DNA from: a virus
Lineage: Duplodnaviria > Caudoviricetes
DNA: 57,730 nt
IMG/VR virus record: IMGVR_UViG_3300045141_000380
Coordinates: 1 to 57,730 of that record
Strand: one strand, 5' to 3'
In this document: positions 1 to 57,730 of the stretch, one piece after another
Layout: every line of letters starts with the position of its first letter
Numbering within the stretch: position 1 is the first letter of the stretch
Position numbers and translations under genes: made by a program
Notes under the pieces: generated by a model
Database searches by the model: none
Told to the model about the DNA's origin: nothing
What the model saw: the letters and a program-made list of their open reading frames with translations, nothing else

Positions 1-1061
1 CCGCCGACGAGTTTGCGATCTGCGCATGGTACGAACCGGCGCTTCGCTCACGCGGCGCACATGTGTGCGACGAGATTGCGCTGTCCCGCACGGCGCCGGC
101 GCCCTCGCGCGAGCAGGCGCGCGCCAACCAGTATTGGTATCTGCAGCCCCTCAAGGAGCACGTGCGGTCGTTCAAGCCACAACAGATCGAGATCGAGGTG
201 GCCGACGGCTACGTGGCCACCAACCCCTCGGTGGTCATTCATCTGGGCCGCATCACCGTGCTGGTGCGCGCGGTCAACTACGCCATCACACCGGAAGGAC
301 ACTACGTCGCCCGCAACCCAGACGGCACCGGCGCCGGGCCCGACTGCATACGCACCCGCAACTATCTGACGTGGTGGCGCGATGGCGCGCCGGCATGGCA
401 GCAGGAGCTGGTGCTGCCGGCAAACTGGCCAGAACCGCAGTATCAGCTGGTGCGCGGGTTCGAGGATGGCCGGCTGTTTGTGTGGAATGACAGGCTGTGG
501 ACCTCGTCGTGCGTGCGCGAGCTCACCCCGGAGGGATGGTGCGAACAAATTTTAGCGCCGATCGACCTTGACTTGCGCTCTGGGAACAACTGGAAGCAGA
601 TCCTCCCCGCCGAGCGCCGCCACGAGAAGAACTGGATGCCGTGGGTTCGCGACGGCGAGCTGGTGTTCGTCTATCGGCTCGATACGCTGGTCAACACCGA
701 GGGCGAGGTGATCGCCCATTACGATCTCGACATCGACGTCGGCCACATCAGCGGCGGCTCGCAGGTGATCCGCGTCGCGCCCGACCGCTATCTCGCGCTG
801 GTGCACGAGGCCCGCACCATCCCGGGCCGCAGCAACCGGTACTACCAGCACCGCTTCGTCGCCTTCGATCGCGCCGGCAGGCTGACGCAGATCTCGCGGC
901 CATTCGTGTTTCACGACCGGCAGATCGAGTTTGCGGCGGGCCTGGCGTATTTCCCGGCCGAGAAAGAGCTCATGGTCTCATATGGGATTCGCGACTGCGA
1001 GGCGTGGACTGCCCGGATGAGCCTCGACGAGGTGCTGACGTTCATGGGAGTGCCGCCATGA
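1..1061 (+). CDS. 5'-truncated glycan-related protein with C-terminal five-bladed beta-propeller (GH130/GH43-like), probably the end of a glycosyltransferase-TPR-propeller fusion
   Basis: Frame open from position 3 (ADEFAICAWY...); motifs GFEDGRLF, EKNWMPW, ISGGSQ, YYQHRFV, IEFAAGL, VSYGIRD. Confidence 0.65.
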   Translation, partial: ADEFAICAWYEPALRSRGAHVCDEIALSRTAPAPSREQARANQYWYLQPLKEHVRSFKPQQIEIEVADGYVATNPSVVIHLGRITVLVRAVNYAITPEGHYVARNPDGTGAGPDCIRTRNYLTWWRDGAPAWQQELVLPANWPEPQYQLVRGFEDGRLFVWNDRLWTSSCVRELTPEGWCEQILAPIDLDLRSGNNWKQILPAERRHEKNWMPWVRDGELVFVYRLDTLVNTEGEVIAHYDLDIDVGHISGGSQVIRVAPDRYLALVHEARTIPGRSNRYYQHRFVAFDRAGRLTQISRPFVFHDRQIEFAAGLAYFPAEKELMVSYGIRDCEAWTARMSLDEVLTFMGVPP

Positions 1062-1843
1062 TCGTCGCGGTCACCGGCTTTGTCCCGATCCCAGGGCACC
1101 CGCGCCCGGAAGCGGAGTACCGCGCGCTCGGCGAGCGGCTGCACATGGGGCTGCACATGGGGAGGATGCCCCTCTTCAAGCTCGAGGGCGAGCTGAGCGA
1201 CTGCTGGCTGTCGGACTATCTATGGATGAACACCGACCTGGACGGGTTCGATCATGCGGTGGCGGACAATCCGCGCAAGAACTCGGTCCAATATCACATC
1301 GTGCAGGCGCAGAAGATCGAGTGTCTGGCGCAGGTGATGGAGCGGTTTGCGCTGTCCCCTGCAGCGCAGGTGATCGAGCGGCTTGGGCTGACCCCGAACG
1401 ATGTGATGTGCTGGATCGACTTTGGCATCTTCCACATCCCGGGGGTCACAGAGCAAATCATCCGGGATTTCCTGCAGCGCGCCGCGAACGAGCGCGCCAT
1501 CGCCATCCCGGGATGCTGGGACAAGCAGCCCAACCACGACGACCGGCAGCCCAACTGGCGGTTCTGCGGTGGCGTCGTGGTGGTGCCATGCCGCTATGTC
1601 AGAAAGCTCGATAGCGCCGTCAAAACGGAATACATGCGGTGCCTCAAGGAAGACAAGCTGCTGACCTGGGAGGTCAATATACTTGCACGTGTAGAAAATC
1701 GATATCCTGAGTTACCTATCTGGCAGTATCGCGCCGACGATCACGACGCCAGCATGTTCACCAATTATCCACGGACGGAGGACGCAGATGGCCGCGAAAA
1801 ACAAGGCGCCCCTCTACGAGAACTCGAGGAAAGACCTTGCTGA
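1058..1843 (+). CDS. HtrL/YibB (WlaTC-like) glycosyltransferase-family protein
   Basis: ATG overlaps upstream stop (ATGA); motifs WIDFGIFH, NWRFCGG, TWEVNILA. Confidence 0.6.
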   Translation: MIVAVTGFVPIPGHPRPEAEYRALGERLHMGLHMGRMPLFKLEGELSDCWLSDYLWMNTDLDGFDHAVADNPRKNSVQYHIVQAQKIECLAQVMERFALSPAAQVIERLGLTPNDVMCWIDFGIFHIPGVTEQIIRDFLQRAANERAIAIPGCWDKQPNHDDRQPNWRFCGGVVVVPCRYVRKLDSAVKTEYMRCLKEDKLLTWEVNILARVENRYPELPIWQYRADDHDASMFTNYPRTEDADGREKQGAPLRELEERPC

Positions 1844-1958
1844 AGACCGGCGCGGCGCCAGGAAGCTCGGCGTGTCGCTGAAGAAGTACGAAGAAACCGC
1901 GCGGGACAAGGCCGAGGACCGCAAGGGACAGGCCAAAATGGGGCGCGGGAAAAAATGA
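1788..1958 (+). CDS. small basic hypothetical protein (56 aa, MAAKNKAPLYENSRKD...)
   Basis: Read by hand; GGAGG RBS; below ORF-track cutoff. Confidence 0.6.
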   Translation: MAAKNKAPLYENSRKDLAEDRRGARKLGVSLKKYEETARDKAEDRKGQAKMGRGKK

Positions 1959-1989
1959 CTGATCCCGCCAGCGGAAAGGGAGAAGCGCA

Positions 1990-2289
1990 ATGACCAAGGA
2001 AAAGCACCACGAGACGCATCCGGCCAAGCCCAAGGCCAAGAAGGAGCCTGCGCGCAAACCGCATGCCGAAGAGCAGCCTTATTACGAAGAGCCTCCGGAA
2101 GATCATCCTCATCCGCCGCCGCCCCCACTGCCCACCGGCCAGGAGCCGCAGGCCCCCGCGAAGGCGGGGGAACCGCAGGCCCCCGCAGGCTCTCGATTGG
2201 AGGACGAGCAGAAGGCCGGCCAGGATGCGGTAGCCAAGGCGGAACAAGGCGCGCACAACAAGCCGCCGCCTCACGAGGAAGGAACATGA
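1990..2289 (+). CDS. Pro/Glu-rich hypothetical protein
   Basis: GGGAG RBS; stop coupled to next ATG. Confidence 0.55.
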   Translation: MTKEKHHETHPAKPKAKKEPARKPHAEEQPYYEEPPEDHPHPPPPPLPTGQEPQAPAKAGEPQAPAGSRLEDEQKAGQDAVAKAEQGAHNKPPPHEEGT

Positions 2290-2855
2290 GCTACGACAAG
2301 ATCGATGTCCTGGTTCTGCCACCCCGGAAATATCTACGCGATTGTTTCACCTACAATCGTCGCACTGGAGAATTATGGTGGAACGAACGTCCCTTGAGCC
2401 ACTTTATCGACAAGTCGTATCAAGACAGGTGGAACAACAGGTATGCCGGAAAAATTGCGGGATATCGCAGCGGCCGCTACTGGGTCGTAAACATCAACAA
2501 GCAACTGTATTATGCATCCCGGATTGTGTGGAAACTCATGAAAGGCGTCGATCCGCATGACACTGTGGATCACAAGAACGGCAATGGCACGGACAACAGG
2601 CTGTTCAATTTGCGGATAGCATCTCAATTAGAGCAGAAATGGAACACGCGTCGTCGTGTGAAAGAAACTGTTTCCGGCGTTAAAGGCGTCAATGTCCATC
2701 GTGGCAGGCTTAGGGTTCGGATTAAAGACAAGGGTGTTGAAAAACATCTCGGGTATTTCGGACTGTCTGAGCTGGCCGCCGCTGCTGCTGCATATGAAGT
2801 AGCTGCTCGCAACCTGCATGGCTCGTTCTATCGGGAGCAAGCCAATGTCATATGA
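2286..2855 (+). CDS. free-standing HNH homing endonuclease with C-terminal AP2-like DNA-binding domain
   Basis: VDHKNGNGTDNRLFNLR HNH_3 motif; SGVKGV...KHLGYF...AAAAAY AP2 motif; AT-richer than flanks. Confidence 0.9.
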   Translation: MSYDKIDVLVLPPRKYLRDCFTYNRRTGELWWNERPLSHFIDKSYQDRWNNRYAGKIAGYRSGRYWVVNINKQLYYASRIVWKLMKGVDPHDTVDHKNGNGTDNRLFNLRIASQLEQKWNTRRRVKETVSGVKGVNVHRGRLRVRIKDKGVEKHLGYFGLSELAAAAAAYEVAARNLHGSFYREQANVI

Positions 2856-3831
2856 CAAAATCGTAATAAGCTCAGGTCATGGGTTGAAGGTCCGCGGCGC
2901 CGAGGGACCGGAGGCATGGGGTCTCGACGAGGTGGACGAAGCCCGGCGCGTGGTCGACGCCCTCGCCGACGAGCTGACATTGAGCGGCGTCGAGGTGGTC
3001 ACGTATCACGACGACGTGAGCAAGACCCAGAGCGAGAACCTCGACCGCATCGTGGATTTTCATAATTCCAAAAAGCGCGATCTCGACATCAGCGTTCATT
3101 TCAACGCCTACGAACCTACCTCTGGGCCGCGGGGCGTCGAGGTGCTCTACGTGACGCAGGAGAAGCTCGCGGCGCAGCTTTCGGCGGCGATCGCATCGTG
3201 CGGGTTCATCGACCGCGGCGCCAAGTATAACGGCAACCTCGCCTTCCTCAACGGCACCGCAATGCCTGCGGTGCTGATCGAGGTGTGCTTCGTCGACAGC
3301 GAAGCCGACGTCAAGCTGTACGAAGAGAAGTTCGAAGATATCTGCAGCGCCATCGCCGACGTGCTGATCGGCAGCGAGGATGAGGAGGGTGATCGGCCGC
3401 CGCCGCCAACTGCCGGCGTGCTGTTCGAGGCGTCCGGCCGCTGCTCGAGCTTCGGCGGCCCGCAGGACGAGGGAGTGGCGCCCGACGAGGGGCTCGCCTT
3501 CATCTACGACGTCGAGGACGCGCCGCATCTGTTCCTGAAAAGGCAGCCGCCCGGCACCACCGGACTGGCGCGCCGGCTCGATCCATCCGTCCGCTACATC
3601 GCGTGCCGCTGGGACTACGACGTCACCCCGAAGCAGATGCTGCTGAAGGGGGTGGCGCTGGTGCGCGCTAAAAAGACCGGCCGTTCGTTCCTCGCCTACC
3701 CAGCCGACTGGGGCCCGCACCAGGACACCGGGCGCATTGCTGACCTGTCGCCCGGCCTGATGGAAGCCCTCGGCATCGAGACCGACGACGAGGTCGAGGT
3801 TTTCTATCCGTATCATCCGGGCAGACCATGA
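2845..3831 (+). CDS. endolysin: N-acetylmuramoyl-L-alanine amidase (Amidase_3) plus C-terminal RlpA/DPBB-like domain
   Basis: ISSGHG, ISVHFNA, GVEVLY, PAVLIEVCFVDS zinc-amidase motifs; C-terminal ADWGP...GRIADLSPGLMEALG. Confidence 0.85.
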   Translation: MSYDKIVISSGHGLKVRGAEGPEAWGLDEVDEARRVVDALADELTLSGVEVVTYHDDVSKTQSENLDRIVDFHNSKKRDLDISVHFNAYEPTSGPRGVEVLYVTQEKLAAQLSAAIASCGFIDRGAKYNGNLAFLNGTAMPAVLIEVCFVDSEADVKLYEEKFEDICSAIADVLIGSEDEEGDRPPPPTAGVLFEASGRCSSFGGPQDEGVAPDEGLAFIYDVEDAPHLFLKRQPPGTTGLARRLDPSVRYIACRWDYDVTPKQMLLKGVALVRAKKTGRSFLAYPADWGPHQDTGRIADLSPGLMEALGIETDDEVEVFYPYHPGRP

Positions 3832-4052
3832 TGATCGACGCCACCAACGTCGCCACCAGCGCTATCGACGCCATGAAGTCGACGCCGCTGGCGATTGCGC
3901 TCTTGGTGATCAATATCGGATTTCTCGGCTTTGCCGCCTATGTGCTGGGCGAGGTGGCGTCGAACTCCGCGGAGCGCAACAAGGGGCAGCTCGAGCTGAT
4001 CACCAGCCTGGTGCGCGACATCCGCGATTGCCGGCAACCAGCGGCCAAATAG
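3828..4052 (+). CDS. small membrane protein, putative holin
   Basis: One hydrophobic helix; coupled to endolysin stop. Confidence 0.5.
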   Translation: MMIDATNVATSAIDAMKSTPLAIALLVINIGFLGFAAYVLGEVASNSAERNKGQLELITSLVRDIRDCRQPAAK

Positions 4053-4073
4053 GCCAAACAATAGGAGCGTGGC

Positions 4074-4250
4074 ATGACGCGCGGTTTGCTGTTTTGGGTT
4101 ATCTGGGTCATCTGTGTGTTGATCTGGGCTGGTGTCAATTTCGGCGGCTTTGGCGGCAACCTGGGTCACTATGCCGGCGGCGGCGTCATCGAGTTCATCC
4201 TGTTCGGCCTTTTAGGCTGGCAAGTGTTTGGTCCGGTCGTGCATGGCTGA
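4074..4250 (+). CDS. 58-aa two-TM membrane protein (lysis-associated candidate)
   Basis: AGGAG RBS; MTRGLLFWVIWVICVLIW...IEFILFGLLGWQVFGPVVHG read by hand. Confidence 0.6.
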   Translation: MTRGLLFWVIWVICVLIWAGVNFGGFGGNLGHYAGGGVIEFILFGLLGWQVFGPVVHG

Positions 4251-4283
4251 AGCCGCCACGTTGAACATCTGGGAGAAACTCAA

Positions 4284-4649
4284 ATGCCGCTACAGGTCCT
4301 CAATGGCCCTTTCATCCGCGCCGGCCAGTCTCTGTCGGAAGGGCTCGACTGCTCGGCCGGTGAGATCGTGCGGATCACCATGCCGGGCGACTGGACGCCG
4401 GCGGCGCTGAGCTTCCAGTTCTCGACCGACGGCGCAATGTATAACGAACTTTACCACGTCGTCGGCTTCCCGGATTCGTTCGTCGGTTATCCGGTGGTGC
4501 TGACCCGCGTGGTGGCAGGGATCGGGCTGGTGATGCCAGCGAACTTCAGCCGCGGCATCGTGTGGGTGAAGTTCCGCTCCGGCACGCAAGCGGTTCCGGT
4601 CGTCCAGCAGATGGAGCGCGAATTCGCGGTGGCGATCGAGGTTCCGTAA
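4284..4649 (+). CDS. putative virion structural protein (beta-rich)
   Basis: GGAG RBS; paralogous to N-terminus of next gene. Confidence 0.6.
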   Translation: MPLQVLNGPFIRAGQSLSEGLDCSAGEIVRITMPGDWTPAALSFQFSTDGAMYNELYHVVGFPDSFVGYPVVLTRVVAGIGLVMPANFSRGIVWVKFRSGTQAVPVVQQMEREFAVAIEVP

Positions 4650-4711
4650 AACATGGCAGCCGGCCGAGCTGATCGGGGGTCTTGGCCGGGCATTCCACTG
4701 AGGAGGTTGCG

Positions 4712-5527
4712 ATGTCGCTCATGAGGGTGCCGTGCCTGTTGCCTGCCGGACAATCGCTGTCGCAGGGAGCAGACTGCGGCGGCAACGGTCGGATTATCCG
4801 CATCAGCATGCCGCAGGACTGGACGCCGGCGCCGATAACGTTCCAGCTGTCGCCGGACGACACGACTTATCGCGATCTTTATCATACCACGCCGGATCAG
4901 TTCAGCATTTTCGAGGTGTCCGTCTCGGCGGTGCCGGGCGCCGTCGTGGTGCTGCCGGCGTCCATGGGTGGTGGGATTTCGTGGCTGAAGATACGTTCGG
5001 GCACTCGTACGGTGCCGGTGGCGCAGGCTGCGGATCGGCAGTTCACCATCACGTTGGATGCGCCGGATGCGGTGGCAGGTGGCGCACCTGGCCCTGCGGG
5101 ACCAGTTGGGCCTGCGGGGCCGATCGGGCCTGCGGGGCCGCAAGGCATCCATGGGGATCCGGCAGCCCCCGCTCTGCTGCAGACGGTCGTGCTCGGGCAT
5201 GCCAAGGGGGTGAACTACAACGTCATCGGCGACACCGCGATCGCGATAGCCGCCGCCAAGTACGCCATTACCCAGCTAGTGACGTTCAACAACGTCGGCG
5301 GTGCGGACAATTACACCGGCTCATTGCGGGATGCACCTAATGGCGCCGGGACCGATCTGGGCGGCTACGCCTATAATACGAACGGCCAGCTCGGCGACTG
5401 GTCGGACTTTCCGGGGCCGCTCCCAGTTATCGCCAATCCGATGCTGTATTTTCACATCGGCACCAAAGAAGGTGCTCCGGCGACGGGCGATCTTTACGTG
5501 ATGGGCTACGACCTGACAGGTTTGTAA
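4712..5527 (+). CDS. putative virion protein with short collagen-like segment
   Basis: GAGGAGG RBS; N-domain paralog of 4284-4649; [13 protein letters not shown] repeat. Confidence 0.65.
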   Translation: MSLMRVPCLLPAGQSLSQGADCGGNGRIIRISMPQDWTPAPITFQLSPDDTTYRDLYHTTPDQFSIFEVSVSAVPGAVVVLPASMGGGISWLKIRSGTRTVPVAQAADRQFTITLDAPDAVAGGAPGPAGPVGPAGPIGPAGPQGIHGDPAAPALLQTVVLGHAKGVNYNVIGDTAIAIAAAKYAITQLVTFNNVGGADNYTGSLRDAPNGAGTDLGGYAYNTNGQLGDWSDFPGPLPVIANPMLYFHIGTKEGAPATGDLYVMGYDLTGL

Positions 5528-5874
5528 TGGCGATCACCAAGCGCATCCGGATCCTGGTACGGGCCCATGCAGACGGTCTTTCGAACTCGTTCAGCTTCGA
5601 TTTGATGTCCGACCCCTATTGGGTCGGCGAAGAGTCGGCGAAGGGCTACGGCGGCCGGATCACCAACTGGTTCGCCGATCCCGATATCAAGCACGGCGCC
5701 CCGCCGATCGGAGTGGTGGTGATCGATGGGGCCATTTCGGCCGCACTCACCAGCACGGCGGCTAGCGACAGGGCCGCTGCGGCACCCCCCGCCAGCGCCA
5801 TAGTAACGGTCGAGGTGCCGGTGCGGCCTGACGGTGCGCTCTACGAGGTGACGCTGGGATTGGTTTTTGCCTAA
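5527..5874 (+). CDS. hypothetical protein
   Basis: TAATG overlap with previous stop. Confidence 0.55.
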   Translation: MAITKRIRILVRAHADGLSNSFSFDLMSDPYWVGEESAKGYGGRITNWFADPDIKHGAPPIGVVVIDGAISAALTSTAASDRAAAAPPASAIVTVEVPVRPDGALYEVTLGLVFA

Positions 5875-6019
5875 CGGCTTTGTCGGAGCGCGGCGCATGC
5901 GATAGTATACGCAGTAGCCCGGTAACACCCGGGTGGGCATGGGCGTGCGAGGATTTGTAAGAAAGTCCAGTGGAAGGCTCGCACCTACTGCGTACCTACA
6001 GCAAAGAGGAGAAAAGACC

Positions 6020-6271
6020 ATGGCAAAGGGTAAGGTCGAGAGCGAGAAGAACGTCGAGTTTGCCGAGGGCGGCCACGACAATCATATGTTCGGCGAAGGC
6101 GACCGCACCACGACGGCCGCGGGCGACGCCGCCGGCGAGCAGACGCCGGGCGGCACCGCGCATAAGCCATCTGGCGGCGGCAAGCAGAAGTTTGCCTCGG
6201 GCGGCTCGGGCAAGATGTTCGGGTTCAGCCCGTCGGTGCCGGCAACCGCTGGCCAAACAGGAGCGCGCTAA
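6020..6271 (+). CDS. small Gly-rich hypothetical protein
   Basis: AGAGGAG RBS. Confidence 0.6.
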   Translation: MAKGKVESEKNVEFAEGGHDNHMFGEGDRTTTAAGDAAGEQTPGGTAHKPSGGGKQKFASGGSGKMFGFSPSVPATAGQTGAR

Positions 6272-6273
6272 CC

Positions 6274-6468
6274 ATGGCGCGCGGGATGGCGCCGATGATG
6301 CGCCCGCCCAAACCCGTCGATCCGGCCAAGGCTGTGACCAAGCCGCCACGGCTCAAGCCGATCTCGACGCGCGAATACGGCAAGGGCGGCACGCCGCTGT
6401 CGGGCGCGCCCGACTTGGGCGTCCGCGGCGCCGGGATTGGATATGGAGGGCCGAAGGATGGTTTTTAA
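6274..6468 (+). CDS. small hypothetical protein
   Basis: Tightly packed ORF in head operon. Confidence 0.5.
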   Translation: MARGMAPMMRPPKPVDPAKAVTKPPRLKPISTREYGKGGTPLSGAPDLGVRGAGIGYGGPKDGF

Positions 6469-6694
6469 GAAAGACCTGACACCGCTCAGCCGCCACGGCC
6501 GCATCGTCAAGCACCAGGGCAAGGGCTCGTCGCGCTTGGCGCCGGACCCGATGGCGGCCATGACCAATCGCTATCCAGCGGCACCGCAGCCGGTGGCGCC
6601 GCCGACCAGCGCGCCGGCGATGGGCGGTCCGGCGCTGGGCTCAGCACCGCCAGCAGGGCCACCCGGCACAGGAATTCCAGACGACGCCGCATGA
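6458..6694 (+). CDS. small Pro-rich hypothetical protein
   Basis: GGAGG RBS; coupled to next gene. Confidence 0.5.
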   Translation: MVFKKDLTPLSRHGRIVKHQGKGSSRLAPDPMAAMTNRYPAAPQPVAPPTSAPAMGGPALGSAPPAGPPGTGIPDDAA

Positions 6695-6906
6695 GTTCGA
6701 CCAAGGACATTACGGACAACGCGCGCTTTTTGCGCAATGCGTCGCCGCAGGCATTCGATAAATTCATTGTCGCGTTCGCGCAATACACCGCGCAGGCCAC
6801 CGACAACCTGGTCAACACGACCACGGATTTGCCGGTGGCGCAGGGGCGAGCGCAGCAATGCGTGAAAATCCTGCAAGCCCTCCAGGAGGCCAGGGACCAT
6901 GGTTGA
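6691..6906 (+). CDS. conserved head-region hypothetical protein
   Basis: ATGA overlap; AQGRAQ motif before scaffold gene. Confidence 0.55.
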   Translation: MSSTKDITDNARFLRNASPQAFDKFIVAFAQYTAQATDNLVNTTTDLPVAQGRAQQCVKILQALQEARDHG

Positions 6907-7945
6907 CGTGACTGTCGAAGCCAAGCCGATGCCGCATCTGCCGATCGATCCGGACACCATCCCGGAAGCGGTCAGGAAGCGCGCCGCCGCGGTGGATGCG
7001 CTCTACACCGCCCAGCCGGCCCCGCAGGAGGCCCCACCGCCGCCTCCTCCGCCCCTGCCGGAGTCCGCTGCGCCCCCGCCGCCACCCGAGGAAGCCGCCC
7101 CGCCGCCCCCCGCAACCCCTGAAACTCCGCCGCCGCCGGCGCCCGAGGAGGACAGTGCGGAAAACTGGAAGCGGCGCTTCTTGAGGATGCAGGGCCAGTA
7201 CAACGCATCGCAGAAGACGCTCGGCGAAATGCAGGAGCAGATGGCCCAGCTCGGCGGCGAGCTGCTGGCGGTCCAGCAGGCGCAGCCGCGGTCGCCGCCC
7301 CGTCCGCCCACGCCGCCGCCGTCGTATCTGACCGAACAGGATATGCAGAACTACGGTGCCGACTTGGTGGACTTCACGCAGCGCGCCGCCGCGCAGGCCA
7401 TCGCCCCCAAACTCATGGAGATCGAGCAGCAGAACGCCGAGCTGCGCGAGCGCCTGGCGCGCGAAGCCCGCCGCAGCATGGACCAGCGGGTCGAGCAGGC
7501 AGTGCCGAACTTCCGCGAGATCGATCGCGATCCGCGCTGGCATAGCTGGCTCTTGGGTGTTGACCTCCTGTCCGGACGTGTTAGACAGCAATTGTTGAAC
7601 GAGGCTATCGCGTCAGCTGATGCCCCACGCGCAATCTCGTTCTTCAGAGGCTTCCAACAAGAGGAAGTAGCTACAGGCCACAACGAGCCAGCGCCCGTCT
7701 CCCACCAGGCAGCGCCTCCACGGGAACCGGCGATACCACTGGCCTCGCTTGCGGCCCCTGGCAGGGCAAGGCCGGCGACTGGAGGCGATGCCTCGTTGCC
7801 CCCCGAGAAACCCATCTACACGCGCGCCCAGATCGCGCAGCTCTACAGTGCGCACCGAAAGGGTGCGTATGTCGGGCGCGAAGCCGAGTGGGCTCGGCAG
7901 GACGCCGACATCATTGCTGCAGGCCGCGAAGGGCGCATCCGATAA
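6899..7945 (+). CDS. putative capsid scaffolding protein
   Basis: Pro-rich N-terminus, coiled coil, directly upstream of the capsid gene, C-terminal DIIAAGREGRIR. Confidence 0.65.
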   Translation: MVDVTVEAKPMPHLPIDPDTIPEAVRKRAAAVDALYTAQPAPQEAPPPPPPPLPESAAPPPPPEEAAPPPPATPETPPPPAPEEDSAENWKRRFLRMQGQYNASQKTLGEMQEQMAQLGGELLAVQQAQPRSPPRPPTPPPSYLTEQDMQNYGADLVDFTQRAAAQAIAPKLMEIEQQNAELRERLAREARRSMDQRVEQAVPNFREIDRDPRWHSWLLGVDLLSGRVRQQLLNEAIASADAPRAISFFRGFQQEEVATGHNEPAPVSHQAAPPREPAIPLASLAAPGRARPATGGDASLPPEKPIYTRAQIAQLYSAHRKGAYVGREAEWARQDADIIAAGREGRIR

Positions 7946-8002
7946 ACCGGGGGCTGCTCGAGCCAGTGCGCTGACAGTCCCCCAGGCAATGAGGGACTAC
8001 CT

Positions 8003-10399
8003 ATGGCTATCCCCACTGCGGGGTTTGGCGTCGCAACATCCGGCACGACGCCTCCCCTTACCCCCGTCGGCTCTACCGCCAACACGCTGCAATCGACCGG
8101 GTTCATCCCGGAGATATGGAGTGCAAAACTCGTCGAAAAATTTTATGCGAGTACCGTCTTGTCCGCGATATCGAATACCGATTATGAGGGCGAAATCGCG
8201 AATATGAGCGACCGGGTGAAAATCCGGACAAAACCCACGATCACGATCCGACCCTACCTTGCCGACGGTTTGCTTGGGCTTGATCGCCCGTCCGGCGGCT
8301 CGGTCGAGCTGTATATCGGGAACGGCTACTACTTCAGCCTGATCCTCGACGACGTGATGGAGGTGCAGAGCGATCTCAATCTGCTGAGCATGTGGAGTGA
8401 CGATAATTACGTTGTGTCGTCGGTAAACTAGGTCTAAAAAACTGGAAACCTTTATAAGGTAACCAGAGGGAAGGGATAGCAAGTTGATCTTGAGTGACAA
8501 ATACGCTGCTGGATTTCTTGATGGGGATGGTTCGATTCTTGTCGAGTCAATCAACAATGGTGCTGGAAAACGCCTTGTTTTGGCTTTCCATCAAAAAGAA
8601 TCCAATGGCGGAGTCATCGATCTTCTTGCTCAGCGGTTTTCAGGTGGACTACGGGATGACCGTTCTGGTCGCCGTCGAGGGACTGTAACTCATGCAGCTC
8701 GTCTTCGGTTTACCGGGCAAAAAGCGGTTGATCTGGTGTGCCGGTTGAAACCGTATCTCGTGGCAAAGCGTGTTCGTACTAACCGTATCCTGAGTGAGCT
8801 TGGGTTCACCGAACGGATAGGAACGGACAGCATTCCTGTTTATCCGTCTCGCAATTGGCTGGCGGGTTATTTCGATGCTGATGGTTGTGTGTATGCGCAC
8901 GCGAACAAGCGTACCGCAACTGTCAAACTGTCGATTGATTCCGATGGCCTGGAGAAGGATGGTCTCGTCCTGGTGCAGAAGGCATTTGGCGGGGTCATCC
9001 GGCAGCGAGGCGCGACAGGCAATTGCTGGCGATGGGAAGTTTCTGCGGATGCTGCGTTGGTCCGCAAGTTCTTCGATCCAATCGCGAAGCATCTGACTGT
9101 TAAACGGGAACAGGCGTATTTCATTCTGGGCTGCGCGAGGATGGGACATTTTCGCGACGGTCAGGTGATCGAAGATACGTTGAAGGCCATGAAGACCCAC
9201 CCGCACAGACTAAATGACCTGGCGGCTACTGTGGATGTATCTGCTGTACTTGCTCTAGTGCGTAATGTGCCCGATCCGCAAGGCCGATATTGGCATGCGG
9301 AAGGCGTTTTCTGCCAATGCGGAGGTAAGCCTTACGCTAAAGGCTTGTGCAAGAATTGCTGGCAGAATGAGCGCTATCATAGGCTCAAGCAGCCTACGCG
9401 CCATTATACTAGACGCAAACAGGCAGCGATCCCGGTGGTTGAAGCGATAGTCGGGACGAACGCTTAAAGGCGCTCGTTGGGCAGCACAGCAGTTAAAGAT
9501 CACGGTCGACAAGGACGTGCTCGGTGGGATTGTTGCCAAGGCCAACGCGTTCAACATGGGCGCGACGGCGGGCAGCGTTTCCGGCAACCTGAACCTCGGC
9601 ATCAAGGGCACGCCGCTGACGCTTGTGGGGGCGACGCCCACGACCGGGCAGATAACGATCCTGGATTGTCTGCTGCGGATGGGGCAGTGCCTCGACGAGT
9701 TCAACATCCCGGAGATCGGCCGGTGGGTGGTGATGCCGTCCTGGGCCGGGCGGCAGATCAAGCAAAGCGAACTCCGGCAAGCCTATCTGTCGGGCGATCC
9801 GGTGTCGATGCTGCGCAACGGCCGGCTCGGGATGGTGGACCGGTTCACGATCTATATCTCGAACCTGCTGCCGACGTCGGTTCAGGACGCGACGCATTTT
9901 GCGGCCGGCGAATACCCGATCTTCGCAGGGCATGCTCATGCGATCACGTTCGCGTCGCAAATCAGTAAGGTCGAAACATTGCGTTCCGAGCTGACATTTG
10001 GCCAAATCCTCAGAGGGTTAAAATTAGCTCTCGTTAAACTCCGTGAATTCGTCTGGGAAGCCCTGAGAGCCGAAGCGACCACAGCACAACCGGTAACGGT
10101 ATATGCGACGGTTTGAAAACATTTCGGATTGGGTAATCAGCAGCCAAGCCGCCCTGGAAGGGGTGGAAGGTTCAACGACTAGGCTGAGTAGTCCAGAACG
10201 GACGAAAAGCCCACGAGCGCGGAGCCTGCGCAAGCAGGAAGATATAGTCTGGTCTGCGGCGAAAGTCGCAGGGGGTCGGATAAAGAGCCGACCGATTGAT
10301 CTGATTGTACAGATCATGAAACACAACGTACAAGTGTATGGGTATCAAGTCCTAGACAACACAGCTTTGGTGCAATCGCAGGTCATTTCTGGCGGGTAA
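8003..10399 (+). CDS. major capsid protein (P22 gp5-like coat family), spliced join(8003..8404,9481..10018,10329..10399), 336 aa
   Basis: FIPEIWSAKLVEKFY...ISNTDYEGEI coat motif; joining gives continuous SMWSDD|AAQQLKITVD and FGQILRG-L-QVYGYQVL; exons total 1011 nt in frame. Confidence 0.88.
8405..9480 (+). ncRNA. group I self-splicing intron 1 in capsid gene (1076 nt, contains LAGLIDADG ORF)
   Basis: Exon ends in U8404; P1 GACGAU/GUCGUC(8416-21) with U.G wobble; P10 GUUGU/GCAGC; P3 UAGGUC(8429-34)/GACCUG(9216-21); P4 CUGG/CCAG; P7 CAGACUA(9206-12)/UAGUCG(9448-53); terminal G9480. Confidence 0.9.
8484..9467 (+). CDS. intron-encoded two-motif LAGLIDADG homing endonuclease with C-terminal Cys cluster
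   Basis: YAAGFLDGDGSI and WLAGYFDADGCV motifs; CQCGGKPYAKGLCKNC. Confidence 0.88.
   Translation: MILSDKYAAGFLDGDGSILVESINNGAGKRLVLAFHQKESNGGVIDLLAQRFSGGLRDDRSGRRRGTVTHAARLRFTGQKAVDLVCRLKPYLVAKRVRTNRILSELGFTERIGTDSIPVYPSRNWLAGYFDADGCVYAHANKRTATVKLSIDSDGLEKDGLVLVQKAFGGVIRQRGATGNCWRWEVSADAALVRKFFDPIAKHLTVKREQAYFILGCARMGHFRDGQVIEDTLKAMKTHPHRLNDLAATVDVSAVLALVRNVPDPQGRYWHAEGVFCQCGGKPYAKGLCKNCWQNERYHRLKQPTRHYTRRKQAAIPVVEAIVGTNA
10019..10328 (+). ncRNA. group I self-splicing intron 2 in capsid gene (310 nt, ORF-less, IA-like)
   Basis: Exon ends in U10018; P1 GAGGGU/GCUCUC(10027-32); Q GGGUAAUCAGCAGCCAAG; R UUCAACGACUA; S GAAGAUAUAGUCU; P3 CUCCGUG/CGCGGAG; P8 CCUGC-GCAA-GCAGG; extra stems between P7 and P3; terminal G10328. 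Confidence 0.92.
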
Positions 10400-10476
10400 A
10401 TCAAGAGGTTAGTAAAATCTCTTGACTGCCAGAACATTAGGTAATATGTTCTGGGTTTCCAGTGGAGACCCAGGAC

Positions 10477-11337
10477 ATGACTTGTGGGATTTACTTTATT
10501 CGGAGTCAGAGCGGAAAGATGTACATCGGCTCCTCGATACGGGTCGAGAAGCGCTGCATGCAGCATTTCAGCAATTTGCGTAAAAACCAGCACCATTCGC
10601 GCCGCTTATCAAAGGCATTTGTGAAGTACCAAGGCAAGGGCTTTGAGTGTGGCATTCTTGAAGAATGCCTTCCTGAAGAGTTGGAAGAGCGGGAACAGTT
10701 TTGGATCGATAAACTAAAGCCTCGATATAACTCACGCATGCAAGCGGATTCAAATAGAGGCTTGCGAATGACGGAGGCGGAGCGCGCTGCTCATGTCTTC
10801 CACATGAAAAATATGATTGCAGGCAGGCCGGAATTTCGTGATCACCTCGTCAACCTGAACAAGATGAATTGGGCTGATCCTGAAAAGAAGGCTGCCCGGG
10901 TTGCCTCTTTGAAGTCTGCGTGGACCCCAAAAAAACGCGCTGAGCAGTCCGAAAAACAGAAAGGCATCGACAACGGGAAGGCAGCTCGCGACGCTCGTTG
11001 GGCCAAACCTGGGGCCGGAGAGCGGCAAAGCAAGCTGACTAACCGGATTTGGGATCGCCGCGGTCGCAAAAACACTCCGGAAGCGGTCCACACCAAGGCG
11101 AGCGAACTCGGCTGGGAGTGCAAAGAGATCGGCCCACCAAGCAAGCCGGGTGCTGTTGATGGCCGTGTCACGATTTACTGTCCCAAGCACGACTACACCG
11201 GCATGCCGACCGTTCAAAAGTTGATGTATCAAGGGCAGGGGTGCCGGTACTGTGGCTTTGAGCGCTCATCTGAGAAGCAGATCGGTCGTCCCAAGCGCTT
11301 CGGGCCCCATGGACGCGCCGTCGCGTCAGGGCTATAA
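10477..11337 (+). CDS. free-standing GIY-YIG homing endonuclease
   Basis: CGIYFIRSQSGKMYIGSS...R...H, REQFWID, YN motifs; C-terminal CPKH...GCRYC. Confidence 0.9.
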   Translation: MTCGIYFIRSQSGKMYIGSSIRVEKRCMQHFSNLRKNQHHSRRLSKAFVKYQGKGFECGILEECLPEELEEREQFWIDKLKPRYNSRMQADSNRGLRMTEAERAAHVFHMKNMIAGRPEFRDHLVNLNKMNWADPEKKAARVASLKSAWTPKKRAEQSEKQKGIDNGKAARDARWAKPGAGERQSKLTNRIWDRRGRKNTPEAVHTKASELGWECKEIGPPSKPGAVDGRVTIYCPKHDYTGMPTVQKLMYQGQGCRYCGFERSSEKQIGRPKRFGPHGRAVASGL

Positions 11338-11589
11338 ACGGGGTGGAGGGGCGAGCGCCAACCCGCCCCTCCGGCTTCACGGCATCAGAACCACCGCACC
11401 AGAATAACCAGCCTAGCGCGGCGTTTCCTGATGGTTACAGAGATCACGACGTGCATCGTGGTCTCTCCCCATTTGGCGGACACGGCACGGCCGCTCATCG
11501 CGCCGGGAGGGGCCTAGTCCTCCCGGTGGCGCCGCTGGCCCGGCGCTTCGCCTCGTGCCCGCCAACCCCCCAGCATAGCCATCGACCGA

Positions 11590-11605
11590 TTAAGATTTTC
11601 TTAAC
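11590..11605 (+). promoter_or_regulatory. CtrA-box (TTAA-N7-TTAAC)
   Basis: TTAA GATTTTC TTAAC, 37 bp upstream of the adaptor/tail operon start. Confidence 0.55.
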
Positions 11606-11642
11606 ACTTGCCGGGTAGGCTCGGCCCGGCACGAGGGAGCCC

Positions 11643-12089
11643 ATGGCGACGTCGCCGTCCTATTATGGGAACTACAGCGACCGCGACCAGCCGACGCTCA
11701 ACACGGTCGCCGACTACATGGCGGACGCCAGAACGCTGCTGCAGGACATCATCCAGCCCTATCGCTACGACGATCCTTCCCTGATCACCGCGCTGAACAT
11801 CACCCTGCTCGAAGCCCGCCGGCTGCGCCCCGACCTTTTTGTTTTCAACCTGGAGACCAAGGGGCAGACCCAGTCCTTCACGGAAGTCGACGAAACCTAC
11901 GTCGCCATGGAGCCGCAGTTCCGGCTGGCCATCCTGCACGGGCTGTGCGCTCACGCGCTCGAGCGTGATCAGGAGGACGTGCAGGACGTGCGGGCGTCGT
12001 CGCTCATGGCGCAGTTCAACGCCGGGCTGGTCGGCCGCACGCTCGGCGGCGTGGCCGGCGGCTCCGGTCCGGGGAGGCCTGGACAATGA
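11643..12089 (+). CDS. putative head-tail adaptor protein
   Basis: GAGGGAG RBS; ARTLLQD...YRYDD...EARRLRPDLF motif; position after capsid. Confidence 0.6.
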   Translation: MATSPSYYGNYSDRDQPTLNTVADYMADARTLLQDIIQPYRYDDPSLITALNITLLEARRLRPDLFVFNLETKGQTQSFTEVDETYVAMEPQFRLAILHGLCAHALERDQEDVQDVRASSLMAQFNAGLVGRTLGGVAGGSGPGRPGQ

Positions 12090-12733
12090 GCCGGCACGAT
12101 CAGGACCAATACTGGGCCAAGCTCATCGGCCAAGCCAACGTGGCGCTGTCAGGCGCGTCGCGCGCCGCGATCCAGGTGCAGCTGTTCGACGTTCTGCAGG
12201 AATTCTTCGACCGCTCGAATTGCTGGCAGGAAGCCATCAACTTCACGGTCATTCCCAATACCCTCGAATATCCGCTGCGTCCCGTGACAGGCCGCATCCT
12301 GCGGCTTTACGGGGTGGTTGATCAGAACAATGTGGCGCAGCAGGCCGTCATGCCGGTGATCGGGACGGTGCGGTTTCTGTATCCCTACACCAACACGCAG
12401 CCGATGACCGCAATGGTCGTCAAGAACGTGGCCGATCCGTTCGAATGCTATCCGCCGCATATCCCCGAATGGGTATTGCCGGCGCACGGCATTGGAATTC
12501 TGGATGGCATCCTCGGCAACATGATGCTGCAACCGGGGTTCGGCTACTCCAATGTGGGGCTGGCGCAGTTTCATCTGGCAAAATTCGCGGCTGCGATCGC
12601 CAAGGCGCGGACCGCCATGACGCGCGCCAATACGGTGGGGTCGCAGAACTGGGCCTTCCCGCAGCAGTTCCGGACCCACGGCCAGCGCGGCGGCGTGAGC
12701 ACGGCCAACGTCAACCCGAACACGCTGCGATAG
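12086..12733 (+). CDS. putative adaptor / tail tubular protein
   Basis: EFFDRSNCWQE, ILDGILGNMMLQPG motifs; synteny. Confidence 0.55.
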   Translation: MSRHDQDQYWAKLIGQANVALSGASRAAIQVQLFDVLQEFFDRSNCWQEAINFTVIPNTLEYPLRPVTGRILRLYGVVDQNNVAQQAVMPVIGTVRFLYPYTNTQPMTAMVVKNVADPFECYPPHIPEWVLPAHGIGILDGILGNMMLQPGFGYSNVGLAQFHLAKFAAAIAKARTAMTRANTVGSQNWAFPQQFRTHGQRGGVSTANVNPNTLR

Positions 12734-12735
12734 TC

Positions 12736-13128
12736 ATGAACCAGATGGCCACATGGAGCAGGCACAGCGTCACGTCGGCGAAGTACGACACGGCGGTCGA
12801 TAATAACGGCAGCTGGTCGGAGGCGTTCCAGTTTGGTGATCCGGACGATTTGAGCTGGACGCTGGCGGGATGCAGTTTCGAATTGGATGTCCAGCGCAAT
12901 CCGTACGACACCGTGCCGTTGCTACAGCTGAACACCGGTAACGGACGGATCATCGTCGATGATGTCGTGCAGCGGGTGATTCATTTCGATGTTCTGGCTG
13001 CCGATATCCAGCTCGCGCTGCAGCCTGGCACTTACGTGTACGATCTCGTCATGATCGACAGCTCCGGCAAACGGACGCCTTTGATGCACGGGACTTTGGA
13101 GATCCAACAGGGTGTAACGTATCCCTAG
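12736..13128 (+). CDS. putative fibre-attachment protein (BppU N-terminal-like)
   Basis: LQPGTYVYDLVMID...PLMHGTLEIQQGVT motif. Confidence 0.6.
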   Translation: MNQMATWSRHSVTSAKYDTAVDNNGSWSEAFQFGDPDDLSWTLAGCSFELDVQRNPYDTVPLLQLNTGNGRIIVDDVVQRVIHFDVLAADIQLALQPGTYVYDLVMIDSSGKRTPLMHGTLEIQQGVTYP

Positions 13129-13140
13129 GGCGAGAGGCTC

Positions 13141-13998
13141 ATGCCGCTTCGTACAAATGAGCCAGCTCCTATTGCCACCAGGCCGGTCGTGGTGGTTGGC
13201 GGTCATACCGGACCGCCTGGTGGGCCGAGTGGACCGACTGGGCCGACGGGTGCGACCGGAATAGCGTCTACCGGACCCACGGGCGCCGGCGCATTCACCG
13301 GGCCGACGGGGTTTACCGGTCCGACCGGGCCGGGGGCAATCACGGGCCCGACCGGATCGACTGGGATGACGGGTCCGGTAGCTGCCGGGCTTCCTGGCCC
13401 GACGGGTGCGACAGGTCCCAGCGGAGCCGGGCCGACTGGACTTACGGGCCCGACCGGAGCGCCCGGCACCGCCTCGGGCACTGGGGCGACGGGTCCGACC
13501 GGACGGGTGGGTCAGACCGGTCCGACCGGTGTCCCAGGATCTGCCGTCAATACTGGCGCGACCGGGCCGACCGGCCAGGCTGGCTCTGCCGGGGCTGTAG
13601 GGGCTACTGGAGCGATCGGTCCGACCGGGCCGACCGGCATAGGGCCGACCGGTCCAGCGGGCCCAGCGGGCTCCGGCACGGGTGGCACGGGCGGGTTCGG
13701 CGCCACTGGGCCGACCGGTCCGACTGGTGGCGGTGGAAGCGGCGGTGGCGGGTACACGGCCTCGAGCACGCCGCCGTCGTCTCCGGTCGCCGGCGACTTC
13801 TGGTACGATCTTTCGACCGGCATTCTGGCGATCTGGATTGATGACGGCACGTCTTCGCAATGGGTGCAGGTGGCGCCGCCGTTGATTGGAAGCGGTGGCG
13901 GTGGTGGCGGCGCGATGACGTTGCTCTATCCGGGAGGGTTGTTGTCGGGCCCGGTCGGGGGTGATGTGACGCTGCTTTATCCGGGGGGGTTGGTGTGA
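13141..13998 (+). CDS. collagen-like fibre protein
   Basis: Interrupted GPT/GAT triplets; C-terminal [12 protein letters not shown]...SSQWVQ. Confidence 0.8.
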
Positions 13999-14687
13999 GC
14001 ATCAATTTCCCATCGAGTCCGTCCGTTGGCCAGGTCTATACCTACGCTGGGGTGACCTACACCTATTCGCCGCAGGGTGTGTGGGTGGTCAACATGGCAG
14101 CGGCAGGCTCGGGGCCGACAGGTAGCACGGGCCCGACCGGTTCGGCAGGTGTTGATGGCACTGGCGGCACCGGGTCGACAGGTCCGACCGGAGCGGTCGG
14201 TCCGACAGGTAGCGGTGGGTCCGGGACAGGTGGCGTAGGCGGAACGGGACCGACCGGCGCGACTGGGGCCGGGTCGACAGGTCCGACCGGATCGACCGGA
14301 TCGACCGGTGCGGGCGGTTCGGCAGGTGGTGCAGGGGCAGTGGGTCCGACCGGGCCGTCGGGCTCGACCGGACCGGCCGGGACGATCGGAGGTGCCGGGT
14401 TTACGGGTCCGACCGGATCGACGGGCGCTGCTGGATCGGCTGGTGGGGCCGGAAGTCCTGGCGCGCCGGGAAGCACGGGCCCGACTGGATCGACAGGTGC
14501 TGTCGGATCGGCCGGTGGTGCTGGTGCGCCCGGATCGACAGGGCCGACCGGATCGACCGGCACTGCAGGATCGGCTGGTGGTGCTGGATCGACGGGACCA
14601 ACCGGTATGACTGGAGCTGGCGGCGCCGGACCGACTGGGCCGACGGGACCGTATTCGACCATGCTGATTGCGGGAGGGCTGTTCTGA
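13995..14687 (+). CDS. collagen-like fibre protein
   Basis: N-terminal [15 protein letters not shown]; GPTGSTG repeats. Confidence 0.8.
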
Positions 14688-14688
14688 A

Positions 14689-17052
14689 ATGGCCTATTAC
14701 GATCTCGTTTGGTATTGCAACGCGGGCGACCAGTCGACGACTGGTTATTACGCAGTATCCAAGCGGCCGCAGAACGCTGCTGTCGCTGCCGGTCAGCTGG
14801 TCCGCCAATTCACCGCACCGACGGTCGGCAACGAGCGGGTGTTCGTTTGCATCGTTGCCGGCACCACAGCCAACGTCACCGACGCGACCTGGGTACTGAC
14901 ACGCGGGGCCAAGACCACGGACAACACCGTGACCTGGATGGAAGTCACGGGCATTGCGGCGGTCAACGGCGACGCAACCAACACGGTGACGTGGAGTGCT
15001 GCCAGGGTCATCAACACAAGTGCCACGCTCGGCACGATCATCAAGCGCAACAACGGGGCCAGCTACTGGATTTGCACCACCGCTGGATCGCTGGGAACAA
15101 GCGAGCCAGCATGGCCGAACGACACAGCGGGGACCACGCAAGCTGACGGGACGACGACGTGGACTTGCCTTGGGGTGGTGGGCAATTTCACCGGAGGGCA
15201 GGCGCCGCACGCGCGGCTTGCCAACGTTTTTGGGACGAGCTGGTTTGCGATTGGCAACACGGTCTATGTCGGCGACAATCATGCCGAGTCGCAGGCGTCG
15301 GCGATCACGATCACACCCATATCTGCTGCTACTCCATATCAGACCAACAGCATAATATGTCATAATCATTCCGGTCCTTATCCTCCTACGTCGCCGACTA
15401 CGGGCGCGACCGTCACGGCGACTGCTTCCTCGAATGTCACCATAAGCCAGACTGGCGGCTGCACTTATGTTTATGGGATTGCTTTTTCGTCTGCGAATTA
15501 TCTTAGTTTGGCGCAAGGAGCTAGCAACTGGTCTTACTACGACAATTGCGTTTTCAAGGAGACAGGTTCTGGCCAGTATATTCTATTGAGCAGCAACAGC
15601 GTCAACGCTCTCATCTGGAACAACTGCAAGGTCTTTTTCGGCGGCACTTCGAACTATATAGATACCCAGAATTTGCAGCAATTCATCTGGCAGAACACTG
15701 GACCGATCCTGGCGGCCGGGTCGGCCGTGCCCACGGCTTTGTTAGGAGCGGACACCGGCAACCGTTTGAATAATGTGACGCTGGAGGCGCTAGACCTGAG
15801 CCAGCTCACCGGGAATCTTCTTGGATATCCTGTTACGTATCAGTTCGCCAACATAGTGGTGAAGGATTGCAAGTTGAATGCCGCGATGACGATCGGTCCT
15901 CCGCAGGCTTTCGGGCAGATCGCCCAGCTTGTTCGCTCCGACAGCAGTGGCACTGGTTACAAGTCTGCGCGCTACCTCTACGAAGGCACCGAGACCACGG
16001 AGACCGCGATCACGCGGGTCGGCGGCGCGGTCGATCCGACCGGGCAGGCGCAGTCGCGCAAGATCGTCACCACCGCCAATATAAACTGGCTCCGCCCGTT
16101 CAAGGCCGAGCCCTACGCGATCTGGAATCCGACGACAGCTGCCAACGTCACGGTGACGGTCTACGGCACCATCAACGCTGGCGCGCTGCCGAACAATGAC
16201 GACATCTGGCTGGAGGTGGAGTATCTCGGATCGTCGGCAAGCCCGCTCGGTACGTTCGTCACTACGACTAAAGCCAACGTGCTGGCGGCCAACGCCGCAG
16301 TGGCGTCGGACGGCTCGACGTGGAACGGTGCCAGTACGTCATTTGCGACATTGGACCCGGCGTCAACGCTCAATGCCGCTTTGTCGAATGGAAATTTAAC
16401 AACAACATATAACGGGTCTGGCACTAACGGCGGTGCCCGCAATACTACGTTCAGAAGCTCCGGCAAATATTATTTCGAAGTCACGGTAGGACAGCACAAT
16501 TCTTCTAACGGCAGCGATACTTTTGGAGTTTTGCTGTCCACTGGCACCATTAACGATTTGGCTGGTAGCGGCAATTGCACTTCGGTTGTTTTTAATTTCG
16601 GCGGGGCGATATGGACGAATAACACTACGAGCGGAAAAACCTTGGGTTCGATTGTCACCGGCGATGTTGTCGGTGCCGCTATTGATCTTGATAATCGCAA
16701 AGCATGGTTCCGCAAGAACGGCGGCAACTGGAATGGCTTGGCCATTGGCTCCGAGAATCCTGCGACCAACACTGGTGGCGTGACGATTGTCAGCGGAAGT
16801 TTTGCCCCTGCCGTCGCATTCAATTGGGCAAACGGCGATGCCATGACGGCCAATTTCGGCGCAATTACTTTTGCAGCCGCTGCACCGAGTGGGTTTACGA
16901 CTTGGCCTACGTCCACGTCCTGGCTCCCCTTCAAGCTGACCACCACGCTGTCCTCGCCGCAGCCGGGATTGGCTGGCTACCTGCATGCGCGGGTGCGGGC
17001 CGCTAAGCCTTCTACGACCTATTATCTGGATCCTCAAATCACGCTGAGCTGA
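14689..17052 (+). CDS. tail fibre / receptor-binding protein with inserted SPRY (B30.2) domain
   Basis: DNTVTW and DGTTTWTC repeats; LSNGNLT...SGKYYFEV...[21 protein letters not shown]...ANFG SPRY signature. Confidence 0.75.
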
Positions 17053-17056
17053 ATCT

Positions 17057-17797
17057 ATGGCAACACAATCCAGTGTCCCTGCTCCGATCATGGCTCAGCC
17101 GGTTGTCGTTATTGGCGGACCGACCGGGCCTTCAGGAGGACCGACAGGACCGACCGGGCCAATGGGCTCGGCTTCAATCACGGGAGCGACGGGACCGGCA
17201 GGCTCGCTTGGGCCGACAGGACTTACGGGCCCGACCGGGACCCCGGGCGCTGGTGCGTTCACGGGCCCGACTGGCATGACGGGGCCGCCGGGGGCAGGTG
17301 GTCCTGGCCCTGCTGGACCGACTGGTCCTGCTGGGGTCGATGGGGCTGTCGGTCCGACGGGGGCGGGAGGCGCTGGAGCGCCGAATAAGTTATCGACTTA
17401 TTTTGCTTCTCCGACCGGGAACGTATCCACGACCGAGAAAGCGATGGGGTTTGGCGCTTCTTTTCGGCTTACCCCGAATTCGTCCGGGGCTGTGCTCGTC
17501 CTGTTCACCGGCATGGTGGCGAACGCGTCCGCTGCCGGGGATGGCGTCACGATCACGGGCCGTTATGGGACCGGAACGGCTCCAGTCAATGGCGCGACCT
17601 CTGGGTTGGGCACGCAGATGGGCGCGCCGCAGAATTTTGTCGCCTCGACTACGGCGGGACGGCAGGGGTTCAGCGTGCAGACTATCCTGGGCGGTCTCAC
17701 GCTGGGGACTCCATGGTGGTTCGATCTTTCGATCGTTGCCGTCACTGCGGGAGGTGCGACAATCTATGATGTGAACTGTTCGGCATTTGAATTATGA
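17057..17797 (+). CDS. collagen-like fibre protein with C-terminal beta domain
   Basis: GPT repeats followed by globular C-terminus. Confidence 0.75.
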
Positions 17798-19128
17798 CCA
17801 GCCCGGCCCCCGCAGCTCCGGTGATGACGCGCCCGGTAGTGGTGACGTCGGGGCCTGCGGGTCCGCCTGGTTCTGCTGGACCACCTGGTCCAACCGGACC
17901 GGCTGGCGGTCCGACCGGATCTGCGGGCCCGACGGGTCCGCAAGGTGCGTTGGGCAATGTGGGTCCGATCGGACCGACCGGAGCCCCTGGTGTCGCGTCG
18001 TCCACTGGGGCCACAGGACCGGCCGGGTCGGCGGGAGTTACGGGTCCGACCGGCACCCCGGGTCAGGCTGCGGCCGCGGGTGCGACCGGGCCGACCGGGT
18101 CACAAGGGCCGCAAGGTCCGGTAGGGTTCGTCGGCGCCAACGGACCGCCAGGGGCGACCGGATCCACCGGGTCGGCGGGCGCGGTTGGAGCGACAGGGCC
18201 GTCGGGCTCTCCGGGCGTTGCGGGTTCGATCGGTCCGACTGGGCCGTTGGGCTTGGCAGGGGCGCCGGGATCAACCGGGCCGACCGGCGCGCTCGGGCCG
18301 TCAGGATTGACCGGTGCTGTCGGGCATACGGGGGCAACGGGGCCGACGGGCTTCGGGGCGACCGGTCCGGCTGGATTTGCGTCGACCACCGGAGCGACGG
18401 GTCCGACTGGTCCCGGAGTTGGGGCGACGGGGCCGACCGGCGCCGAGGGCTACAACGGTGTCGACGGACCGACCGGACAGACTGGGCCGACGGGTTTGCG
18501 GGGGGCGACAGGGCTGTCGGGCCAGGCAGGTCCAACAGGGCCGATCGGGATGACAGGCCCATTCGGTGTAGGTCCAACAGGTTTTGGCGCCACGGGTCCG
18601 CAAGGTTCTACTGGTGTAACCGGCTCGGTTGGACCGACTGGGCCGACCGGTACGACCGGACCGGCTGGTGTGACTGGATCGACCGGCATCACCGGGCCGA
18701 CCGGTGCGCCGCCGCCCGTCAAGGATGCGTTCCGCGCCAAAATGGCGTCGAACCAGACCGGCATTCCGGACAGCGTTAACACCAAGCTGAAATTCACCAC
18801 CAAAGTTTTTGACATCAACAACAAGTATGATGCGACCAACTCGCGCTGGACGCCCGCTGCCGGGATTGTGCATCTGGGCGCTGGGCTGTTCTTTTCGGCA
18901 GGCGTGCGGAACAACGTGTTTCCGCAGGTTATGATCTTCAAGAACGGCGCCTGCGTCGTGCAGAACGGCGCGCAGTCGACGTCGAACTCGGCATACACCC
19001 AGGTGGATACCGTCGATGAGGCCAATGGCACAGACTACTACGAGTGCTATTGCTATTCGCCGTCCAGCACCACCACGACGGTGCAGGCGATCAATTTCGT
19101 CACCACATTTTACGGAGCATTGCTGTGA
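17794..19128 (+). CDS. long collagen-like fibre protein with C1q-like C-terminal domain
   Basis: About 280 aa of G-X-Y; AFRAKM...KLKF...[16 protein letters not shown]...[10 protein letters not shown]1q-like head. Confidence 0.8.
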
Positions 19129-19229
19129 GCGATACGATCGTGGTGCCGGAGGAGAACCGGGTCGTGGTGGTCGTCGAGGATGAACGGACGATTTGTGTAC
19201 CTGGAGAAATTCGAGAGATTGAGGTTTAG
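19125..19229 (+). CDS. tiny hypothetical protein ([16 protein letters not shown]...)
   Basis: GTGA overlap with fibre stop; GGAG RBS. Confidence 0.4.
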
Positions 19230-19231
19230 TT

Positions 19232-19510
19232 ATGCTTCTTGGATCGAAGCAACACACGGTCGGCGACACCAAGCGCTGGACGGTCGACTATGACCAATGG
19301 CTGGCCAATACAGCCACCATCGCGCAGATCGACGTGCAGTCGAGTTCGATCACCTGTACGGTCGGCAACGTTTCGATCCTGGGACACAGCATCGTTTTCT
19401 ACCTGACCGGCGGAACGCTGAACGAGCAATTGACGGTGTCGTTGACGATGACCGACGACCTCGGCAACATCAAGAACGACACGATAGCATTTACTTGTGT
19501 TGCTCCATAG
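19232..19510 (+). CDS. putative fibre-tail adaptor protein
   Basis: KRWTVDYDQWL...VFYLTGGT motif. Confidence 0.6.
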   Translation: MLLGSKQHTVGDTKRWTVDYDQWLANTATIAQIDVQSSSITCTVGNVSILGHSIVFYLTGGTLNEQLTVSLTMTDDLGNIKNDTIAFTCVAP

Positions 19511-19519
19511 GAGGTCGAC

Positions 19520-20017
19520 ATGGCGGCAGATGCGGAGTCCGTGCTCAAGGTTAAGGAGAGGCTCGCCAATCTCCGCGCCGAGACGGAGCGATCCGAGCGC
19601 GAGCAGGCCGAGGCCAAGGCCAAGCAAAAGATCGTTGAAGACCAGAAGCATCAGGAGGCGCGCCAGGCTGCGGCCGAGGCCGATATCGAGCGTGTCACCC
19701 GCTCGGTGACCGATATCAAGACGCGCGAGCAGCTGCTCGAACACATACGGCAAATGCGGGAGGAGAAGCCGACCGAGGTCATTCCGGTGCCGCACCGAAC
19801 TCCTCGCCAGATGGAGGAGTACAACGCCGAGATGGAAGTGGGGCGCGCTGCAGTCGCCAAGGCCGAGGCCCAGATGGCTTATAACCGCGAGGTGCAGCGC
19901 AAGATCGCGGAGGAGCAGGCGGCGAGGGAAGGAACGATGGAGACGGTGCATCGCCATAACCCGTCGCAGACCGAACAGTTCACCGCGACCGGCGCAACCC
20001 TGGGCAAGAGGCGATGA
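19520..20017 (+). CDS. coiled-coil hypothetical protein
   Basis: AGGAGG RBS; charged helical composition. Confidence 0.6.
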   Translation: MAADAESVLKVKERLANLRAETERSEREQAEAKAKQKIVEDQKHQEARQAAAEADIERVTRSVTDIKTREQLLEHIRQMREEKPTEVIPVPHRTPRQMEEYNAEMEVGRAAVAKAEAQMAYNREVQRKIAEEQAAREGTMETVHRHNPSQTEQFTATGATLGKRR

Positions 20018-22281
20018 CCGCCATTAAGTTAGACAAATTCGGCGGGCAGCTCCCCGCCTGGAACGATCGGTTGCTCCCTGATGGCCAAGCTGCCTTCTCG
20101 CTCAACTGTTACTTGTTCAGCGGCGCTCTGATCGGCTGGCGACAACCCAAGCTGCTTCATGCCTTGAAAAACAGCGCCTCTCGGTACGCCTATCGGATCC
20201 CGAGCGTGGCCACCAACAACACCGTGATCACGGCGCCCGACTCGTTCTGGATGGAATTCACCGATCCCGACACGACGGTCATGCGCAGCCCGGTGGTGCA
20301 GGACAGCTTCAACCGGCATTACTGGGCGTCGCCGAGTAACCTGCCGCGCTACAACACTTACGACCGCATCCTCAACGGCGACCCTTCGTGGATCCTCGGG
20401 GTGCCGGCATCGGGGTGCGCGCCGGGCGTCACGGTGGACGGTGGCGGCGACACCATCCAGGTCGGGGACGCTGTGGTCCTGCCGAACGCCGTCGGGGCGG
20501 GCGCCGACTATCGGCCCGGCAACGAGGTCTTCCTCATGCCGATCGTGCCGAATGGCACGCTGCTGATCCAGGATGTGAGCTTCGTTCCGGCCTCGAGCGA
20601 TGGCGCCTTGAATTTCATGGCTGTCGTGTACTCCGATCTCAATGGCCATCCGGATCGATTGATCGGGGTCGGCGACGAGGTCACCGGCATCTCGGCCGGC
20701 GCGACGGCGGTCGGCACGTTCACCAACGCCGTAAGCGTGATCAGCAACACGACCTACTGGATTGGGATCGCGCACGACAACCCGTTCTACCTGACGGTCG
20801 CCGACACCAGCGTCAGCACGGGTGCCTCCGGCTCCAATACTTTCTCCAACGGACCACCCGATCCAATCGCGGCCTCGCTCGGACATCCGGTCTGGCAGAT
20901 GTGGACCGATCTCATCGGCGCCTCGGTGTTCACGGCGCGGGCGTACACCTACACCTGGGTGACGGCCTATGGCGAGGAGGGCCCGCCAAGCGTGCCGTCG
21001 GTGGTGAACGGCTGGTCGAACGCGACCTGGACCGTGAGCCTGTTCACGCCAGAGCCGAGCGACATGGGGGTGGACCGCAACATCACCAAGACCAGGCTCT
21101 ACCGCTCGATCTCCAACCAGTCCGGGCAGGGCACCTATTTCCTGGTTGCGGAGTTTCCGGTCACGCAGGCGACCTATGTGGACACCATCGACGACGCCAC
21201 GGTGGCGCTCAATGCGCAGCTGGTGTCGTTGTACTGGTTCGCGCCTCCCACCGACCTCCAGGGCATCGTGCCGTTCCCGAACGGCATCGCGGTCGGGTGG
21301 CGGTCGAACGAGGTTTGGTTCTCGGAGGCTTACCGGCCGCACGCATGGCCGCCCGGCTACGTGCTGACGACGGAGTTCCCCATCGTCGGCATCGGGGTGT
21401 GCGGGCAGTCGATCGTAGTCTGCACGCAGAGCTCGCCCTACCTGATCAGCGGCATCAACCCGTCCGCGATGGCGCTGACGAAGATCAATTTGCCGGAGCC
21501 GTGTCTCCACAGAGGATCGATTATAAGTACGGACACCACAGTTTTGTACACATCCCGCAACGGCCTGATCCAGATCAGCCAGTCGGGGGCGGGCAGCAAC
21601 ATCACGGAAGGATGGGTCACGCGCGAAAAATGGCAAGCGCTGACACCTCAGCAGCACATCCGCGCGATCAAGCTCGCTACGAATTATATGGCGTTCGGTA
21701 CAGTTTCGGGCGGCGACAATTCGGTGGCGCAGCAGGGCTACACGGTCGAGCTGTCGACGGAGGACCAAACCAGTTTCACTGTGTGGCCACAGCCGGGCGG
21801 CCACCGTCTAGGATTTGGCCAGCTGTCGGCGCCGAATGAGGTCGACATCGACAACGTGCTGACTGATCCTTGGACAGGTGTAGGGCTATTAATTCAAAAT
21901 AGCGGAGTGTATTACTGGGACTTTTCGGACCAGGAGCCTGTGATCGTACCCTATCGGTGGAAAAGTAAGACCTACCAATTTCAATCAAGGAAAAATCTAT
22001 CCGCGATGAAGGTTTGGTTCAACGTACCACCGGGTACGCCAGCACAAGGCGACAGAAATACAGCGGAACCGCAACCAGTACTAAGCGATAACCAGTATGG
22101 CATTCTGCGCATTTTTGCCGATGACCAACTCTATCAAACTAGAGAGTTGCGCTCCTCAGGCGAGCTGCTGCGCATTCAGTCCAGCAGCAAATATGAGTCT
22201 TGGGCCTTTGAAATTGAGGGCAGAGTGTCCGTCAGCAACGTGCAGGTTGCGAGTTCCGTAAAAGAATTGGGTCTCGTGTAA
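20014..22281 (+). CDS. podovirus tail nozzle / DNA stabilization protein
   Basis: RAYTYTWVTAYGEEGPPS, FSEAYRPHAWP, YRWKSK motifs; size and synteny. Confidence 0.75.
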   Translation: MTAIKLDKFGGQLPAWNDRLLPDGQAAFSLNCYLFSGALIGWRQPKLLHALKNSASRYAYRIPSVATNNTVITAPDSFWMEFTDPDTTVMRSPVVQDSFNRHYWASPSNLPRYNTYDRILNGDPSWILGVPASGCAPGVTVDGGGDTIQVGDAVVLPNAVGAGADYRPGNEVFLMPIVPNGTLLIQDVSFVPASSDGALNFMAVVYSDLNGHPDRLIGVGDEVTGISAGATAVGTFTNAVSVISNTTYWIGIAHDNPFYLTVADTSVSTGASGSNTFSNGPPDPIAASLGHPVWQMWTDLIGASVFTARAYTYTWVTAYGEEGPPSVPSVVNGWSNATWTVSLFTPEPSDMGVDRNITKTRLYRSISNQSGQGTYFLVAEFPVTQATYVDTIDDATVALNAQLVSLYWFAPPTDLQGIVPFPNGIAVGWRSNEVWFSEAYRPHAWPPGYVLTTEFPIVGIGVCGQSIVVCTQSSPYLISGINPSAMALTKINLPEPCLHRGSIISTDTTVLYTSRNGLIQISQSGAGSNITEGWVTREKWQALTPQQHIRAIKLATNYMAFGTVSGGDNSVAQQGYTVELSTEDQTSFTVWPQPGGHRLGFGQLSAPNEVDIDNVLTDPWTGVGLLIQNSGVYYWDFSDQEPVIVPYRWKSKTYQFQSRKNLSAMKVWFNVPPGTPAQGDRNTAEPQPVLSDNQYGILRIFADDQLYQTRELRSSGELLRIQSSSKYESWAFEIEGRVSVSNVQVASSVKELGLV

Positions 22282-22783
22282 TTGTTTTCTTTTGTCCAGG
22301 AAGACGGCTATTTAGACGCTGTTGAGACCTTGTAGCCCAACGAATATTATTTGGTTCATAGTTGCCATCGTTATTAATGCGGTCGATGGTAAGGCCGGGC
22401 GGCCGCTCTCCGATGGAGAGAAAGATATCATTCATGAAGACACCATAGTCATTCCATCGCTCGCACACTTTTATTCCACGGCCACCATAATCTTTGTACT
22501 GTTTACTGTTTGGGTCGTTGCAACGATTACGCATATTTTTCCACGTAGTATAAAGGTGGTCTTTTCTAAATTCTTCACTGTGTCCATGGCGCCAAACTGG
22601 ATGTGCGCATTTGCAAGAAGCAACTTTGCCGGATCTTAGGTCGAGGCCGGTGGTAATGTGTTCGCGCCCGCAATCGCAGCGGCAAAGCCAACGTACGTGA
22701 TTGTTGGCGTTGTTCGGGTGGACGCGCTTGACCGCGACCAATTTACCAAAACGCTGGCCTGTGATATCTTTGAACTTGGCCAC
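22232..22783 (-). CDS. free-standing HNH-type endonuclease
   Basis: ITGQRFGKL...WLCRCDCG, WKNMRNRC, YGGRGIKVCERW, TIDRINNDGNYEPNNIRWAT; GGAGG RBS before GTG. Confidence 0.88.
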   Translation of the reverse strand: MAKFKDITGQRFGKLVAVKRVHPNNANNHVRWLCRCDCGREHITTGLDLRSGKVASCKCAHPVWRHGHSEEFRKDHLYTTWKNMRNRCNDPNSKQYKDYGGRGIKVCERWNDYGVFMNDIFLSIGERPPGLTIDRINNDGNYEPNNIRWATRSQQRLNSRLPGQKKTITRDPILLRNSQPARC

Positions 22784-22873
22784 GATGGCCTCCGCAGAAG
22801 GTTGTTGCGGCAAGTGGCGAGGCCGGTGCATCAACACTGGCTTCGCTGCGCACTATAGCAGAAGGCACTTCAT

Positions 22874-23284
22874 ATGAGCAACGGGAACGGCAGCGTTGCC
22901 CCGGTCTGCCCGATCAGCCGCGGTCAAACACCGCCCGGCATGGCGCCTCCTTCGGTGCCGCAGATCCCGCAGGCCACCGATCTGCCTTCGGCCATTGCGG
23001 CGCTCGCGCAGATGATCCTCGCCCGGCAGCTGCCGCAGGTCTCGGCCAACAACGTGGCTCCGCCATATGCCGCGCCCCGTCCTGGCGCCGGTACGACCGG
23101 CAGCGGCACCAGCAAGAAGCCGGGCTGGGAGGAGATCGGCCGCGGTCTGGAGCCGCACAGGATCCACAATCCGGACGACGACAGCACCTACGTCGAATTG
23201 AACCGCATCACCTTCCTTCTGTTTCAGGAGCGCAAGACCCAGGTAACGCTCGAATGGGATTTAGGATATGGCCAGATCGACTAG
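22874..23284 (+). CDS. hypothetical virion protein, APVCPISR paralog 1
   Basis: Shared N-terminal motif with next two ORFs. Confidence 0.6.
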   Translation: MSNGNGSVAPVCPISRGQTPPGMAPPSVPQIPQATDLPSAIAALAQMILARQLPQVSANNVAPPYAAPRPGAGTTGSGTSKKPGWEEIGRGLEPHRIHNPDDDSTYVELNRITFLLFQERKTQVTLEWDLGYGQID

Positions 23285-23798
23285 AGCGATCAACGGGAGC
23301 GTGGCCCCGGTCTGTCCGATCTCGCGTTCGCAGACGCCGCCCGGCATGCCGGCCAATATCTTCGCCTACGTGCCGAAACCGATCGATCTCCCCTCGGCCA
23401 TCGCGGCAGCCAATCAACTCGCTCAGGTCATGCAGCCGCTCGCCGGCCTCGGGGCGGCCACCAACAACGTGTTTCCGCCCTTCATGCCGGTGCCGAGCGT
23501 TCGTGGTCCGATTGCCGGTTTGCTGAAGAAGACACAACGCTGGTCCGAGAAGGAACGGCAGACCGCGACCATCCGGTTCTATCCCAAGGACAACAACGGC
23601 AAGGAGGACAAGGAGCAGTGGATCGAGGTCAAGCGCATCGTTCACATCGTATGGCACGACACGGTTCAAGGGCTCGATCTCACGGTTGACTGGCCATACG
23701 ACCATCAGGTGGAGGGTGGCAGGCTGATGAAGATGGAGCCGCCTCCCCCGAAGGACAGCTATTATGCGCAGATAATCAGAAATCCGGATGATACATGA
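23268..23798 (+). CDS. hypothetical virion protein, APVCPISR paralog 2
   Basis: Shared motif. Confidence 0.6.
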   Translation: MARSTRAINGSVAPVCPISRSQTPPGMPANIFAYVPKPIDLPSAIAAANQLAQVMQPLAGLGAATNNVFPPFMPVPSVRGPIAGLLKKTQRWSEKERQTATIRFYPKDNNGKEDKEQWIEVKRIVHIVWHDTVQGLDLTVDWPYDHQVEGGRLMKMEPPPPKDSYYAQIIRNPDDT

Positions 23799-24214
23799 AC
23801 GCGCCCGTTTGCCCTGTCAGCCGCAGCCAGCCGATCGCCGCGATGCCGGGGCGGCAGATGCCGATCGTGCCGCGCGCGGTGGACTTGAATTCGCTCATCG
23901 CCGCCGTCAATGCGCTCCGGCAGCAGCTGCAGGGTGTTTTGGGGCCGGGAGCTCCGGTCAATAACATGCCGCTGCATGTGCCGAACCTGCAGCCGCGCGG
24001 CGCCATCGTGGTGGTTCGGTCGAACTGGTACGAGGTGGACCGCACCACGAAGAAAGTGCGCATCTATCACAAGGACGATAATGGCAAAAAAGACGAGGCC
24101 ATGTTCGTCGATGTCATCCGGCTGCAGGAACTCATGTTCTGGGACGATTTCGGCGGGGATGACGACTTTCATTGGGTGCAGAAGACAACTCCGAACCAGC
24201 CGGACGATCAGTGA
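23795..24214 (+). CDS. hypothetical virion protein, APVCPVSR paralog 3
   Basis: Shared motif; ATGA overlap. Confidence 0.6.
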   Translation: MNAPVCPVSRSQPIAAMPGRQMPIVPRAVDLNSLIAAVNALRQQLQGVLGPGAPVNNMPLHVPNLQPRGAIVVVRSNWYEVDRTTKKVRIYHKDDNGKKDEAMFVDVIRLQELMFWDDFGGDDDFHWVQKTTPNQPDDQ

Positions 24215-25251
24215 TGCCGACCAATCTCCCGTACGAGGAGGATTTTTTCCAGCGCATCGTCAACGTGAATTGGACGACAGCAGGTGTGGTGTTCGTCTGC
24301 GGCGGCGTCAAAGGCGACGTTCATTATATCAAGGTCGACAAAGACCCGAAAAATCCTCAAATTATCAGCGCAAATTTGCCTGGGGCAGCCGAGATCATCG
24401 GCGGTTCTTACGGTTCAAAAGACGCTCCGGCGTTTGTGCTCATGGGCGTCAGCGGCAACCATGGCGATGGTTTGAATTCAGCTCCAACGACTGTTGTTTG
24501 GCGTTCCACCGATGGTTTGAAATGGAGCCAGGTATTTAACGACGTAGGTTCTAACGTCGTGCCGTTTTCATATCCGTGCGCCGTTACCTACGATCATGAT
24601 GCGCGTTCATTTTTTGGCGCGCTGATGAACGGCGGCAACCCCGATACCGGGGAGGAGGCCACGTTCTATTCCAGAATTATCAGCTCGCAAGACGGCATTG
24701 GATGGGCGGTAGTCGGTGGCGGCCTTATCGGTGGCGACCCGAGCAGTTACGTATCGTCTTTTCCTTCCCAGCACTGCAAGGAGCACGATTGCTTCGATCA
24801 GTTGAATCAGCATGTTCCCGGCGGGATCATGAGCGATAAAGTTGAAAAACCTGCAATTTCCAAGATAATGATGCGCCCCAAAGGACCACCTACTATTCTT
24901 TATGGAACTGGTCAGTTTACATTTTATGCCGGCACGTCGGGCGGCAGTCCTGACGATAGTATGCTCGATGATCCGTTTGTCGGGAAGAATGTCGAAATAT
25001 TTGCTCCAGGGGGGGCGGGCGGATCGTCTGTGGAGATTCCTTGTGCTGTCTGTTTTTGCGTGGCTGGATTTGGTGAGATTTGGTTGGCAGGCGGTTGGTC
25101 TGCGGGGGATTGGACCTCCGCCAAAGGCGTACTGATGTACTCATCCGATGCCGGTAAGACCTGGAAGGTGATCGGCACTGCTGGTTCTGGGATTGTGTGC
25201 GTGTCGGCTGCCCCATTGAAAGACATCGTCAAGAGCAGCAAAAGTCGCTAG
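24214..25251 (+). CDS. beta-propeller / BNR (Asp-box) repeat protein
   Basis: RSTDGLKW, SSQDGIGW, SSDAGKTW Asp-box repeats. Confidence 0.65.
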   Translation: MPTNLPYEEDFFQRIVNVNWTTAGVVFVCGGVKGDVHYIKVDKDPKNPQIISANLPGAAEIIGGSYGSKDAPAFVLMGVSGNHGDGLNSAPTTVVWRSTDGLKWSQVFNDVGSNVVPFSYPCAVTYDHDARSFFGALMNGGNPDTGEEATFYSRIISSQDGIGWAVVGGGLIGGDPSSYVSSFPSQHCKEHDCFDQLNQHVPGGIMSDKVEKPAISKIMMRPKGPPTILYGTGQFTFYAGTSGGSPDDSMLDDPFVGKNVEIFAPGGAGGSSVEIPCAVCFCVAGFGEIWLAGGWSAGDWTSAKGVLMYSSDAGKTWKVIGTAGSGIVCVSAAPLKDIVKSSKSR

Positions 25252-25298
25252 GCTGAGGCGAACCGGAAAAGTCAAGGTCTTTTTAGGAGTTGGCTCTC

Positions 25299-26303
25299 AT
25301 GGCAGTTCTCCCTGTCCCCTATTACTCGCCCTACATGGGGCAGAGCCAGTCGGAGAGCACGCAAGGTTCGACCAGCGCCAGCCAATCCGGCTCGTTCATC
25401 CCCAATTACTCCGAAACCCCGATCCTGGAGAACATCGCCAACTACTCCGCCGCGATGGCCCCGCAGGTCTATCAGTGGGGTATGCAGCAATACGCCAACA
25501 ACCAGGGCAACATCGACGCCCTGATGCGGAATGCGCTGACTTATGCGAGCCCGCAGCGCCAAGCGGTCGACATGGGGATGGCGGAGTCCGGGGTAGCGCA
25601 GGGGGCGGAGGCCGGCCGGCAGAGCGCGATCAGCGACCTGCAGAGCTACGGCATCGACCCTTCGGCTGGACGCTATGCGGCGCTCGATCAGGCCTCGCGG
25701 GTGACGTCCGGGGCCGCGGCAGCGGGGGCCGGCAACCAGCAGCGCATGGCCGACATCGCCCAGGGCAACGCCATGCAGCAGCAGGCGATCTCGGCGAGCC
25801 TGCAGAATGTCCAGACCGGCTACGGGGCCGCCAATGCGGCAAATCAGTTTGCCGGCACCGCCATGAATTTGAAATATTCGCCATTGGGCACGCAGTCGAC
25901 ATCGACCGGTCAGAGCTCCGGCCAGACCAGCGCCGAGAGCACGACCCCGGGCAGCGGAAGTGGCGGCGGCGGCAGCAGCATGTTTAATACTGCTTATGGC
26001 GGGGCGGTGGAGCGGGGGGATGCTTCCCTGTCGTCTTTCCGCGGGTATCAAGCGGGCGGCGAGGTGCCGGAAGACGATGCCACGACCGGCGGGTTCGTGT
26101 CGCAGGATCTCAGCCCGTCCGACGGCGCGCGGGTGGATGACGTGCCAGCGCAGCTGAATGCAAATGAATTTGTTGTGCCCCGCGATGTGTCCTTATGGAA
26201 GGGCCAGGAGTTCTTCTACAAATTGATGGCGCAGGCACGCAAGGATCGCGCGATGGCCGGGAACGGCGGCGGCCAGCAGCAAGTCGGCTATGGAGCATCA
26301 TGA
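25299..26303 (+). CDS. putative internal virion (ejection) protein
   Basis: Ala/Gln/Gly-rich; SYGIDPSAGRY; DDVPAQLNANEFVVP motif. Confidence 0.65.
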   Translation: MAVLPVPYYSPYMGQSQSESTQGSTSASQSGSFIPNYSETPILENIANYSAAMAPQVYQWGMQQYANNQGNIDALMRNALTYASPQRQAVDMGMAESGVAQGAEAGRQSAISDLQSYGIDPSAGRYAALDQASRVTSGAAAAGAGNQQRMADIAQGNAMQQQAISASLQNVQTGYGAANAANQFAGTAMNLKYSPLGTQSTSTGQSSGQTSAESTTPGSGSGGGGSSMFNTAYGGAVERGDASLSSFRGYQAGGEVPEDDATTGGFVSQDLSPSDGARVDDVPAQLNANEFVVPRDVSLWKGQEFFYKLMAQARKDRAMAGNGGGQQQVGYGAS

Positions 26304-29014
26304 TGGCACGAGCCAGACGCCAGCGGGCCCAAAAACCACAGGGCTCGAAGCCCCAGAGATCGCAAGCGCAGAGCGCAAGAGCGCCGAATCCGCAAACCTC
26401 GACCGGTTATTACGAGCAGCCGGCGGGTTCTCCTTCGGGATTCACCCCTGTCGCCCATCCGTTCTCGCCGCCCTATCCGTCGGTCTCCAACTCGTTCGTG
26501 CCCGGGATGGGCTATCTGGGCGACCCGCCGCCGCGCATCGACAATCCGTCCGCTATCCCTGCCACCAATACGTTGGCACCTGATAGTGGTGGTCAGTCCC
26601 CCGCCGCGCAGCCGCCGACCGGATACCGGGCCGGCGGAGGCCCGCCGGTCGGATTTGCGCGCGGCGGTGCGGTCAAACCGATCCATCATGTGCTCAACCA
26701 TACGCGCAGGATGTTTGGTCTTCATAGGATCGGCCAGCCGGCGCCTCGCGTCGGATACCAGGGGGGCGGCGAGGTTTTGCCCTATGACGAGGATCCGGCA
26801 CAGTATGCGCCGGAGCCGACGTATGGGCCCCAACTTCCTCTGGAGCCCCCTGCTGCGGTCCCTGATATCCAGCTCGCCGCTCAACAGGATCCTGCGCTCG
26901 CCGAGCAATTACGACGGCGCTATCGCGCTTCGCCCGAGCTGCCGCCAGAGGGACCGGTGACAGCCGAGAGCGGCATCAGGTCCGTATTGGGCGCCGCGAA
27001 GGACAAGCTCCTCGGTGCCGGCGCATCGGCGATACAGCGTGGCGCCGAGACTGCCGCGGGCGCCGGCGGGGGCGCTTACGGCTCGACGAAGCAGGCACTC
27101 GCCGACTACGTCAACGGCGCGAACGCGCTGACGGCCGATGCCCTGCAGGCTCATATACAGAACACCGCCAACGCCAACCAGAACTCAAGCTCAGCCGCGA
27201 TCATCGAGCAGGCGGCCACCGGTTCGCAGGACATGGATCAGAACGCAGCCGTGACGGCCGGATTGCGCAAGCAGTTCGACGGTGCGATGGCCATCGCCAA
27301 GGCCGCGGACGCGCATGGTCATCTGGACAATTCGCTGAAAGCAGCCGCTGCCGCCTATGATCGTCTGCCGGACGGTCAGAGCCTGTCGCTGCAGCGAACC
27401 GCCGACGGCAATGTCCTATCCATGGTCCAGGATGCCGACGGGAACGCCGTCAGTTCTCATGTCATGACGCCGGACCAGTATCGGCATTATCTGGACAACG
27501 CCACATTCGACCATCTTGCGGACAACGGCATCGTCAGGCACCTGGATGGCGCATCGAGTCTTCCCACAACGTCAGGCGCCGCAGCTCCTGCTGCTGCCGC
27601 AGCTCCACCACCTACGGTCAACGATCTCGCCGGGACGGGAACATACACCGTACCGGCCGCCGCTCAGGCCGCCATGGCTCCTCCCGGTGCCCCGGCCGCG
27701 GCTCCCGCCGCTGCGCCGGCGACCGGATATGCGGGCGAAGACCCATCGCGATATGTTGGGAAAGACTCCCCCATTTCCCGGCCGTACCAAGGCAGTCAGC
27801 AGATCACGTATGAGCGGCCCGGAGGATCTCATTCGACCGTCGGCGGGAAGCTGCAGACGCAGACCATAACCGGTCAAAAAACTATAACTGCCGGCCTTCC
27901 ACAAGAATTGAGAGGGGTCAGGCCTGACGGCAGCTTCCGTGTCCCGACAGGAACCGATATGCGGGTTCCGACCGGTTACGATGTCATTCCTTCCGAGGAT
28001 ATATCTCTCGGCAAGATAGCCGTTCCGACCGGGACGGCCATCGGAACCAAGGACGTCGTGAAATACGATGCGGCTGGAAATCCAGTGCCGTTGCGGATCC
28101 CCAGCGTCTGGGATCCGACCAAGATCAGGTACGAAGGCTATGGGAAGGAAAGGTCCGGTCGCGCTCTGTACGACAATCCGCCGCCAGGCAGCGCTCAGCC
28201 CGATCTGAGTGCAGTAATGCCCCGATTGCGCGGCGGCACAGGGTTCGGCGCGCCAGGCGATGAACGAGGCGCACAATACGCAACGACACCTTACGGCTCG
28301 GCGCCGGTATTCAGCGCGACCCCACCTGCACAGACGCTATTTACGCCGACGTACGGCCGCGGCACCGCAAGCGTACCGCCTTCCGCCGGCGACACCTCGG
28401 CCGCAGCCGAGGCGGCTCGGCTGCACCCGGGCACGTCGGAAGCGCAAGCGCGCGCCGGTTATGTGGCGAAAGCCAATCAGGAGGCACAGAAGGAAGCCGG
28501 CAAAGCCGCAGTGGAAGAGAAGAAGCAGACTGCGGTCGAAAAACGTGTGACCGATTTGGAAAATCTGAGGCAAAGCGGGCGAAGAGATATCGAAGGGATA
28601 CGACAGGGTGGTCTGTCCGAGCGCTCGAGAAACAGGCTCGACCAGATGGATCGGCATCTTGATTTCTTGCGGGACAAAACTGTTCAAACGCTCGCGCAGC
28701 AACGTCTGACCGCTGGGGAGAACCAGGCGATCCGATTGTATGACGATGCACTAACCAACGGTCGCGAGCCTCCACCCAACGCTGCAGCGGCTGTGAAGAA
28801 ATTGTTTGGTGAGGCCGCCAGGCAAGGCATGGCGACGCCTGCGGCGCTGCCTCCGGTCACATCTGCGCCCGCTGCCGCACCAGCTCGGCAGTCCGCTCCC
28901 GCAGCGAATATCCCCCCCGGCGCGATCGAGGCCCTGCGGGCAAATCCGGCCCGGCGCGACGAGTTCGATCGCTACTACGGCCCCGGGTCGGCCGCGCGGG
29001 CTCTCGGTCAGTGA
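26300..29014 (+). CDS. putative internal virion (ejection) protein
   Basis: Large low-complexity ORF; C-terminal AIEALRANP...EFDRYYGPGSAARAL. Confidence 0.65.
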   Translation: MMARARRQRAQKPQGSKPQRSQAQSARAPNPQTSTGYYEQPAGSPSGFTPVAHPFSPPYPSVSNSFVPGMGYLGDPPPRIDNPSAIPATNTLAPDSGGQSPAAQPPTGYRAGGGPPVGFARGGAVKPIHHVLNHTRRMFGLHRIGQPAPRVGYQGGGEVLPYDEDPAQYAPEPTYGPQLPLEPPAAVPDIQLAAQQDPALAEQLRRRYRASPELPPEGPVTAESGIRSVLGAAKDKLLGAGASAIQRGAETAAGAGGGAYGSTKQALADYVNGANALTADALQAHIQNTANANQNSSSAAIIEQAATGSQDMDQNAAVTAGLRKQFDGAMAIAKAADAHGHLDNSLKAAAAAYDRLPDGQSLSLQRTADGNVLSMVQDADGNAVSSHVMTPDQYRHYLDNATFDHLADNGIVRHLDGASSLPTTSGAAAPAAAAAPPPTVNDLAGTGTYTVPAAAQAAMAPPGAPAAAPAAAPATGYAGEDPSRYVGKDSPISRPYQGSQQITYERPGGSHSTVGGKLQTQTITGQKTITAGLPQELRGVRPDGSFRVPTGTDMRVPTGYDVIPSEDISLGKIAVPTGTAIGTKDVVKYDAAGNPVPLRIPSVWDPTKIRYEGYGKERSGRALYDNPPPGSAQPDLSAVMPRLRGGTGFGAPGDERGAQYATTPYGSAPVFSATPPAQTLFTPTYGRGTASVPPSAGDTSAAAEAARLHPGTSEAQARAGYVAKANQEAQKEAGKAAVEEKKQTAVEKRVTDLENLRQSGRRDIEGIRQGGLSERSRNRLDQMDRHLDFLRDKTVQTLAQQRLTAGENQAIRLYDDALTNGREPPPNAAAAVKKLFGEAARQGMATPAALPPVTSAPAAAPARQSAPAANIPPGAIEALRANPARRDEFDRYYGPGSAARALGQ

Positions 29015-29020
29015 CCGGCC

Positions 29021-32000
29021 ATGGCGGACGACGAAACCAATCTTGTCGATCAGTCCGCTCCCCCGGAGCAGAATTATTTTGCGCAATTCGGCGCTCCTCA
29101 TGCTGTGCCGCAGGAGGATAACTATTTCGCGCAATTTGGTGCTCCTCCTGCGGCACAGCAGGAAACCAACTATTTCGCCCGCTTTGCCCCTCCGCTCGCT
29201 ACTGGCGAGAAGCAACAGGACGCGCAGCCGAAGGAGCCTGAGGCCGAAGGCACGCTCGGCACTATCGCCCGCAAGGTCGTCCACAACGTGCTGCCGACAG
29301 CCGCTGCCATCGGCACCGGGGTGCTCACGGCGCCCGCCGGACCATGGGTGGCGATCCCGGCCGGCATCGGGGCTTTCTGGGGCACATCGGAGCTGCAGGA
29401 GAAAGGGCTCAAGGCGCTGGGCTACGGCGACGAGCACCAGCGGGCCGCCAACGCCCAGGCCAACCCCAAGGCCGATATCGCCGCTGACGTCTTGTCGGCC
29501 GCCATCCCGTTCGGTGTTGGGCCCAAGCTCGCGTTGGCGCAGCGTGCGCTCGGCGGCGGCATCGGGGTGGGCCTGGAAGGGGTTAGCCAGCTGCGGCAGG
29601 GCGAATTCGACCTCACCCGTTTGGGTGTTGCAGGAGCCACGGGCTTCACGTTCAACCAGCCGAGAGCCGGCACCGCGGCGTTCGAGCGTGGTGTAGCAGC
29701 GCTGGGTGCGCGGGCCGTGCCCCACGGCTCGCCCGGAGCGGAAGCAGCCGCCGGCACCGCCGAGGCAAAGCCGGCGCCAACCGAAGCCGGCGGTGCACCG
29801 CAGCCGGTCAACACCAACAATTATGGCAAGGCCGAGCCGAGACCTGCGTCGGCAGAAGAGGCCGCCGGTGGCGTCAACCTCGGGTCCGATCCGACCATCG
29901 AGGCGGCGCTGCGGGCCAAGATGCAGCCCGAAGGCGGGGCGGAGCCCGCTGCAGAGCCGCCGACAGCCTTCGGGCAGAAGCTGGATGCGGAGTTTCCCAG
30001 AATTCCCGATGCCGCCGCACAGGCTCGGCCGCTCGTCGAAGAGCGTGCAGCGCCGCCGGCACCTGCCGCTCCGCCCGAATACAGGGTCACCAATGACACC
30101 GAGACCAACCGGCATCTGCTGTTCCGCGACGGCGAGGAGATCGGCGACTTCGCCAACCGCGGCGAGGCCATGAAGGCGCGCAATCTCGCGCTCATCAAAG
30201 ACACCGCCGCACGCCGGCAACAAGCTGCGCCAGCCGCACCAGCCGCACCAGAACCAGCACGTGCGCCACCACCGCCTGAAGCGACCGCGCAGCGCGCCCC
30301 GGGCGGGGCTGCCGAGCCGGAAGGGACACCCAGGCCGCTCGGCGCAGCGCCATCCCCGCCGCCTAGTGCCCCCCCTGGCGCACCACCTGCGCCGTCACTG
30401 ATGGGCCGGTTGAGCGATTCCCTGCGCACGGCAGCCAGCAAAATCACGGACATCGGTAGCGACCTTCAAATGAAAGTCGCTCCGCTAGCGCGCGGCACAA
30501 AAGAATCCATGGTGGCCGCCAAGGACTGGGCCGACGCGAAAAGGCGCATCAGCTACGAATGGGGCGAGCGTGATCGGCAAATTACAAAGCAGTTCACCCC
30601 CGAACAGCGCAAGCGCGTGTGGGACGCCATGGACGAAGAAAGCGTCATGCGTCAACGCGGCGAGAAGAGCGAGCACATGGGGATAGCCACGCTCACCCCA
30701 GAGGAGCACGCCCTCGCCGAGACGACCCAGGAATGGGCCCGAGATACCTGGGGGCGCATGCGCGACGTCGGCATGGTCGAGGGCGAGGGACTGCCGTACT
30801 GGACGCCGCGCAAGCTGATCAACGCTGCCACCTCGGCGGCTGAAGAAGGTGGGCGCTCCATCAACCGCATCGGCAGCAACCTGAGCACCACGGCTCCGTC
30901 GCTGAAACGCCGCAAGTATCTGGAGGCAGAGCAAACCGAGGAAGCTGCGCGAGCGAGGTTCGGCGAGCAGGCCGAGATCGCGCGCGACATCCGCGCCCTG
31001 CCGCTCGCGCTCGCAGAAATGGAGCATGCAATCGCTGGCCGGCAGATGATGAATGCCATCCGTGAAGCGGGCAAGCGCACTGGGCAGGAGACCGTGGCAG
31101 TAGGCGCGAAGCCGACCGACTCCGAGCACACATGGTTCACCGTCGACCACCCGGCGTTCTACACATGGCGTCCGAAGCTCGAGGAAGCCGACACCGCGGC
31201 CTATCGCGCGGCGGTCGAGCAGACCGGCGGCATCAAGGTGCCGCCAGCCAAGATCCCGCTCATGGATCGCAATGGGGAACCGGTTTTCGAAAAAGTGCCG
31301 CTCTACGTGCGCGGAGATTTTGAAGGGCCACTGCGGGCCACGCTCTCTGAGCCGTCGGGCCTTGCCTACAAGACCGCGATGGACCTCAAAGGCAAGACCA
31401 TGGGGCTGATCATGAACTCGCCCCTGATTCACAACGCGGTGGAGTGGGGCCGCGCCTTGGCGGCAATGCCGGGCAAGGTCTTGACGTTCAAGGTCTATTT
31501 CGACGGCTACAAGGCCAGACAACCGCCCCCTGGCATGGTCGGCGCCAGCCCTACGATGGTCGAAGCGGTCAATGGCGGCATGGCGCCTATCGGTCCGCGC
31601 GGGTTTCACCAAGACATCCACGCCATCATGGAAGAGCCTAACATGGCTCCTGGCCGCTCATGGACCGCCAAGGTGACAGCCGCGATCCCGGGGTTGTTCG
31701 ACAAGAATGCCGGTGATGCCGTGAAGCGTTGGGTCGATAAGGCCGGCGACTTCTGGCACAACACCCTGCTATGGGACCGCGTCGCCGATCTGCAGGCAGG
31801 GCTCTATGTCAACTTCCGCGACAAATACATAGCGAAGGGCCACGATCCACAAGTGGCCATTCGCATGGCCGCGCACGAGGCTAACCGCTTCGCGGGCGCG
31901 CTTCCACAGGAGGCCATGTCGAACGAGGCGCGCAAGTTCGCCAATCTCGTGCTGTTCTCGCGCTCGTTCACGCTGGGCAATCTTGGCGTCATGAAGGATA

Positions 32001-33025
32001 TGCTCAACGGCATGCCGCGCGCCACACTGGCTCAGATAGAGCGCGACATTGGCGCCACTCCGGAGCAGCTGGGCCATATCAAATCGGAGGCCAGGCGCAG
32101 GGCCATCAGTGTTGTCATGCTAGACATGGGCCTGATGTACGCGGGCAACTCGCTATTGCAGAGTGGTCTCAACGTCATGAAAGGCGACAAGACGTTCGAC
32201 GACGAGGCACGTGGCTACGCGGATCGCCTGCACGGCATGATGAAGAACGTGGGCGAGAATCCGATGTCGCTGCTGCAGCCGCTCAAGCTCGCAGAGAAGC
32301 TGTCGTCGACCTCTGAGAACGAGCCTGGCAAGCACGACCGCATCCTGATCGGGCACGCCAAGGACGGCACCGCCATTTATATGCGCAACCCAATCGGCAA
32401 GATCGGCGAGGAGTTCGCCGGCTGGGCCAGCGGTCCGCTCGACATGATCAGGCGCAAGCTCGGCACGGTGGCACGCCCAGCGTGGCAGGTTCTCAGTAAC
32501 GACAAGGGGTTTGGCCGCAAGGTCTACGATCCGAACGCCGATACGCTTGGGGGATACGTGAAGAACATGGGGCGCATTGTGGCGCACTTTTTAACCGCAC
32601 AGGGGCCGGAGGGTCAAATCGGCGCCGCCGCCGATCTCGCCACCGGCCAGGGCGACCCGAAAGTCGCCGCCGCCCAGGCCCTCGGTCCGATCGCTGGCGT
32701 GACGTTCTCGCGTGGGGCCCCAGGCGGGCCTGCTGCCGGCGAACTCTACAAGGCCAGTGAAGAGCATCAATTCAAGGTCAACGAGGCACTCCCGGACATC
32801 CGGCGCATGATCCAGGGCGGCGATGAACAGGGGGCCCGGCAGCGCATGCGCGAGCTCGGCATCCCGCCTGGACTGCAGAACAAATATGTACGCACCACCA
32901 ACAATCCGCAGCTCCGGTTGTCGCCGCGGGCAGTGCGTGATTTCAATCAGTATGCGCCGCCCGAGGTGCGCGCCAGGTTCCAGCGTGACCTGGAACGGCA
33001 ACGGCAACAGCAGGGAGAACCTTAA
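29021..33025 (+). CDS. large internal virion (DNA ejection) protein, 1334 aa
   Basis: NYFAQF x3 N-terminal repeat; last large gene of morphogenesis module. Confidence 0.7.
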   Translation: MADDETNLVDQSAPPEQNYFAQFGAPHAVPQEDNYFAQFGAPPAAQQETNYFARFAPPLATGEKQQDAQPKEPEAEGTLGTIARKVVHNVLPTAAAIGTGVLTAPAGPWVAIPAGIGAFWGTSELQEKGLKALGYGDEHQRAANAQANPKADIAADVLSAAIPFGVGPKLALAQRALGGGIGVGLEGVSQLRQGEFDLTRLGVAGATGFTFNQPRAGTAAFERGVAALGARAVPHGSPGAEAAAGTAEAKPAPTEAGGAPQPVNTNNYGKAEPRPASAEEAAGGVNLGSDPTIEAALRAKMQPEGGAEPAAEPPTAFGQKLDAEFPRIPDAAAQARPLVEERAAPPAPAAPPEYRVTNDTETNRHLLFRDGEEIGDFANRGEAMKARNLALIKDTAARRQQAAPAAPAAPEPARAPPPPEATAQRAPGGAAEPEGTPRPLGAAPSPPPSAPPGAPPAPSLMGRLSDSLRTAASKITDIGSDLQMKVAPLARGTKESMVAAKDWADAKRRISYEWGERDRQITKQFTPEQRKRVWDAMDEESVMRQRGEKSEHMGIATLTPEEHALAETTQEWARDTWGRMRDVGMVEGEGLPYWTPRKLINAATSAAEEGGRSINRIGSNLSTTAPSLKRRKYLEAEQTEEAARARFGEQAEIARDIRALPLALAEMEHAIAGRQMMNAIREAGKRTGQETVAVGAKPTDSEHTWFTVDHPAFYTWRPKLEEADTAAYRAAVEQTGGIKVPPAKIPLMDRNGEPVFEKVPLYVRGDFEGPLRATLSEPSGLAYKTAMDLKGKTMGLIMNSPLIHNAVEWGRALAAMPGKVLTFKVYFDGYKARQPPPGMVGASPTMVEAVNGGMAPIGPRGFHQDIHAIMEEPNMAPGRSWTAKVTAAIPGLFDKNAGDAVKRWVDKAGDFWHNTLLWDRVADLQAGLYVNFRDKYIAKGHDPQVAIRMAAHEANRFAGALPQEAMSNEARKFANLVLFSRSFTLGNLGVMKDMLNGMPRATLAQIERDIGATPEQLGHIKSEARRRAISVVMLDMGLMYAGNSLLQSGLNVMKGDKTFDDEARGYADRLHGMMKNVGENPMSLLQPLKLAEKLSSTSENEPGKHDRILIGHAKDGTAIYMRNPIGKIGEEFAGWASGPLDMIRRKLGTVARPAWQVLSNDKGFGRKVYDPNADTLGGYVKNMGRIVAHFLTAQGPEGQIGAAADLATGQGDPKVAAAQALGPIAGVTFSRGAPGGPAAGELYKASEEHQFKVNEALPDIRRMIQGGDEQGARQRMRELGIPPGLQNKYVRTTNNPQLRLSPRAVRDFNQYAPPEVRARFQRDLERQRQQQGEP

Positions 33026-33029
33026 TCAA

Positions 33030-33197
33030 ATGCCGCTCAAGAAGGGGACCAGCAAGGCGACGGTCTCGGCCAACATCCGCGAGATGAAGGCTGCCGGCTA
33101 TCCGCAGAAGCAGGCCGTTGCGGCCTCGCTCGATACCGCCCGGCGATCTGGTGCTAAGCTGCCGCCCAGACCAGCGAAGAAAGGAGAACAACGATGA
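33030..33197 (+). CDS. small conserved basic phage protein (MPLKKG...NIRE...KQAVA family)
   Basis: Recognisable motif; GGGAG RBS. Confidence 0.65.
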   Translation: MPLKKGTSKATVSANIREMKAAGYPQKQAVAASLDTARRSGAKLPPRPAKKGEQR

Positions 33198-33406
33198 AAG
33201 CGATCCTAAAGGGTACTGGACCGGTCGACGCCGCTTTTGCGATCGGCGGCCCCGGCGACACCTCGCGCTCGCGCTTCATGAAGGTTCCGGACCCGTTCCG
33301 GACCGACATAGAAAAACAAGACTATGCCAAAACCGGCAAGGGGGGAGAACTATCGGAAATGAGCGGCGACACCAAGAGCAAGCAGCCCATCAAGCCCCGG
33401 AGCTGA
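33194..33406 (+). CDS. hypothetical protein
   Basis: AAGGAG RBS; ATGA overlap. Confidence 0.55.
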   Translation: MKAILKGTGPVDAAFAIGGPGDTSRSRFMKVPDPFRTDIEKQDYAKTGKGGELSEMSGDTKSKQPIKPRS

Positions 33407-33430
33407 AAGCGGACCTGACAGCCAGCACGG

Positions 33431-34978
33431 TCATTCCTCCCGCGCGAGGCCTGCCGTCTGGATGAGGTCCTCCACCGCGCGCTGGTATTTCAACACGCGG
33501 AGTTCGAGGACGTAGTGGGCTATGCCCCGCTTCATATTATCGGTGTAGACGCCGTCCATCTTTCGGGTCAGCTTTACCTTGCCCCTAAAAAACTTCTTCA
33601 ATCCGCCCACCATCTTCTTGGTGGCAGCTAAATCGTCATGCAGATAAGCGCGCAGCGCCCGTCTTTCGATGATGATTTTGCGGTCATCCCTGATGATGTG
33701 AACAAAGATCGTCTGCCCAGGCGACGGCCGGCGCAAGATCATGACCTCCCCTTTCATTTGGAATCCCCACTGCGATCGGTCCGTCACCAGGGCGTTGCCG
33801 GTTTTCAGGCAGCGGTTCAGGAAATCGACCAGCTCCTGCTCGACCTTGAGATAGTCCATGCCGCCGTCCCGTGCGCCCGCACGATTGGCCACGAACGTCT
33901 TTGCCAGGAAGGCTTCCATCGCCGGCACATCGAGGTCGGCGCCCAGCCGCCGCGCCAGCGTAGCACCGGCCAGCAGCACACCGCAGATGCTCCACCAATA
34001 GCTCTCGTCCGACGTGGCGTGCACTTTGTCGGCGAACCGGTCCATCGTCTCGGCCACCATCGTCTCGATCGCCTTGTGCTCGCACGCGAGCATCCGGGCG
34101 TATTGCGCACCGACGAGGCCGTAGTTGTGATCCAGCTCGGCGAAGGTGCGGCTGGCCACCAGCCGATTTACCAGGCCTGGCTCGTGCTCGCGCTTGGCAA
34201 GCTTGAACTCGAACACGCGCAGCAGGGCCGCGCTGATCGAATCCTTTTTAGCGCTCAGAAAGCGCGCAAAACTCGGATTACTGCAGACGCAAAACAGTGT
34301 CTGCCATTCTCCCTTTGCCCTATAGTTGCTGTTGGGCCTGACCTTGCCGCCCTCGGAGCCCCTGGCAACAACGAACATCGTCTGGAACAACTTGTCCTGA
34401 TGCACCTTGGTCTGGATGTCGTCCCAGTATGCCGCCAGATTGCATGTGACCCCGAGCCGCCCCTGCACTGCCTTCAGCGTCGAATAGAAACTCTCGCGGG
34501 TCTGCTTGGGATGACCCCACACCGCTGCCGCCACGTTCTGGGCCGAGGTCTTGCCCGTCCCCGACTCGCCCCAGACGCTGAGGATCGCGCCGTAGGTAGA
34601 GCCCGTAAACGTCATCAGCGGCGCCGCGAAGGCGGTTGCTATCAGCACGTCGAGTTCCGGCCGCCGGCGATCGGTCAAAAGCTTGCACGCCCGCAGCCAG
34701 ACGTCCGGATCACCGACCGGGACGTACCACGGTCTCAGCTCGTCATTGTGCGCGATTGCCAGCGGCTCCTCGGTGCCGTCCTCGCGATAGAGAACATTCC
34801 CGCAGGCAAACCCGATGCGCTTGCCGCCCTGCCAGCGCCAGCCCATGGCGCCGGTATCGTGCATCCCGGCAAACACCCTGTCGGCGACCGGACCGGCGAA
34901 ACCGGTGGTCGCCTCCACCCCAGGGAGCTTGATTGCGCGCATCCTCTCCAACCAGGACATGCCAAATTTCTGTTCCAT
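33431..34978 (-). CDS. DUF927-type P-loop helicase-like protein (apparently without an N-terminal primase)
   Basis: MGW, AFAAPLMTF, Walker A GESGTGKT, WGHP, YWDD, NYGLVG. Confidence 0.7.
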   Translation of the reverse strand: MEQKFGMSWLERMRAIKLPGVEATTGFAGPVADRVFAGMHDTGAMGWRWQGGKRIGFACGNVLYREDGTEEPLAIAHNDELRPWYVPVGDPDVWLRACKLLTDRRRPELDVLIATAFAAPLMTFTGSTYGAILSVWGESGTGKTSAQNVAAAVWGHPKQTRESFYSTLKAVQGRLGVTCNLAAYWDDIQTKVHQDKLFQTMFVVARGSEGGKVRPNSNYRAKGEWQTLFCVCSNPSFARFLSAKKDSISAALLRVFEFKLAKREHEPGLVNRLVASRTFAELDHNYGLVGAQYARMLACEHKAIETMVAETMDRFADKVHATSDESYWWSICGVLLAGATLARRLGADLDVPAMEAFLAKTFVANRAGARDGGMDYLKVEQELVDFLNRCLKTGNALVTDRSQWGFQMKGEVMILRRPSPGQTIFVHIIRDDRKIIIERRALRAYLHDDLAATKKMVGGLKKFFRGKVKLTRKMDGVYTDNMKRGIAHYVLELRVLKYQRAVEDLIQTAGLAREE

Positions 34979-35038
34979 TTGAGTGGTCTCACGCGATGAT
35001 TCGTTCTAATCGCCTATCGTCGCTTAACGATTTGTCAA

Positions 35039-35054
35039 TGCTTCACGTGAAACA
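35039..35054. promoter_or_regulatory. parS-like site
   Basis: TGCTTCACGTGAAACA, 15/16 to the parS palindrome TGTTTCACGTGAAACA; intergenic. Confidence 0.55.
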
Positions 35055-35164
35055 TTCCGGGAACAGCTCATATCCTCCATCGATTTGCATGTCGTGACCC
35101 ACTAAGAAATTCGAACGCACTGACGATCTGAATCCACAGTGCCAGCATTTCCATTCGTCAGTCA

Positions 35165-35587
35165 TCATGGCCTTCCCGGTCGCTCCCGGACTTCAGGCGT
35201 TGGTGCCATCCTGGCGATCTCGTCGACGCGCAGCGGCCTCCGATAATGCACCGCCACAGCGCGCATCCCGATCTCGCGCGTCATCTCCTCAGTCAACCAC
35301 GGCTCGTCCGTTCCGACGCCGCGCATGATGCGGTCACGCAGAGCTTCGGCCTTCCGCCACTTGGTCGGGCTCCAACGGAGCACCGGCACCGGTCCTAACC
35401 TATCGTGATACGATAAGCTGAGCTGCCAAAGAGGGCGCCCGCCGGCGTAGACGGTTCATTCCATGCCGATGTTGCAAGTGAGGCCCGCCGAGATACGCGG
35501 CTCGGCCAGCCAGAAAAACCTCTGCGTGATCTGCACATCCGGGTCGAATACCGGATGTGCAAGCGCGATTTCAACGTGGGGGTTCAT
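35165..35587 (-). pseudogene. hypothetical gene with single in-frame TGA (35456-35458)
   Basis: AAAGGAG RBS then MNPHVEIALAHPVFDP...NIGME*TVYAGGRPLW... continuing in frame into ORF 35165-35389. Confidence 0.65.
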
Positions 35588-35601
35588 TCGTCTCTCCTTT
35601 C

Positions 35602-35811
35602 TCATATCCAGGTTTCCACGATGACCGAGTCGTCGGTTGCATGCCGGGGCAAGCAGACAAGGCCGGCATCGAGCATCATCTCACGCAACACCTCGATATC
35701 AGGATGCGCGTAGGCCTCAGCGGTCGGACTCTCGCCAACAAACTTGCGCACGACAAAAGCGTCTGGCCGATCTTTGGGATGGTCGTAGATCGTCCACGTG
35801 ACGAGGGTCAT
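35602..35811 (-). CDS. small conserved hypothetical protein
   Basis: WTIYDHPKDRPDAFVVR...DDSVIVETWI; GAGGAG RBS. Confidence 0.7.
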   Translation of the reverse strand: MTLVTWTIYDHPKDRPDAFVVRKFVGESPTAEAYAHPDIEVLREMMLDAGLVCLPRHATDDSVIVETWI

Positions 35812-35969
35812 TGACGCTCCTCTTGCTGCCGCTCAAGTTCTTCTTTCTCGTGCTTCATCCAACTTTCGATCTCGTCCTGGATCGCCTGCGCAAGATTTGA
35901 GATGAGTTGATTGCTTGCCGCGCCGCCAAGAAAGTGCCGAGCCAAATCGCGGCATTCCCATCAAGCCAT
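35808..35969 (-). pseudogene. small gene with in-frame TGA at codon 3
   Basis: GAGGGAGG RBS; MA*WECRDLARHFL...LAQAIQDEIESW; terminal stop overlaps next ATG. Confidence 0.5.
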
Positions 35970-36158
35970 CCTCCCTCGTGAAACATCGAGCCGCCCCCGG
36001 AGTCCGTGGCAGTCCCCGGGAGCGGCCGTCCCCGCACTGGCGCCTGCTTTGATTCGCCAGCAAGGGAAGCCCGTAGGCGCGATTTCGGGCGCCAGGGTGG
36101 GATAGTGGCGCCCAGGTGCGGGCGACGCATGGGCGGTGCCTTTGGCGAAGGCTGGGCA

Positions 36159-36491
36159 CCCCGGTGGTGGCTCCGGTGGCGGGCCTGATTCGTCCCCTAG
36201 AACGCCCGGAGAACGCCCGGAGGGCTCCGGTGGTGGCTCCGGTGGTGGCTCCGGTGGTTTGTGTCACCGAATACGTCAAAACACCCCCTTTTTGCCCCCT
36301 GTTCGTGCTTTCGCGAGAATAGGTGGCGACTGGGTAAAACCTTTGATTTGTTGAGGTTTTTCTGGTCGGAGCGCCGAGATTTGAACTCGGGACCCCCAGT
36401 CCCCCAGAATGGCGTCCTAAATCGAAGATCATGCTGTGCCCCAGCGGTTCATGCAAGCTTCGCCCGGCGGCTCCGGTGGAAACTCCGGTGG
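36159..36491 (+). repeat. CTCCGGTGG direct repeats (7 copies, 12-bp period within clusters) flanking att core; putative integrase arm sites
   Basis: Copies at 36159 (variant), 36171, 36225, 36237, 36249, 36471, 36483. Confidence 0.7.
36363..36408 (-). mobile_element. attP core = 3' half of tRNA-Pro(GGG)
   Basis: Minus strand TCTGGGGGACTGGGGGTCCCGAGTTCAAATCTCGGCGCTCCGACCA: anticodon loop, T-arm and CCA, no 5' half; about 300 bp downstream of integrase. Confidence 0.85.
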
Positions 36492-36499
36492 TTTTTGTC

Positions 36500-36730
36500 T
36501 CAGACTCCGTCGACCGCGAAGTGTTTGGCGTCGTACTTTGCATCGATGCGCCGTGCGAACCGCACCAGCGATCTGATCGCCTCAGGTTCGAGCGCGATCC
36601 AATGCTCGGCGCCGTCGCGCGGCGTCGACAGGGTGATGTCGTAGCCGTTGAAGGTGGCGGTGACGCCGTCGCCGAGCCAGCATTCATCATCGGATGTCGT
36701 GCCCTCGGGCCTGTCACTTCGATCTCGCAT
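36500..36730 (-). CDS. small conserved phage protein
   Basis: WLGDGVTATFNGYDITL...HWIALEPE motif. Confidence 0.55.
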   Translation of the reverse strand: MRDRSDRPEGTTSDDECWLGDGVTATFNGYDITLSTPRDGAEHWIALEPEAIRSLVRFARRIDAKYDAKHFAVDGV

Positions 36731-37859
36731 TGCGTGCTCCGGTGACGCGCGCGGACTTGCGCTGCCCGGCCAGCTTATCGATCACATCGGCGACGCCCTG
36801 TTCGTTGGCGGCGCCATAAATGTTGAGCGTGGTCGCCACGTCGGCGTGGTCGAGCATCTTCTGGACGATCGGGAAGCCCTCGGCGGTGCCGATCGCCTTC
36901 AGGGCCTTCCTGGCGGTGTCGTGCCGCAGATCGTGGAAGCGCACCCGGTCGGCGCCGACCAGCAGGCCGGCCTCGGCCCGGATGCCGTTCCACACCTTGC
37001 GCAAGCCATCCCTGGTGATCGGGTAGCGCCGACCCTCGACCCGGCCGTCACGGGTGCGCTGCGCCACGTAGGTGAACACCCGGGTGGGATGGTGCCCGCG
37101 TAACGGCCACAGGATCTCACGGATGGTGTCATTGATCTTGATGGTGCTGATCTTGCCGCCGGCCCGGCCCTTGGTCCGCATCGTGATGGTGCGGGTGTCC
37201 CAATTCACGCTACCCCATTCGAGCGTCAGGCTCTCGATCTTGCGCTTCGCGGTGGCGCGGCAGAATTCGAACAGCGGCTCGTAATCCTCGCGCTGGTTTG
37301 CGATCGCGGCTTCGAGGCGGCGCGTCTCGTCGGGGCCGAGCTCGCGGGCAGGGCGCTTCGGCTCGTCGAGCCACAGGTCCCGCCACTTCGGTTCGTTCGG
37401 AAACCGGACGCTCGGCCGCAGGTAGGTGAACAGCTTCTTCAACTGCTCGATGGTGTCGTTGACGGTGTAAGCCGAGACCGGGCGCGGCGGTGTCCCGTAT
37501 GTGTGGCCGAGCCGCCAGCGCCGCAGCTTGAGCACGTCGTCGTGCGTGATCGCGGTGATAAGCTTGGTTGCCCCGAAGTAATCGACCAGCAGGACGCAAA
37601 GCCGAAGCGTGTTGTCGGCGCCGGCATGACGCTCGCCGACGTCCTTCATGTAGCGCACCGTCACCGGATCGAGCGCGAGCGATGTGTCCCCGTCGCTCTG
37701 CGCAGCCAATGCGGCGCGCAGCTCGGCCTCTAGCTCCCCGGCGCGTTTTTCCGCCTCGCGGCGACTCGTGCATCCCGTAGATCGTGAATACTTGCGGCCG
37801 TCGATCCAGATGTCGGCCGTGAGGTTCTTCGACTTCTTGTCCTTGTAGACGCTCGACAT
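36714..37859 (-). CDS. int: tyrosine integrase
   Basis: TAKRKIE (R), RFHDLRH (HxxR), LDHAD, IY catalytic Tyr; adjacent attP. Confidence 0.92.
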   Translation of the reverse strand: MSSVYKDKKSKNLTADIWIDGRKYSRSTGCTSRREAEKRAGELEAELRAALAAQSDGDTSLALDPVTVRYMKDVGERHAGADNTLRLCVLLVDYFGATKLITAITHDDVLKLRRWRLGHTYGTPPRPVSAYTVNDTIEQLKKLFTYLRPSVRFPNEPKWRDLWLDEPKRPARELGPDETRRLEAAIANQREDYEPLFEFCRATAKRKIESLTLEWGSVNWDTRTITMRTKGRAGGKISTIKINDTIREILWPLRGHHPTRVFTYVAQRTRDGRVEGRRYPITRDGLRKVWNGIRAEAGLLVGADRVRFHDLRHDTARKALKAIGTAEGFPIVQKMLDHADVATTLNIYGAANEQGVADVIDKLAGQRKSARVTGARNARSK

Positions 37860-38047
37860 GGTTTTCTCTTCTTGCGCTGGCGGATGAATTCGTCGATGTC
37901 AGCGGGCTCGAAAGCTCGGCGTTCACGCTTCTTGCCGCGGCCGATGTTGACGTAAACCAGGTCGCCATCGGCCACATAGCCGTCGAGAGTGTCGAGCGAA
38001 ACGCTAAGCGCTGCGGCGGCTTCCTTCGGGGTCAGTAGGTTGCTCAC
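37730..38047 (-). CDS. xis: excisionase (HTH_17-like)
   Basis: LLTPKEAAAALSVS; directly upstream of and overlapping int. Confidence 0.75.
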   Translation of the reverse strand: MSNLLTPKEAAAALSVSLDTLDGYVADGDLVYVNIGRGKKRERRAFEPADIDEFIRQRKKRKPCRASTRTRSRRTSRPTSGSTAASIHDLRDARVAARRKNAPGS

Positions 38048-38056
38048 TTGTGACTC

Positions 38057-38359
38057 CTATAACATGAGAATCTCATTCGCGACCTCGAACAGCTTCTCTT
38101 CGGCGTCCACAAAGCGCCGGCTGAGGTCGGCCGGAATGCCCTGGTCCTCATGCGGCACGGTGTCGACGCAACGCAGGAACGCCGCGCGGGCGTCGCGCCA
38201 TTCGAGCAGCGCGGCCGCGATCGCAGCCAAGATGTCGATCCGCCGCTTGGCGTCGCTCGCATCGATCTTGCCGATCTCGATCCAGTGCGGGTACAGCCGC
38301 CGGCGCATTTTCAGCTCGCGCTCGACCTCCCGCAGCTTATCCTCGGTGGTGAACATCAT
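38057..38359 (-). CDS. conserved phage hypothetical protein
   Basis: KLREVERELKMRRRLYPHW motif. Confidence 0.65.
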   Translation of the reverse strand: MMFTTEDKLREVERELKMRRRLYPHWIEIGKIDASDAKRRIDILAAIAAALLEWRDARAAFLRCVDTVPHEDQGIPADLSRRFVDAEEKLFEVANEILML

Positions 38360-38366
38360 GTTCTAA

Positions 38367-38567
38367 TTATTCCGTACTTTTGCGGCGGCGTTCCTCGCCG
38401 GGGGCGAAGAGCCAGTTTAGAATTTTCGTCAGCGTATCAGAGTCACATTTCTCGCCTCGTTCGAAGCGATTGAGTGTCGGATGCGATATTCCGATCTCCC
38501 TGGCAAGCTCGCGGACGCCAACCCGATTCGCCCAGCGGTAATCTGCAATGACGTTGCCAAGGCGCAC
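38367..38567 (-). CDS. XRE-family HTH protein
   Basis: VRELAREIGISHPTLNRFERG; AAGGAGG RBS. Confidence 0.8.
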   Translation of the reverse strand: MRLGNVIADYRWANRVGVRELAREIGISHPTLNRFERGEKCDSDTLTKILNWLFAPGEERRRKSTE

Positions 38568-38645
38568 GTTTCATCCTCCTTGGTGATCACCACGACTTGC
38601 CAACCTTCTCGATAGCTGCCCGTGCGATCTCGCGGGGTCCTCAGA

Positions 38646-39188
38646 TCAAATCCCCATATGCTCGCGCATCACGCGGACCCATTGGGCCGGCGTCGCGTCC
38701 TCGGGCATGCCGTCCGCGGCGACGTCGAGCACGGGCGCTAGCTTGCGTATGGCGTGCAGCACCGTCGTATGATCGAAGCCGCCGGCTCGCCGGCCGATCT
38801 CCGGCATGCTCTTGCGCGTCAAATGTCGCGCGAGCGCGAAGGTCACCGATCGCGGCGCTACTATCACGGCGGTGCGGCAGCGCCCGAATAGTTCATGTCG
38901 CGTAATGTGGAATTCGTCGCATACCGCTTTAACGATGTGCTCGAATCGCGAGAGCGGATGGCGCAACATCGCGGCGAATTTTACGGGCAGCTCCACCGGA
39001 TCATCTGGCGCAGGCGGCGGCTCGGGCAGCTTCGGGCGGTGGCGGCGCGGCGGGCGAACTGTTTCAGGCGGCGGAGGTGGCGCAGGCATGAGCTGTTGCC
39101 AAAATGCCGAATGAATAGCCCGGTATCTCGCCAGCATTTCCTCGGCGCTCGAATAATCCGACACGTCTGCAGCGGGGGTGACCTTCAT
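38646..39188 (-). CDS. protein with DnaA C-terminal (domain IV) HTH
   Basis: IVKAVCDEF...R...SMPEIGRRAGGFDHTTVLHAIRK. Confidence 0.8.
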   Translation of the reverse strand: MKVTPAADVSDYSSAEEMLARYRAIHSAFWQQLMPAPPPPPETVRPPRRHRPKLPEPPPAPDDPVELPVKFAAMLRHPLSRFEHIVKAVCDEFHITRHELFGRCRTAVIVAPRSVTFALARHLTRKSMPEIGRRAGGFDHTTVLHAIRKLAPVLDVAADGMPEDATPAQWVRVMREHMGI

Positions 39189-39391
39189 TGCAGAGCATCC
39201 CGTTCACCACTTTCGATCTCGGCGACGCGCGCCATCAGGCTCGTTATCGCAACGTCTCGATCCGCATCGTGATGATGGAGAAACCACGCAATCATGGTCG
39301 CAAGCATGCCCTCGCGGCCGTCATCGTTGAACGGTGTCAAGATGTTGCACATGGCGTCGAGATCGCGACGCACCTCCGATTCGGATTTCAT
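39185..39391 (-). CDS. hypothetical protein
   Basis: ATGA overlaps on both sides. Confidence 0.55.
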   Translation of the reverse strand: MKSESEVRRDLDAMCNILTPFNDDGREGMLATMIAWFLHHHDADRDVAITSLMARVAEIESGERDALQ

Positions 39392-40539
39392 TGGCGCATC
39401 TCCGCGATCGCGTCCTGAACCTCCTTCGCCATCTCGGCGGTGTCTCCGACAGTCATCTGGGCGCCATTGCGCATCGCGCGCGCGTTGGGCCCGCTCCACC
39501 ACGAGTCGAGCATCGCGGCATCCTCGGGTTTTGCGGCGGCGATCATCTGGCGGGTCAGCAGCTTGAACGTCTCAGGGTCTTTCGGCGGATGCCTCTGCGC
39601 CATGCCGATCAGCTCGCCCATGGTCATCTCGGGCGCGTCCTGCGATACCTCGCCGGTGTCGGCGTCGTGCTCGATCGCGGTGTCGTCGCCGGGCCGTGGG
39701 TCGCCTGGATCATTATCCTGGGCTGGTTCGTTATCACCGCTTTCGCCCTTGCTGCCGGCCCACTTCTCAAGCGCCGCCATGGCACTTACGGGCTGGCGCT
39801 TGGTGACCTCCTTGCCGCGCTCTTTCGCGCCTTGCATGTCGTAGAGCTCGTCGTCTCGGTGCAGCACAGTATCCAGGTCGCTGGACATGGGGAGCGACTT
39901 GCAATGGCGCCTTACGCAGGTCTTGCGCACCATTTCGGGGTAGGTGACCGGATCGTTCCAGGGGCCCTTACGGGCGCGCGAAAACTTCTGGCGAATTTCC
40001 TCGACCTCGGAAATCGACATCACCTCGTATGAGGTCCCGCCATCCTTGAACTTGGCAATCGAGTAAACGGCGATCGGCTTGGCGCCGCGCGGGCGGGCTA
40101 GCGCCGGCTTGTGTTTGACATATGGCTCGTCGCCTAATTGAAAATCAAACTCGTCGCCCTCGAAAACAACATGAGCATAAAGATCGACAAGCTCGCCGGA
40201 GTTTCTTGCTTTTTTTCGAAGGCCGGCGACCATGGGCAGGTAAGTGGCCTGATCACTCTTCTTCTGGCCCTCCTCGTTCTCTCCAAAGGGAACGATTGCA
40301 GCCTCGCGGCCGTCCGGGAGCAATCCGTCTTGCGCGCATTTCATACATGAATTGAAAATCGATTGCCGCGTACAGGCGAGCAATTTTGGATTGTTCTGGA
40401 TCGCGGTCATCACGACTCTCGTGAAGCGCTCGACCGGTATATGAGCAGGTAGCGCATATGCAAACTGCGGCCCCATTTTTTCGAGGTCGCGCCGGAATTG
40501 ATCGATCACCGATAGCTGCTGTTTGGTGTTGACGTTCAT
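39388..40539 (-). CDS. recT: RecT-family single-strand annealing protein
   Basis: ALPAHIPVERFTR, AQDGLLPDGREAAIVPF, GPW...EMVRKT. Confidence 0.9.
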   Translation of the reverse strand: MNVNTKQQLSVIDQFRRDLEKMGPQFAYALPAHIPVERFTRVVMTAIQNNPKLLACTRQSIFNSCMKCAQDGLLPDGREAAIVPFGENEEGQKKSDQATYLPMVAGLRKKARNSGELVDLYAHVVFEGDEFDFQLGDEPYVKHKPALARPRGAKPIAVYSIAKFKDGGTSYEVMSISEVEEIRQKFSRARKGPWNDPVTYPEMVRKTCVRRHCKSLPMSSDLDTVLHRDDELYDMQGAKERGKEVTKRQPVSAMAALEKWAGSKGESGDNEPAQDNDPGDPRPGDDTAIEHDADTGEVSQDAPEMTMGELIGMAQRHPPKDPETFKLLTRQMIAAAKPEDAAMLDSWWSGPNARAMRNGAQMTVGDTAEMAKEVQDAIAEMRQ

Positions 40540-40552
40540 GATTTGCCTCCGC

Positions 40553-40888
40553 TCAAGATCGTGCTTGGCGCGCCCAACGGGCCATATGACTTGGGAAATT
40601 AGCGGCCTCCAACGTCGTCGCGTCCTTGAATAGTTCGGCGGCGAAATCGATCAGTTCGAGATAGGTCATCTTGTCGATGATGCACGCGATGGCCCGCTGG
40701 CGATGGCCGGTCGTGGTCATCAGGTCGACCATGCGCCGATGGTCTTCGTGTTCTTGGCGCGCCTCACGTTTCACAGCGACCATTTCGACGATCGATGCAT
40801 TAGGGGCAGGTCTACTCCAATCGAGGGAGCGCGGTTCGCTCAGTTCGTCCGCCAGTGCGGCCAGGGCGTTGTGATGGTTCTCGGTCAT
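40553..40888 (-). CDS. hypothetical protein
   Basis: GAGGAGG RBS; overlaps exonuclease stop. Confidence 0.55.
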   Translation of the reverse strand: MTENHHNALAALADELSEPRSLDWSRPAPNASIVEMVAVKREARQEHEDHRRMVDLMTTTGHRQRAIACIIDKMTYLELIDFAAELFKDATTLEAANFPSHMARWARQARS

Positions 40889-41829
40889 GCATCCTCCTCG
40901 ATCCTGCTCGTTCGCAGCACGCGAAAGCTGACGTGTTTCGCGGGTTTTGGCTCTTGCTCGTATTCGGTGGTGCGCAGCGAGACTTTCCAACCGGGAACGA
41001 TGGCGATCTCGGCGTCGCCCATCTTGGCGCGCATCTCGGTCTCGGACGCGTCCTTGGCCGCCTTGGCGGCCTTGATGATGGCGGCGTTGCGCTCGCGGAT
41101 TTCGCACAGCTCCTGGACGCGGTTGTCGCCGCGTAGGTCGATGATTTTTCCTTCGGCCGTGCGCGGGTACATGAGGCGCACCAGATCGCTGTCGCGGTCA
41201 TAATCGATCGTCGGCACCTGGCCGGCTTCGAGCGCTTGCCAGAAGCTGTGAACCGCGACGCGTATCTTGTGTTCGGCGTCCTTGTGGCGAGGCACCTCGA
41301 TCACCAGGCAATCAAATTGGAAGTCGCCGATGACCAGCACGCCGATGGCGCCGAATGCGGCGTCCGCCAGCATAACCTCGGTCGCGTTCTGCAGGATGAT
41401 CCACATCGGCGCGGTGGGCTCTTCGCCGTAGTCGCCGGCCCAATATTTCTTGAATTGCCAGGCGCCGATCGTTTTGGTCTGCAGCACGCCAAGCCCGCGC
41501 GGGTCGCCATCGATCCAGAAGTCGGCCGTGGCGCCGATGCGGGCGTGCGCGTCACGCAGATAGTCGGTGTTCTTGGTGATGCGCCACTCGGGCCGAAGCT
41601 TGGCCACCTCTTGCGCTACCACGCTTTCCAGCGCATTGCCGCGCCTGATCACGCTCAATTCCGGGTCGGGCGCCGGCAGCTCCAAGCCGCACTTCTCGCC
41701 GTGCAAGCCCGCTATCGTCTGCCAGGGATGAACGCCGAACAGCGCGCCGATCACGGACGCCGTGACGTCCTGCCGGCGCAGGTTTAACCACTGTTCACGA
41801 CCGGTAATTGGAATGCGCTCGACCGGCAT
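40885..41829 (-). CDS. YqaJ/lambda-exonuclease-like recombination nuclease
   Basis: QWLNLRRQDVTAS, RGNALE, GATADF, LQTKT; upstream of recT. Confidence 0.85.
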   Translation of the reverse strand: MPVERIPITGREQWLNLRRQDVTASVIGALFGVHPWQTIAGLHGEKCGLELPAPDPELSVIRRGNALESVVAQEVAKLRPEWRITKNTDYLRDAHARIGATADFWIDGDPRGLGVLQTKTIGAWQFKKYWAGDYGEEPTAPMWIILQNATEVMLADAAFGAIGVLVIGDFQFDCLVIEVPRHKDAEHKIRVAVHSFWQALEAGQVPTIDYDRDSDLVRLMYPRTAEGKIIDLRGDNRVQELCEIRERNAAIIKAAKAAKDASETEMRAKMGDAEIAIVPGWKVSLRTTEYEQEPKPAKHVSFRVLRTSRIEEDA

Positions 41830-41842
41830 GCGGGCTTTCCGC

Positions 41843-42079
41843 TCAAGAGGACGGGCGAAACAGAAGCGCAACTATGATGCAGAACACGTAAAACCCCAGG
41901 CCCTGGATCATCGACTGCCATCCACCGGTTTCCCAGTAGTAGCCAGCCAGCGCCACGCCGAACAAGGCGAGAACGACATCGAAACGTCGCACATCGATGC
42001 GTCCACAGACGGGTGTATTCATCCAAGCGTCCGGCTTGGCGATTATCCTGATCAGCACGCTCGGTATTCGTATCTGCAT
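41843..42079 (-). CDS. small two-TM membrane protein
   Basis: Two hydrophobic segments. Confidence 0.45.
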   Translation of the reverse strand: MQIRIPSVLIRIIAKPDAWMNTPVCGRIDVRRFDVVLALFGVALAGYYWETGGWQSMIQGLGFYVFCIIVALLFRPSS

Positions 42080-42198
42080 GACGGTTACTCAAATAGCCCG
42101 CCCGGGGAGGACAGTTGCGGCTACCTTCCGGGCGGGCCTGCGGGCCGGGCGGCTGCGATTTACGGTGCTAGGAACACCAAGCCGCCGGCCTACCTGGG

Positions 42199-42870
42199 TT
42201 ACGCGATACTGCCCAGCCGGTTCTTCCTGCGCTTCAGGAACAAGCCACCGAGCGCCAACGCACCACCGAACAGCGGCAGCGTGGCGGGGAGCGGCACGGC
42301 GGATAGCGTCGCGTCGAAGTTTGTCAAGAGCACATTGCCGTTGCACCCTGCGCCGCAGGCCCCAGGTCCGCCGCCGAAGTAGAAGAAGTTGTAGTTGTCG
42401 AAGCCGCCGGCGAGAGTGTGGAAGCCCTCGTCGTTTGTGCCGCTGCTCTGGGCAAGCAGGGTAAGGGTAAACGGCGAGCCGTCCTCAGACCCATACACCG
42501 CCCAGCCTTCACCTTGGGTCGTCGAGCCCATCTGGAACGAGAACCCGCCCGCAGCCAGCGAGCTTCTGATACCATCCAGGTTGACCTGGACGAAGTTGCC
42601 CGCGGTGATTTCATGGTCGCCGGAAGGGTCGTTGTTGAGGCCGAGGCCGTTCTCGTCGCCGCCGCCGGTCTTACCGAACAGGGCAGTTCCAACGTCGCCC
42701 GGCGTGAAGCCGCGGGCAGTGAGGTTGAACCCACCCGCGGTGAAGGTTTGAGTTGTACCAAGCACACCGAGATGGTCCTGGAAGTTCCAGTCGAGCACAG
42801 TGGCCGAAGCCACGGTAGTGCCTGCGGCGAGCGCACCCAACATGGTGCCCGCTAGTAGTAACTGTCTCAT
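42199..42870 (-). CDS. secreted VPLPA-CTERM (PEP-CTERM-like) surface protein
   Basis: Signal peptide; C-terminal AVPLPATLPLFGGALALGGLFLKRRK. Confidence 0.85.
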   Translation of the reverse strand: MRQLLLAGTMLGALAAGTTVASATVLDWNFQDHLGVLGTTQTFTAGGFNLTARGFTPGDVGTALFGKTGGGDENGLGLNNDPSGDHEITAGNFVQVNLDGIRSSLAAGGFSFQMGSTTQGEGWAVYGSEDGSPFTLTLLAQSSGTNDEGFHTLAGGFDNYNFFYFGGGPGACGAGCNGNVLLTNFDATLSAVPLPATLPLFGGALALGGLFLKRRKNRLGSIA

Positions 42871-42915
42871 TTTGTAAAGTTCCTTTTTGTGATTTCAGCT
42901 TGAATCGTTTTCCGT

Positions 42916-43575
42916 TTACGCCCCCGCGCAAGCGGAGGTGTCTCCCAGCCGGTTCTTCCTGCGCCTCAGGAACAAGCCACCGAGCGCCAGCGCACCGCCG
43001 AATAGTGGCAGCGTGGCGGGGAGCGGCACGGCGGCGGCCGCAGCGACGTCGATGCGGTAGTGCTCGAAGTCGGTGATGTTGCCGAGCCCGGCATCGACCA
43101 ATCTGAAGTGGTCGATGGTCTCGCCGTTGATGGCCGTCAGGGTGAACCCGGACTGTGCGTTCGGGCTGATGTTGCCGAGATCGAACGTGAACAGCTTGAA
43201 GGTGCCGTCGGTTTCTTTTGCTGTTACGAACGCCGTCACGTCGCCCGTGCCTTTCAGCGAGAAGACGTCCGTAGCAGTCTGCATCACCTGGGTGCCGGCC
43301 GTGTTGAATACCTGGACTTGCAGATTGTTGGTGTTCTGGATTTTGATGTCGTTGCCGTTGGCGGCCCCGATGAAGTTCGGGTTGATCGACAGGTCGGTGA
43401 AGTCGACCAACCCCTGGTGCTGGCCGTTGAAAGAACCAACGGCGAGGTTGCCGAACAAGCTTTGGAAGATCACGTTGTCGCCGGTGCCACTCAGGTGGTT
43501 GTCGAGGATAACGTCCGCGCTTGCGGGTACGGCCAGCACACAAAGCGCAGTGGCCGTCAGAAGTAGCTTTTTCAT
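42916..43575 (-). CDS. secreted VPLPA-CTERM (PEP-CTERM-like) surface protein
   Basis: Signal peptide MKKLLLTATALCVLAVPASA; C-terminal AVPLPATLPLFGGALALGGLFLRRRK. Confidence 0.85.
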   Translation of the reverse strand: MKKLLLTATALCVLAVPASADVILDNHLSGTGDNVIFQSLFGNLAVGSFNGQHQGLVDFTDLSINPNFIGAANGNDIKIQNTNNLQVQVFNTAGTQVMQTATDVFSLKGTGDVTAFVTAKETDGTFKLFTFDLGNISPNAQSGFTLTAINGETIDHFRLVDAGLGNITDFEHYRIDVAAAAAVPLPATLPLFGGALALGGLFLRRRKNRLGDTSACAGA

Positions 43576-43775
43576 TGTTGGAATTTCCTTTTATGATCTC
43601 AGTTTTGGATTGTTTTCAGTCCTGGTCTTGCAATTATTCCCTTCTCATCATCCGCCCTCCTGCGTTAGCCGCGCCGCAATCCAGTCAAAACAATCCATCA
43701 CCAGCACCACCGCGATCGCTGTCACTTGAACGCCGATCACGCCTGCGCAGATCGAGGCCGCGAACTGCTCGACGC

Positions 43776-44105
43776 TCATGATGCACCTCGGAGCGCGCCG
43801 GCGACCTCGGCCAGCAGATCGGCCGGCGGCTCGCTGCGATCAGAAAATAAATGTATGAAATCCCTGCCATGCCGTGCCCGGCCACGCCTCGCCCGGCCCC
43901 GCCCTGCCAGGCCCCGCCAGGCCGTGCCTGGCCCGGCCAGATCGATGTATCCGCGCACTTCATCCAGCAAATCGGCCGGTGGCGGGTGGCGATCAAATGA
44001 GGTGAGTTCCCACCATTTCTGCCGCACCGGCAACGGCAGACAGAACCAGTCCTCGCGCGTGTACGGCCAGTGACGGTCGCGGCTGATCTGGATGGTGGGC
44101 GGCAT
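43776..44105 (-). CDS. first gene of leftward operon, hypothetical, contains pentamer tract
   Basis: GGGGAG RBS just downstream of PL. Confidence 0.5.
   Translation of the reverse strand: MPPTIQISRDRHWPYTREDWFCLPLPVRQKWWELTSFDRHPPPADLLDEVRGYIDLAGPGTAWRGLAGRGRARRGRARHGRDFIHLFSDRSEPPADLLAEVAGALRGAS
43866..43940. repeat. (GCC-NN)15 pentamer tract
   Basis: GCC every 5 bp from 43866 to 43936 with variable dinucleotide spacers. Confidence 0.9.
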
Positions 44106-44131
44106 GAGGCTCCCCGGGTGAACGGAGAGCA

Positions 44132-44160
44132 CATGTAACCGACGCGGTCACATTGGTCAA
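44132..44160 (-). promoter_or_regulatory. leftward sigma70 promoter PL with operator ATGTAACC-N5-GGTCACAT (44133-44153)
   Basis: Minus strand TTGACC-17bp-TACATG; palindromic operator overlaps spacer and -10. Confidence 0.7.
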
Positions 44161-44239
44161 TGGGGCCAAAGAAAAAAGTATCCGGCACGGTCACACGTTA
44201 AAATTATGTGTGACCGCAGTAACTTGCCGGCAGGAAGGG

Positions 44240-44563
44240 TTAGTTTTTGATGCCGCTGGCTAGCCGCCGAACAATATCGGTGGCCATTTCTTGCACGTCC
44301 CTCGGGGCGGATTTGATCATTGCATCAAGAGACGGCAGGTCGCTTGGTAGGCGCCAGAGTGCTTCCGGTTCAATTCCCAACGCGTCCGCATAGGCCGCCT
44401 GCCCGTCACCCTTAAGACGCCACCATTCTCTTTCCAGGCGATGCAAGCTCTCCCGCTCAATGCCGAGCCGACCGGCCATTACGTCCGGTCTCACACCTTT
44501 TGCCTTGCGGTTTTCCCGCAGGAAGAGGCGTTTTTTGGCTGAAGAATGAATCTTGGTAACCAT
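44240..44563 (-). CDS. CI-like XRE repressor
   Basis: FLRENRKAKG...MAGRLGIERESLHRLER HTH; divergent from cro-like gene. Confidence 0.75.
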   Translation of the reverse strand: MVTKIHSSAKKRLFLRENRKAKGVRPDVMAGRLGIERESLHRLEREWWRLKGDGQAAYADALGIEPEALWRLPSDLPSLDAMIKSAPRDVQEMATDIVRRLASGIKN

Positions 44564-44624
44564 CGTGGATACGGTACACGGCGGTCCCCAACGCGTTGAG
44601 GACTGCATCGGTCACATCGCAATC

Positions 44625-44653
44625 TTGACGGATGTGACCGCACGGGTTACATC
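44625..44653 (+). promoter_or_regulatory. rightward sigma70 promoter PR with operator ATGTGACC-N5-GGTTACAT (44632-44652)
   Basis: TTGACG-17bp-TACATC; ATG at 44660 suggests a leaderless cro mRNA. Confidence 0.7.
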
Positions 44654-44659
44654 GTGGGC

Positions 44660-44917
44660 ATGGGTAATCTCCACCCACTGAAAGCCTATCGCGACGCCCA
44701 AGACCCACCGCTTTCTCAGGAGCGATTGGCGGACCTCTTGGGCGTGGCGCGTACCACGGTTGCGCGTTGGGAGACGGGCACCCGCAAGGTGGATCAAGAA
44801 CTACTCTTGAAGATCGCCGAGGCGACTGGCATCGCCCCGGCCGATTTGCGACCGGATTTGGCGGCACTTTTGTCTATGAACGCTCCCGCGCCACCACTAA
44901 CAGAGACCGCCGGATGA
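44660..44917 (+). CDS. Cro-like XRE regulator
   Basis: LSQERLADLLGVARTTVARWETG...ADLRPDL. Confidence 0.8.
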   Translation: MGNLHPLKAYRDAQDPPLSQERLADLLGVARTTVARWETGTRKVDQELLLKIAEATGIAPADLRPDLAALLSMNAPAPPLTETAG

Positions 44918-45002
44918 TCTCGTTTCTCTCCTGCCACGGCGCCTGCAAGCGCCCGCGTGCTTCGCGTCAACCGCAAGCAATCTGGCAGTGGAGGGTTTCA
45001 AA

Positions 45003-45374
45003 ATGTCGGAGAAGTGTTCCGGAGGCGCGATGCGTGAACTCATAGCGGCGGTCGCCGGCCCGCGGCAGTGGGGTGACACACGAGAAAGTTGGTTAGCGCG
45101 AGCCGCACGGCGAGCTGGCGTTTCGCATCGGCAGGCAAAAGCCTTGTTCTATGGCGAGATCATCGATGCCGACCACAAAACCGCACGACGAATGCGAGAA
45201 GCCGCTGGCCAACACGAGGCCGAGCATCTGGCACAACGGTTTGAGGCATTGGCTGATTCATTGCAAGCACGCGATCAGGATTTCCATTGCTCGGACATTG
45301 CTGCGCTGGTCGACGCGGCTCGCGCGCTGCGCGGTCTGGGTCGCTCCAGAACTGGTGGCGGGGAGCAAGGGTGA
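45003..45374 (+). CDS. post-cro regulatory protein (CII position)
   Basis: GGAGG RBS; WGDTRESWLARAARRAG...ALFYGE motif. Confidence 0.55.
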   Translation: MSEKCSGGAMRELIAAVAGPRQWGDTRESWLARAARRAGVSHRQAKALFYGEIIDADHKTARRMREAAGQHEAEHLAQRFEALADSLQARDQDFHCSDIAALVDAARALRGLGRSRTGGGEQG

Positions 45375-45383
45375 GCGCCGGCC

Positions 45384-45989
45384 ATGAGTGGTATGCTCGT
45401 CAGATACGACACCATGTGCCGCGCGATCGACGCCGCCCACAAGGTCGATGAAGTCAAGGACATCCGCGACAAGGCGGTAGCCCTGGAACACTACGCGCGC
45501 CAGGCGCAGAACACCGACGCCGAGCGGCATGCCGCCGAAATCAGGTTGCGGGCCGAGCGCAAGGCCGGGCAACTGTTGGGCAAAATTGAAAAAGCCAATG
45601 GTGGGCGTCCTTCGAAAACTCATTCCCCAGAGGAACAAGTTTCCAAAGGTACCGTGCTTGAAGAGCTGGGTATTTCCCGCAAACAATCCGCGGAATGGGA
45701 AAAGCTCGGTGCGATGACGCAGCGGGATTTCGATCTTGCGATCGGAGCCAGCGTCTCGCCGCCAAGCACCAAAGGCATCTTGCGATCCGTCGAGCCGCCG
45801 CGCCAGCGGGTTGCCGCACCCGAAGCGCTTTGGCTCTGGGGCCGTCTCCTCGATTTCGAGCGCAACGATATGCTCGGCAGAGAACCGGCCGCAGTTCTCG
45901 AATCCATGACGGAGGAAATGCTCGACGATACTCATCGGCTGGCGCCGAAAGTTGCGGCGTGGCTGAAACGGATAGGAGCTACGCGATGA
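45384..45989 (+). CDS. hypothetical protein with helical N-domain of the type often fused to phage methylases
   Basis: VDEVKDIRDKAVAL...AEIRLRAERKAGQLL; LEELGISRKQSAEW. Confidence 0.6.
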   Translation: MSGMLVRYDTMCRAIDAAHKVDEVKDIRDKAVALEHYARQAQNTDAERHAAEIRLRAERKAGQLLGKIEKANGGRPSKTHSPEEQVSKGTVLEELGISRKQSAEWEKLGAMTQRDFDLAIGASVSPPSTKGILRSVEPPRQRVAAPEALWLWGRLLDFERNDMLGREPAAVLESMTEEMLDDTHRLAPKVAAWLKRIGATR

Positions 45990-46429
45990 CGAAAGAGGAA
46001 AGTCAACTTGCAGAAATCGTGGCGCGTATCATCGACATTCGTCGTGCGCAAGTAAAAATCAACCCGACCTGGATTGCGACCGAAGCGCTCAAGGAAATTG
46101 ATCCGGCGAGCCGCTCTATTGCCCTCGTGCGCACCGGCTGTCATTTGCAATTGCGGCAGATAGCGCGAGAGCAGTGCCGGAAACTTTTCGAAGACGACGA
46201 GGACGAGGCGCAGCCGCGATTCCCCGCCATTGAAGGATTGCAGTGGCGATATCCTACCCAGCGCACAAAGGATGAGCATGAGCCACAATACGTTTTGCGC
46301 GAGCTCATGAGCGACGGCGATGTTGCCTACAACGTCGCGCGCCTGCGCTCCGAAGCAGAAGCAAAGCTCGCTCATGCCGACGCTCTTGAGGCATGGGGGC
46401 TGAGCAGAAAGCGGTTACGCCGCCTGTAG
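45986..46429 (+). CDS. hypothetical protein
   Basis: AGGAG RBS; ATGA overlap; LQWRYP...AHADALEAW. Confidence 0.6.
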   Translation: MTKEESQLAEIVARIIDIRRAQVKINPTWIATEALKEIDPASRSIALVRTGCHLQLRQIAREQCRKLFEDDEDEAQPRFPAIEGLQWRYPTQRTKDEHEPQYVLRELMSDGDVAYNVARLRSEAEAKLAHADALEAWGLSRKRLRRL

Positions 46430-46443
46430 AAAGGATTCCACCG

Positions 46444-46908
46444 ATGGACACCGCGCAAAGCAACGATCTGGCGACGAAGGCGGAGACCTACCTTCGGCTG
46501 ATCGAGGAAATCGACGAGGAACTGGATTCCGAAAAGGTCGCGTACATGAGCAGGTGCGGCGTCCTGCGCGATAGGCGCAAGGACGTGTTCGGCGCCGCCA
46601 AGGACGACGGCATCCAGGTCAAGCCGCTCAAGGCGATCGTGAAGCGGCGCAAGCTGGAAAACAAGATTGCCGGGCTCCCGAGTGAATTCGAGATCGACGA
46701 GGCGGCTCAGTATGAGGCGCTGGCAGCCGCGTTCGCCGGCACGCCGTTTGGCGACTTCGCGGCCTCGCGCGCGGACAACGGTGCCGCGGCAGAGCCTGCC
46801 CCCGCGAAGGCGGGGGGCGCGCGCCCCAACGAAGACCACGTGGCAGCATTGCGCGCGCGACTTACCAGGATAGGGCTCGATCCGGTCGACACTCTCGCCG
46901 ATCACTGA
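46444..46908 (+). CDS. GapR/DUF2312-like DNA-binding protein
   Basis: YLRLIEEIDEE...KDVFGAAKDDGIQVKPLKAIVKRRK. Confidence 0.55.
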   Translation: MDTAQSNDLATKAETYLRLIEEIDEELDSEKVAYMSRCGVLRDRRKDVFGAAKDDGIQVKPLKAIVKRRKLENKIAGLPSEFEIDEAAQYEALAAAFAGTPFGDFAASRADNGAAAEPAPAKAGGARPNEDHVAALRARLTRIGLDPVDTLADH

Positions 46909-46960
46909 TCCCCAAGAACAAGACCAAAGCCCCGCAGGCGCAGCGGGGGAGGCTGCGCAA

Positions 46961-47386
46961 ATGATCACCGGCAAGCAGCTTTCGCTGTTCAAGGGCAAAC
47001 GTCAGCGGGGCGTCGCGCCGCCGCCACCGCTCGAGTTCCATCTGCATGTGACGTTGGCCGACATCTGCCGGCGCTGGATAAACCCGCGCTGGCGATTTAG
47101 CCATCTTCCCTTCGGAGAGAAACGCGACGTCGCAACGGGCGCTCGATTGAAGAGGCTCGGAGTAACCCCCGGATGGCCCGATTTTCTCTTTGTCGGCCCC
47201 GGCGCGCAAGTGTTCTGGCTTGAGCTGAAACGGCCCAAGAGCGGGCGCCTGTCGGAAGCCCAGGGCAACATCATCGGGCACCTCGTCGCCTGCGGATTCG
47301 GCGTGCTCGTCACCACCTCGATCGACGACGCGGTCGCGACGCTCAAGCAGGCCGGGATTTTGCGAGCGAACGTGGAGGTGGTGTGA
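46961..47386 (+). CDS. VRR-NUC domain nuclease
   Basis: LGVTPGWPDFLF...FWLELKRPKSGRLSEAQ. Confidence 0.85.
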   Translation: MITGKQLSLFKGKRQRGVAPPPPLEFHLHVTLADICRRWINPRWRFSHLPFGEKRDVATGARLKRLGVTPGWPDFLFVGPGAQVFWLELKRPKSGRLSEAQGNIIGHLVACGFGVLVTTSIDDAVATLKQAGILRANVEVV

Positions 47387-48438
47387 TGACCCCAGAAGAT
47401 GCAGAAGAATTCACTCAATCCCTTGGTCAAATCATTGGCGGGTCCTGGCGCCAGATCGCGCTCGCCAAGCGGCTCGGTGTGCCGAAGGCGCTCGGGCTCG
47501 ATACTGAGAAATGGGTGCGCGAGCGACTCGGCGGCTATATCAAGCTGTCCGTCGACGAACGGCGAGAGGCTGCACATGAACTGTCCAGTTCTGGCCACGG
47601 TGTCCGCGAAGTCGGCGAAATTCTCGGCATAAGCAAGAGTCAGGCTGCTGAAGATGTCCGGAACTGGACGCCGCTCGACGCGGTGGCAACGCTGGCGGCC
47701 GATGAGAAGGTGGTGCGCGCCATAAAGGCAGAAGAGCGTCGGCAAGAGCAGCAACAAACGCGGGATGGCCAACACGTGGAGGATGGCTGCACGGTCGATG
47801 ATTTGCAAACTTTGATCGCCAGAGGCAGAAAATTCGGTGTGATCTACGCGGATCCTCCTTGGGTCTTCAAGGTTTACAGCGGCAAGGGCAAGGCTCGTTC
47901 CGCCGATCGGCATTATAAGCAAGACGACAAGACCGGCGAACGCACGCTTTCTATTGAAGACCTTAAAGCGCTGCCGATTTCCGAACTCGCGGCGACAGAT
48001 TCCGCCCTGCTGTTGTGGGCCGTCATGCCTGAACTGCCTGGCGCGCTCGAGGTCATGAAGGCGTGGGGCTTCACATACAAAACTACGGCGTTCGTCTGGG
48101 TGAAGACGACGGAAAACGCAGGAGGAATCCTCCGCGACGGCGCCGGACTCCATTGGGGGATGGGATACTGGACCCGTGCCAACGCTGAAGTCTGTCTGCT
48201 TGGAACTCGCGGCAAACCTAAACGAAAAGCCAAAGACGTTCACCAGATTATCGTGTCGCCAGTCGGTGAGCACAGCCGCAAGCCAGAACAGACAAATGCG
48301 CGCATCGAGCGCCTGCTGAACGGACCTTATCTGGAACTCTTTGCGCGGCGCCCAATGCATGGCTGGAGCGTATGGGGCAACGACATTACCCGCGGACTCT
48401 TTCATCTAACAATACCAGAATTGGAGGCGGCCGAATGA
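47383..48438 (+). CDS. MT-A70-family adenine methyltransferase
   Basis: IYADPPW, LLLWA, AWGFTYKT, GMGYWTRANAE, HSRKPE, LELFAR, WGND. Confidence 0.92.
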   Translation: MMTPEDAEEFTQSLGQIIGGSWRQIALAKRLGVPKALGLDTEKWVRERLGGYIKLSVDERREAAHELSSSGHGVREVGEILGISKSQAAEDVRNWTPLDAVATLAADEKVVRAIKAEERRQEQQQTRDGQHVEDGCTVDDLQTLIARGRKFGVIYADPPWVFKVYSGKGKARSADRHYKQDDKTGERTLSIEDLKALPISELAATDSALLLWAVMPELPGALEVMKAWGFTYKTTAFVWVKTTENAGGILRDGAGLHWGMGYWTRANAEVCLLGTRGKPKRKAKDVHQIIVSPVGEHSRKPEQTNARIERLLNGPYLELFARRPMHGWSVWGNDITRGLFHLTIPELEAAE

Positions 48439-48968
48439 GCAACGGATTGTTTCCGCCTGACCCGCCGCAAGATCCGTTCGAGCAATTCGAACAGAAGCGT
48501 CAGGGCCAAGAATCAAACATTGCCGGAAAACTTCTTGAGGAGGCAATTGAAAACGCTTTCAAGCGACGCGGAATTTTGGTGACGAGTTATCAGAGCATCG
48601 GTGAGGGTTTGGATCTGTTTGAAAAGCGCATGCTGATACGCAATGCTCCCTACAAATCGATCTACGGCGCCAGGTCGTTTAGCGAATTCCAATATCGCCA
48701 CGCTAATTTGAGGGTTCGCATCGAATGCCGATCCCAGCAGGTTGCCGGGTCCGTTGATGAGAAATTCCCTTATTTGCTGATGAATGCACAGGCCGCGATG
48801 CCAGAAGCGTTTGTCTGGTTTGTACTTGAGGGAATTGGGGCGCGGGCAAAAGCGATCGCGTGGCTCAAGCACCAAGCTATTCAAACCAGAGCGAAAACGA
48901 TTCGCGTGCTTACCCTCGCCGAGGCTCAACGTGCCATTAAGCACCTCGTCGAGCGAGGCGCCGCATGA
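48435..48968 (+). CDS. PD-(D/E)XK restriction-endonuclease-like protein
   Basis: YKSIYG...RIECRSQQVAGSVDEKFPYL...GIGA...WLK; coupled to methylase. Confidence 0.65.
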   Translation: MSNGLFPPDPPQDPFEQFEQKRQGQESNIAGKLLEEAIENAFKRRGILVTSYQSIGEGLDLFEKRMLIRNAPYKSIYGARSFSEFQYRHANLRVRIECRSQQVAGSVDEKFPYLLMNAQAAMPEAFVWFVLEGIGARAKAIAWLKHQAIQTRAKTIRVLTLAEAQRAIKHLVERGAA

Positions 48969-49303
48969 GGCGCGTCGTGCTCGAAAGCCCGTATCACGGT
49001 GGCCTGTTTCGCCGCTGGCTCAACGTGCGTTTCGCGCGCGCCTGCATGCGCGACTGCCTCATGCGCGGCGAGGCGCCACTGTGCAGTCACCTCTTGTACG
49101 CGCAACGCGGTGTGCTGCGCGACGACGTGCCCGACGAGCGCCAGCTCGGCATCGACGCCGGTCACGCTTGGATTTCAAGCGCCGAGGCAATGGTGGTCTA
49201 CCTTTCGCCCAGCGGCCGCATCACGCCCGGCATGGACGTCGGCATCAAGCGCGCCAAGGCGATCGGCATCCCGGTCGAGTTCCGACGGCTGGAAGGGGCG
49301 TGA
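48965..49303 (+). CDS. conserved phage protein (deoxyribosyltransferase-like fold)
   Basis: VVLESPY...DCLMRGEAPLCSHLLY...ERQLGIDAG. Confidence 0.65.
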   Translation: MRRVVLESPYHGGLFRRWLNVRFARACMRDCLMRGEAPLCSHLLYAQRGVLRDDVPDERQLGIDAGHAWISSAEAMVVYLSPSGRITPGMDVGIKRAKAIGIPVEFRRLEGA

Positions 49304-49307
49304 AGCT

Positions 49308-49877
49308 ATGGTCTGGATCGAGCACAAGATCGTCGATCGATTCAAGTTCAATGGCGGTCGCGAGCTTGTCTGCGATCGTATCGAGTATGAGGAAACCTTC
49401 CCCCGTGAACCGACAAAGCAGGGTATCGACCTCGATCGCTTGTGGCGTCTCGCAGAAACGCGCGCATGGCTCACGCCACATTGCGAGAGCCCGATCGAGA
49501 TCACGCTCGGCGCACATCTGTTCGTATTCATGCAGGACAACGGTTTCAGTCCGAAGCTCTGCCTGAGTTGCGAAGCGCCCACACGTCCGGCCAACGAAGT
49601 GCTGTTGATCCCGCAATTCCGATGGGAACGCTACCGCGGCGATTTCGTGATTCGCATTCCGGGGACGCCGCGACAGCTGCTGTTCATCGAATGCGATGGC
49701 CGCGACTTCCATCGTGCTACGACGCAACAGATCGAGCGCGATCGCGGCCGCGACCAGGAAATGATCGATGTCGGTCATAAGGTTTTTCGTTTCACCGGGA
49801 GCCAGATCAACCGCTATCCGGCTTCCTGCGCGCTCGCGGTGCTGGGCAGGCAAAAACGACCGGAGAATCCGGCATGA
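49308..49877 (+). CDS. DUF559/Vsr-like endonuclease
   Basis: CESPIE, YRGDF, IECDGRDFH, RDRGRD, FRFTGSQI. Confidence 0.8.
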   Translation: MVWIEHKIVDRFKFNGGRELVCDRIEYEETFPREPTKQGIDLDRLWRLAETRAWLTPHCESPIEITLGAHLFVFMQDNGFSPKLCLSCEAPTRPANEVLLIPQFRWERYRGDFVIRIPGTPRQLLFIECDGRDFHRATTQQIERDRGRDQEMIDVGHKVFRFTGSQINRYPASCALAVLGRQKRPENPA

Positions 49878-50671
49878 CAGCGACGCCATGGGGCAAGTTT
49901 TTTTGGGCCGACTGGCTCGCCGATCCGGGCTTGCGGGCGTGCTCGGCTACCGCCCGCGGCATCTGGATGGACATGCTCTGCGTCGCCGCGTCCCACGAAC
50001 CGCCGGGATACGTCGCAATCGGCGGCAGAGCCATGACGGTCGAGGAAATAGCGAGGTTGACCGGCGTCGAAACCGCCGTGGCCGACCACCTGGTGAACGA
50101 GCTCAAAACCAAAAACGTCTGCAGCCGAACCGAGGACGGAACCCTCTACTCGAGGCGCATGATCCGCGATCATGAAAACGCCGGCCGAAAGAGCATGTGC
50201 GAGCAATGCGGCAAGCTATACGTGCCGCAGCGATCGGACTCGCGATACTGCTCGAACGGGTGCAAACAGCGGGCTTACCGTAACAGAACCAACACTAACC
50301 GTAACGGTAACGCTAACAGTAACGTATCCGTAACGCTATCAGTCTCAAACGTTACCGATAACGAGACTGATAAAGCCAAAAAAGACAAGCAAAATCAATC
50401 GTGTTACGGATCGCCTCGCGCGGGCGCGCGGGCACCATCTGCCAGAAAGAAAGTAAGAAAGCTTCCTTTCTTCGCTGAGAGTGAGAGCGCACCACAAGCA
50501 AGCAAGATCAACGCACCCCAACAGCCGACCAGCGGGCCGGCTACGGCGCTACCTGACGGGCGCGCCGGCCCGCCGTCGTCCGACAGCGAAGCAAGCAAGC
50601 GACCCCACGAACTCACCAAGGCCGAGTTCGAGGCAAAGCTCGACGCCAAACGCAAAACCGGAGAACCCTGA
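49874..50671 (+). CDS. phage replication initiator-like protein
   Basis: KFFWADWLADPGLRACSATARGIWMDMLC...YSRRMIRD; internal CxxC..CxxxC. Confidence 0.7.
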   Translation: MTATPWGKFFWADWLADPGLRACSATARGIWMDMLCVAASHEPPGYVAIGGRAMTVEEIARLTGVETAVADHLVNELKTKNVCSRTEDGTLYSRRMIRDHENAGRKSMCEQCGKLYVPQRSDSRYCSNGCKQRAYRNRTNTNRNGNANSNVSVTLSVSNVTDNETDKAKKDKQNQSCYGSPRAGARAPSARKKVRKLPFFAESESAPQASKINAPQQPTSGPATALPDGRAGPPSSDSEASKRPHELTKAEFEAKLDAKRKTGEP

Positions 50672-50964
50672 TGGCCCGCCAACCAGACCTCTTCGCAAAA
50701 CCGCGCCCGACCATCGACGAGCTCCGCGCCAAGCACGGCCCGACCTGGGGTTTGAAAACTACCGCCGACCTCGAACGCGACGAAGCCCGCACCGCCGACG
50801 ACCGCCGCCAGCGCGAAACCCGCGACCGCCACGTCCTCGCCGAATACGCAAAACTCGGCCTCGATCCCGTCCACGCCAGCGACGGAACCCTCGTCTCGCC
50901 AGCACTGCTGCGAGCCCTCAATCGCTTGCCCGCAAAACCACCGCACAACGGGGAAACCCAATGA
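50671..50964 (+). CDS. hypothetical protein
   Basis: TGATG overlap; ELRAKHGPTWGL. Confidence 0.55.
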   Translation: MARQPDLFAKPRPTIDELRAKHGPTWGLKTTADLERDEARTADDRRQRETRDRHVLAEYAKLGLDPVHASDGTLVSPALLRALNRLPAKPPHNGETQ

Positions 50965-51305
50965 AACTCACCCTCACCCTCACCGTCACGCCGTCCCGCA
51001 ACCCAGACGGCAGACGCGCATACTCGAACCGCGGCCAACTCTTCGACGCCGCCATCGACGACACCATCGTCGTCCGCCGCTCAACCCAGCCCTTCCTCGA
51101 CGGATGCCGAACCCTCATCGCAGCAGGCGCCGACCCTGACACCCCGGTCGCCATGCGCCACGCCGGGTCCGACCACGACGCCCTGACCTCCACCGTCGGG
51201 GCAGCCGCAAAGCTCACCGTCGAGGAAGGCGATAGAGCACCATACTTCCGCCAGTGGGAGCCGTCGCCACGTGCGGCGGTAAATCCGCCCAGCGATTTTC
51301 CATAG
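50961..51305 (+). CDS. hypothetical protein
   Basis: ATGA overlap; STQPFLDGCRTLIAAG...VGAAAKLTVEE. Confidence 0.6.
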   Translation: MKLTLTLTVTPSRNPDGRRAYSNRGQLFDAAIDDTIVVRRSTQPFLDGCRTLIAAGADPDTPVAMRHAGSDHDALTSTVGAAAKLTVEEGDRAPYFRQWEPSPRAAVNPPSDFP

Positions 51306-51876
51306 CCCCAAGCTAGGGGGGGGGCTGACCAGGAGGAAAACGCACCCACGGGCTTCCGCCAACGCAACAGGATAAGTGGTACACAAATACCAAATTGGTT
51401 TTCCGCAAACCCATATGCCGGGGACACGTATAAGAGCTCGGATGGGGGGTGGCCTGTCCAGGGTGGGGGTGGGGTAGGCCTGGGGTGGCTGTCTCATTAG
51501 CGGTCTCATTGGCAGTCTTGTTACGTTCCAAAGCGCAACTTCCCTTGTAGGGAACTCGCATCATTGAAAGCATTGGGTTATCGGCGCCAGTGTCCAGTCC
51601 GTGTCCGAAACAGATGCGGGCGGAAGCAGGCCATATGTGACCGTTCTGTCACATGTGGCTAAGCCCGTTCCATACAGTGGAACATTAGGTCAGCCTTCCT
51701 GACCTATTGGGGCGGAAACAGACATAATCAGATACTTGGTCTTAAAACCAGGTGTTAAACCATTTAGGACCATCTCCGCCCATCCCGATACTGTTTTCCC
51801 TACATTTACGCTTATTAAGACCGCGGTCTTTTGACAATCGTTGCCGCAACTATTAACAAAACTATTAATGACTGGT

Positions 51877-51905
51877 TTGCAAACCGCGGCATGTTTGTTT
51901 ATTCT
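51877..51905 (+). promoter_or_regulatory. sigma70-type promoter for small-gene cluster
   Basis: TTGCAA-17bp-TATTCT with AT-rich upstream region. Confidence 0.55.
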
Positions 51906-51960
51906 AATTAGACCGGATGCAGCGACATTCGGCGACAAACAAACTGCAAGGACAAACCCA

Positions 51961-52461
51961 ATGGCCACGATTACCAAGACTGATATTGCGGCGATCCGAT
52001 CCGCTGATAGGCTTTGCGTGCATTTGAATAAGAACAACTCTACGGGTCTTGTCAGGCTCATTAAGGGCCGCGACCGCGACAAGCCGTTCTCGGAGGATCA
52101 GGAATACGTATTGCCGTGCTCCGTTGAATTGCATGGTTATAACCATCGGAATGCGATTGAGAATGGCGCGCAATGTTTTGCGCATGTGTATTTGTTTCAT
52201 TCGCAGCATATTCCCGCGTCGTGCATCATGCGAACGTTGCGGGCTGGCGACGAGGTAACGTTTGTCTTTTACCCGGACGCCCATTCCAATGGTTATCTGG
52301 CGAAGGCCGGTTTGCATGGTGATGCGCTTTACATGCATGTAAGGCGTGGCGACAAGCGCTACGAATGGAACCTGCAAACGTCGACTTGCCCTGAGAACAG
52401 CGCGCGGATGTGCCGCGGCGTTCCGCCGTCTCAATCCTATCTGGACAGCGCAGCGGCGTGA
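51961..52461 (+). CDS. hypothetical protein
   Basis: AAGGACA RBS. Confidence 0.65.
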   Translation: MATITKTDIAAIRSADRLCVHLNKNNSTGLVRLIKGRDRDKPFSEDQEYVLPCSVELHGYNHRNAIENGAQCFAHVYLFHSQHIPASCIMRTLRAGDEVTFVFYPDAHSNGYLAKAGLHGDALYMHVRRGDKRYEWNLQTSTCPENSARMCRGVPPSQSYLDSAAA

Positions 52462-52556
52462 TGCGCGACGGTGACCGCTGCATGCGGTCACTATCGGGCT
52501 TCAAGCCTGGGCTTGCCAGCAAGCAAGCCTTAATGAGACTGAAAGGACAAACCAAA

Positions 52557-52757
52557 ATGTACGATCTTTCGCAGCCCAATGACGAGCCTGGCGAGTGCTG
52601 CAAATGCCGCGGCACTGGCATCTATCGTTGGGGCATGAATGGTTCCAAGGAGGGCCTGTGCTTCTCATGTGGAGGCGCTGGCAAGCAAACCCGATCTGAC
52701 ATTGGCCGCAATTGCGCTTACAACCGGCACAAGATTGCACGGATTGCGAGGCTGTGA
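52557..52757 (+). CDS. small zinc-finger protein (DnaJ-like CxxCxGxG x2)
   Basis: CCKCRGTG...CFSCGGAG. Confidence 0.65.
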   Translation: MYDLSQPNDEPGECCKCRGTGIYRWGMNGSKEGLCFSCGGAGKQTRSDIGRNCAYNRHKIARIARL

Positions 52758-52851
52758 CGCGCGACGGTGGCCCGCGTGACGGGCCACTATCGGGCGGCAA
52801 GCCCAAAGGGAACGGCAGCAACCGTTCTCGACATTGGAAAGGACAACGAAG

Positions 52852-53190
52852 ATGACAAAACGAATAGCAGATGAGTTGAAAGTTGGGGACGTGATTATGC
52901 CGCCGCCGCGGGAGCTTCAATTGTGGATGCGCCGCGACATAGCCAAACGCGGTTTGCCTGAATCGGCTTTGCACCTGACGATAACCAATATCGTGTGGGG
53001 CACCCCTGATAAGCGGGGCCGTTGGTTACTAGTGACGGCCGATCATGCCATTGAATGGCACGCTGGGCGCAAGCCTTATCCAATCAAGTTCAAGGTGCGG
53101 CCTGAGACGCCTTGGGAAGTGGTGTCCGCCGCGGATGCGTCCGACCCAATGGACGACTTCAATTACGTCGGCTCGAAGCACCACTATTGA
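52852..53190 (+). CDS. hypothetical protein
   Basis: Follows module 2 RBS. Confidence 0.65.
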   Translation: MTKRIADELKVGDVIMPPPRELQLWMRRDIAKRGLPESALHLTITNIVWGTPDKRGRWLLVTADHAIEWHAGRKPYPIKFKVRPETPWEVVSAADASDPMDDFNYVGSKHHY

Positions 53191-53253
53191 TATCTGCCGC
53201 GCGACGGTGCGGGCAGCAACCCGCACCTCCTTCAAACCGAAAGGACAAGACCA

Positions 53254-53391
53254 ATGAGTGATTCCACAGTAGCTGTTTTGGTGACGATTATCGGTATTGT
53301 ATTTTTTTTGCTCGGCTATTGCGGCGGTGGATACCGAACCTATGAAGCGACCGGAGAATCTGGCGAACTTCCGTATTCAGACCAACGCTGA
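53254..53391 (+). CDS. 45-aa membrane peptide
   Basis: Follows module 3 RBS; MSDSTVAVLVTIIGIVFFLLGYC read by hand. Confidence 0.55.
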   Translation: MSDSTVAVLVTIIGIVFFLLGYCGGGYRTYEATGESGELPYSDQR

Positions 53392-53518
53392 TACATGATC
53401 GCAGCCCATGGCGCTCCCTTTCACGGGGGCGCCATGACCGGCGATCCCGCCGAGCCCCGCCTGCGCGGGGGCAAGCTCTGGGCCAGCAAGCCCGGACACC
53501 CTGAAAGGACAGTATCCG

Positions 53519-53869
53519 ATGAAACTAAAGACCGTCGCTATTAGTTGCGCTTTAATAGCATCGATAATGCCAGCCGATGCCGGAATACTCGATTGGTTCA
53601 CGACGCCGTCGGCTTTTCCTAGCCGTGGTTATTACGAGGCATTTCTTGCCGGCGGCAAGAAAGGTTGTTTGAAAGAGATAGCGGCAGTCGTGGCAAATTC
53701 TGCAAATTACGACGCCTACTGCCAATGCTATGCGGTGGCTATCGCTGGGCACATAACCAGAATAGATTTGGAGATAGCAGAACGAACTAAGCTAACACCG
53801 TACGACTATGAAGACCGTCTTGCCATGCCGGCTCACGTTGCGTGTGTAGCAAAAGCCCCACGGCAGTAG
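53519..53869 (+). CDS. secreted Cys-containing protein
   Basis: Signal peptide; GC...YCQCY...AC; follows module 4. Confidence 0.65.
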   Translation: MKLKTVAISCALIASIMPADAGILDWFTTPSAFPSRGYYEAFLAGGKKGCLKEIAAVVANSANYDAYCQCYAVAIAGHITRIDLEIAERTKLTPYDYEDRLAMPAHVACVAKAPRQ

Positions 53870-53920
53870 CTGACGGAGGGGGCGCGCGAATGCGCCCTTC
53901 TCTCACGAGAGGGAACCGTG

Positions 53921-54088
53921 ATGACTATTGAAGAAAAGATTGAAGGCCAATTGACCGGGATTGATCACCGTCTAGCGGCGATCGATGGGCGGCTTGCGCG
54001 TATTCAAACCAACGGAACTTGGTTGTTTGCGGGGTTGTTGGCCTCTTTTGCTGCGGTCCTTGCTGTTGCGCTGCGCGTCACGCACTGA
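53921..54088 (+). CDS. 55-aa coiled-coil + TM protein
   Basis: GAGAGGG RBS; read by hand. Confidence 0.5.
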   Translation: MTIEEKIEGQLTGIDHRLAAIDGRLARIQTNGTWLFAGLLASFAAVLAVALRVTH

Positions 54089-54101
54089 CGGGACGGGCCA
54101 G

Positions 54102-54596
54102 ATGAATATCCCCGCAGGAAGCTATGTGCTCGCCACCAAATACCAGGATGGCGATCCCGGCGATGCCTGGGCGGTTGGCTTGTATCGTGGCCCGACGGGC
54201 GACGGGCGCCATTTGGTGGAGAACCCAGACGGCACGCTCATTTACGGACCGAACGGGTTTCGCCGTGTCCGTGCTGGCCTGCGCGCGGATGTAGGCCGGT
54301 GGCTTCTCGCGAATGCCGATGCCTTGGAGCGTTCACCGCCCGGGACGGTAAACCTCTGGACCATGCTAACCGATAAAGCGTTTGAAGAGAATGGCGGGGC
54401 CAGCAAGCCCGGACACCTGAAAGGACAAGACCATGAAGCTTCGTTACGTTCTACTGGCCTGCGCGCTACTGAGTGTTGCCCCGCTTGTGGTGGCGAAGGT
54501 CGCGACTTGCGCGGCCACCCCAACGATCCACATCCCAAAGATTACGGGATTTGCCCGGTTTGTGCAGGGCAGCGCTCGATAGAGGTGGGGGATTGA
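54102..54596 (+). CDS. hypothetical, apparently chimeric ORF reading through module 5 into a zinc finger
   Basis: YVLATKYQDGDPGDAWAVG N-domain; CPACGGEG...CPVCAG C-domain. Confidence 0.5.
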   Translation: MNIPAGSYVLATKYQDGDPGDAWAVGLYRGPTGDGRHLVENPDGTLIYGPNGFRRVRAGLRADVGRWLLANADALERSPPGTVNLWTMLTDKAFEENGGASKPGHLKGQDHEASLRSTGLRATECCPACGGEGRDLRGHPNDPHPKDYGICPVCAGQRSIEVGD

Positions 54597-54974
54597 TCCA
54601 AGATGGCGCCAAACGAAGCCCCTGAATGCCCGCGCTGTGCTGAATTGCGAGGCCGCTCCGTCAAGATGAGCACAGTAAAGAATGGACCGCGCAACATAGC
54701 CACCGCATACGAGTGTCCGAGTTGTGATTATGTGATTCCACTCGCAAATTTTACGCCCTTCTCGGAACGCCGAGGCGTGTGATAAGCATGCCCTCGCGTA
54801 GGCGGGGGCATCCCGTGCTGGTACGATGGCGGTTGTTTCCGAGGGGCCGTTTGTCCTTCGGTCCCTCCTCGCGAAGGCGGGGAACGACTGTTCATCCAGG
54901 CTCTCCGGGATTGCTGTCCCGGGGAGCCGACCCCCGCCTGCGCGGGGGCAAGCTTTTGGGGAAAAGGCGCGCTG

Positions 54975-55460
54975 ATGACCGAGGAGGCTCATGAGATTGC
55001 GATCCGGCTTGCGGACGAGGGCGTTCCTCTTGGTGCGATTGCGCGCTCGGTGCAACTACCTTCCGAAGAGCTGCGCCGGCATCTGTGTCTGGCGCGCGAC
55101 GCTGGGCGGCTGATATCGCTTCCGCGTCCTGACTGGCCACCCGGTTATCCGCGCGAGGAACGTGCGGTTGAGCTGTCGCGGCAGATTGTGAGCGACCGCG
55201 AGGCGTTGGCGATGGCGGCCAGGCAGATGTTCGATTTGACTCCTATTGAGGCCGATTTGTTCCTGCTGCTGCTGCAGCCCGGCATGATCCGGCGCGACGT
55301 TATGACCTCGACCCGGACGACGCATGTTCACGTGCATCGTCTGCGCAAGCATCTCTCCCCCTTTGGACTTCACATCGGCACTTTATATGGCGCCGGCTAC
55401 AAGCTGTATCCCGACCGCCGGCGCGCGATGGATTTGCTGCTGGGGCGGGAGGCGGCCTGA
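54975..55460 (+). CDS. OmpR/CtrA-type winged-helix protein without receiver domain
   Basis: LTPIEADLFLLLL...HVHVHRLRKHL...IGTLYGAGYKL. Confidence 0.65.
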   Translation: MTEEAHEIAIRLADEGVPLGAIARSVQLPSEELRRHLCLARDAGRLISLPRPDWPPGYPREERAVELSRQIVSDREALAMAARQMFDLTPIEADLFLLLLQPGMIRRDVMTSTRTTHVHVHRLRKHLSPFGLHIGTLYGAGYKLYPDRRRAMDLLLGREAA

Positions 55461-55464
55461 CCAC

Positions 55465-55785
55465 ATGGCTCACAGGCATCCGACGAAGCGTTGCGACAGC
55501 TGCGCATTCTGGGCACGGGGCGCTGAATGGCCGTTCGATGAAAGGCGTCATCCCGACGACCGGACGGCATCCTGTCGCCGATACGCGCCGCGCTCGTCGA
55601 CAGGCGAATTCGAATACCAGGTGCTGAACCTGTTATCCACGATTGCATGGCAAGTCGGCGATCGTGGCGAAAAGAACCAGTTGGAGCACGGCGACTGGGA
55701 AGAAGCCGCTGTCCATGTGTCATGCTGGCCCTCTACGCACGGGTGCGATTGGTGTGGCGAGTGGAAGCCGCAGGACGTCATATGA
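55465..55785 (+). CDS. Cys-rich conserved phage protein
   Basis: CDSCAFW...CRRYAP...WPST..DWCGEW. Confidence 0.65.
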   Translation: MAHRHPTKRCDSCAFWARGAEWPFDERRHPDDRTASCRRYAPRSSTGEFEYQVLNLLSTIAWQVGDRGEKNQLEHGDWEEAAVHVSCWPSTHGCDWCGEWKPQDVI

Positions 55786-55839
55786 TCGACGCGCCCCACG
55801 TGCTATCAAGCAGCCAACAGACAACAAGGAGACGAAGCC

Positions 55840-56298
55840 ATGCAAGGCTATCTGGCGATGATCATTCCGGTCGGCGGCGGCGGTCCCGTCGATCCGGGCT
55901 ATGGGCACCCTGGCGCCGACGGCGGCGGCAAGCCCATCTTCCACCCTGGCCACCCGGACCATGGCCTCCCGAGCGGCCCCGGCCATGTCTCCCCGCCGAT
56001 CTGGCATCCTGGGCACCCCGACCACGGGCTTCCCAGCTCACCGGGGCATCCGGCCAACCGTCCCCCAGGCAGCTACCCCGGCCGGCCGGATCAGGGCTTG
56101 CCGTGGGCACCGGGACATCCCGACGCGGGCCTGCCGGTTCCTCCCGGCATCACGCTCCCCGCCCCGCCCGCCGATCTTGCGAGCAAGCTGATCGTCCTCT
56201 GGCACGTTCCCGGCCAGACTGAGTGGCACGGCAAGGCGTTCGAGCCCGGCCACCCCGACGCTGGTCTGCCGCCTTCGGAAGCCCAGCCCAAGGCGTAA
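55840..56298 (+). CDS. Pro/His/Gly-rich repeat protein
   Basis: AAGGAG RBS; G(H/R)PDxGLP x5. Confidence 0.65.
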   Translation: MQGYLAMIIPVGGGGPVDPGYGHPGADGGGKPIFHPGHPDHGLPSGPGHVSPPIWHPGHPDHGLPSSPGHPANRPPGSYPGRPDQGLPWAPGHPDAGLPVPPGITLPAPPADLASKLIVLWHVPGQTEWHGKAFEPGHPDAGLPPSEAQPKA

Positions 56299-56388
56299 CT
56301 CCCGACCCCTTCTGTGAGACAATGAACCGATACGTGAGCATGAAGATCATACGCATGCGGGTAGCGCCCGCATGCATGGAGATCAATC

Positions 56389-56634
56389 ATGCGAAGTCGA
56401 GCATTTAGACGTCACCAGGTCAGCAGACACATGTGGCGTCGGCTGAAGGAAGATCGGAACCAGCATTACGATCAGTTGAATTGTCCTTGCTGGACCAATC
56501 GCAAGGCGATGGCAAGGTTCAAAGAGCAGCCGCAGGTTTGCAGCGGCGATTGTTGCGGAAATCAGCGACATGCCTTCGGTCGCAAAAACCCGACGATGCA
56601 GGAACGTCGGTTTATAACCAGCTATTCACTGTAA
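56389..56634 (+). CDS. small basic Cys-containing protein
   Basis: GGAG RBS; CSGDCCGNQR...TMQERR. Confidence 0.55.
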   Translation: MRSRAFRRHQVSRHMWRRLKEDRNQHYDQLNCPCWTNRKAMARFKEQPQVCSGDCCGNQRHAFGRKNPTMQERRFITSYSL

Positions 56635-56898
56635 GTGTCCGTGCCGTTCGTGGCTTTCGAGTTCTTCGGCAAGCTCATCCTGCACCCGGCGGGTGGCGTC
56701 GATCGCCACCTGCTTGATGGCGTTGATTGTCGCCAGATCGTCCTTGGTCAGGGTGCCATTGGTTGCCTTGCTCTTGAAGAGCGCGACCGCTTCTTTCACC
56801 TTCAGCTTGATCTCATGCAGCTTTTCCTGGGCATCGATGACCGCGATGTGAGGGTCCTTGGTGGGCATGGGATCACTCCGAGGGCCGTTTTCTGGCAT
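56626..56898 (-). CDS. hypothetical helical protein
   Basis: ORF downstream of terminase; start may be 56868. Confidence 0.45.
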   Translation of the reverse strand: MPENGPRSDPMPTKDPHIAVIDAQEKLHEIKLKVKEAVALFKSKATNGTLTKDDLATINAIKQVAIDATRRVQDELAEELESHERHGHLQ

Positions 56899-57041
56899 TC
56901 CGTTCAGCTTCTATGGCAGTTTTGAGTTTTTCGTATGCGGCCCACATATCACCGCTCGGACATTCGTACGCTATTTGATTAGCGAGCAAAGCCAACGCTT
57001 GATCCACATTTTCCATATGCTTTACTTCTTCTTTCGCGCGA

Positions 57042-57730
57042 TTACGTCCACCCTGCTGCGCTCACCCGTGGCCGCTCCTGCCTTCTGGTCCGCGGCACCA
57101 GCCGGCGCGCCAGCTCCTGCACCAGGCCGCCGCTGACGATCAAAGAGGCGTATTGCAAGTCATCGCAAACGTGTGAGAAGCCCTCCACGTCGAACTTCTC
57201 GGGAACAGCGCGTAGCGCGCCCTCGCGGTGCCGCTTGAACCGGTAGCCCCCGTTCATGGCGCGCACCAGCATGGGGCACCCCGCGCCGTTGATCACCAGC
57301 GCCGGACCGCCATTGACTTGGCGCCCCAGCAGTTGCTCCACAGCCCGCAGCCGCTTGTCAATGTCGTTGGTCGGCGCCGGAAACGCCGGCAGCCCAAGCC
57401 GCTTTAAGGCATCGAAGCAGCTCTCCTCCGAGATGGTTCCCTTGGCGACCCCTGACGGATCGCCGACCACCACGAACTTCGCGCCTGAATACTTTCCCGA
57501 ATAAAGCCGCGGCCGCACGTTCTGCTCGATGTGCTTTTCCAATCCGATATTGGTGGCGGCGATCTCCTCGTGCACCAGCAGCCTTCCGAGATGGTCGACC
57601 TGACAGATCAGCGTCCACGGATTGCGGCCGAAGTCCTGGGCCAGAATCAGATTGTAGCCCGGCACCACCATGGTTTCCCGCACGTGGAACGCCCGATTGA
57701 AGGTGGCCCGGAACACCGCCTCGCCCGATG
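57042..57730 (-). CDS. terL: terminase large subunit, C-terminal nuclease part (5' end outside window)
   Basis: QDFGRNP, GDPSG, APTNDIDKRLRAVE, FSHVCDDLQY RNase H-like motifs. Confidence 0.85.
   Translation of the reverse strand, partial: SGEAVFRATFNRAFHVRETMVVPGYNLILAQDFGRNPWTLICQVDHLGRLLVHEEIAATNIGLEKHIEQNVRPRLYSGKYSGAKFVVVGDPSGVAKGTISEESCFDALKRLGLPAFPAPTNDIDKRLRAVEQLLGRQVNGGPALVINGAGCPMLVRAMNGGYRFKRHREGALRAVPEKFDVEGFSHVCDDLQYASLIVSGGLVQELARRLVPRTRRQERPRVSAAGWT

Follow-up and report, generated by a model that had tools for sequence, protein, structure and literature searches.

Two group I introns interrupt the major capsid gene of a soil phage, and the first carries a homing endonuclease reading frame

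How can a phage obtain an intact major capsid protein from a gene that lies in its genome as three separate open reading frame (ORF) fragments? The question is raised by a locus in IMG/VR virus record IMGVR_UViG_3300045141_000380, a soil phage of about 92% completeness, which we analysed over its full 57,730 nucleotides (hereafter, the window). Here we report that two group I introns interrupt this gene and that intron 1 harbors the ORF of a homing endonuclease (Table 1).

When the pieces at 8003-8404, 9481-10018 and 10329-10399 are joined computationally, the resulting 1011 nt encode 336 amino acids and a stop, with the junctions where an earlier sequence-only reading had put them in proposing that three ORF fragments form a coat protein once 8405-9480 and 10019-10328 are removed. 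Left unspliced, the exon 1 frame encounters a stop at 8429-8431 after 8 further codons, and the exon 2 frame is closed at 10114-10116, 32 codons into intron 2. With neither gap nor overlap, the joined exons match an uninterrupted protein of 328 aa that is annotated as the major capsid protein in Rhizobium phage RHph_TM3_14A: exon 1 shows 69% identity to residues 3-129 and exon 2 about 60% (60-61%) to residues 130-307, with exon 3 matching residues 308-323. The same contiguity holds against the capsid genes of 47 of 80 metagenomic loci, which are complete and uninterrupted. The contiguity of intron-less homologues across the junctions, on which the sequence-only reading had staked its group I interpretation, was thus borne out, and removal of the introns restores a capsid protein colinear with its intron-less relatives. 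Furthermore, positions 20-136 and 138-306 of PHROG 267 (major head protein) correspond to exon 1 (E 1.3e-11) and exon 2 (E 5.8e-21), respectively. By this profile and by homology to an annotated capsid protein, the predicted spliced product is a phage major capsid protein. The capsid pieces had no Pfam match, and comparison with the PDB gave a single weak match (8e16, E 0.0049). The GC content of the introns, exon 3 and the endonuclease gene is 0.47-0.54 (exon 3 alone, 0.465), against 0.614 for the genome.

Table 1. Coordinates in the window of the capsid exons, the two introns with their structural elements, and the endonuclease reading frames
Feature	Position	Strand	Details
Capsid exon 1	8003-8404	+	134 codons, ending ...WSDD
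Intron 1	8405-9480	+	1076 nt; group I with LAGLIDADG ORF; not recognised by RF00028
Intron 1 P1	8399-8421	+	Exon 8399-8404 with guide sequence 8416-8421; wobble U8404.G8416
Intron 1 possible P10	8411-8415 with 9481-9485	+	Read from the sequence
Intron 1 5' core	8428-8475	+	P3 5' strand 8428-8434, then J3/4
Intron 1 P4	8442-8445 with 8463-8466	+	Pair counts
Intron 1 P5 hairpin	8450-8460	+	Sequence different in each homologue
Intron 1 P6 5' strand	8468-8470 and 8473-8475	+	Pair counts
LAGLIDADG homing endonuclease ORF	8484-9467	+	327 aa, TTG start, in intron 1
Intron 1 3' core, first block	9196-9231	+	P6 3' strand 9196-9198 and 9200-9202
Intron 1 P7 5' strand	9206 and 9208-9212	+	A9207 bulged
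Intron 1 P3 3' strand	9216-9222	+	Pair counts
Intron 1 P8 5' strand	9224-9231	+	Pair counts
Intron 1 3' core, second block	9433-9480	+	P8 3' strand 9433-9440; J8/7; final G9480
Intron 1 P7 3' strand	9448-9453	+	Pair counts
Intron 1 P9 hairpin	9456-9477	+	Stem sequence differs per homologue, hairpin kept
Capsid exon 2	9481-10018	+	179 codons, then base 1 of the split Leu codon
Intron 2	10019-10328	+	Group I, no ORF; RF00028 match
Capsid exon 3	10329-10399	+	Remaining two bases of the split Leu codon, then 22 codons and TAA
Free-standing GIY-YIG homing endonuclease gene	10462-11337	+	62 nt past the capsid stop, 134 nt downstream of intron 2

Both introns obey the rule of a U before and a G at the end: T8404 is the last base of exon 1 and G9480 the last of intron 1, and T10018, which opens the split Leu codon, ends exon 2 as G10328 ends intron 2. 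The U.G wobble that had been read in the P1 of each intron is likewise found, as U8404.G8416 and U10018.G10027.

On the evidence of its sequence, intron 2 is a group I intron by covariance model, by the U.G pair and terminal G, and by restoration of the reading frame. It matches the full length (1-253) of the Rfam model RF00028 with 55.6 bits (cut-off 50; E 1.9e-11), the match being placed at 9983-10271. Its P1 consists of 6 bp formed by 10013-10018 with 10027-10032, and its P10 is weak as judged by eye. The core has 72-80% identity to regions in records of phages of Pseudomonas, Bacillus and Staphylococcus, among which one is annotated as Intron_gpI. Introns occupying the same codon in two related loci also pass RF00028 (L030, 57.8 bits; L008, 72.5 bits); all three share the U.G pair in P1, the terminal G and the exon codons that follow, and compensatory changes are seen in their peripheral hairpins. 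All intron-less loci listed read straight across the intron 2 site.

Intron 1 gave no match to RF00028 at E<=10 in a search of 8300-10500, and a search of the whole window against Rfam at E<=1 returned nothing besides intron 2, so that the covariance-model check proposed with the sequence-only reading came out positive for intron 2 and negative for intron 1. The same was true of two intron 1 relatives: the ORF-less version in L108 had no RF00028 match at E<=10, and the homologue with an ORF in L030 had none at the gathering cut-off. Because RF00028 confirms intron 2 only, intron 1 was settled by comparison of homologues. We drew a fold in which P3, P4, P6 and P8 are nested and P7 crosses P3 to form a pseudoknot, and evaluated 29 pairs in the window and eight diverged homologues (nine sequences, 261 cells) whose host capsid genes have 43-88% protein identity to that of the window; the inner two P8 pairs and the fourth inner-P6 pair, which failed in some homologues, were left out of the count. 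Of the cells, 98.9% were paired, and compensatory changes on both sides occurred in 8 of the 29 pairs. The covariation score was 0.282, compared with 0.127 +/- 0.018 for shuffled alignments, and was reached by none of 500 shuffles, and slid versions of the fold had 21-39% of cells paired, both controls being generous because the structure was drawn from the same sequences. Weaker results came from two of the five measures: 10 of the 500 shuffles attained the observed number of pairs with both-sided change, and 211 attained that of further pair types. P4 is invariant, as is most of P7, and these pairs are therefore uninformative either way.

Additional features of intron 1 point to the same class. 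The P1 guide sequence tracks the exon through five versions (exon/guide GACGAU/GUCGUC, GCUGCU/GGCAGC, GCCGCU/GGCGGC, GCCAGU/GCUGGC and GCGAGU/GCUCGC), with the U.G wobble retained in all five, and the P5 and P9 hairpins are conserved as hairpins with divergent sequence. The terminal G is found in the window and in all eight homologues in which the 3' end is present, and in the ORF-less relative L108 P6 is closed by a 7-nt loop. The core topology, the P1 wobble and the terminal G thus support the classification of intron 1 as a group I intron that RF00028 does not match, and the complete P3/P4/P7 cores predicted for both introns were recovered by Rfam in intron 2 and by covariation in intron 1. 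A pattern search of the window for a second core resembling that of intron 1 found the known site and one chance match with two mismatches (1.23 expected by chance).

Judged by its two motifs (...LDGDGS at aa 12-17 and ...FDADGC at aa 129-134) and its profile scores, the ORF within intron 1 is a LAGLIDADG homing endonuclease, with Pfam matches to PF00961 (29.8 bits, cut-off 23.1) and PF14528 (28.1 bits, cut-off 22.5). Both halves match I-MsoI, I-CreI and I-CvuI weakly, the C-terminal part is Cys-rich and conserved, and homologues with 55-86% identity sit inside the same intron. From its start in the P6 loop the ORF passes through P6', P7, P3' and P8 to a stop in the P9 loop, leaving as non-coding intron 79 nt before it and 13 nt after it, so that about 75 nt of the core must double as coding sequence. 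This overlap is a burden on folding; such overlap of an ORF with a ribozyme core does occur, according to statements in a review (PMC3984707). Despite lying within the ORF, the DNA of the 9196-9231 block is nearly invariant across all intron 1 homologues.

The gene downstream of the capsid stop carries, as its sequence indicates, a GIY-YIG catalytic domain (PF01541, 44.3 bits, cut-off 22.6; I-TevI catalytic domain 1mk0, E 3.8e-13). Every locus with a site-D intron has this gene, which also stands behind intron-less capsid genes in three lineages (L011/L120, L119 and L121) and therefore has no need of intron 2. It is a possible helper of intron 2 mobility.

To place the window among its relatives, we surveyed 80 of 419 related metagenomic loci. 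The capsid gene is uninterrupted at full length in 47 and in partial form in 5; in the other 28 it is interrupted, at about six insertion sites, with from none to three introns per gene over the whole survey. Both introns of the window occur together in seven IMG/VR contigs (L030-L036). The capsid family is, on these sequences, a hot-spot for introns. Of the 23 sequencing runs listed for this DNA, none is recorded as RNA. Contigs were compared with the window in four DNA runs. The junctions are crossed by contigs of other runs, one (X2) matching 9339-9763 and 9784-10525 with 0 differences and another (X4) spanning 8234-8499. Two single low-depth contigs, given no weight here as evidence, hint at other joins. 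In X5, 10016 is joined to 11499, with a side of 24 letters, a join that would fit a relative with neither intron 2 nor the GIY-YIG gene. In X3, 9223 is joined to 9433 with 8 letters between and a side of 22 letters, for a net change of -201 nt that keeps the frame; this is compatible with an intron 1 variant lacking the P8 insertion.

We consider it very probable, from the sequence comparisons above, that the locus yields one pre-mRNA with two group I ribozymes whose splicing restores the capsid frame, and that intron 1 is mobile. The capsid gene would be transcribed as a single pre-mRNA holding both ribozymes. In each, the last U of the exon would pair in P1 with a guide-sequence G, free guanosine bound at P7 would attack the bond after this U, and the released exon end would then attack the bond following the terminal G of the intron; completion of both reactions in vivo, which we infer, would restore the 336-codon frame. 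Intron 1 would be a mobile element by virtue of its LAGLIDADG enzyme, whose most likely target in a mixed infection is the neighbourhood of the WSDD/AA codons in capsid alleles that lack the intron, with repair of the cut allele copying the intron in (homing). The ORF-less intron 2 may be mobilised by the downstream GIY-YIG endonuclease, that is, by collaborative homing.

The long passage of the ORF through intron 1 suggests a different account of that intron, in which it is group I by descent but has lost self-splicing: with the ORF occupying half of its core, it would depend on a host factor or on its own LAGLIDADG protein acting as maturase. The overlap with P6', P7, P3', P8 and half of P9, and a core that the Rfam model does not recognise, would fit such a loss, and LAGLIDADG proteins can serve as maturases in organelles. 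We regard this as unlikely, given that all core helices of intron 1 are intact and kept by compensatory change and that L108 carries the core without an ORF. Less probable still is that the capsid gene is broken or split by endonuclease insertions, its transcript unspliced and its pieces translated one by one, if at all. Gene splitting by free-standing endonuclease genes is a feature of T4-like phages, and splicing of the capsid gene is here deduced from DNA. However, from the in-frame stop at 9448-9450 up to position 9481 no ATG, GTG or TTG occurs, and the first candidate start, GTG at 9517, lies 12 conserved codons inside exon 2; exon 3 would supply only 23 residues. Intron 2, moreover, lacks an ORF yet matches the Rfam group I model over its full length, the boundaries comply with the rules for U and G and agree to the residue with intact homologues, and the RNA helices are kept by compensatory change even where capsid identity to that of the window is only 43-54%.

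LAGLIDADG domains also occur in inteins, and the window is a metagenome assembly; the inserts might then be inteins, or the arrangement an assembly chimera. Either is scarcely credible: exon-frame stops lie in both inserts and exon 1 and the LAGLIDADG ORF use different frames, so that the in-frame insertion of an intein is not seen, and contigs assembled independently, from further runs and samples, span the junctions.

Both features of the locus, introns in a capsid gene and endonuclease ORFs near or within them, have precedents. The well-known td intron of T4, which lies in a gene of nucleotide metabolism, is a group I intron with the GIY-YIG ORF of I-TevI almost wholly in the P6 loop. Intron 1 resembles it in an endonuclease ORF looped from P6, in a ribosome-binding region within RNA structure and in its presumed homing in mixed infection, but differs in that its ORF is of the LAGLIDADG type and extends across the 3' core as far as P8 and P9. 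Collaborative homing is reportedly exemplified by cyanophage S-PM2, whose psbA intron is paired with F-CphI. The constant company of the GIY-YIG gene at site-D introns recalls this arrangement; in contrast to it, the gene occurs here in three lineages without the intron, and any help that it gives to intron 2 is putative. Sections of PMC3984707 review both the general features of phage group I introns with endonuclease ORFs and collaborative homing, in which an ORF-less intron depends on a neighbouring free-standing endonuclease.

Within major capsid genes, mycobacteriophage LittleE has an intron whose splicing was demonstrated by RT-PCR (PMC3706429, which in the same context cites the capsid-gene intron of lactococcal phage Tuc2009). 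As in the window, the account in that paper has a U before the intron, a G at its end and a LAGLIDADG-like ORF, and the intron came to light when relatives without it were compared; unlike the window, LittleE is described there as having one intron, termed 'most likely group I', with its ORF on the opposite strand. The window differs in its two introns, its sense-strand ORF threaded through the core and splicing predicted from sequence. Group I introns in the capsid gene, three of them in one Zeta genome, are also described for crAss-like (Delta/Zeta) phages in a review (PMC10136315). These are likewise metagenomic genomes with several group I introns per capsid gene, though of an unrelated phage lineage and capsid family, and the comparison follows the review's description. 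The sequence-only reading had called two introns in a capsid gene unusual; with LittleE, Tuc2009 and the crAss-like phages as precedents, and with up to three introns in close relatives, the arrangement is less so. It has been seen before, if not often, and with group I introns of capsid genes already on record no new principle emerges. Our literature search on group I introns in Rhizobium phage capsid genes found no paper, and supplements of papers might list further capsid-gene introns. What the locus adds is a capsid family as an intron hot-spot.

The contrast between the two introns bears on annotation. RF00028 (Intron_gpI) matches intron 2 at full length, and intron 1 and its relatives escape it despite their P3-P9 topology. 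Rfam screening detects only one of the two introns, so counts of this intron type in phage metagenomes are probably underestimates. Gene callers, for their part, would reduce the locus to a truncated 142-aa 'capsid' fragment and orphan ORFs; that they would mis-annotate it had been foreseen in the sequence-only reading.

For the phage itself, the most abundantly needed virion protein would hinge on two ribozyme reactions. The relatives constitute a comparative set for homing, for site shifts with co-evolution of the guide sequence, and for co-operation between introns and free-standing endonucleases. Taking the roughly six sites, two lineages, 6-nt shift, ribozyme class missed by Rfam, threaded ORF and possible GIY-YIG dependence jointly, we tentatively entertain, as a possibility somewhat more doubtful than assured, that this capsid family of soil phages is an arena of intron evolution. 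Within it, two intron lineages may each have colonised more than one site of the capsid gene, the intron 1 lineage may have moved by 6 nt with its guide sequence retuned to fit, and the mobility of intron 2 may depend on the adjoining free-standing GIY-YIG enzyme. If so, the locus would be a natural system for intron transposition and for the birth of composite mobile introns.

The window is a 57,730-b virus record in IMG/VR, drawn from soil metagenomes and with an estimated completeness of 92%. Three open pieces at 8003-10399 (+) had been read, from the sequence alone, as fragments of one coat protein. The first two are adjacent in the PHROG 267 profile, yet lie 1076 nt apart in the DNA, and exon 2 is 60.9% identical to the uninterrupted "major capsid protein" of the nearest annotated relatives, four Rhizobium phages (RHph_TM3_14A, TM27A, TM27B and TM29). 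Joined by script, the exons give 1011 nt, encoding 336 aa plus a stop, and are colinear with the 328-aa RHph_TM3_14A protein: exons 1, 2 and 3 correspond to residues 3-129, 130-307 and 308-323, with no residue lost or doubled at either junction, and this intron-less homologue is thus contiguous across both predicted junctions. The original observation is thereby confirmed, and its group I interpretation is supported by the analysis of each insert.

Features of the capsid region of the window
Feature	Position	Strand	Match or remark
Exon 1	8003-8404	+	PHROG 267 "major head protein", positions 20-136
Intron 1	8405-9480
LAGLIDADG ORF, 327 aa	8484-9467		Pfam PF00961 and PF14528, above cut-offs
Exon 2	9481-10018	+	PHROG 267 "major head protein", positions 138-306
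Intron 2	10019-10328
Exon 3	10329-10399	+
Free-standing GIY-YIG homing endonuclease gene	10462-11337		62 nt after capsid stop; PF01541, 44.3 bits

The two-insert arrangement is not an artefact, because contigs from other sequencing runs cross the junctions (run X2, 9339-9763 and 9784-10525 with zero differences; run X4, 8234-8499) and because seven IMG/VR contigs (L030-L036) have both introns in identical positions, the inserts measuring 1081 and 310 nt. Read without splicing, exon 1 runs into an in-frame stop after 8 codons of insert, and exon 2 into one at 10114-10116. Separate translation of the capsid pieces is unlikely, since there is no start codon between the stop at 9448-9450 and position 9481 and exon 3 would supply a mere 23 residues. 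Inteins were ruled out, as the inserts contain in-frame stops and the ORF lies in a different frame.

For intron 2, the Rfam group I model RF00028 was matched over its whole length at 9983-10271 (55.6 bits, gathering score 50; E 1.9e-11). The P1 helix pairs 10013-10018 with 10027-10032, placing U10018 opposite G10027, and the last base is G10328, so that the U.G wobble and terminal G of the earlier reading are both present. Stretches in records of Pseudomonas, Bacillus and Staphylococcus phages share 72-80% identity with the core; one is annotated as Intron_gpI, and several are located within DNA polymerase genes. Homologues occupy the same Leu codon in the related loci L030 (57.8 bits) and L008 (72.5 bits); the three introns are 86% alike and end in G before identical exon codons, and their differences include compensatory changes in the P6 extension and in a 3' hairpin that L008 lacks. 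No endonuclease ORF was found in intron 2.

The same covariance-model check, proposed for both introns, failed for intron 1, over which the Rfam search gave no match even at E<=10. With only 79 nt before the ORF and 13 nt after it, a ribozyme here has to share sequence with the ORF. Homologues were sought by two routes: the endonuclease protein recovered 11 loci (86% identity in 7 of them, 55-63% in the other 4), and a 23-nt core pattern recovered 15 viral and 3 metagenome loci. Every homologue sits in a capsid gene, with proteins 43-88% identical to that of the window. An alignment of 9 distinct versions was scored against a fold in which P3, P4, P6 and P8 are nested and P7 crosses P3; 98.9% of 261 cells were paired, with both-side changes in 8/29 pairs, and P4 and 5/6 P7 pairs were invariant. 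The covariation score was 0.282 against 0.127 +/- 0.018 for shuffled alignments (reached by 0/500), and sliding the partners by 1-3 columns left only 21-39% paired, although the structure was drawn from the sequences on which it was scored, which flatters both controls; of the weaker measures, the covarying-pair count was reached by 10/500 shuffles and the pair-type count by 211/500. Separately from the pair count, the guide sequence tracks the exon in 5 different versions, with the splice-site U always opposite G, a terminal G is found in 8/8 homologues whose 3' end is present, and at the P7 pair 9212/9448 there are 2 versions with A-U and 7 with G-C. In every homologue P5 and P9 remain hairpins, although their sequences are unrelated. 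A relative, L108, has the same core without the ORF, P6 being closed by a 7-nt loop and P8 by a short hairpin; this form also gave no match to RF00028. From these comparisons we conclude that intron 1 is a group I intron, as the sequence-only reading had it, of a type outside RF00028 coverage. We infer splicing itself, and consider it very probable that both introns of the window are functional group I introns.

The LAGLIDADG ORF is threaded through this core, starting in the P6 loop, passing through P6', P7, P3' and P8, and stopping in the P9 loop. The purine-rich stretch upstream of its TTG start is the P6 5' strand, and a Cys-rich segment encoded in the P8 loop is kept in 9/9 versions. That endonuclease ORFs can extend into intron core sequences is stated in a review (PMC3984707). 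In one low-depth X3 contig, 9224-9432 (the P8 loop insertion encoding the Cys-rich tail) is replaced by 8 letters, which shortens the sequence by a net 201 nt and leaves the frame intact.

Among 80 of 419 related viral stretches, 47 capsid genes were full and uninterrupted, 5 partial and uninterrupted, and 28 interrupted, with insertions clustering near residues 36/37, 59, 64-72, 133/134, 314 and 319. When 12 interrupted representatives were scanned with RF00028, 6 gave 10 matches above cut-off in all and 6 gave none. Up to three inserts occur in one capsid gene (L008, L012 and L044). The window's first site hosts two unrelated introns: the LAGLIDADG-bearing one, in the window and L030-L036, and an ORF-less intron of ~245 nt located 3 nt upstream in L003, L012 and L044 (77-82 bits). 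In more distant homologues, the intron-1 lineage is inserted after WSDDA(A/S), 6 nt further downstream, and its guide sequence matches that site. Within L044, one ORF-less family occupies two sites (3723-3949 and 4535-4755; residues 133 and 319) with near-identical 3' tails, which suggests that it spread within the capsid gene. In L108 (6300-6720, minus), the intron-1 family is represented by an ORF-less miniature that interrupts the capsid gene elsewhere, following ...LVEKF; ~60 nt past it, a second intron-like module opens a LAGLIDADG ORF, and the two may be in tandem or nested.

The GIY-YIG ORF behind the capsid gene matches the I-TevI catalytic domain (E 3.8e-13). Across the 80 loci, the gene is present in 9/9 with the second-site intron and in 1/71 others (L011); a further search added two lineages (L119 and L121) in which it follows a capsid gene that has no insert there. 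Carriers comprise the window, L008, L011, L030-L036 and L119-L121, three lineages having the gene without the intron. Because the intron occurs only with the endonuclease and the endonuclease also alone, the pair could represent the "collaborative homing" described in PMC3984707, a tentative reading resting on about three lineages each side. The introns, exon 3 and endonuclease gene have a GC of 0.47-0.54, lower than the genome's 0.614, which is what imported DNA and co-converted flanks would be expected to show. Exon 3 (0.465) and the interval separating it from the GIY-YIG gene (0.371), together 10329-10461, may be a co-conversion tract carried with the mobile elements. The GIY-YIG gene is separated from the structural gene that follows by 305 GC-rich nt (11338-11642; 0.669) without a convincing ORF; the corresponding gap in RHph_TM3_14A is ~90 nt. 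Elsewhere, two adjoining ORFs at 13141-14687 (285 and 230 aa), largely collagen-like Gly-X-Y repeats, probably encode fibre or decoration proteins, and 29092-29163 (minus) has a weak, sub-threshold Hammerhead_HH9 match (25.3 bits, cut-off 52; E 0.052).

Capsid-gene group I introns are already known from other phages. Mycobacteriophage LittleE has a capsid-gene intron with a LAGLIDADG-like ORF, its splicing shown by RT-PCR (PMC3706429, which also refers to an intron in the capsid gene of lactococcal phage Tuc2009); a review describes group I introns in crAss-like capsid genes, one with three (PMC10136315); and Lactobacillus phage JCL1032 has group I introns in two late genes, as cited in PMC6669764. 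No paper in the literature searched deals with a group I intron in connection with both a capsid and a Rhizobium phage. What is added here, beyond the sequence-only reading, is an intron type invisible to Rfam, with an ORF threaded through its core, and an intron hot-spot in this capsid family.

Follow-up and report, generated by a model that had tools for sequence, protein, structure and literature searches.

Among the closest counterparts of the repeats described here are the PeSL elements of T4-type phages, composite repeats of stop codon, stem-loop, Shine-Dalgarno sequence and start codon that stand before orphan genes in hyperplastic regions, where recombination between the repeats shuffles genes among close relatives (PMC2839356; PMC4122927). 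In the available part of the first report, what makes a PeSL is a consensus sigma-70 promoter together with a transcription-terminating stem-loop, and PeSL loops are not conserved (PMC2839356). SAS elements, found in one phage group only, the Cluster K mycobacteriophages, are short asymmetric repeats with a Shine-Dalgarno core that lie a few nucleotides 5' of the ATG of many non-structural genes of different families, their 13-bp consensus, GGGATAGGAGCCC, being located 3–7 bp before the start codon (PMC3203893). According to the sections available of the same report, SAS often follows an inverted repeat and the authors suggested an RNA or protein partner, and in ESAS 17-bp imperfect inverted repeats are conserved with a variable spacer (PMC3203893). 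As far as the accessible text of a further source goes, the c4 RNA of P1 and P7 is a small structured phage RNA that blocks translation through loops complementary to its target, including the ribosome-binding site; its specificity shifts among related phages by matched changes on both sides, and its target is one operon leader, ant (PMC12197685).

The window analysed here is a stretch of 57,730 nucleotides, a complete 57.7-kb temperate-phage-like genome of a soil phage. Between 52.5 and 54.4 kb it carries five hairpins, each with a CAGCAA hexaloop on an unrelated, fully compensated stem, all of them found where a sequence-only reading had placed them (loop starts at 52517, 52816, 53214, 53484 and 54401; stems of 8, 8, 8, 7 and 4 bp, respectively). 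Two related viral contigs share the module design, the closer one (L001) with CAGCAA and the more distant one (L166) with CGACAA and GAAAGGTAA; the array was found in three lineages only, with two loop types. The PeSL analogy drawn in the earlier reading holds for the architecture, as variable orphan genes lie between the repeats and have been exchanged there among relatives, and fails for the internal modules, which, unlike PeSLs as characterised in the accessible text, have no promoter-like site or T tract. The position is analogous to that of SAS as well, whereas the repeat here, GAAAGGACA, is unrelated to GGGATAGGAGCCC and the host phylum is different. ESAS keeps its arms constant around a changing spacer, whereas the present modules have a fixed loop between arms that vary, with compensation, at all 8 positions; the part of the source available mentions no structured antisense element matched to SAS or ESAS (PMC3203893), and one is present here as a candidate. 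The best reading of the modules is as a new form of PeSL/SAS-type junction repeat.

On the plus strand, the array is preceded by a candidate early promoter, TTGCAA-N17-TATTCT (51877–51905), which ends 7 nt 5' of the first hairpin. Both hexamers are identical in L001, where the 17-nt spacer between them differs, and in soil-metagenome contigs the spacer varies and the hexamers are unchanged among the matches listed. Module 0 (51913–51963) comprises CCGGATG-CAGCGA-CATTCGG (51913–51932), AAGGACAA (51948–51955) and the ATG at 51961, and scores 20.6 bits under the hairpin model; it is a sixth copy, with the loop CAGCGA, and its L001 orthologue has the loop CAGCAA. Similarity between the window and L001 stops at this ATG, from which cargo gene 0 (51961–52461, plus strand) encodes 166 aa with no Pfam family and a weak match to phrog_27970. 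The following features, also on the plus strand, are type A junction motif 1 (52463–52508; GCGCGACGG, a variable hairpin and CTATCGGGC-N-GCCY), module 1 (52509–52559; GGGCTTGC-CAGCAA-GCAAGCCT at 52509–52530, GAAAGGACA at 52541–52549, ATG at 52557; 23.0 bits) and cargo gene 1 (52557–52757; 66 aa with CxxCxGxG motifs; phrog_4095 at E 6.9e-7). Type A junction motif 2 (52759–52804) then leads to module 2 (52808–52854; GGGAACGG-CAGCAA-CCGTTCTC, GAAAGGACA at 52837–52845, ATG at 52852; 25.6 bits), whose closing pair has changed from G-C to A-T, with compensation, in the L001 orthologue, and to cargo gene 2 (52852–53190; 112 aa). Neither cargo gene 1 nor cargo gene 2 is matched in L001 or L166. The additional hairpins that had been reported for copies 1 and 2 are real and belong to the broader junction motif.

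In module 3 (53199–53256; 26.9 bits), likewise on the plus strand, GCGCGACGG is fused to GGTGCGGG-CAGCAA-CCCGCACC (53206–53227), followed by GAAAGGACA (53239–53247) and the ATG (53254) of cargo gene 3 (53254–53391; 45 aa, hydrophobic). The type B junction motif (53397–53453) consists of GATCGCAGCCCA, a variable hairpin and TGACCGGCGATCCCGCCGA, and precedes module 4 (53477–53521; TCTGGGC-CAGCAA-GCCCGGA at 53477–53496, GAAAGGACA at 53503–53511, ATG at 53519; 22.2 bits) and cargo gene 4 (53519–53869; 116 aa with a signal-peptide-like N-terminus). A terminator-like GC-rich hairpin followed by TTCTCT (53873–53903) is kept in L001 (93.75% over 32 nt), where the array ends at this hairpin. Module 5 (54397–54435; GGGC-CAGCAA-GCCC, GAAAGGACA at 54419–54427, ATG at 54433; 21.9 bits) lies inside an open frame (54102–54596), and its cargo assignment is uncertain because two overlapping protein-like frames lie downstream; the frame following module 5 shows a weak zinc-finger similarity to cargo 1 (E 0.008), which is not enough to choose between the two. 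Further along are a zinc-ribbon gene (54603–54782), absent from L001, a 109-nt "anti-module" element (54821–54929, plus strand) and a conserved regulator gene (54975–55460, plus strand) encoding 161 aa with a Trans_reg_C-like C-terminus (E 1.2e-5; 25.7 bits, just under the cut-off of 26.2). None of the eight proteins encoded in 51961–54782 reaches a Pfam cut-off; at E<=0.01 seven are without any match, and two sub-threshold matches were obtained for the eighth.

The hairpins stand out against the rest of the genome. CAGCAA occurs 27 times on the plus strand, and a flanking stem of at least 4 bp is present at only five of these sites, the module copies, the other 22 having at most 3 bp; on the minus strand 1 of 21 occurrences has a 6-bp stem (54916). 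The earlier statement that every hairpin is followed by GAAAGGACA and an ATG was borne out: GAAAGGACA occurs five times genome-wide, in the modules only (expected 0.33; at least five in 0/100 shuffles), 6–11 nt after the hairpin and 5–9 nt 5' of the ATG. GCGCGACGGTG, reported at copies 1–3, has exactly three exact copies in the genome (52463, 52759 and 53199), and only exact copies carry meaning, since 12 matches were found against 4.96 expected when one mismatch was permitted. When the whole genome was searched unfiltered with the hairpin model, its seven training copies came out on top (20.6–26.9 bits), the next match scoring 18.9 bits. Against Rfam 15 at the gathering threshold, the sole match in the whole window was a group I intron (9983–10271), and at E<=10 the segment 51200–55100 gave five weak matches (top 17.7 bits, cut-off 41), none on the CAGCAA hairpins of modules 0–5; one of them, scr4677 (54899–54931, minus strand), falls on hairpin 2 in the 109-nt element. 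No Rfam family matches the modules.

The compensatory stems and selected loop proposed in the sequence-only reading were recovered in a larger alignment. MAFFT misaligned the stems when applied to whole modules, so the paired percentage was taken from a gapless 22-nt hairpin alignment alone. The alignment holds 16 copies and spans three lineages; in it, pairing was seen in 90.6% of cells, compared with 45.0% after shuffling (0/500 shuffles as high) and 27.5–49.1% with slid partners, the first value being inflated as the copies had been found through a hairpin search. Both sides change at all 8 stem pairs, and of the combinations in the inner 6 pairs 85 are Watson-Crick, 9 are G·U and 2 are of other kinds, with 0 A·C; the presence of G·U with no A·C indicates structure in plus-strand RNA and not in DNA, and on this substitution pattern the hairpins form as plus-strand RNA. 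The loop is 6 nt in 16/16 copies on stems of 4–11 bp, its consensus across lineages is CRRCAA, the hairpin foot lies 20–31 nt 5' of the start codon in 14/14 modules, and the Shine-Dalgarno sequence is unpaired in the module centroid fold. In a blind loop screen of 127 sources (both strands, loops of 4–8 nt, stems of at least 5 bp, Shine-Dalgarno and start within 45 nt), at least four different stems were found only for CAGCAA (window and L001) and CGACAA (L165/L166), and all other loops had at most three.

Junctions are conserved between the relatives, and the intervening genes are replaced and reordered, as the earlier reading would have it. Between 51.9 and 54.8 kb, similarity to L001 is limited to junction pieces of 31–94 nt, module order differs, and the cargo ORFs had no matches in L001 or L166 at E<=1e-5, whereas the flanking genes do match. 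In soil-metagenome contigs, a different 21-nt hairpin links position 52471 to 52787, and 53897 is joined to 54769. Among sequencing runs, the stretch was found in three DNA runs, one of which may be the source of this DNA, and in no RNA run. One cargo gene of a relative encodes ArdC, an anti-restriction factor. The earlier interpretation, a structured element co-regulating, processing or shuffling cassettes of takeover or anti-defence genes, accordingly stands as regards the structure, the lack of an Rfam match, the cassette borders and this ArdC cargo, and its analogies stand only in part. The regulator is the sole early-region protein matched in both L001 (81% identical) and L166; its alignment drew at least 50 metagenome loci, together with 76 viral loci and no genome locus, and closer relatives, such as the contig of P0004 at 64% identity, may lie outside this set. 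More distant regulator-bearing contigs have repeated start contexts of their own and no fixed-loop hairpins, and L313 has a single CGGCAA hairpin and no array. GenBank phages gave no match to the array (blastn), the regulator (tblastn) or one junction (blastn), PLSDB plasmids gave none, and searches anchored on the 166-aa cargo protein found no relative. A hairpin-model search of the full records of the two relatives recovered 4/5 and 1/5 known copies and no new ones, this first pass being too coarse for the size of the model. The hairpin plus Shine-Dalgarno pattern also turned up in 88 stretches of genome contigs, which we took as chance as none held a repeated module, and in six viral matches, genuine only in the L001 contig.

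Considering these results, the modules are probably RNA leaders on the early-operon mRNA and, at the same time, cassette junctions. We infer a function in translation or mRNA stability. In each unit, a short stable hairpin with its foot 20–31 nt from the start, free in its stem and fixed in its hexaloop, is followed by an extended Shine-Dalgarno sequence (GAAAGGACA here, GAAAGGTAA in the distant relative); the two would let translation of every cassette start equally strongly and in insulation from its surroundings, and the stem might also protect the 5' end. The first module lies where the transcript is predicted to begin, and later ones follow type A or B junction motifs that begin just past the preceding stop codon. 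Because the junctions are the sole sequence common to unrelated cassettes, they would be the sites at which cassettes are gained, lost and reordered, and the fixed loop would be a handle for one lineage-specific trans-acting partner that reaches all cassettes simultaneously.

The leading, unproven candidate for this partner is a matched antisense RNA, the 109-nt element beside the regulator gene; that it is the partner of the modules seems possible rather than probable. It has two predicted hairpins: the apical loop of hairpin 1 (54825–54896), UUUGUCCUU (54850–54858), is complementary to AAGGACAAA, and hairpin 2 (54899–54928) bears TTGCTG (54911–54916), the complement of CAGCAA. The 9-nt loop UUUGUCCUU is complementary to AAGGACAA(A) in 5/6 modules and over 7 nt in module 4. 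The plus strand folds with −68.3 kcal/mol (z −6.0; 7 G·U) compared with −44.8 kcal/mol (z −1.8) for the minus strand. All 109 nt are identical in L001, with neighbouring segments to the right 92–97% identical; recent exchange could also account for this identity. The conserved anti-module 24-mer was found in the L001 contig only. The L166 element matches the loop and Shine-Dalgarno type of L166 itself, but is inverted relative to the window; there, the hairpin closing the anti-Shine-Dalgarno loop forms on the anti-module strand only, and both strands fold about alike (z −4.1 and −4.6). As a result of this inversion, there is at least one lineage in which the proposed acting strand runs against the surrounding operon, so that it would require a separate promoter, and none was found for it. 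As three lineages carry two loop types, the co-variation between modules and element rests on two independent points, and concerted evolution among repeats could also yield it.

With one loop directed against the Shine-Dalgarno sequence and another against CAGCAA, the 109-nt RNA would pair with each module by loop-loop contact and occlusion of the ribosome site and so turn the array off jointly. That the array and the element constitute a new circuit, in which a single RNA in the regulator leader reads a hexaloop and Shine-Dalgarno address before every cassette of the anti-defence-type early array, is, on balance, doubtful. Inserted cassettes would acquire one translational switch merely by placement between junctions, and lineages would re-code it by matched changes, from CAGCAA/AAGGACAA with UUGCUG/UUGUCCUU to CGACAA/GAAAGGUAA with UUGUCG/UUACCUUUC. 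The CI RNA of P4 is grouped with the c4-type antisense RNAs, and the predicted 109-nt structure has what marks that type, loops complementary to the ribosome-binding region of the target. It differs in reach: c4, in the accessible account, addresses one operon leader (PMC12197685), whereas the candidate RNA here would address at least six cistrons through the shared module and an added hairpin-loop contact.

Host-takeover and anti-defence genes accumulate in phage early regions and turn over fastest there, and to our knowledge the way in which newly acquired early-region genes come to be correctly expressed is poorly understood. In the array, the conserved part is a portable RNA "socket" before the genes, not the genes, with structure and six-base loop under selection, which offers a concrete, testable model of plug-and-play cassette expression. 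If the 109-nt RNA is the partner, it would represent a one-to-many antisense switch with re-codable specificity, relevant to phage biology and useful as a compact way to coordinate translation, and the junctions could serve to locate genes of the early and anti-defence classes in phages that have not been cultured.

Instead of an RNA, the loop may be an operator for a phage or host RNA-binding protein, either a translational activator or repressor comparable to Com of Mu and RegA of T4 or an antiterminator like N at boxB, with the module-like strand of the 109-nt element as an extra high-affinity site or decoy; we regard this as rather unlikely. Hairpins bound by proteins typically combine an invariant loop with a variable stem, the division into CAGCAA and CGACAA by lineage would be expected with a co-evolving phage-encoded binder, the long-stem copy of L166 is sense-oriented and belongs to the leader of an HTH gene that lies 5' of the regulator, and the array encodes small zinc-ribbon proteins. 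Against these points, there is no conserved candidate binder, as the sole early protein common to the three lineages is the regulator with its DNA-binding-type domains, the zinc-ribbon gene at 54603–54782 is missing in L001, and the module-like strand of the 109-nt element folds poorly in the window and L001. BoxB has a GNRA-like pentaloop on a 5-bp stem next to boxA, is bound by the arginine-rich motif of N protein and occurs once or twice per operon. The modules resemble it in being short hairpins with a conserved purine-rich loop and variable stem, and the P22 boxB loop, GACAA, resembles CGACAA of L166; they differ in having a hexaloop on 4–11 bp before every gene at a fixed start distance, and the boxB analogy suggested earlier is thus a poor fit.

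A reading with no trans factor would make the hairpins passive insulators or 5' stabilisers that keep ribosome sites unstructured and shield processed mRNAs, the type A and B motifs being processing or 3'-protective structures like the early RNase III sites of T7, and the loop being conserved for folding or by descent. The module 0 hairpin at the predicted 5' end, a hairpin foot at −20 to −31, the edge of the ribosome footprint, and the irregular 17–20 bp helices that types A and B form immediately 3' of stop codons are all consistent with it. Descent alone is insufficient, however, for stems that have diverged at 8/8 positions while the loop is fixed in each lineage, the other lineage has fixed a loop of its own that differs from the first, and the match of the complementary element would be left as an unexplained coincidence, which makes this reading improbable.

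It is very improbable that the junctions are recombination sites of folded single-stranded DNA, from which cassettes are moved by a site-specific recombinase. Integron attC sites act as folded DNA with RYYYAAC/GTTRRRY cores and need the IntI integrase. Like them, the junctions have conserved ends around a self-complementary centre (type A has conserved flanks enclosing a variable, fully compensated stem) and border cassettes that have no promoters of their own and all face the same way behind a single one; relatives have gained, lost or rearranged cassettes there, and a tyrosine integrase is encoded. In contrast to attC, they use G·U pairs without A·C, which indicates RNA, and are tied to translation starts at a set distance from Shine-Dalgarno and start codon; the R''/R' core was not seen in the modules by inspection, the integrase matches ordinary phage integrase families, and homologous recombination between repeats explains the shuffling.

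Equally hard to credit is the reading of the modules as promoter-terminator cassettes of PeSL type, each starting its own transcript and ending the previous one, for which the shared layout before orphan genes in a variable region speaks as far as the available description goes (PMC2839356), since the scan gave no promoter-like sites in the modules, no T run follows any hairpin, and the conserved hexamers precede module 0 alone. The promoter scan of 51200–55200 gave 2 sites against 2.4 expected, none in the modules, with a sigma-70 consensus that may not be that of the host; it passed over the candidate module 0 promoter, which matches this consensus at only 8/12 positions. Stable stems are present in the modules, and the four terminator-like sites in the scan lie elsewhere. 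Simple promoter and terminator scans were uninformative here. N4 hairpin promoters have a 5–7 bp stem with a 3-nt loop and are used by a giant virion RNA polymerase of about 3,500 aa, whereas the loop here is 6 nt and the largest ORF, without a PHROG match at E<=1e-5, has 1,334 aa, and this earlier analogy also fits poorly.

We dropped the idea that the 24-nt hairpin is a CRISPR repeat, as its genome copies are solitary and dispersed. The sixth module, the matched inverted element and the occurrence of the accessory motifs elsewhere had not been noticed in the sequence-only reading. Types A and B are also present in other viral contigs that lack the CAGCAA hairpin and are not in Rfam, and both are candidate new phage RNA motifs.

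Every element listed in the sequence-only reading of the array was recovered at the position claimed for it. CAGCAA occurs 27 times on the + strand of the window, and a flanking stem of at least 4 bp is present at five of these, the copies already reported (8, 8, 8, 7 and 4 bp); the remaining 22 have stems of 3 bp or less. The motif GAAAGGACA has five copies in the genome, all downstream of CAGCAA hairpins, against 0.33 expected, and none of 100 shuffles reached five. Exact copies of GCGCGACGGTG number three, every one at the array, and the looser count allowing one mismatch is unremarkable (12 against 4.96 expected). A sixth unit, module 0, had been overlooked because its loop is CAGCGA; its hairpin lies at 51913-51932 (+), with AAGGACAA at 51948 and an ATG at 51961. 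The genome holds ten copies of AAGGACAA (0.76 expected), five in modules and one on the - strand of a 109-nt element at 54821-54929. In 14 of 14 modules, the window and its relatives combined, the start codon lies 20-31 nt downstream of the hairpin foot, and the Shine-Dalgarno sequence is unpaired in the centroid fold. GAAAGGA fits the 3' tail of alphaproteobacterial 16S rRNA (...CCUCCUUUCU). Downstream of module 5, the frames 54102-54596 and 54433-54582 (+) overlap and both are protein-like: the module ATG opens a 49-aa signal-peptide-like ORF, and the other frame, which has no stop from 54102 across the module, has at its end a zinc-finger-like segment (CxxCxGxG) with a weak resemblance to cargo 1 (E 0.008).

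The earlier proposal of a covarying, structured single-strand element was borne out. In a gapless alignment of 16 hairpins, 90.6% of cells were paired against 45.0% in shuffles (0 of 500 reached the observed value), a figure inflated because the copies came from a hairpin search; sliding the 3' partners left 27.5-49.1% of cells paired, and both sides change at 8 of 8 pairs. With GAAAGGACA as an independent anchor, the hairpin was present at 5 of 5 sites, and orthologous copies are compensated, for example GGGAACGG/CCGTTCTC versus GGGAACGA/TCGTTCTC. The inner six pairs of the 16 copies comprise 85 Watson-Crick, nine G·U, no A·C and two other combinations; this bias towards G·U places the helix on the strand bearing CRRCAA, the loop consensus, and argues for RNA as the molecule. 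As the loop is fixed within each lineage and the stems have no shared sequence, the loop itself is under selection. A covariance model and an Rfam search had both been proposed in that reading. In an unfiltered whole-genome search with a covariance model of the hairpin, the seven training copies ranked first (20.6-26.9 bits), and the modules matched no Rfam family at the gathering threshold, nor at E≤10 across 51.2-55.1 kb. The best match outside the array scored 18.9 bits at 22814-22849 (+), in the structural region, where AGAAGGCAC and ATATG come after a hairpin with a perfect 15-bp stem and CATCAA as its loop.

The regulator, a conserved gene adjoining the array (54975-55460, 161 aa) with a Trans_reg_C-like C-terminus (E 1.2e-5, slightly below the Pfam cut-off), was the only useful anchor for finding relatives. 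It had eight homologues in a large protein set, two of them with 84% and 64% identity, and a search with an alignment of the homologues returned 76 loci in viruses, at least 50 in metagenomes and no genome locus. Among the loci listed, the hairpin design was common to just two other lineages. The closer of the two, L001, is a 47.6-kb viral contig with a regulator 81% identical; CAGCAA is the loop in four of its modules, and a CAGCAAAA variant is also present. The distant relative L165/L166, a 55-kb contig with a regulator 53% identical, carries four CGACAA-loop modules, in each of which (A)CGAAAGGT(A/G)A and ATG come next, and a fifth, long-stem copy. When 127 sources were screened blindly on both strands for 4-8-nt loops on stems of at least 5 bp with a Shine-Dalgarno sequence and start within 45 nt, four different stems were found only for CAGCAA and CGACAA, every other loop having three or fewer; the design is thus specific to a small clade and not a by-product of G+C-rich sequence. 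The phages of this small clade are uncultured and come from soil, and the family of structured RNA modules that they share is real and well supported.

The order and content of the cargo, the genes between junctions, both vary among relatives, a point that the sequence-only reading had marked for checking. Similarity between the window and L001 extends to the ATG at 51961 and ends there; within the array the two share junction pieces only (31-94 nt, 77-94% identity), and junction 2 comes before junction 1 in L001. At E≤1e-5, tblastn placed none of the window ORFs from 52.4-54.8 kb in L001 or L166, whereas the flanking genes do match. Further variants came from contigs of two other soil runs, one possibly the source sample, among the matches listed: 52471 is joined to 52787 via a different 21-nt hairpin, with cassette 1 gone; 53897 is joined to 54769, as in L001; junction 2 is joined back to junction 1; and further contigs carry additional stem variants. 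Cargo of the relatives includes ArdC (two domains, E 2.4e-35 and 1.6e-43), DUF2958, an AAA_5 ATPase and DUF7192. The anti-restriction activity of ArdC makes an anti-defence role of the arrays plausible, shown for one cassette only. In the window itself, none of the eight cargo proteins reached the Pfam cut-off and seven had no Pfam match of any kind.

Accessory structures of two kinds lie between the preceding stop codon, which they directly follow, and the module hairpin. Type A (52463-52508 and 52759-52804, +) consists of GCGCGACGG, a variable hairpin and CTATCGGGC-N-GCCY (or -N4-6-GCCC). A pattern scan gave at least 118 new viral loci, with a central stem of at least 5 bp in 13 of those listed. 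Nine distinct full motifs were collected from at least eight viral contigs (the window, L305, L323, L345, L349, L392, L410 and L001), most without a CAGCAA hairpin, and the sites fall after a stop codon and ahead of a Shine-Dalgarno sequence and start. Their variable helix is 100% paired, which is overstated because the motifs were pre-filtered for a stem, and both sides change in 7 of 8 pairs. Type A may thus be counted as a candidate for a new intercistronic RNA motif of phages. Type B (53397-53453, +) consists of GATCGCAGCCCA, a variable hairpin and TGAMCGGCGATCNNGCCGA, built as an outer stem GATCGC/GCGATC, a covarying inner hairpin, CCGCCGA and then the Shine-Dalgarno sequence. Seven viral stretches contain it, each time immediately 5' of a Shine-Dalgarno sequence and start, in several contigs otherwise unlike one another (L001 9199-9252 and 9585-9640, L166 7750-7812, L221/L224 and L225/L226). 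Neither type had an Rfam match. Both also occur in contigs without a CRRCAA hairpin, which indicates that a junction is a composite whose parts can be used independently. The irregular helix formed by either type is 17-20 bp long, a size that would suit double-strand-specific processing, as when RNase III cuts between the early genes of T7.

A 22-24-nt hairpin, CCCCGCCTGCGCGGGGGCAAGC(T), lies at 53455-53476 and 54932-54953 (+) and is absent at both homologous places in L001, as if inserted in the window. The exact 22-mer occurs in 67 bacterial genome stretches spread over many phyla (Planctomycetota, Bacteroidota, Alphaproteobacteria, Chloroflexi and others), mostly solitary, several per MAG and frequently within a longer inverted repeat. 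Rfam gave just weak CRISPR-DR28 matches (E 1.2 and 2.8) to this tiny dispersed element.

An extra CAGCAA hairpin on the - strand, at 54916, belongs to the 109-nt element at 54821-54929. This block is identical in L001, between flanks with indels and beside a regulator 81% identical at the protein level; the identity could reflect recent exchange, because neighbouring segments are 92-97% identical. Folding energies are -68.3 kcal/mol for its + strand (z -6.0; seven G·U among 41 pairs) and -44.8 kcal/mol for its - strand (z -1.8). In the predicted + strand fold, the 9-nt apical loop of a long hairpin displays UUUGUCCUU, the complement of AAGGACAAA; a second hairpin complements the module loop through UUGCUG and, at 16 of 18 positions, an entire module 4-type hairpin. 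The L166 counterpart is built alike but fits the modules of L166 (CGACAA, about 42 nt, GAAAGGTAA, no start codon after) and is inverted relative to the array. Its anti-Shine-Dalgarno-loop helix contains U·G pairs and so would form on the anti-module strand only, and overall both strands fold about equally (z -4.1 and -4.6). The order in L001, a terminator-like hairpin, a conserved TGTGATAAGCAT, the 109-nt element and the regulator, fits transcription of the element on the + strand as a regulator leader.

Considering these results, we propose that the modules are probably RNA leader elements. The hairpin and Shine-Dalgarno sequence would give each cassette the same translation start, the loop would be recognized by a single trans-acting partner, and the modules would also provide homologous joints for cassette exchange. 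We tentatively put forward the 109-nt element as the best candidate partner; it would pair with the loop and Shine-Dalgarno sequence of every module and repress them jointly. However, the match between modules and element was seen in only two independent lineage types, the element is inverted in L166, and concerted evolution among repeats could yield the same match. The main rival is that a protein binds the loop, the 109-nt element being an extra site or decoy; this we hold to be rather unlikely. No conserved candidate protein was found when window cargo and flanks were compared with L001 and L166 by tblastn. Passive insulation, set beside a loop selected in itself, and integron-like DNA sites, set beside pairing that favours RNA, are less likely, as are promoter-terminator units like those termed PeSL. 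The one-to-many antisense hypothesis is testable and potentially novel.

In kind, the modules belong with the regulatory repeats already described at gene junctions in the variable regions of phages. In the available text of the sources, the nearest described thing is SAS/ESAS of Cluster K mycobacteriophages, a repeat that includes the Shine-Dalgarno sequence, recurs where many genes begin and has a function reported as unknown (PMC3203893); also close are the PeSL of T4-type phages, units of promoter, terminator stem-loop and Shine-Dalgarno sequence that mediate modular shuffling (PMC2839356). The sequence-only reading had drawn both analogies, and they hold for position and association with gene turnover but not for the defining sequence and structural features described there. 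The 109-nt candidate resembles c4 of phages P1/P7, an RNA with loops that pair with the ribosome-binding region of ant (PMC12197685). Compared with what these three literatures, as available, describe, the fixed loop with free stems, the clear covariation at RNA level and the complementary element that matches the modules appear new.

Upstream of the array, TTGCAA-N17-TATTCT ends 7 nt before the module 0 hairpin. Both hexamers are unchanged in L001, where the spacer differs, and among the soil-metagenome matches listed the spacer varies without a hexamer change. They match the sigma-70 consensus at 8 of 12 positions and a simple promoter scan did not list them; this candidate array promoter is therefore proposed from its conservation. 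A direct repeat, AACTATTAA-CAA-AACTATTAA (51849-51868, +), just 5' of the candidate -35 and largely kept in L001, is a possible binding site for an OmpR-type regulator. The roughly 570 nt 5' of the promoter (51306-51876, +), without a convincing ORF and about 79% identical to an L001 stretch, could hold regulatory sites or an RNA. In L166, repeated AAAATGTAACT(T/G)TACAA and the related TTGTTAAATTACAAG (5290-5345, 7355-7400 and 8885-8900) overlap promoter-like hexamers ahead of modules, and may be an operator.

The window is an entire record, a single contig of 57,730 bp with 61% G+C. It has the look of a temperate tailed phage, and its genes include an integrase, one for a RecT-like protein, a primase/helicase, an endolysin and one for an internal virion protein. 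GenBank phages and PLSDB plasmids gave nothing similar to the array, to a single junction of it or to the regulator. The sole host hint is a 3.4-kb contig in a Caulobacteraceae MAG, which encodes a 66%-identical relative of the 57042-57716 protein. An ORF of 152 aa at 55840-56298 (+) is built of GHPDHGLP-like repeat units and has no Pfam or PHROG match. The stretch 9983-10271 (+) is a group I intron (RF00028, 55.6 bits), flanked by HNH/homing-endonuclease-family ORFs at 8484-9464 and 10462-11334. Numerous GGTCCGACCGG-type 9-mers at 13.3-18.7 kb (+) appear to encode collagen-like Gly-X-Y repeats within probable tail-fibre genes, and many related loci carry similar ones.
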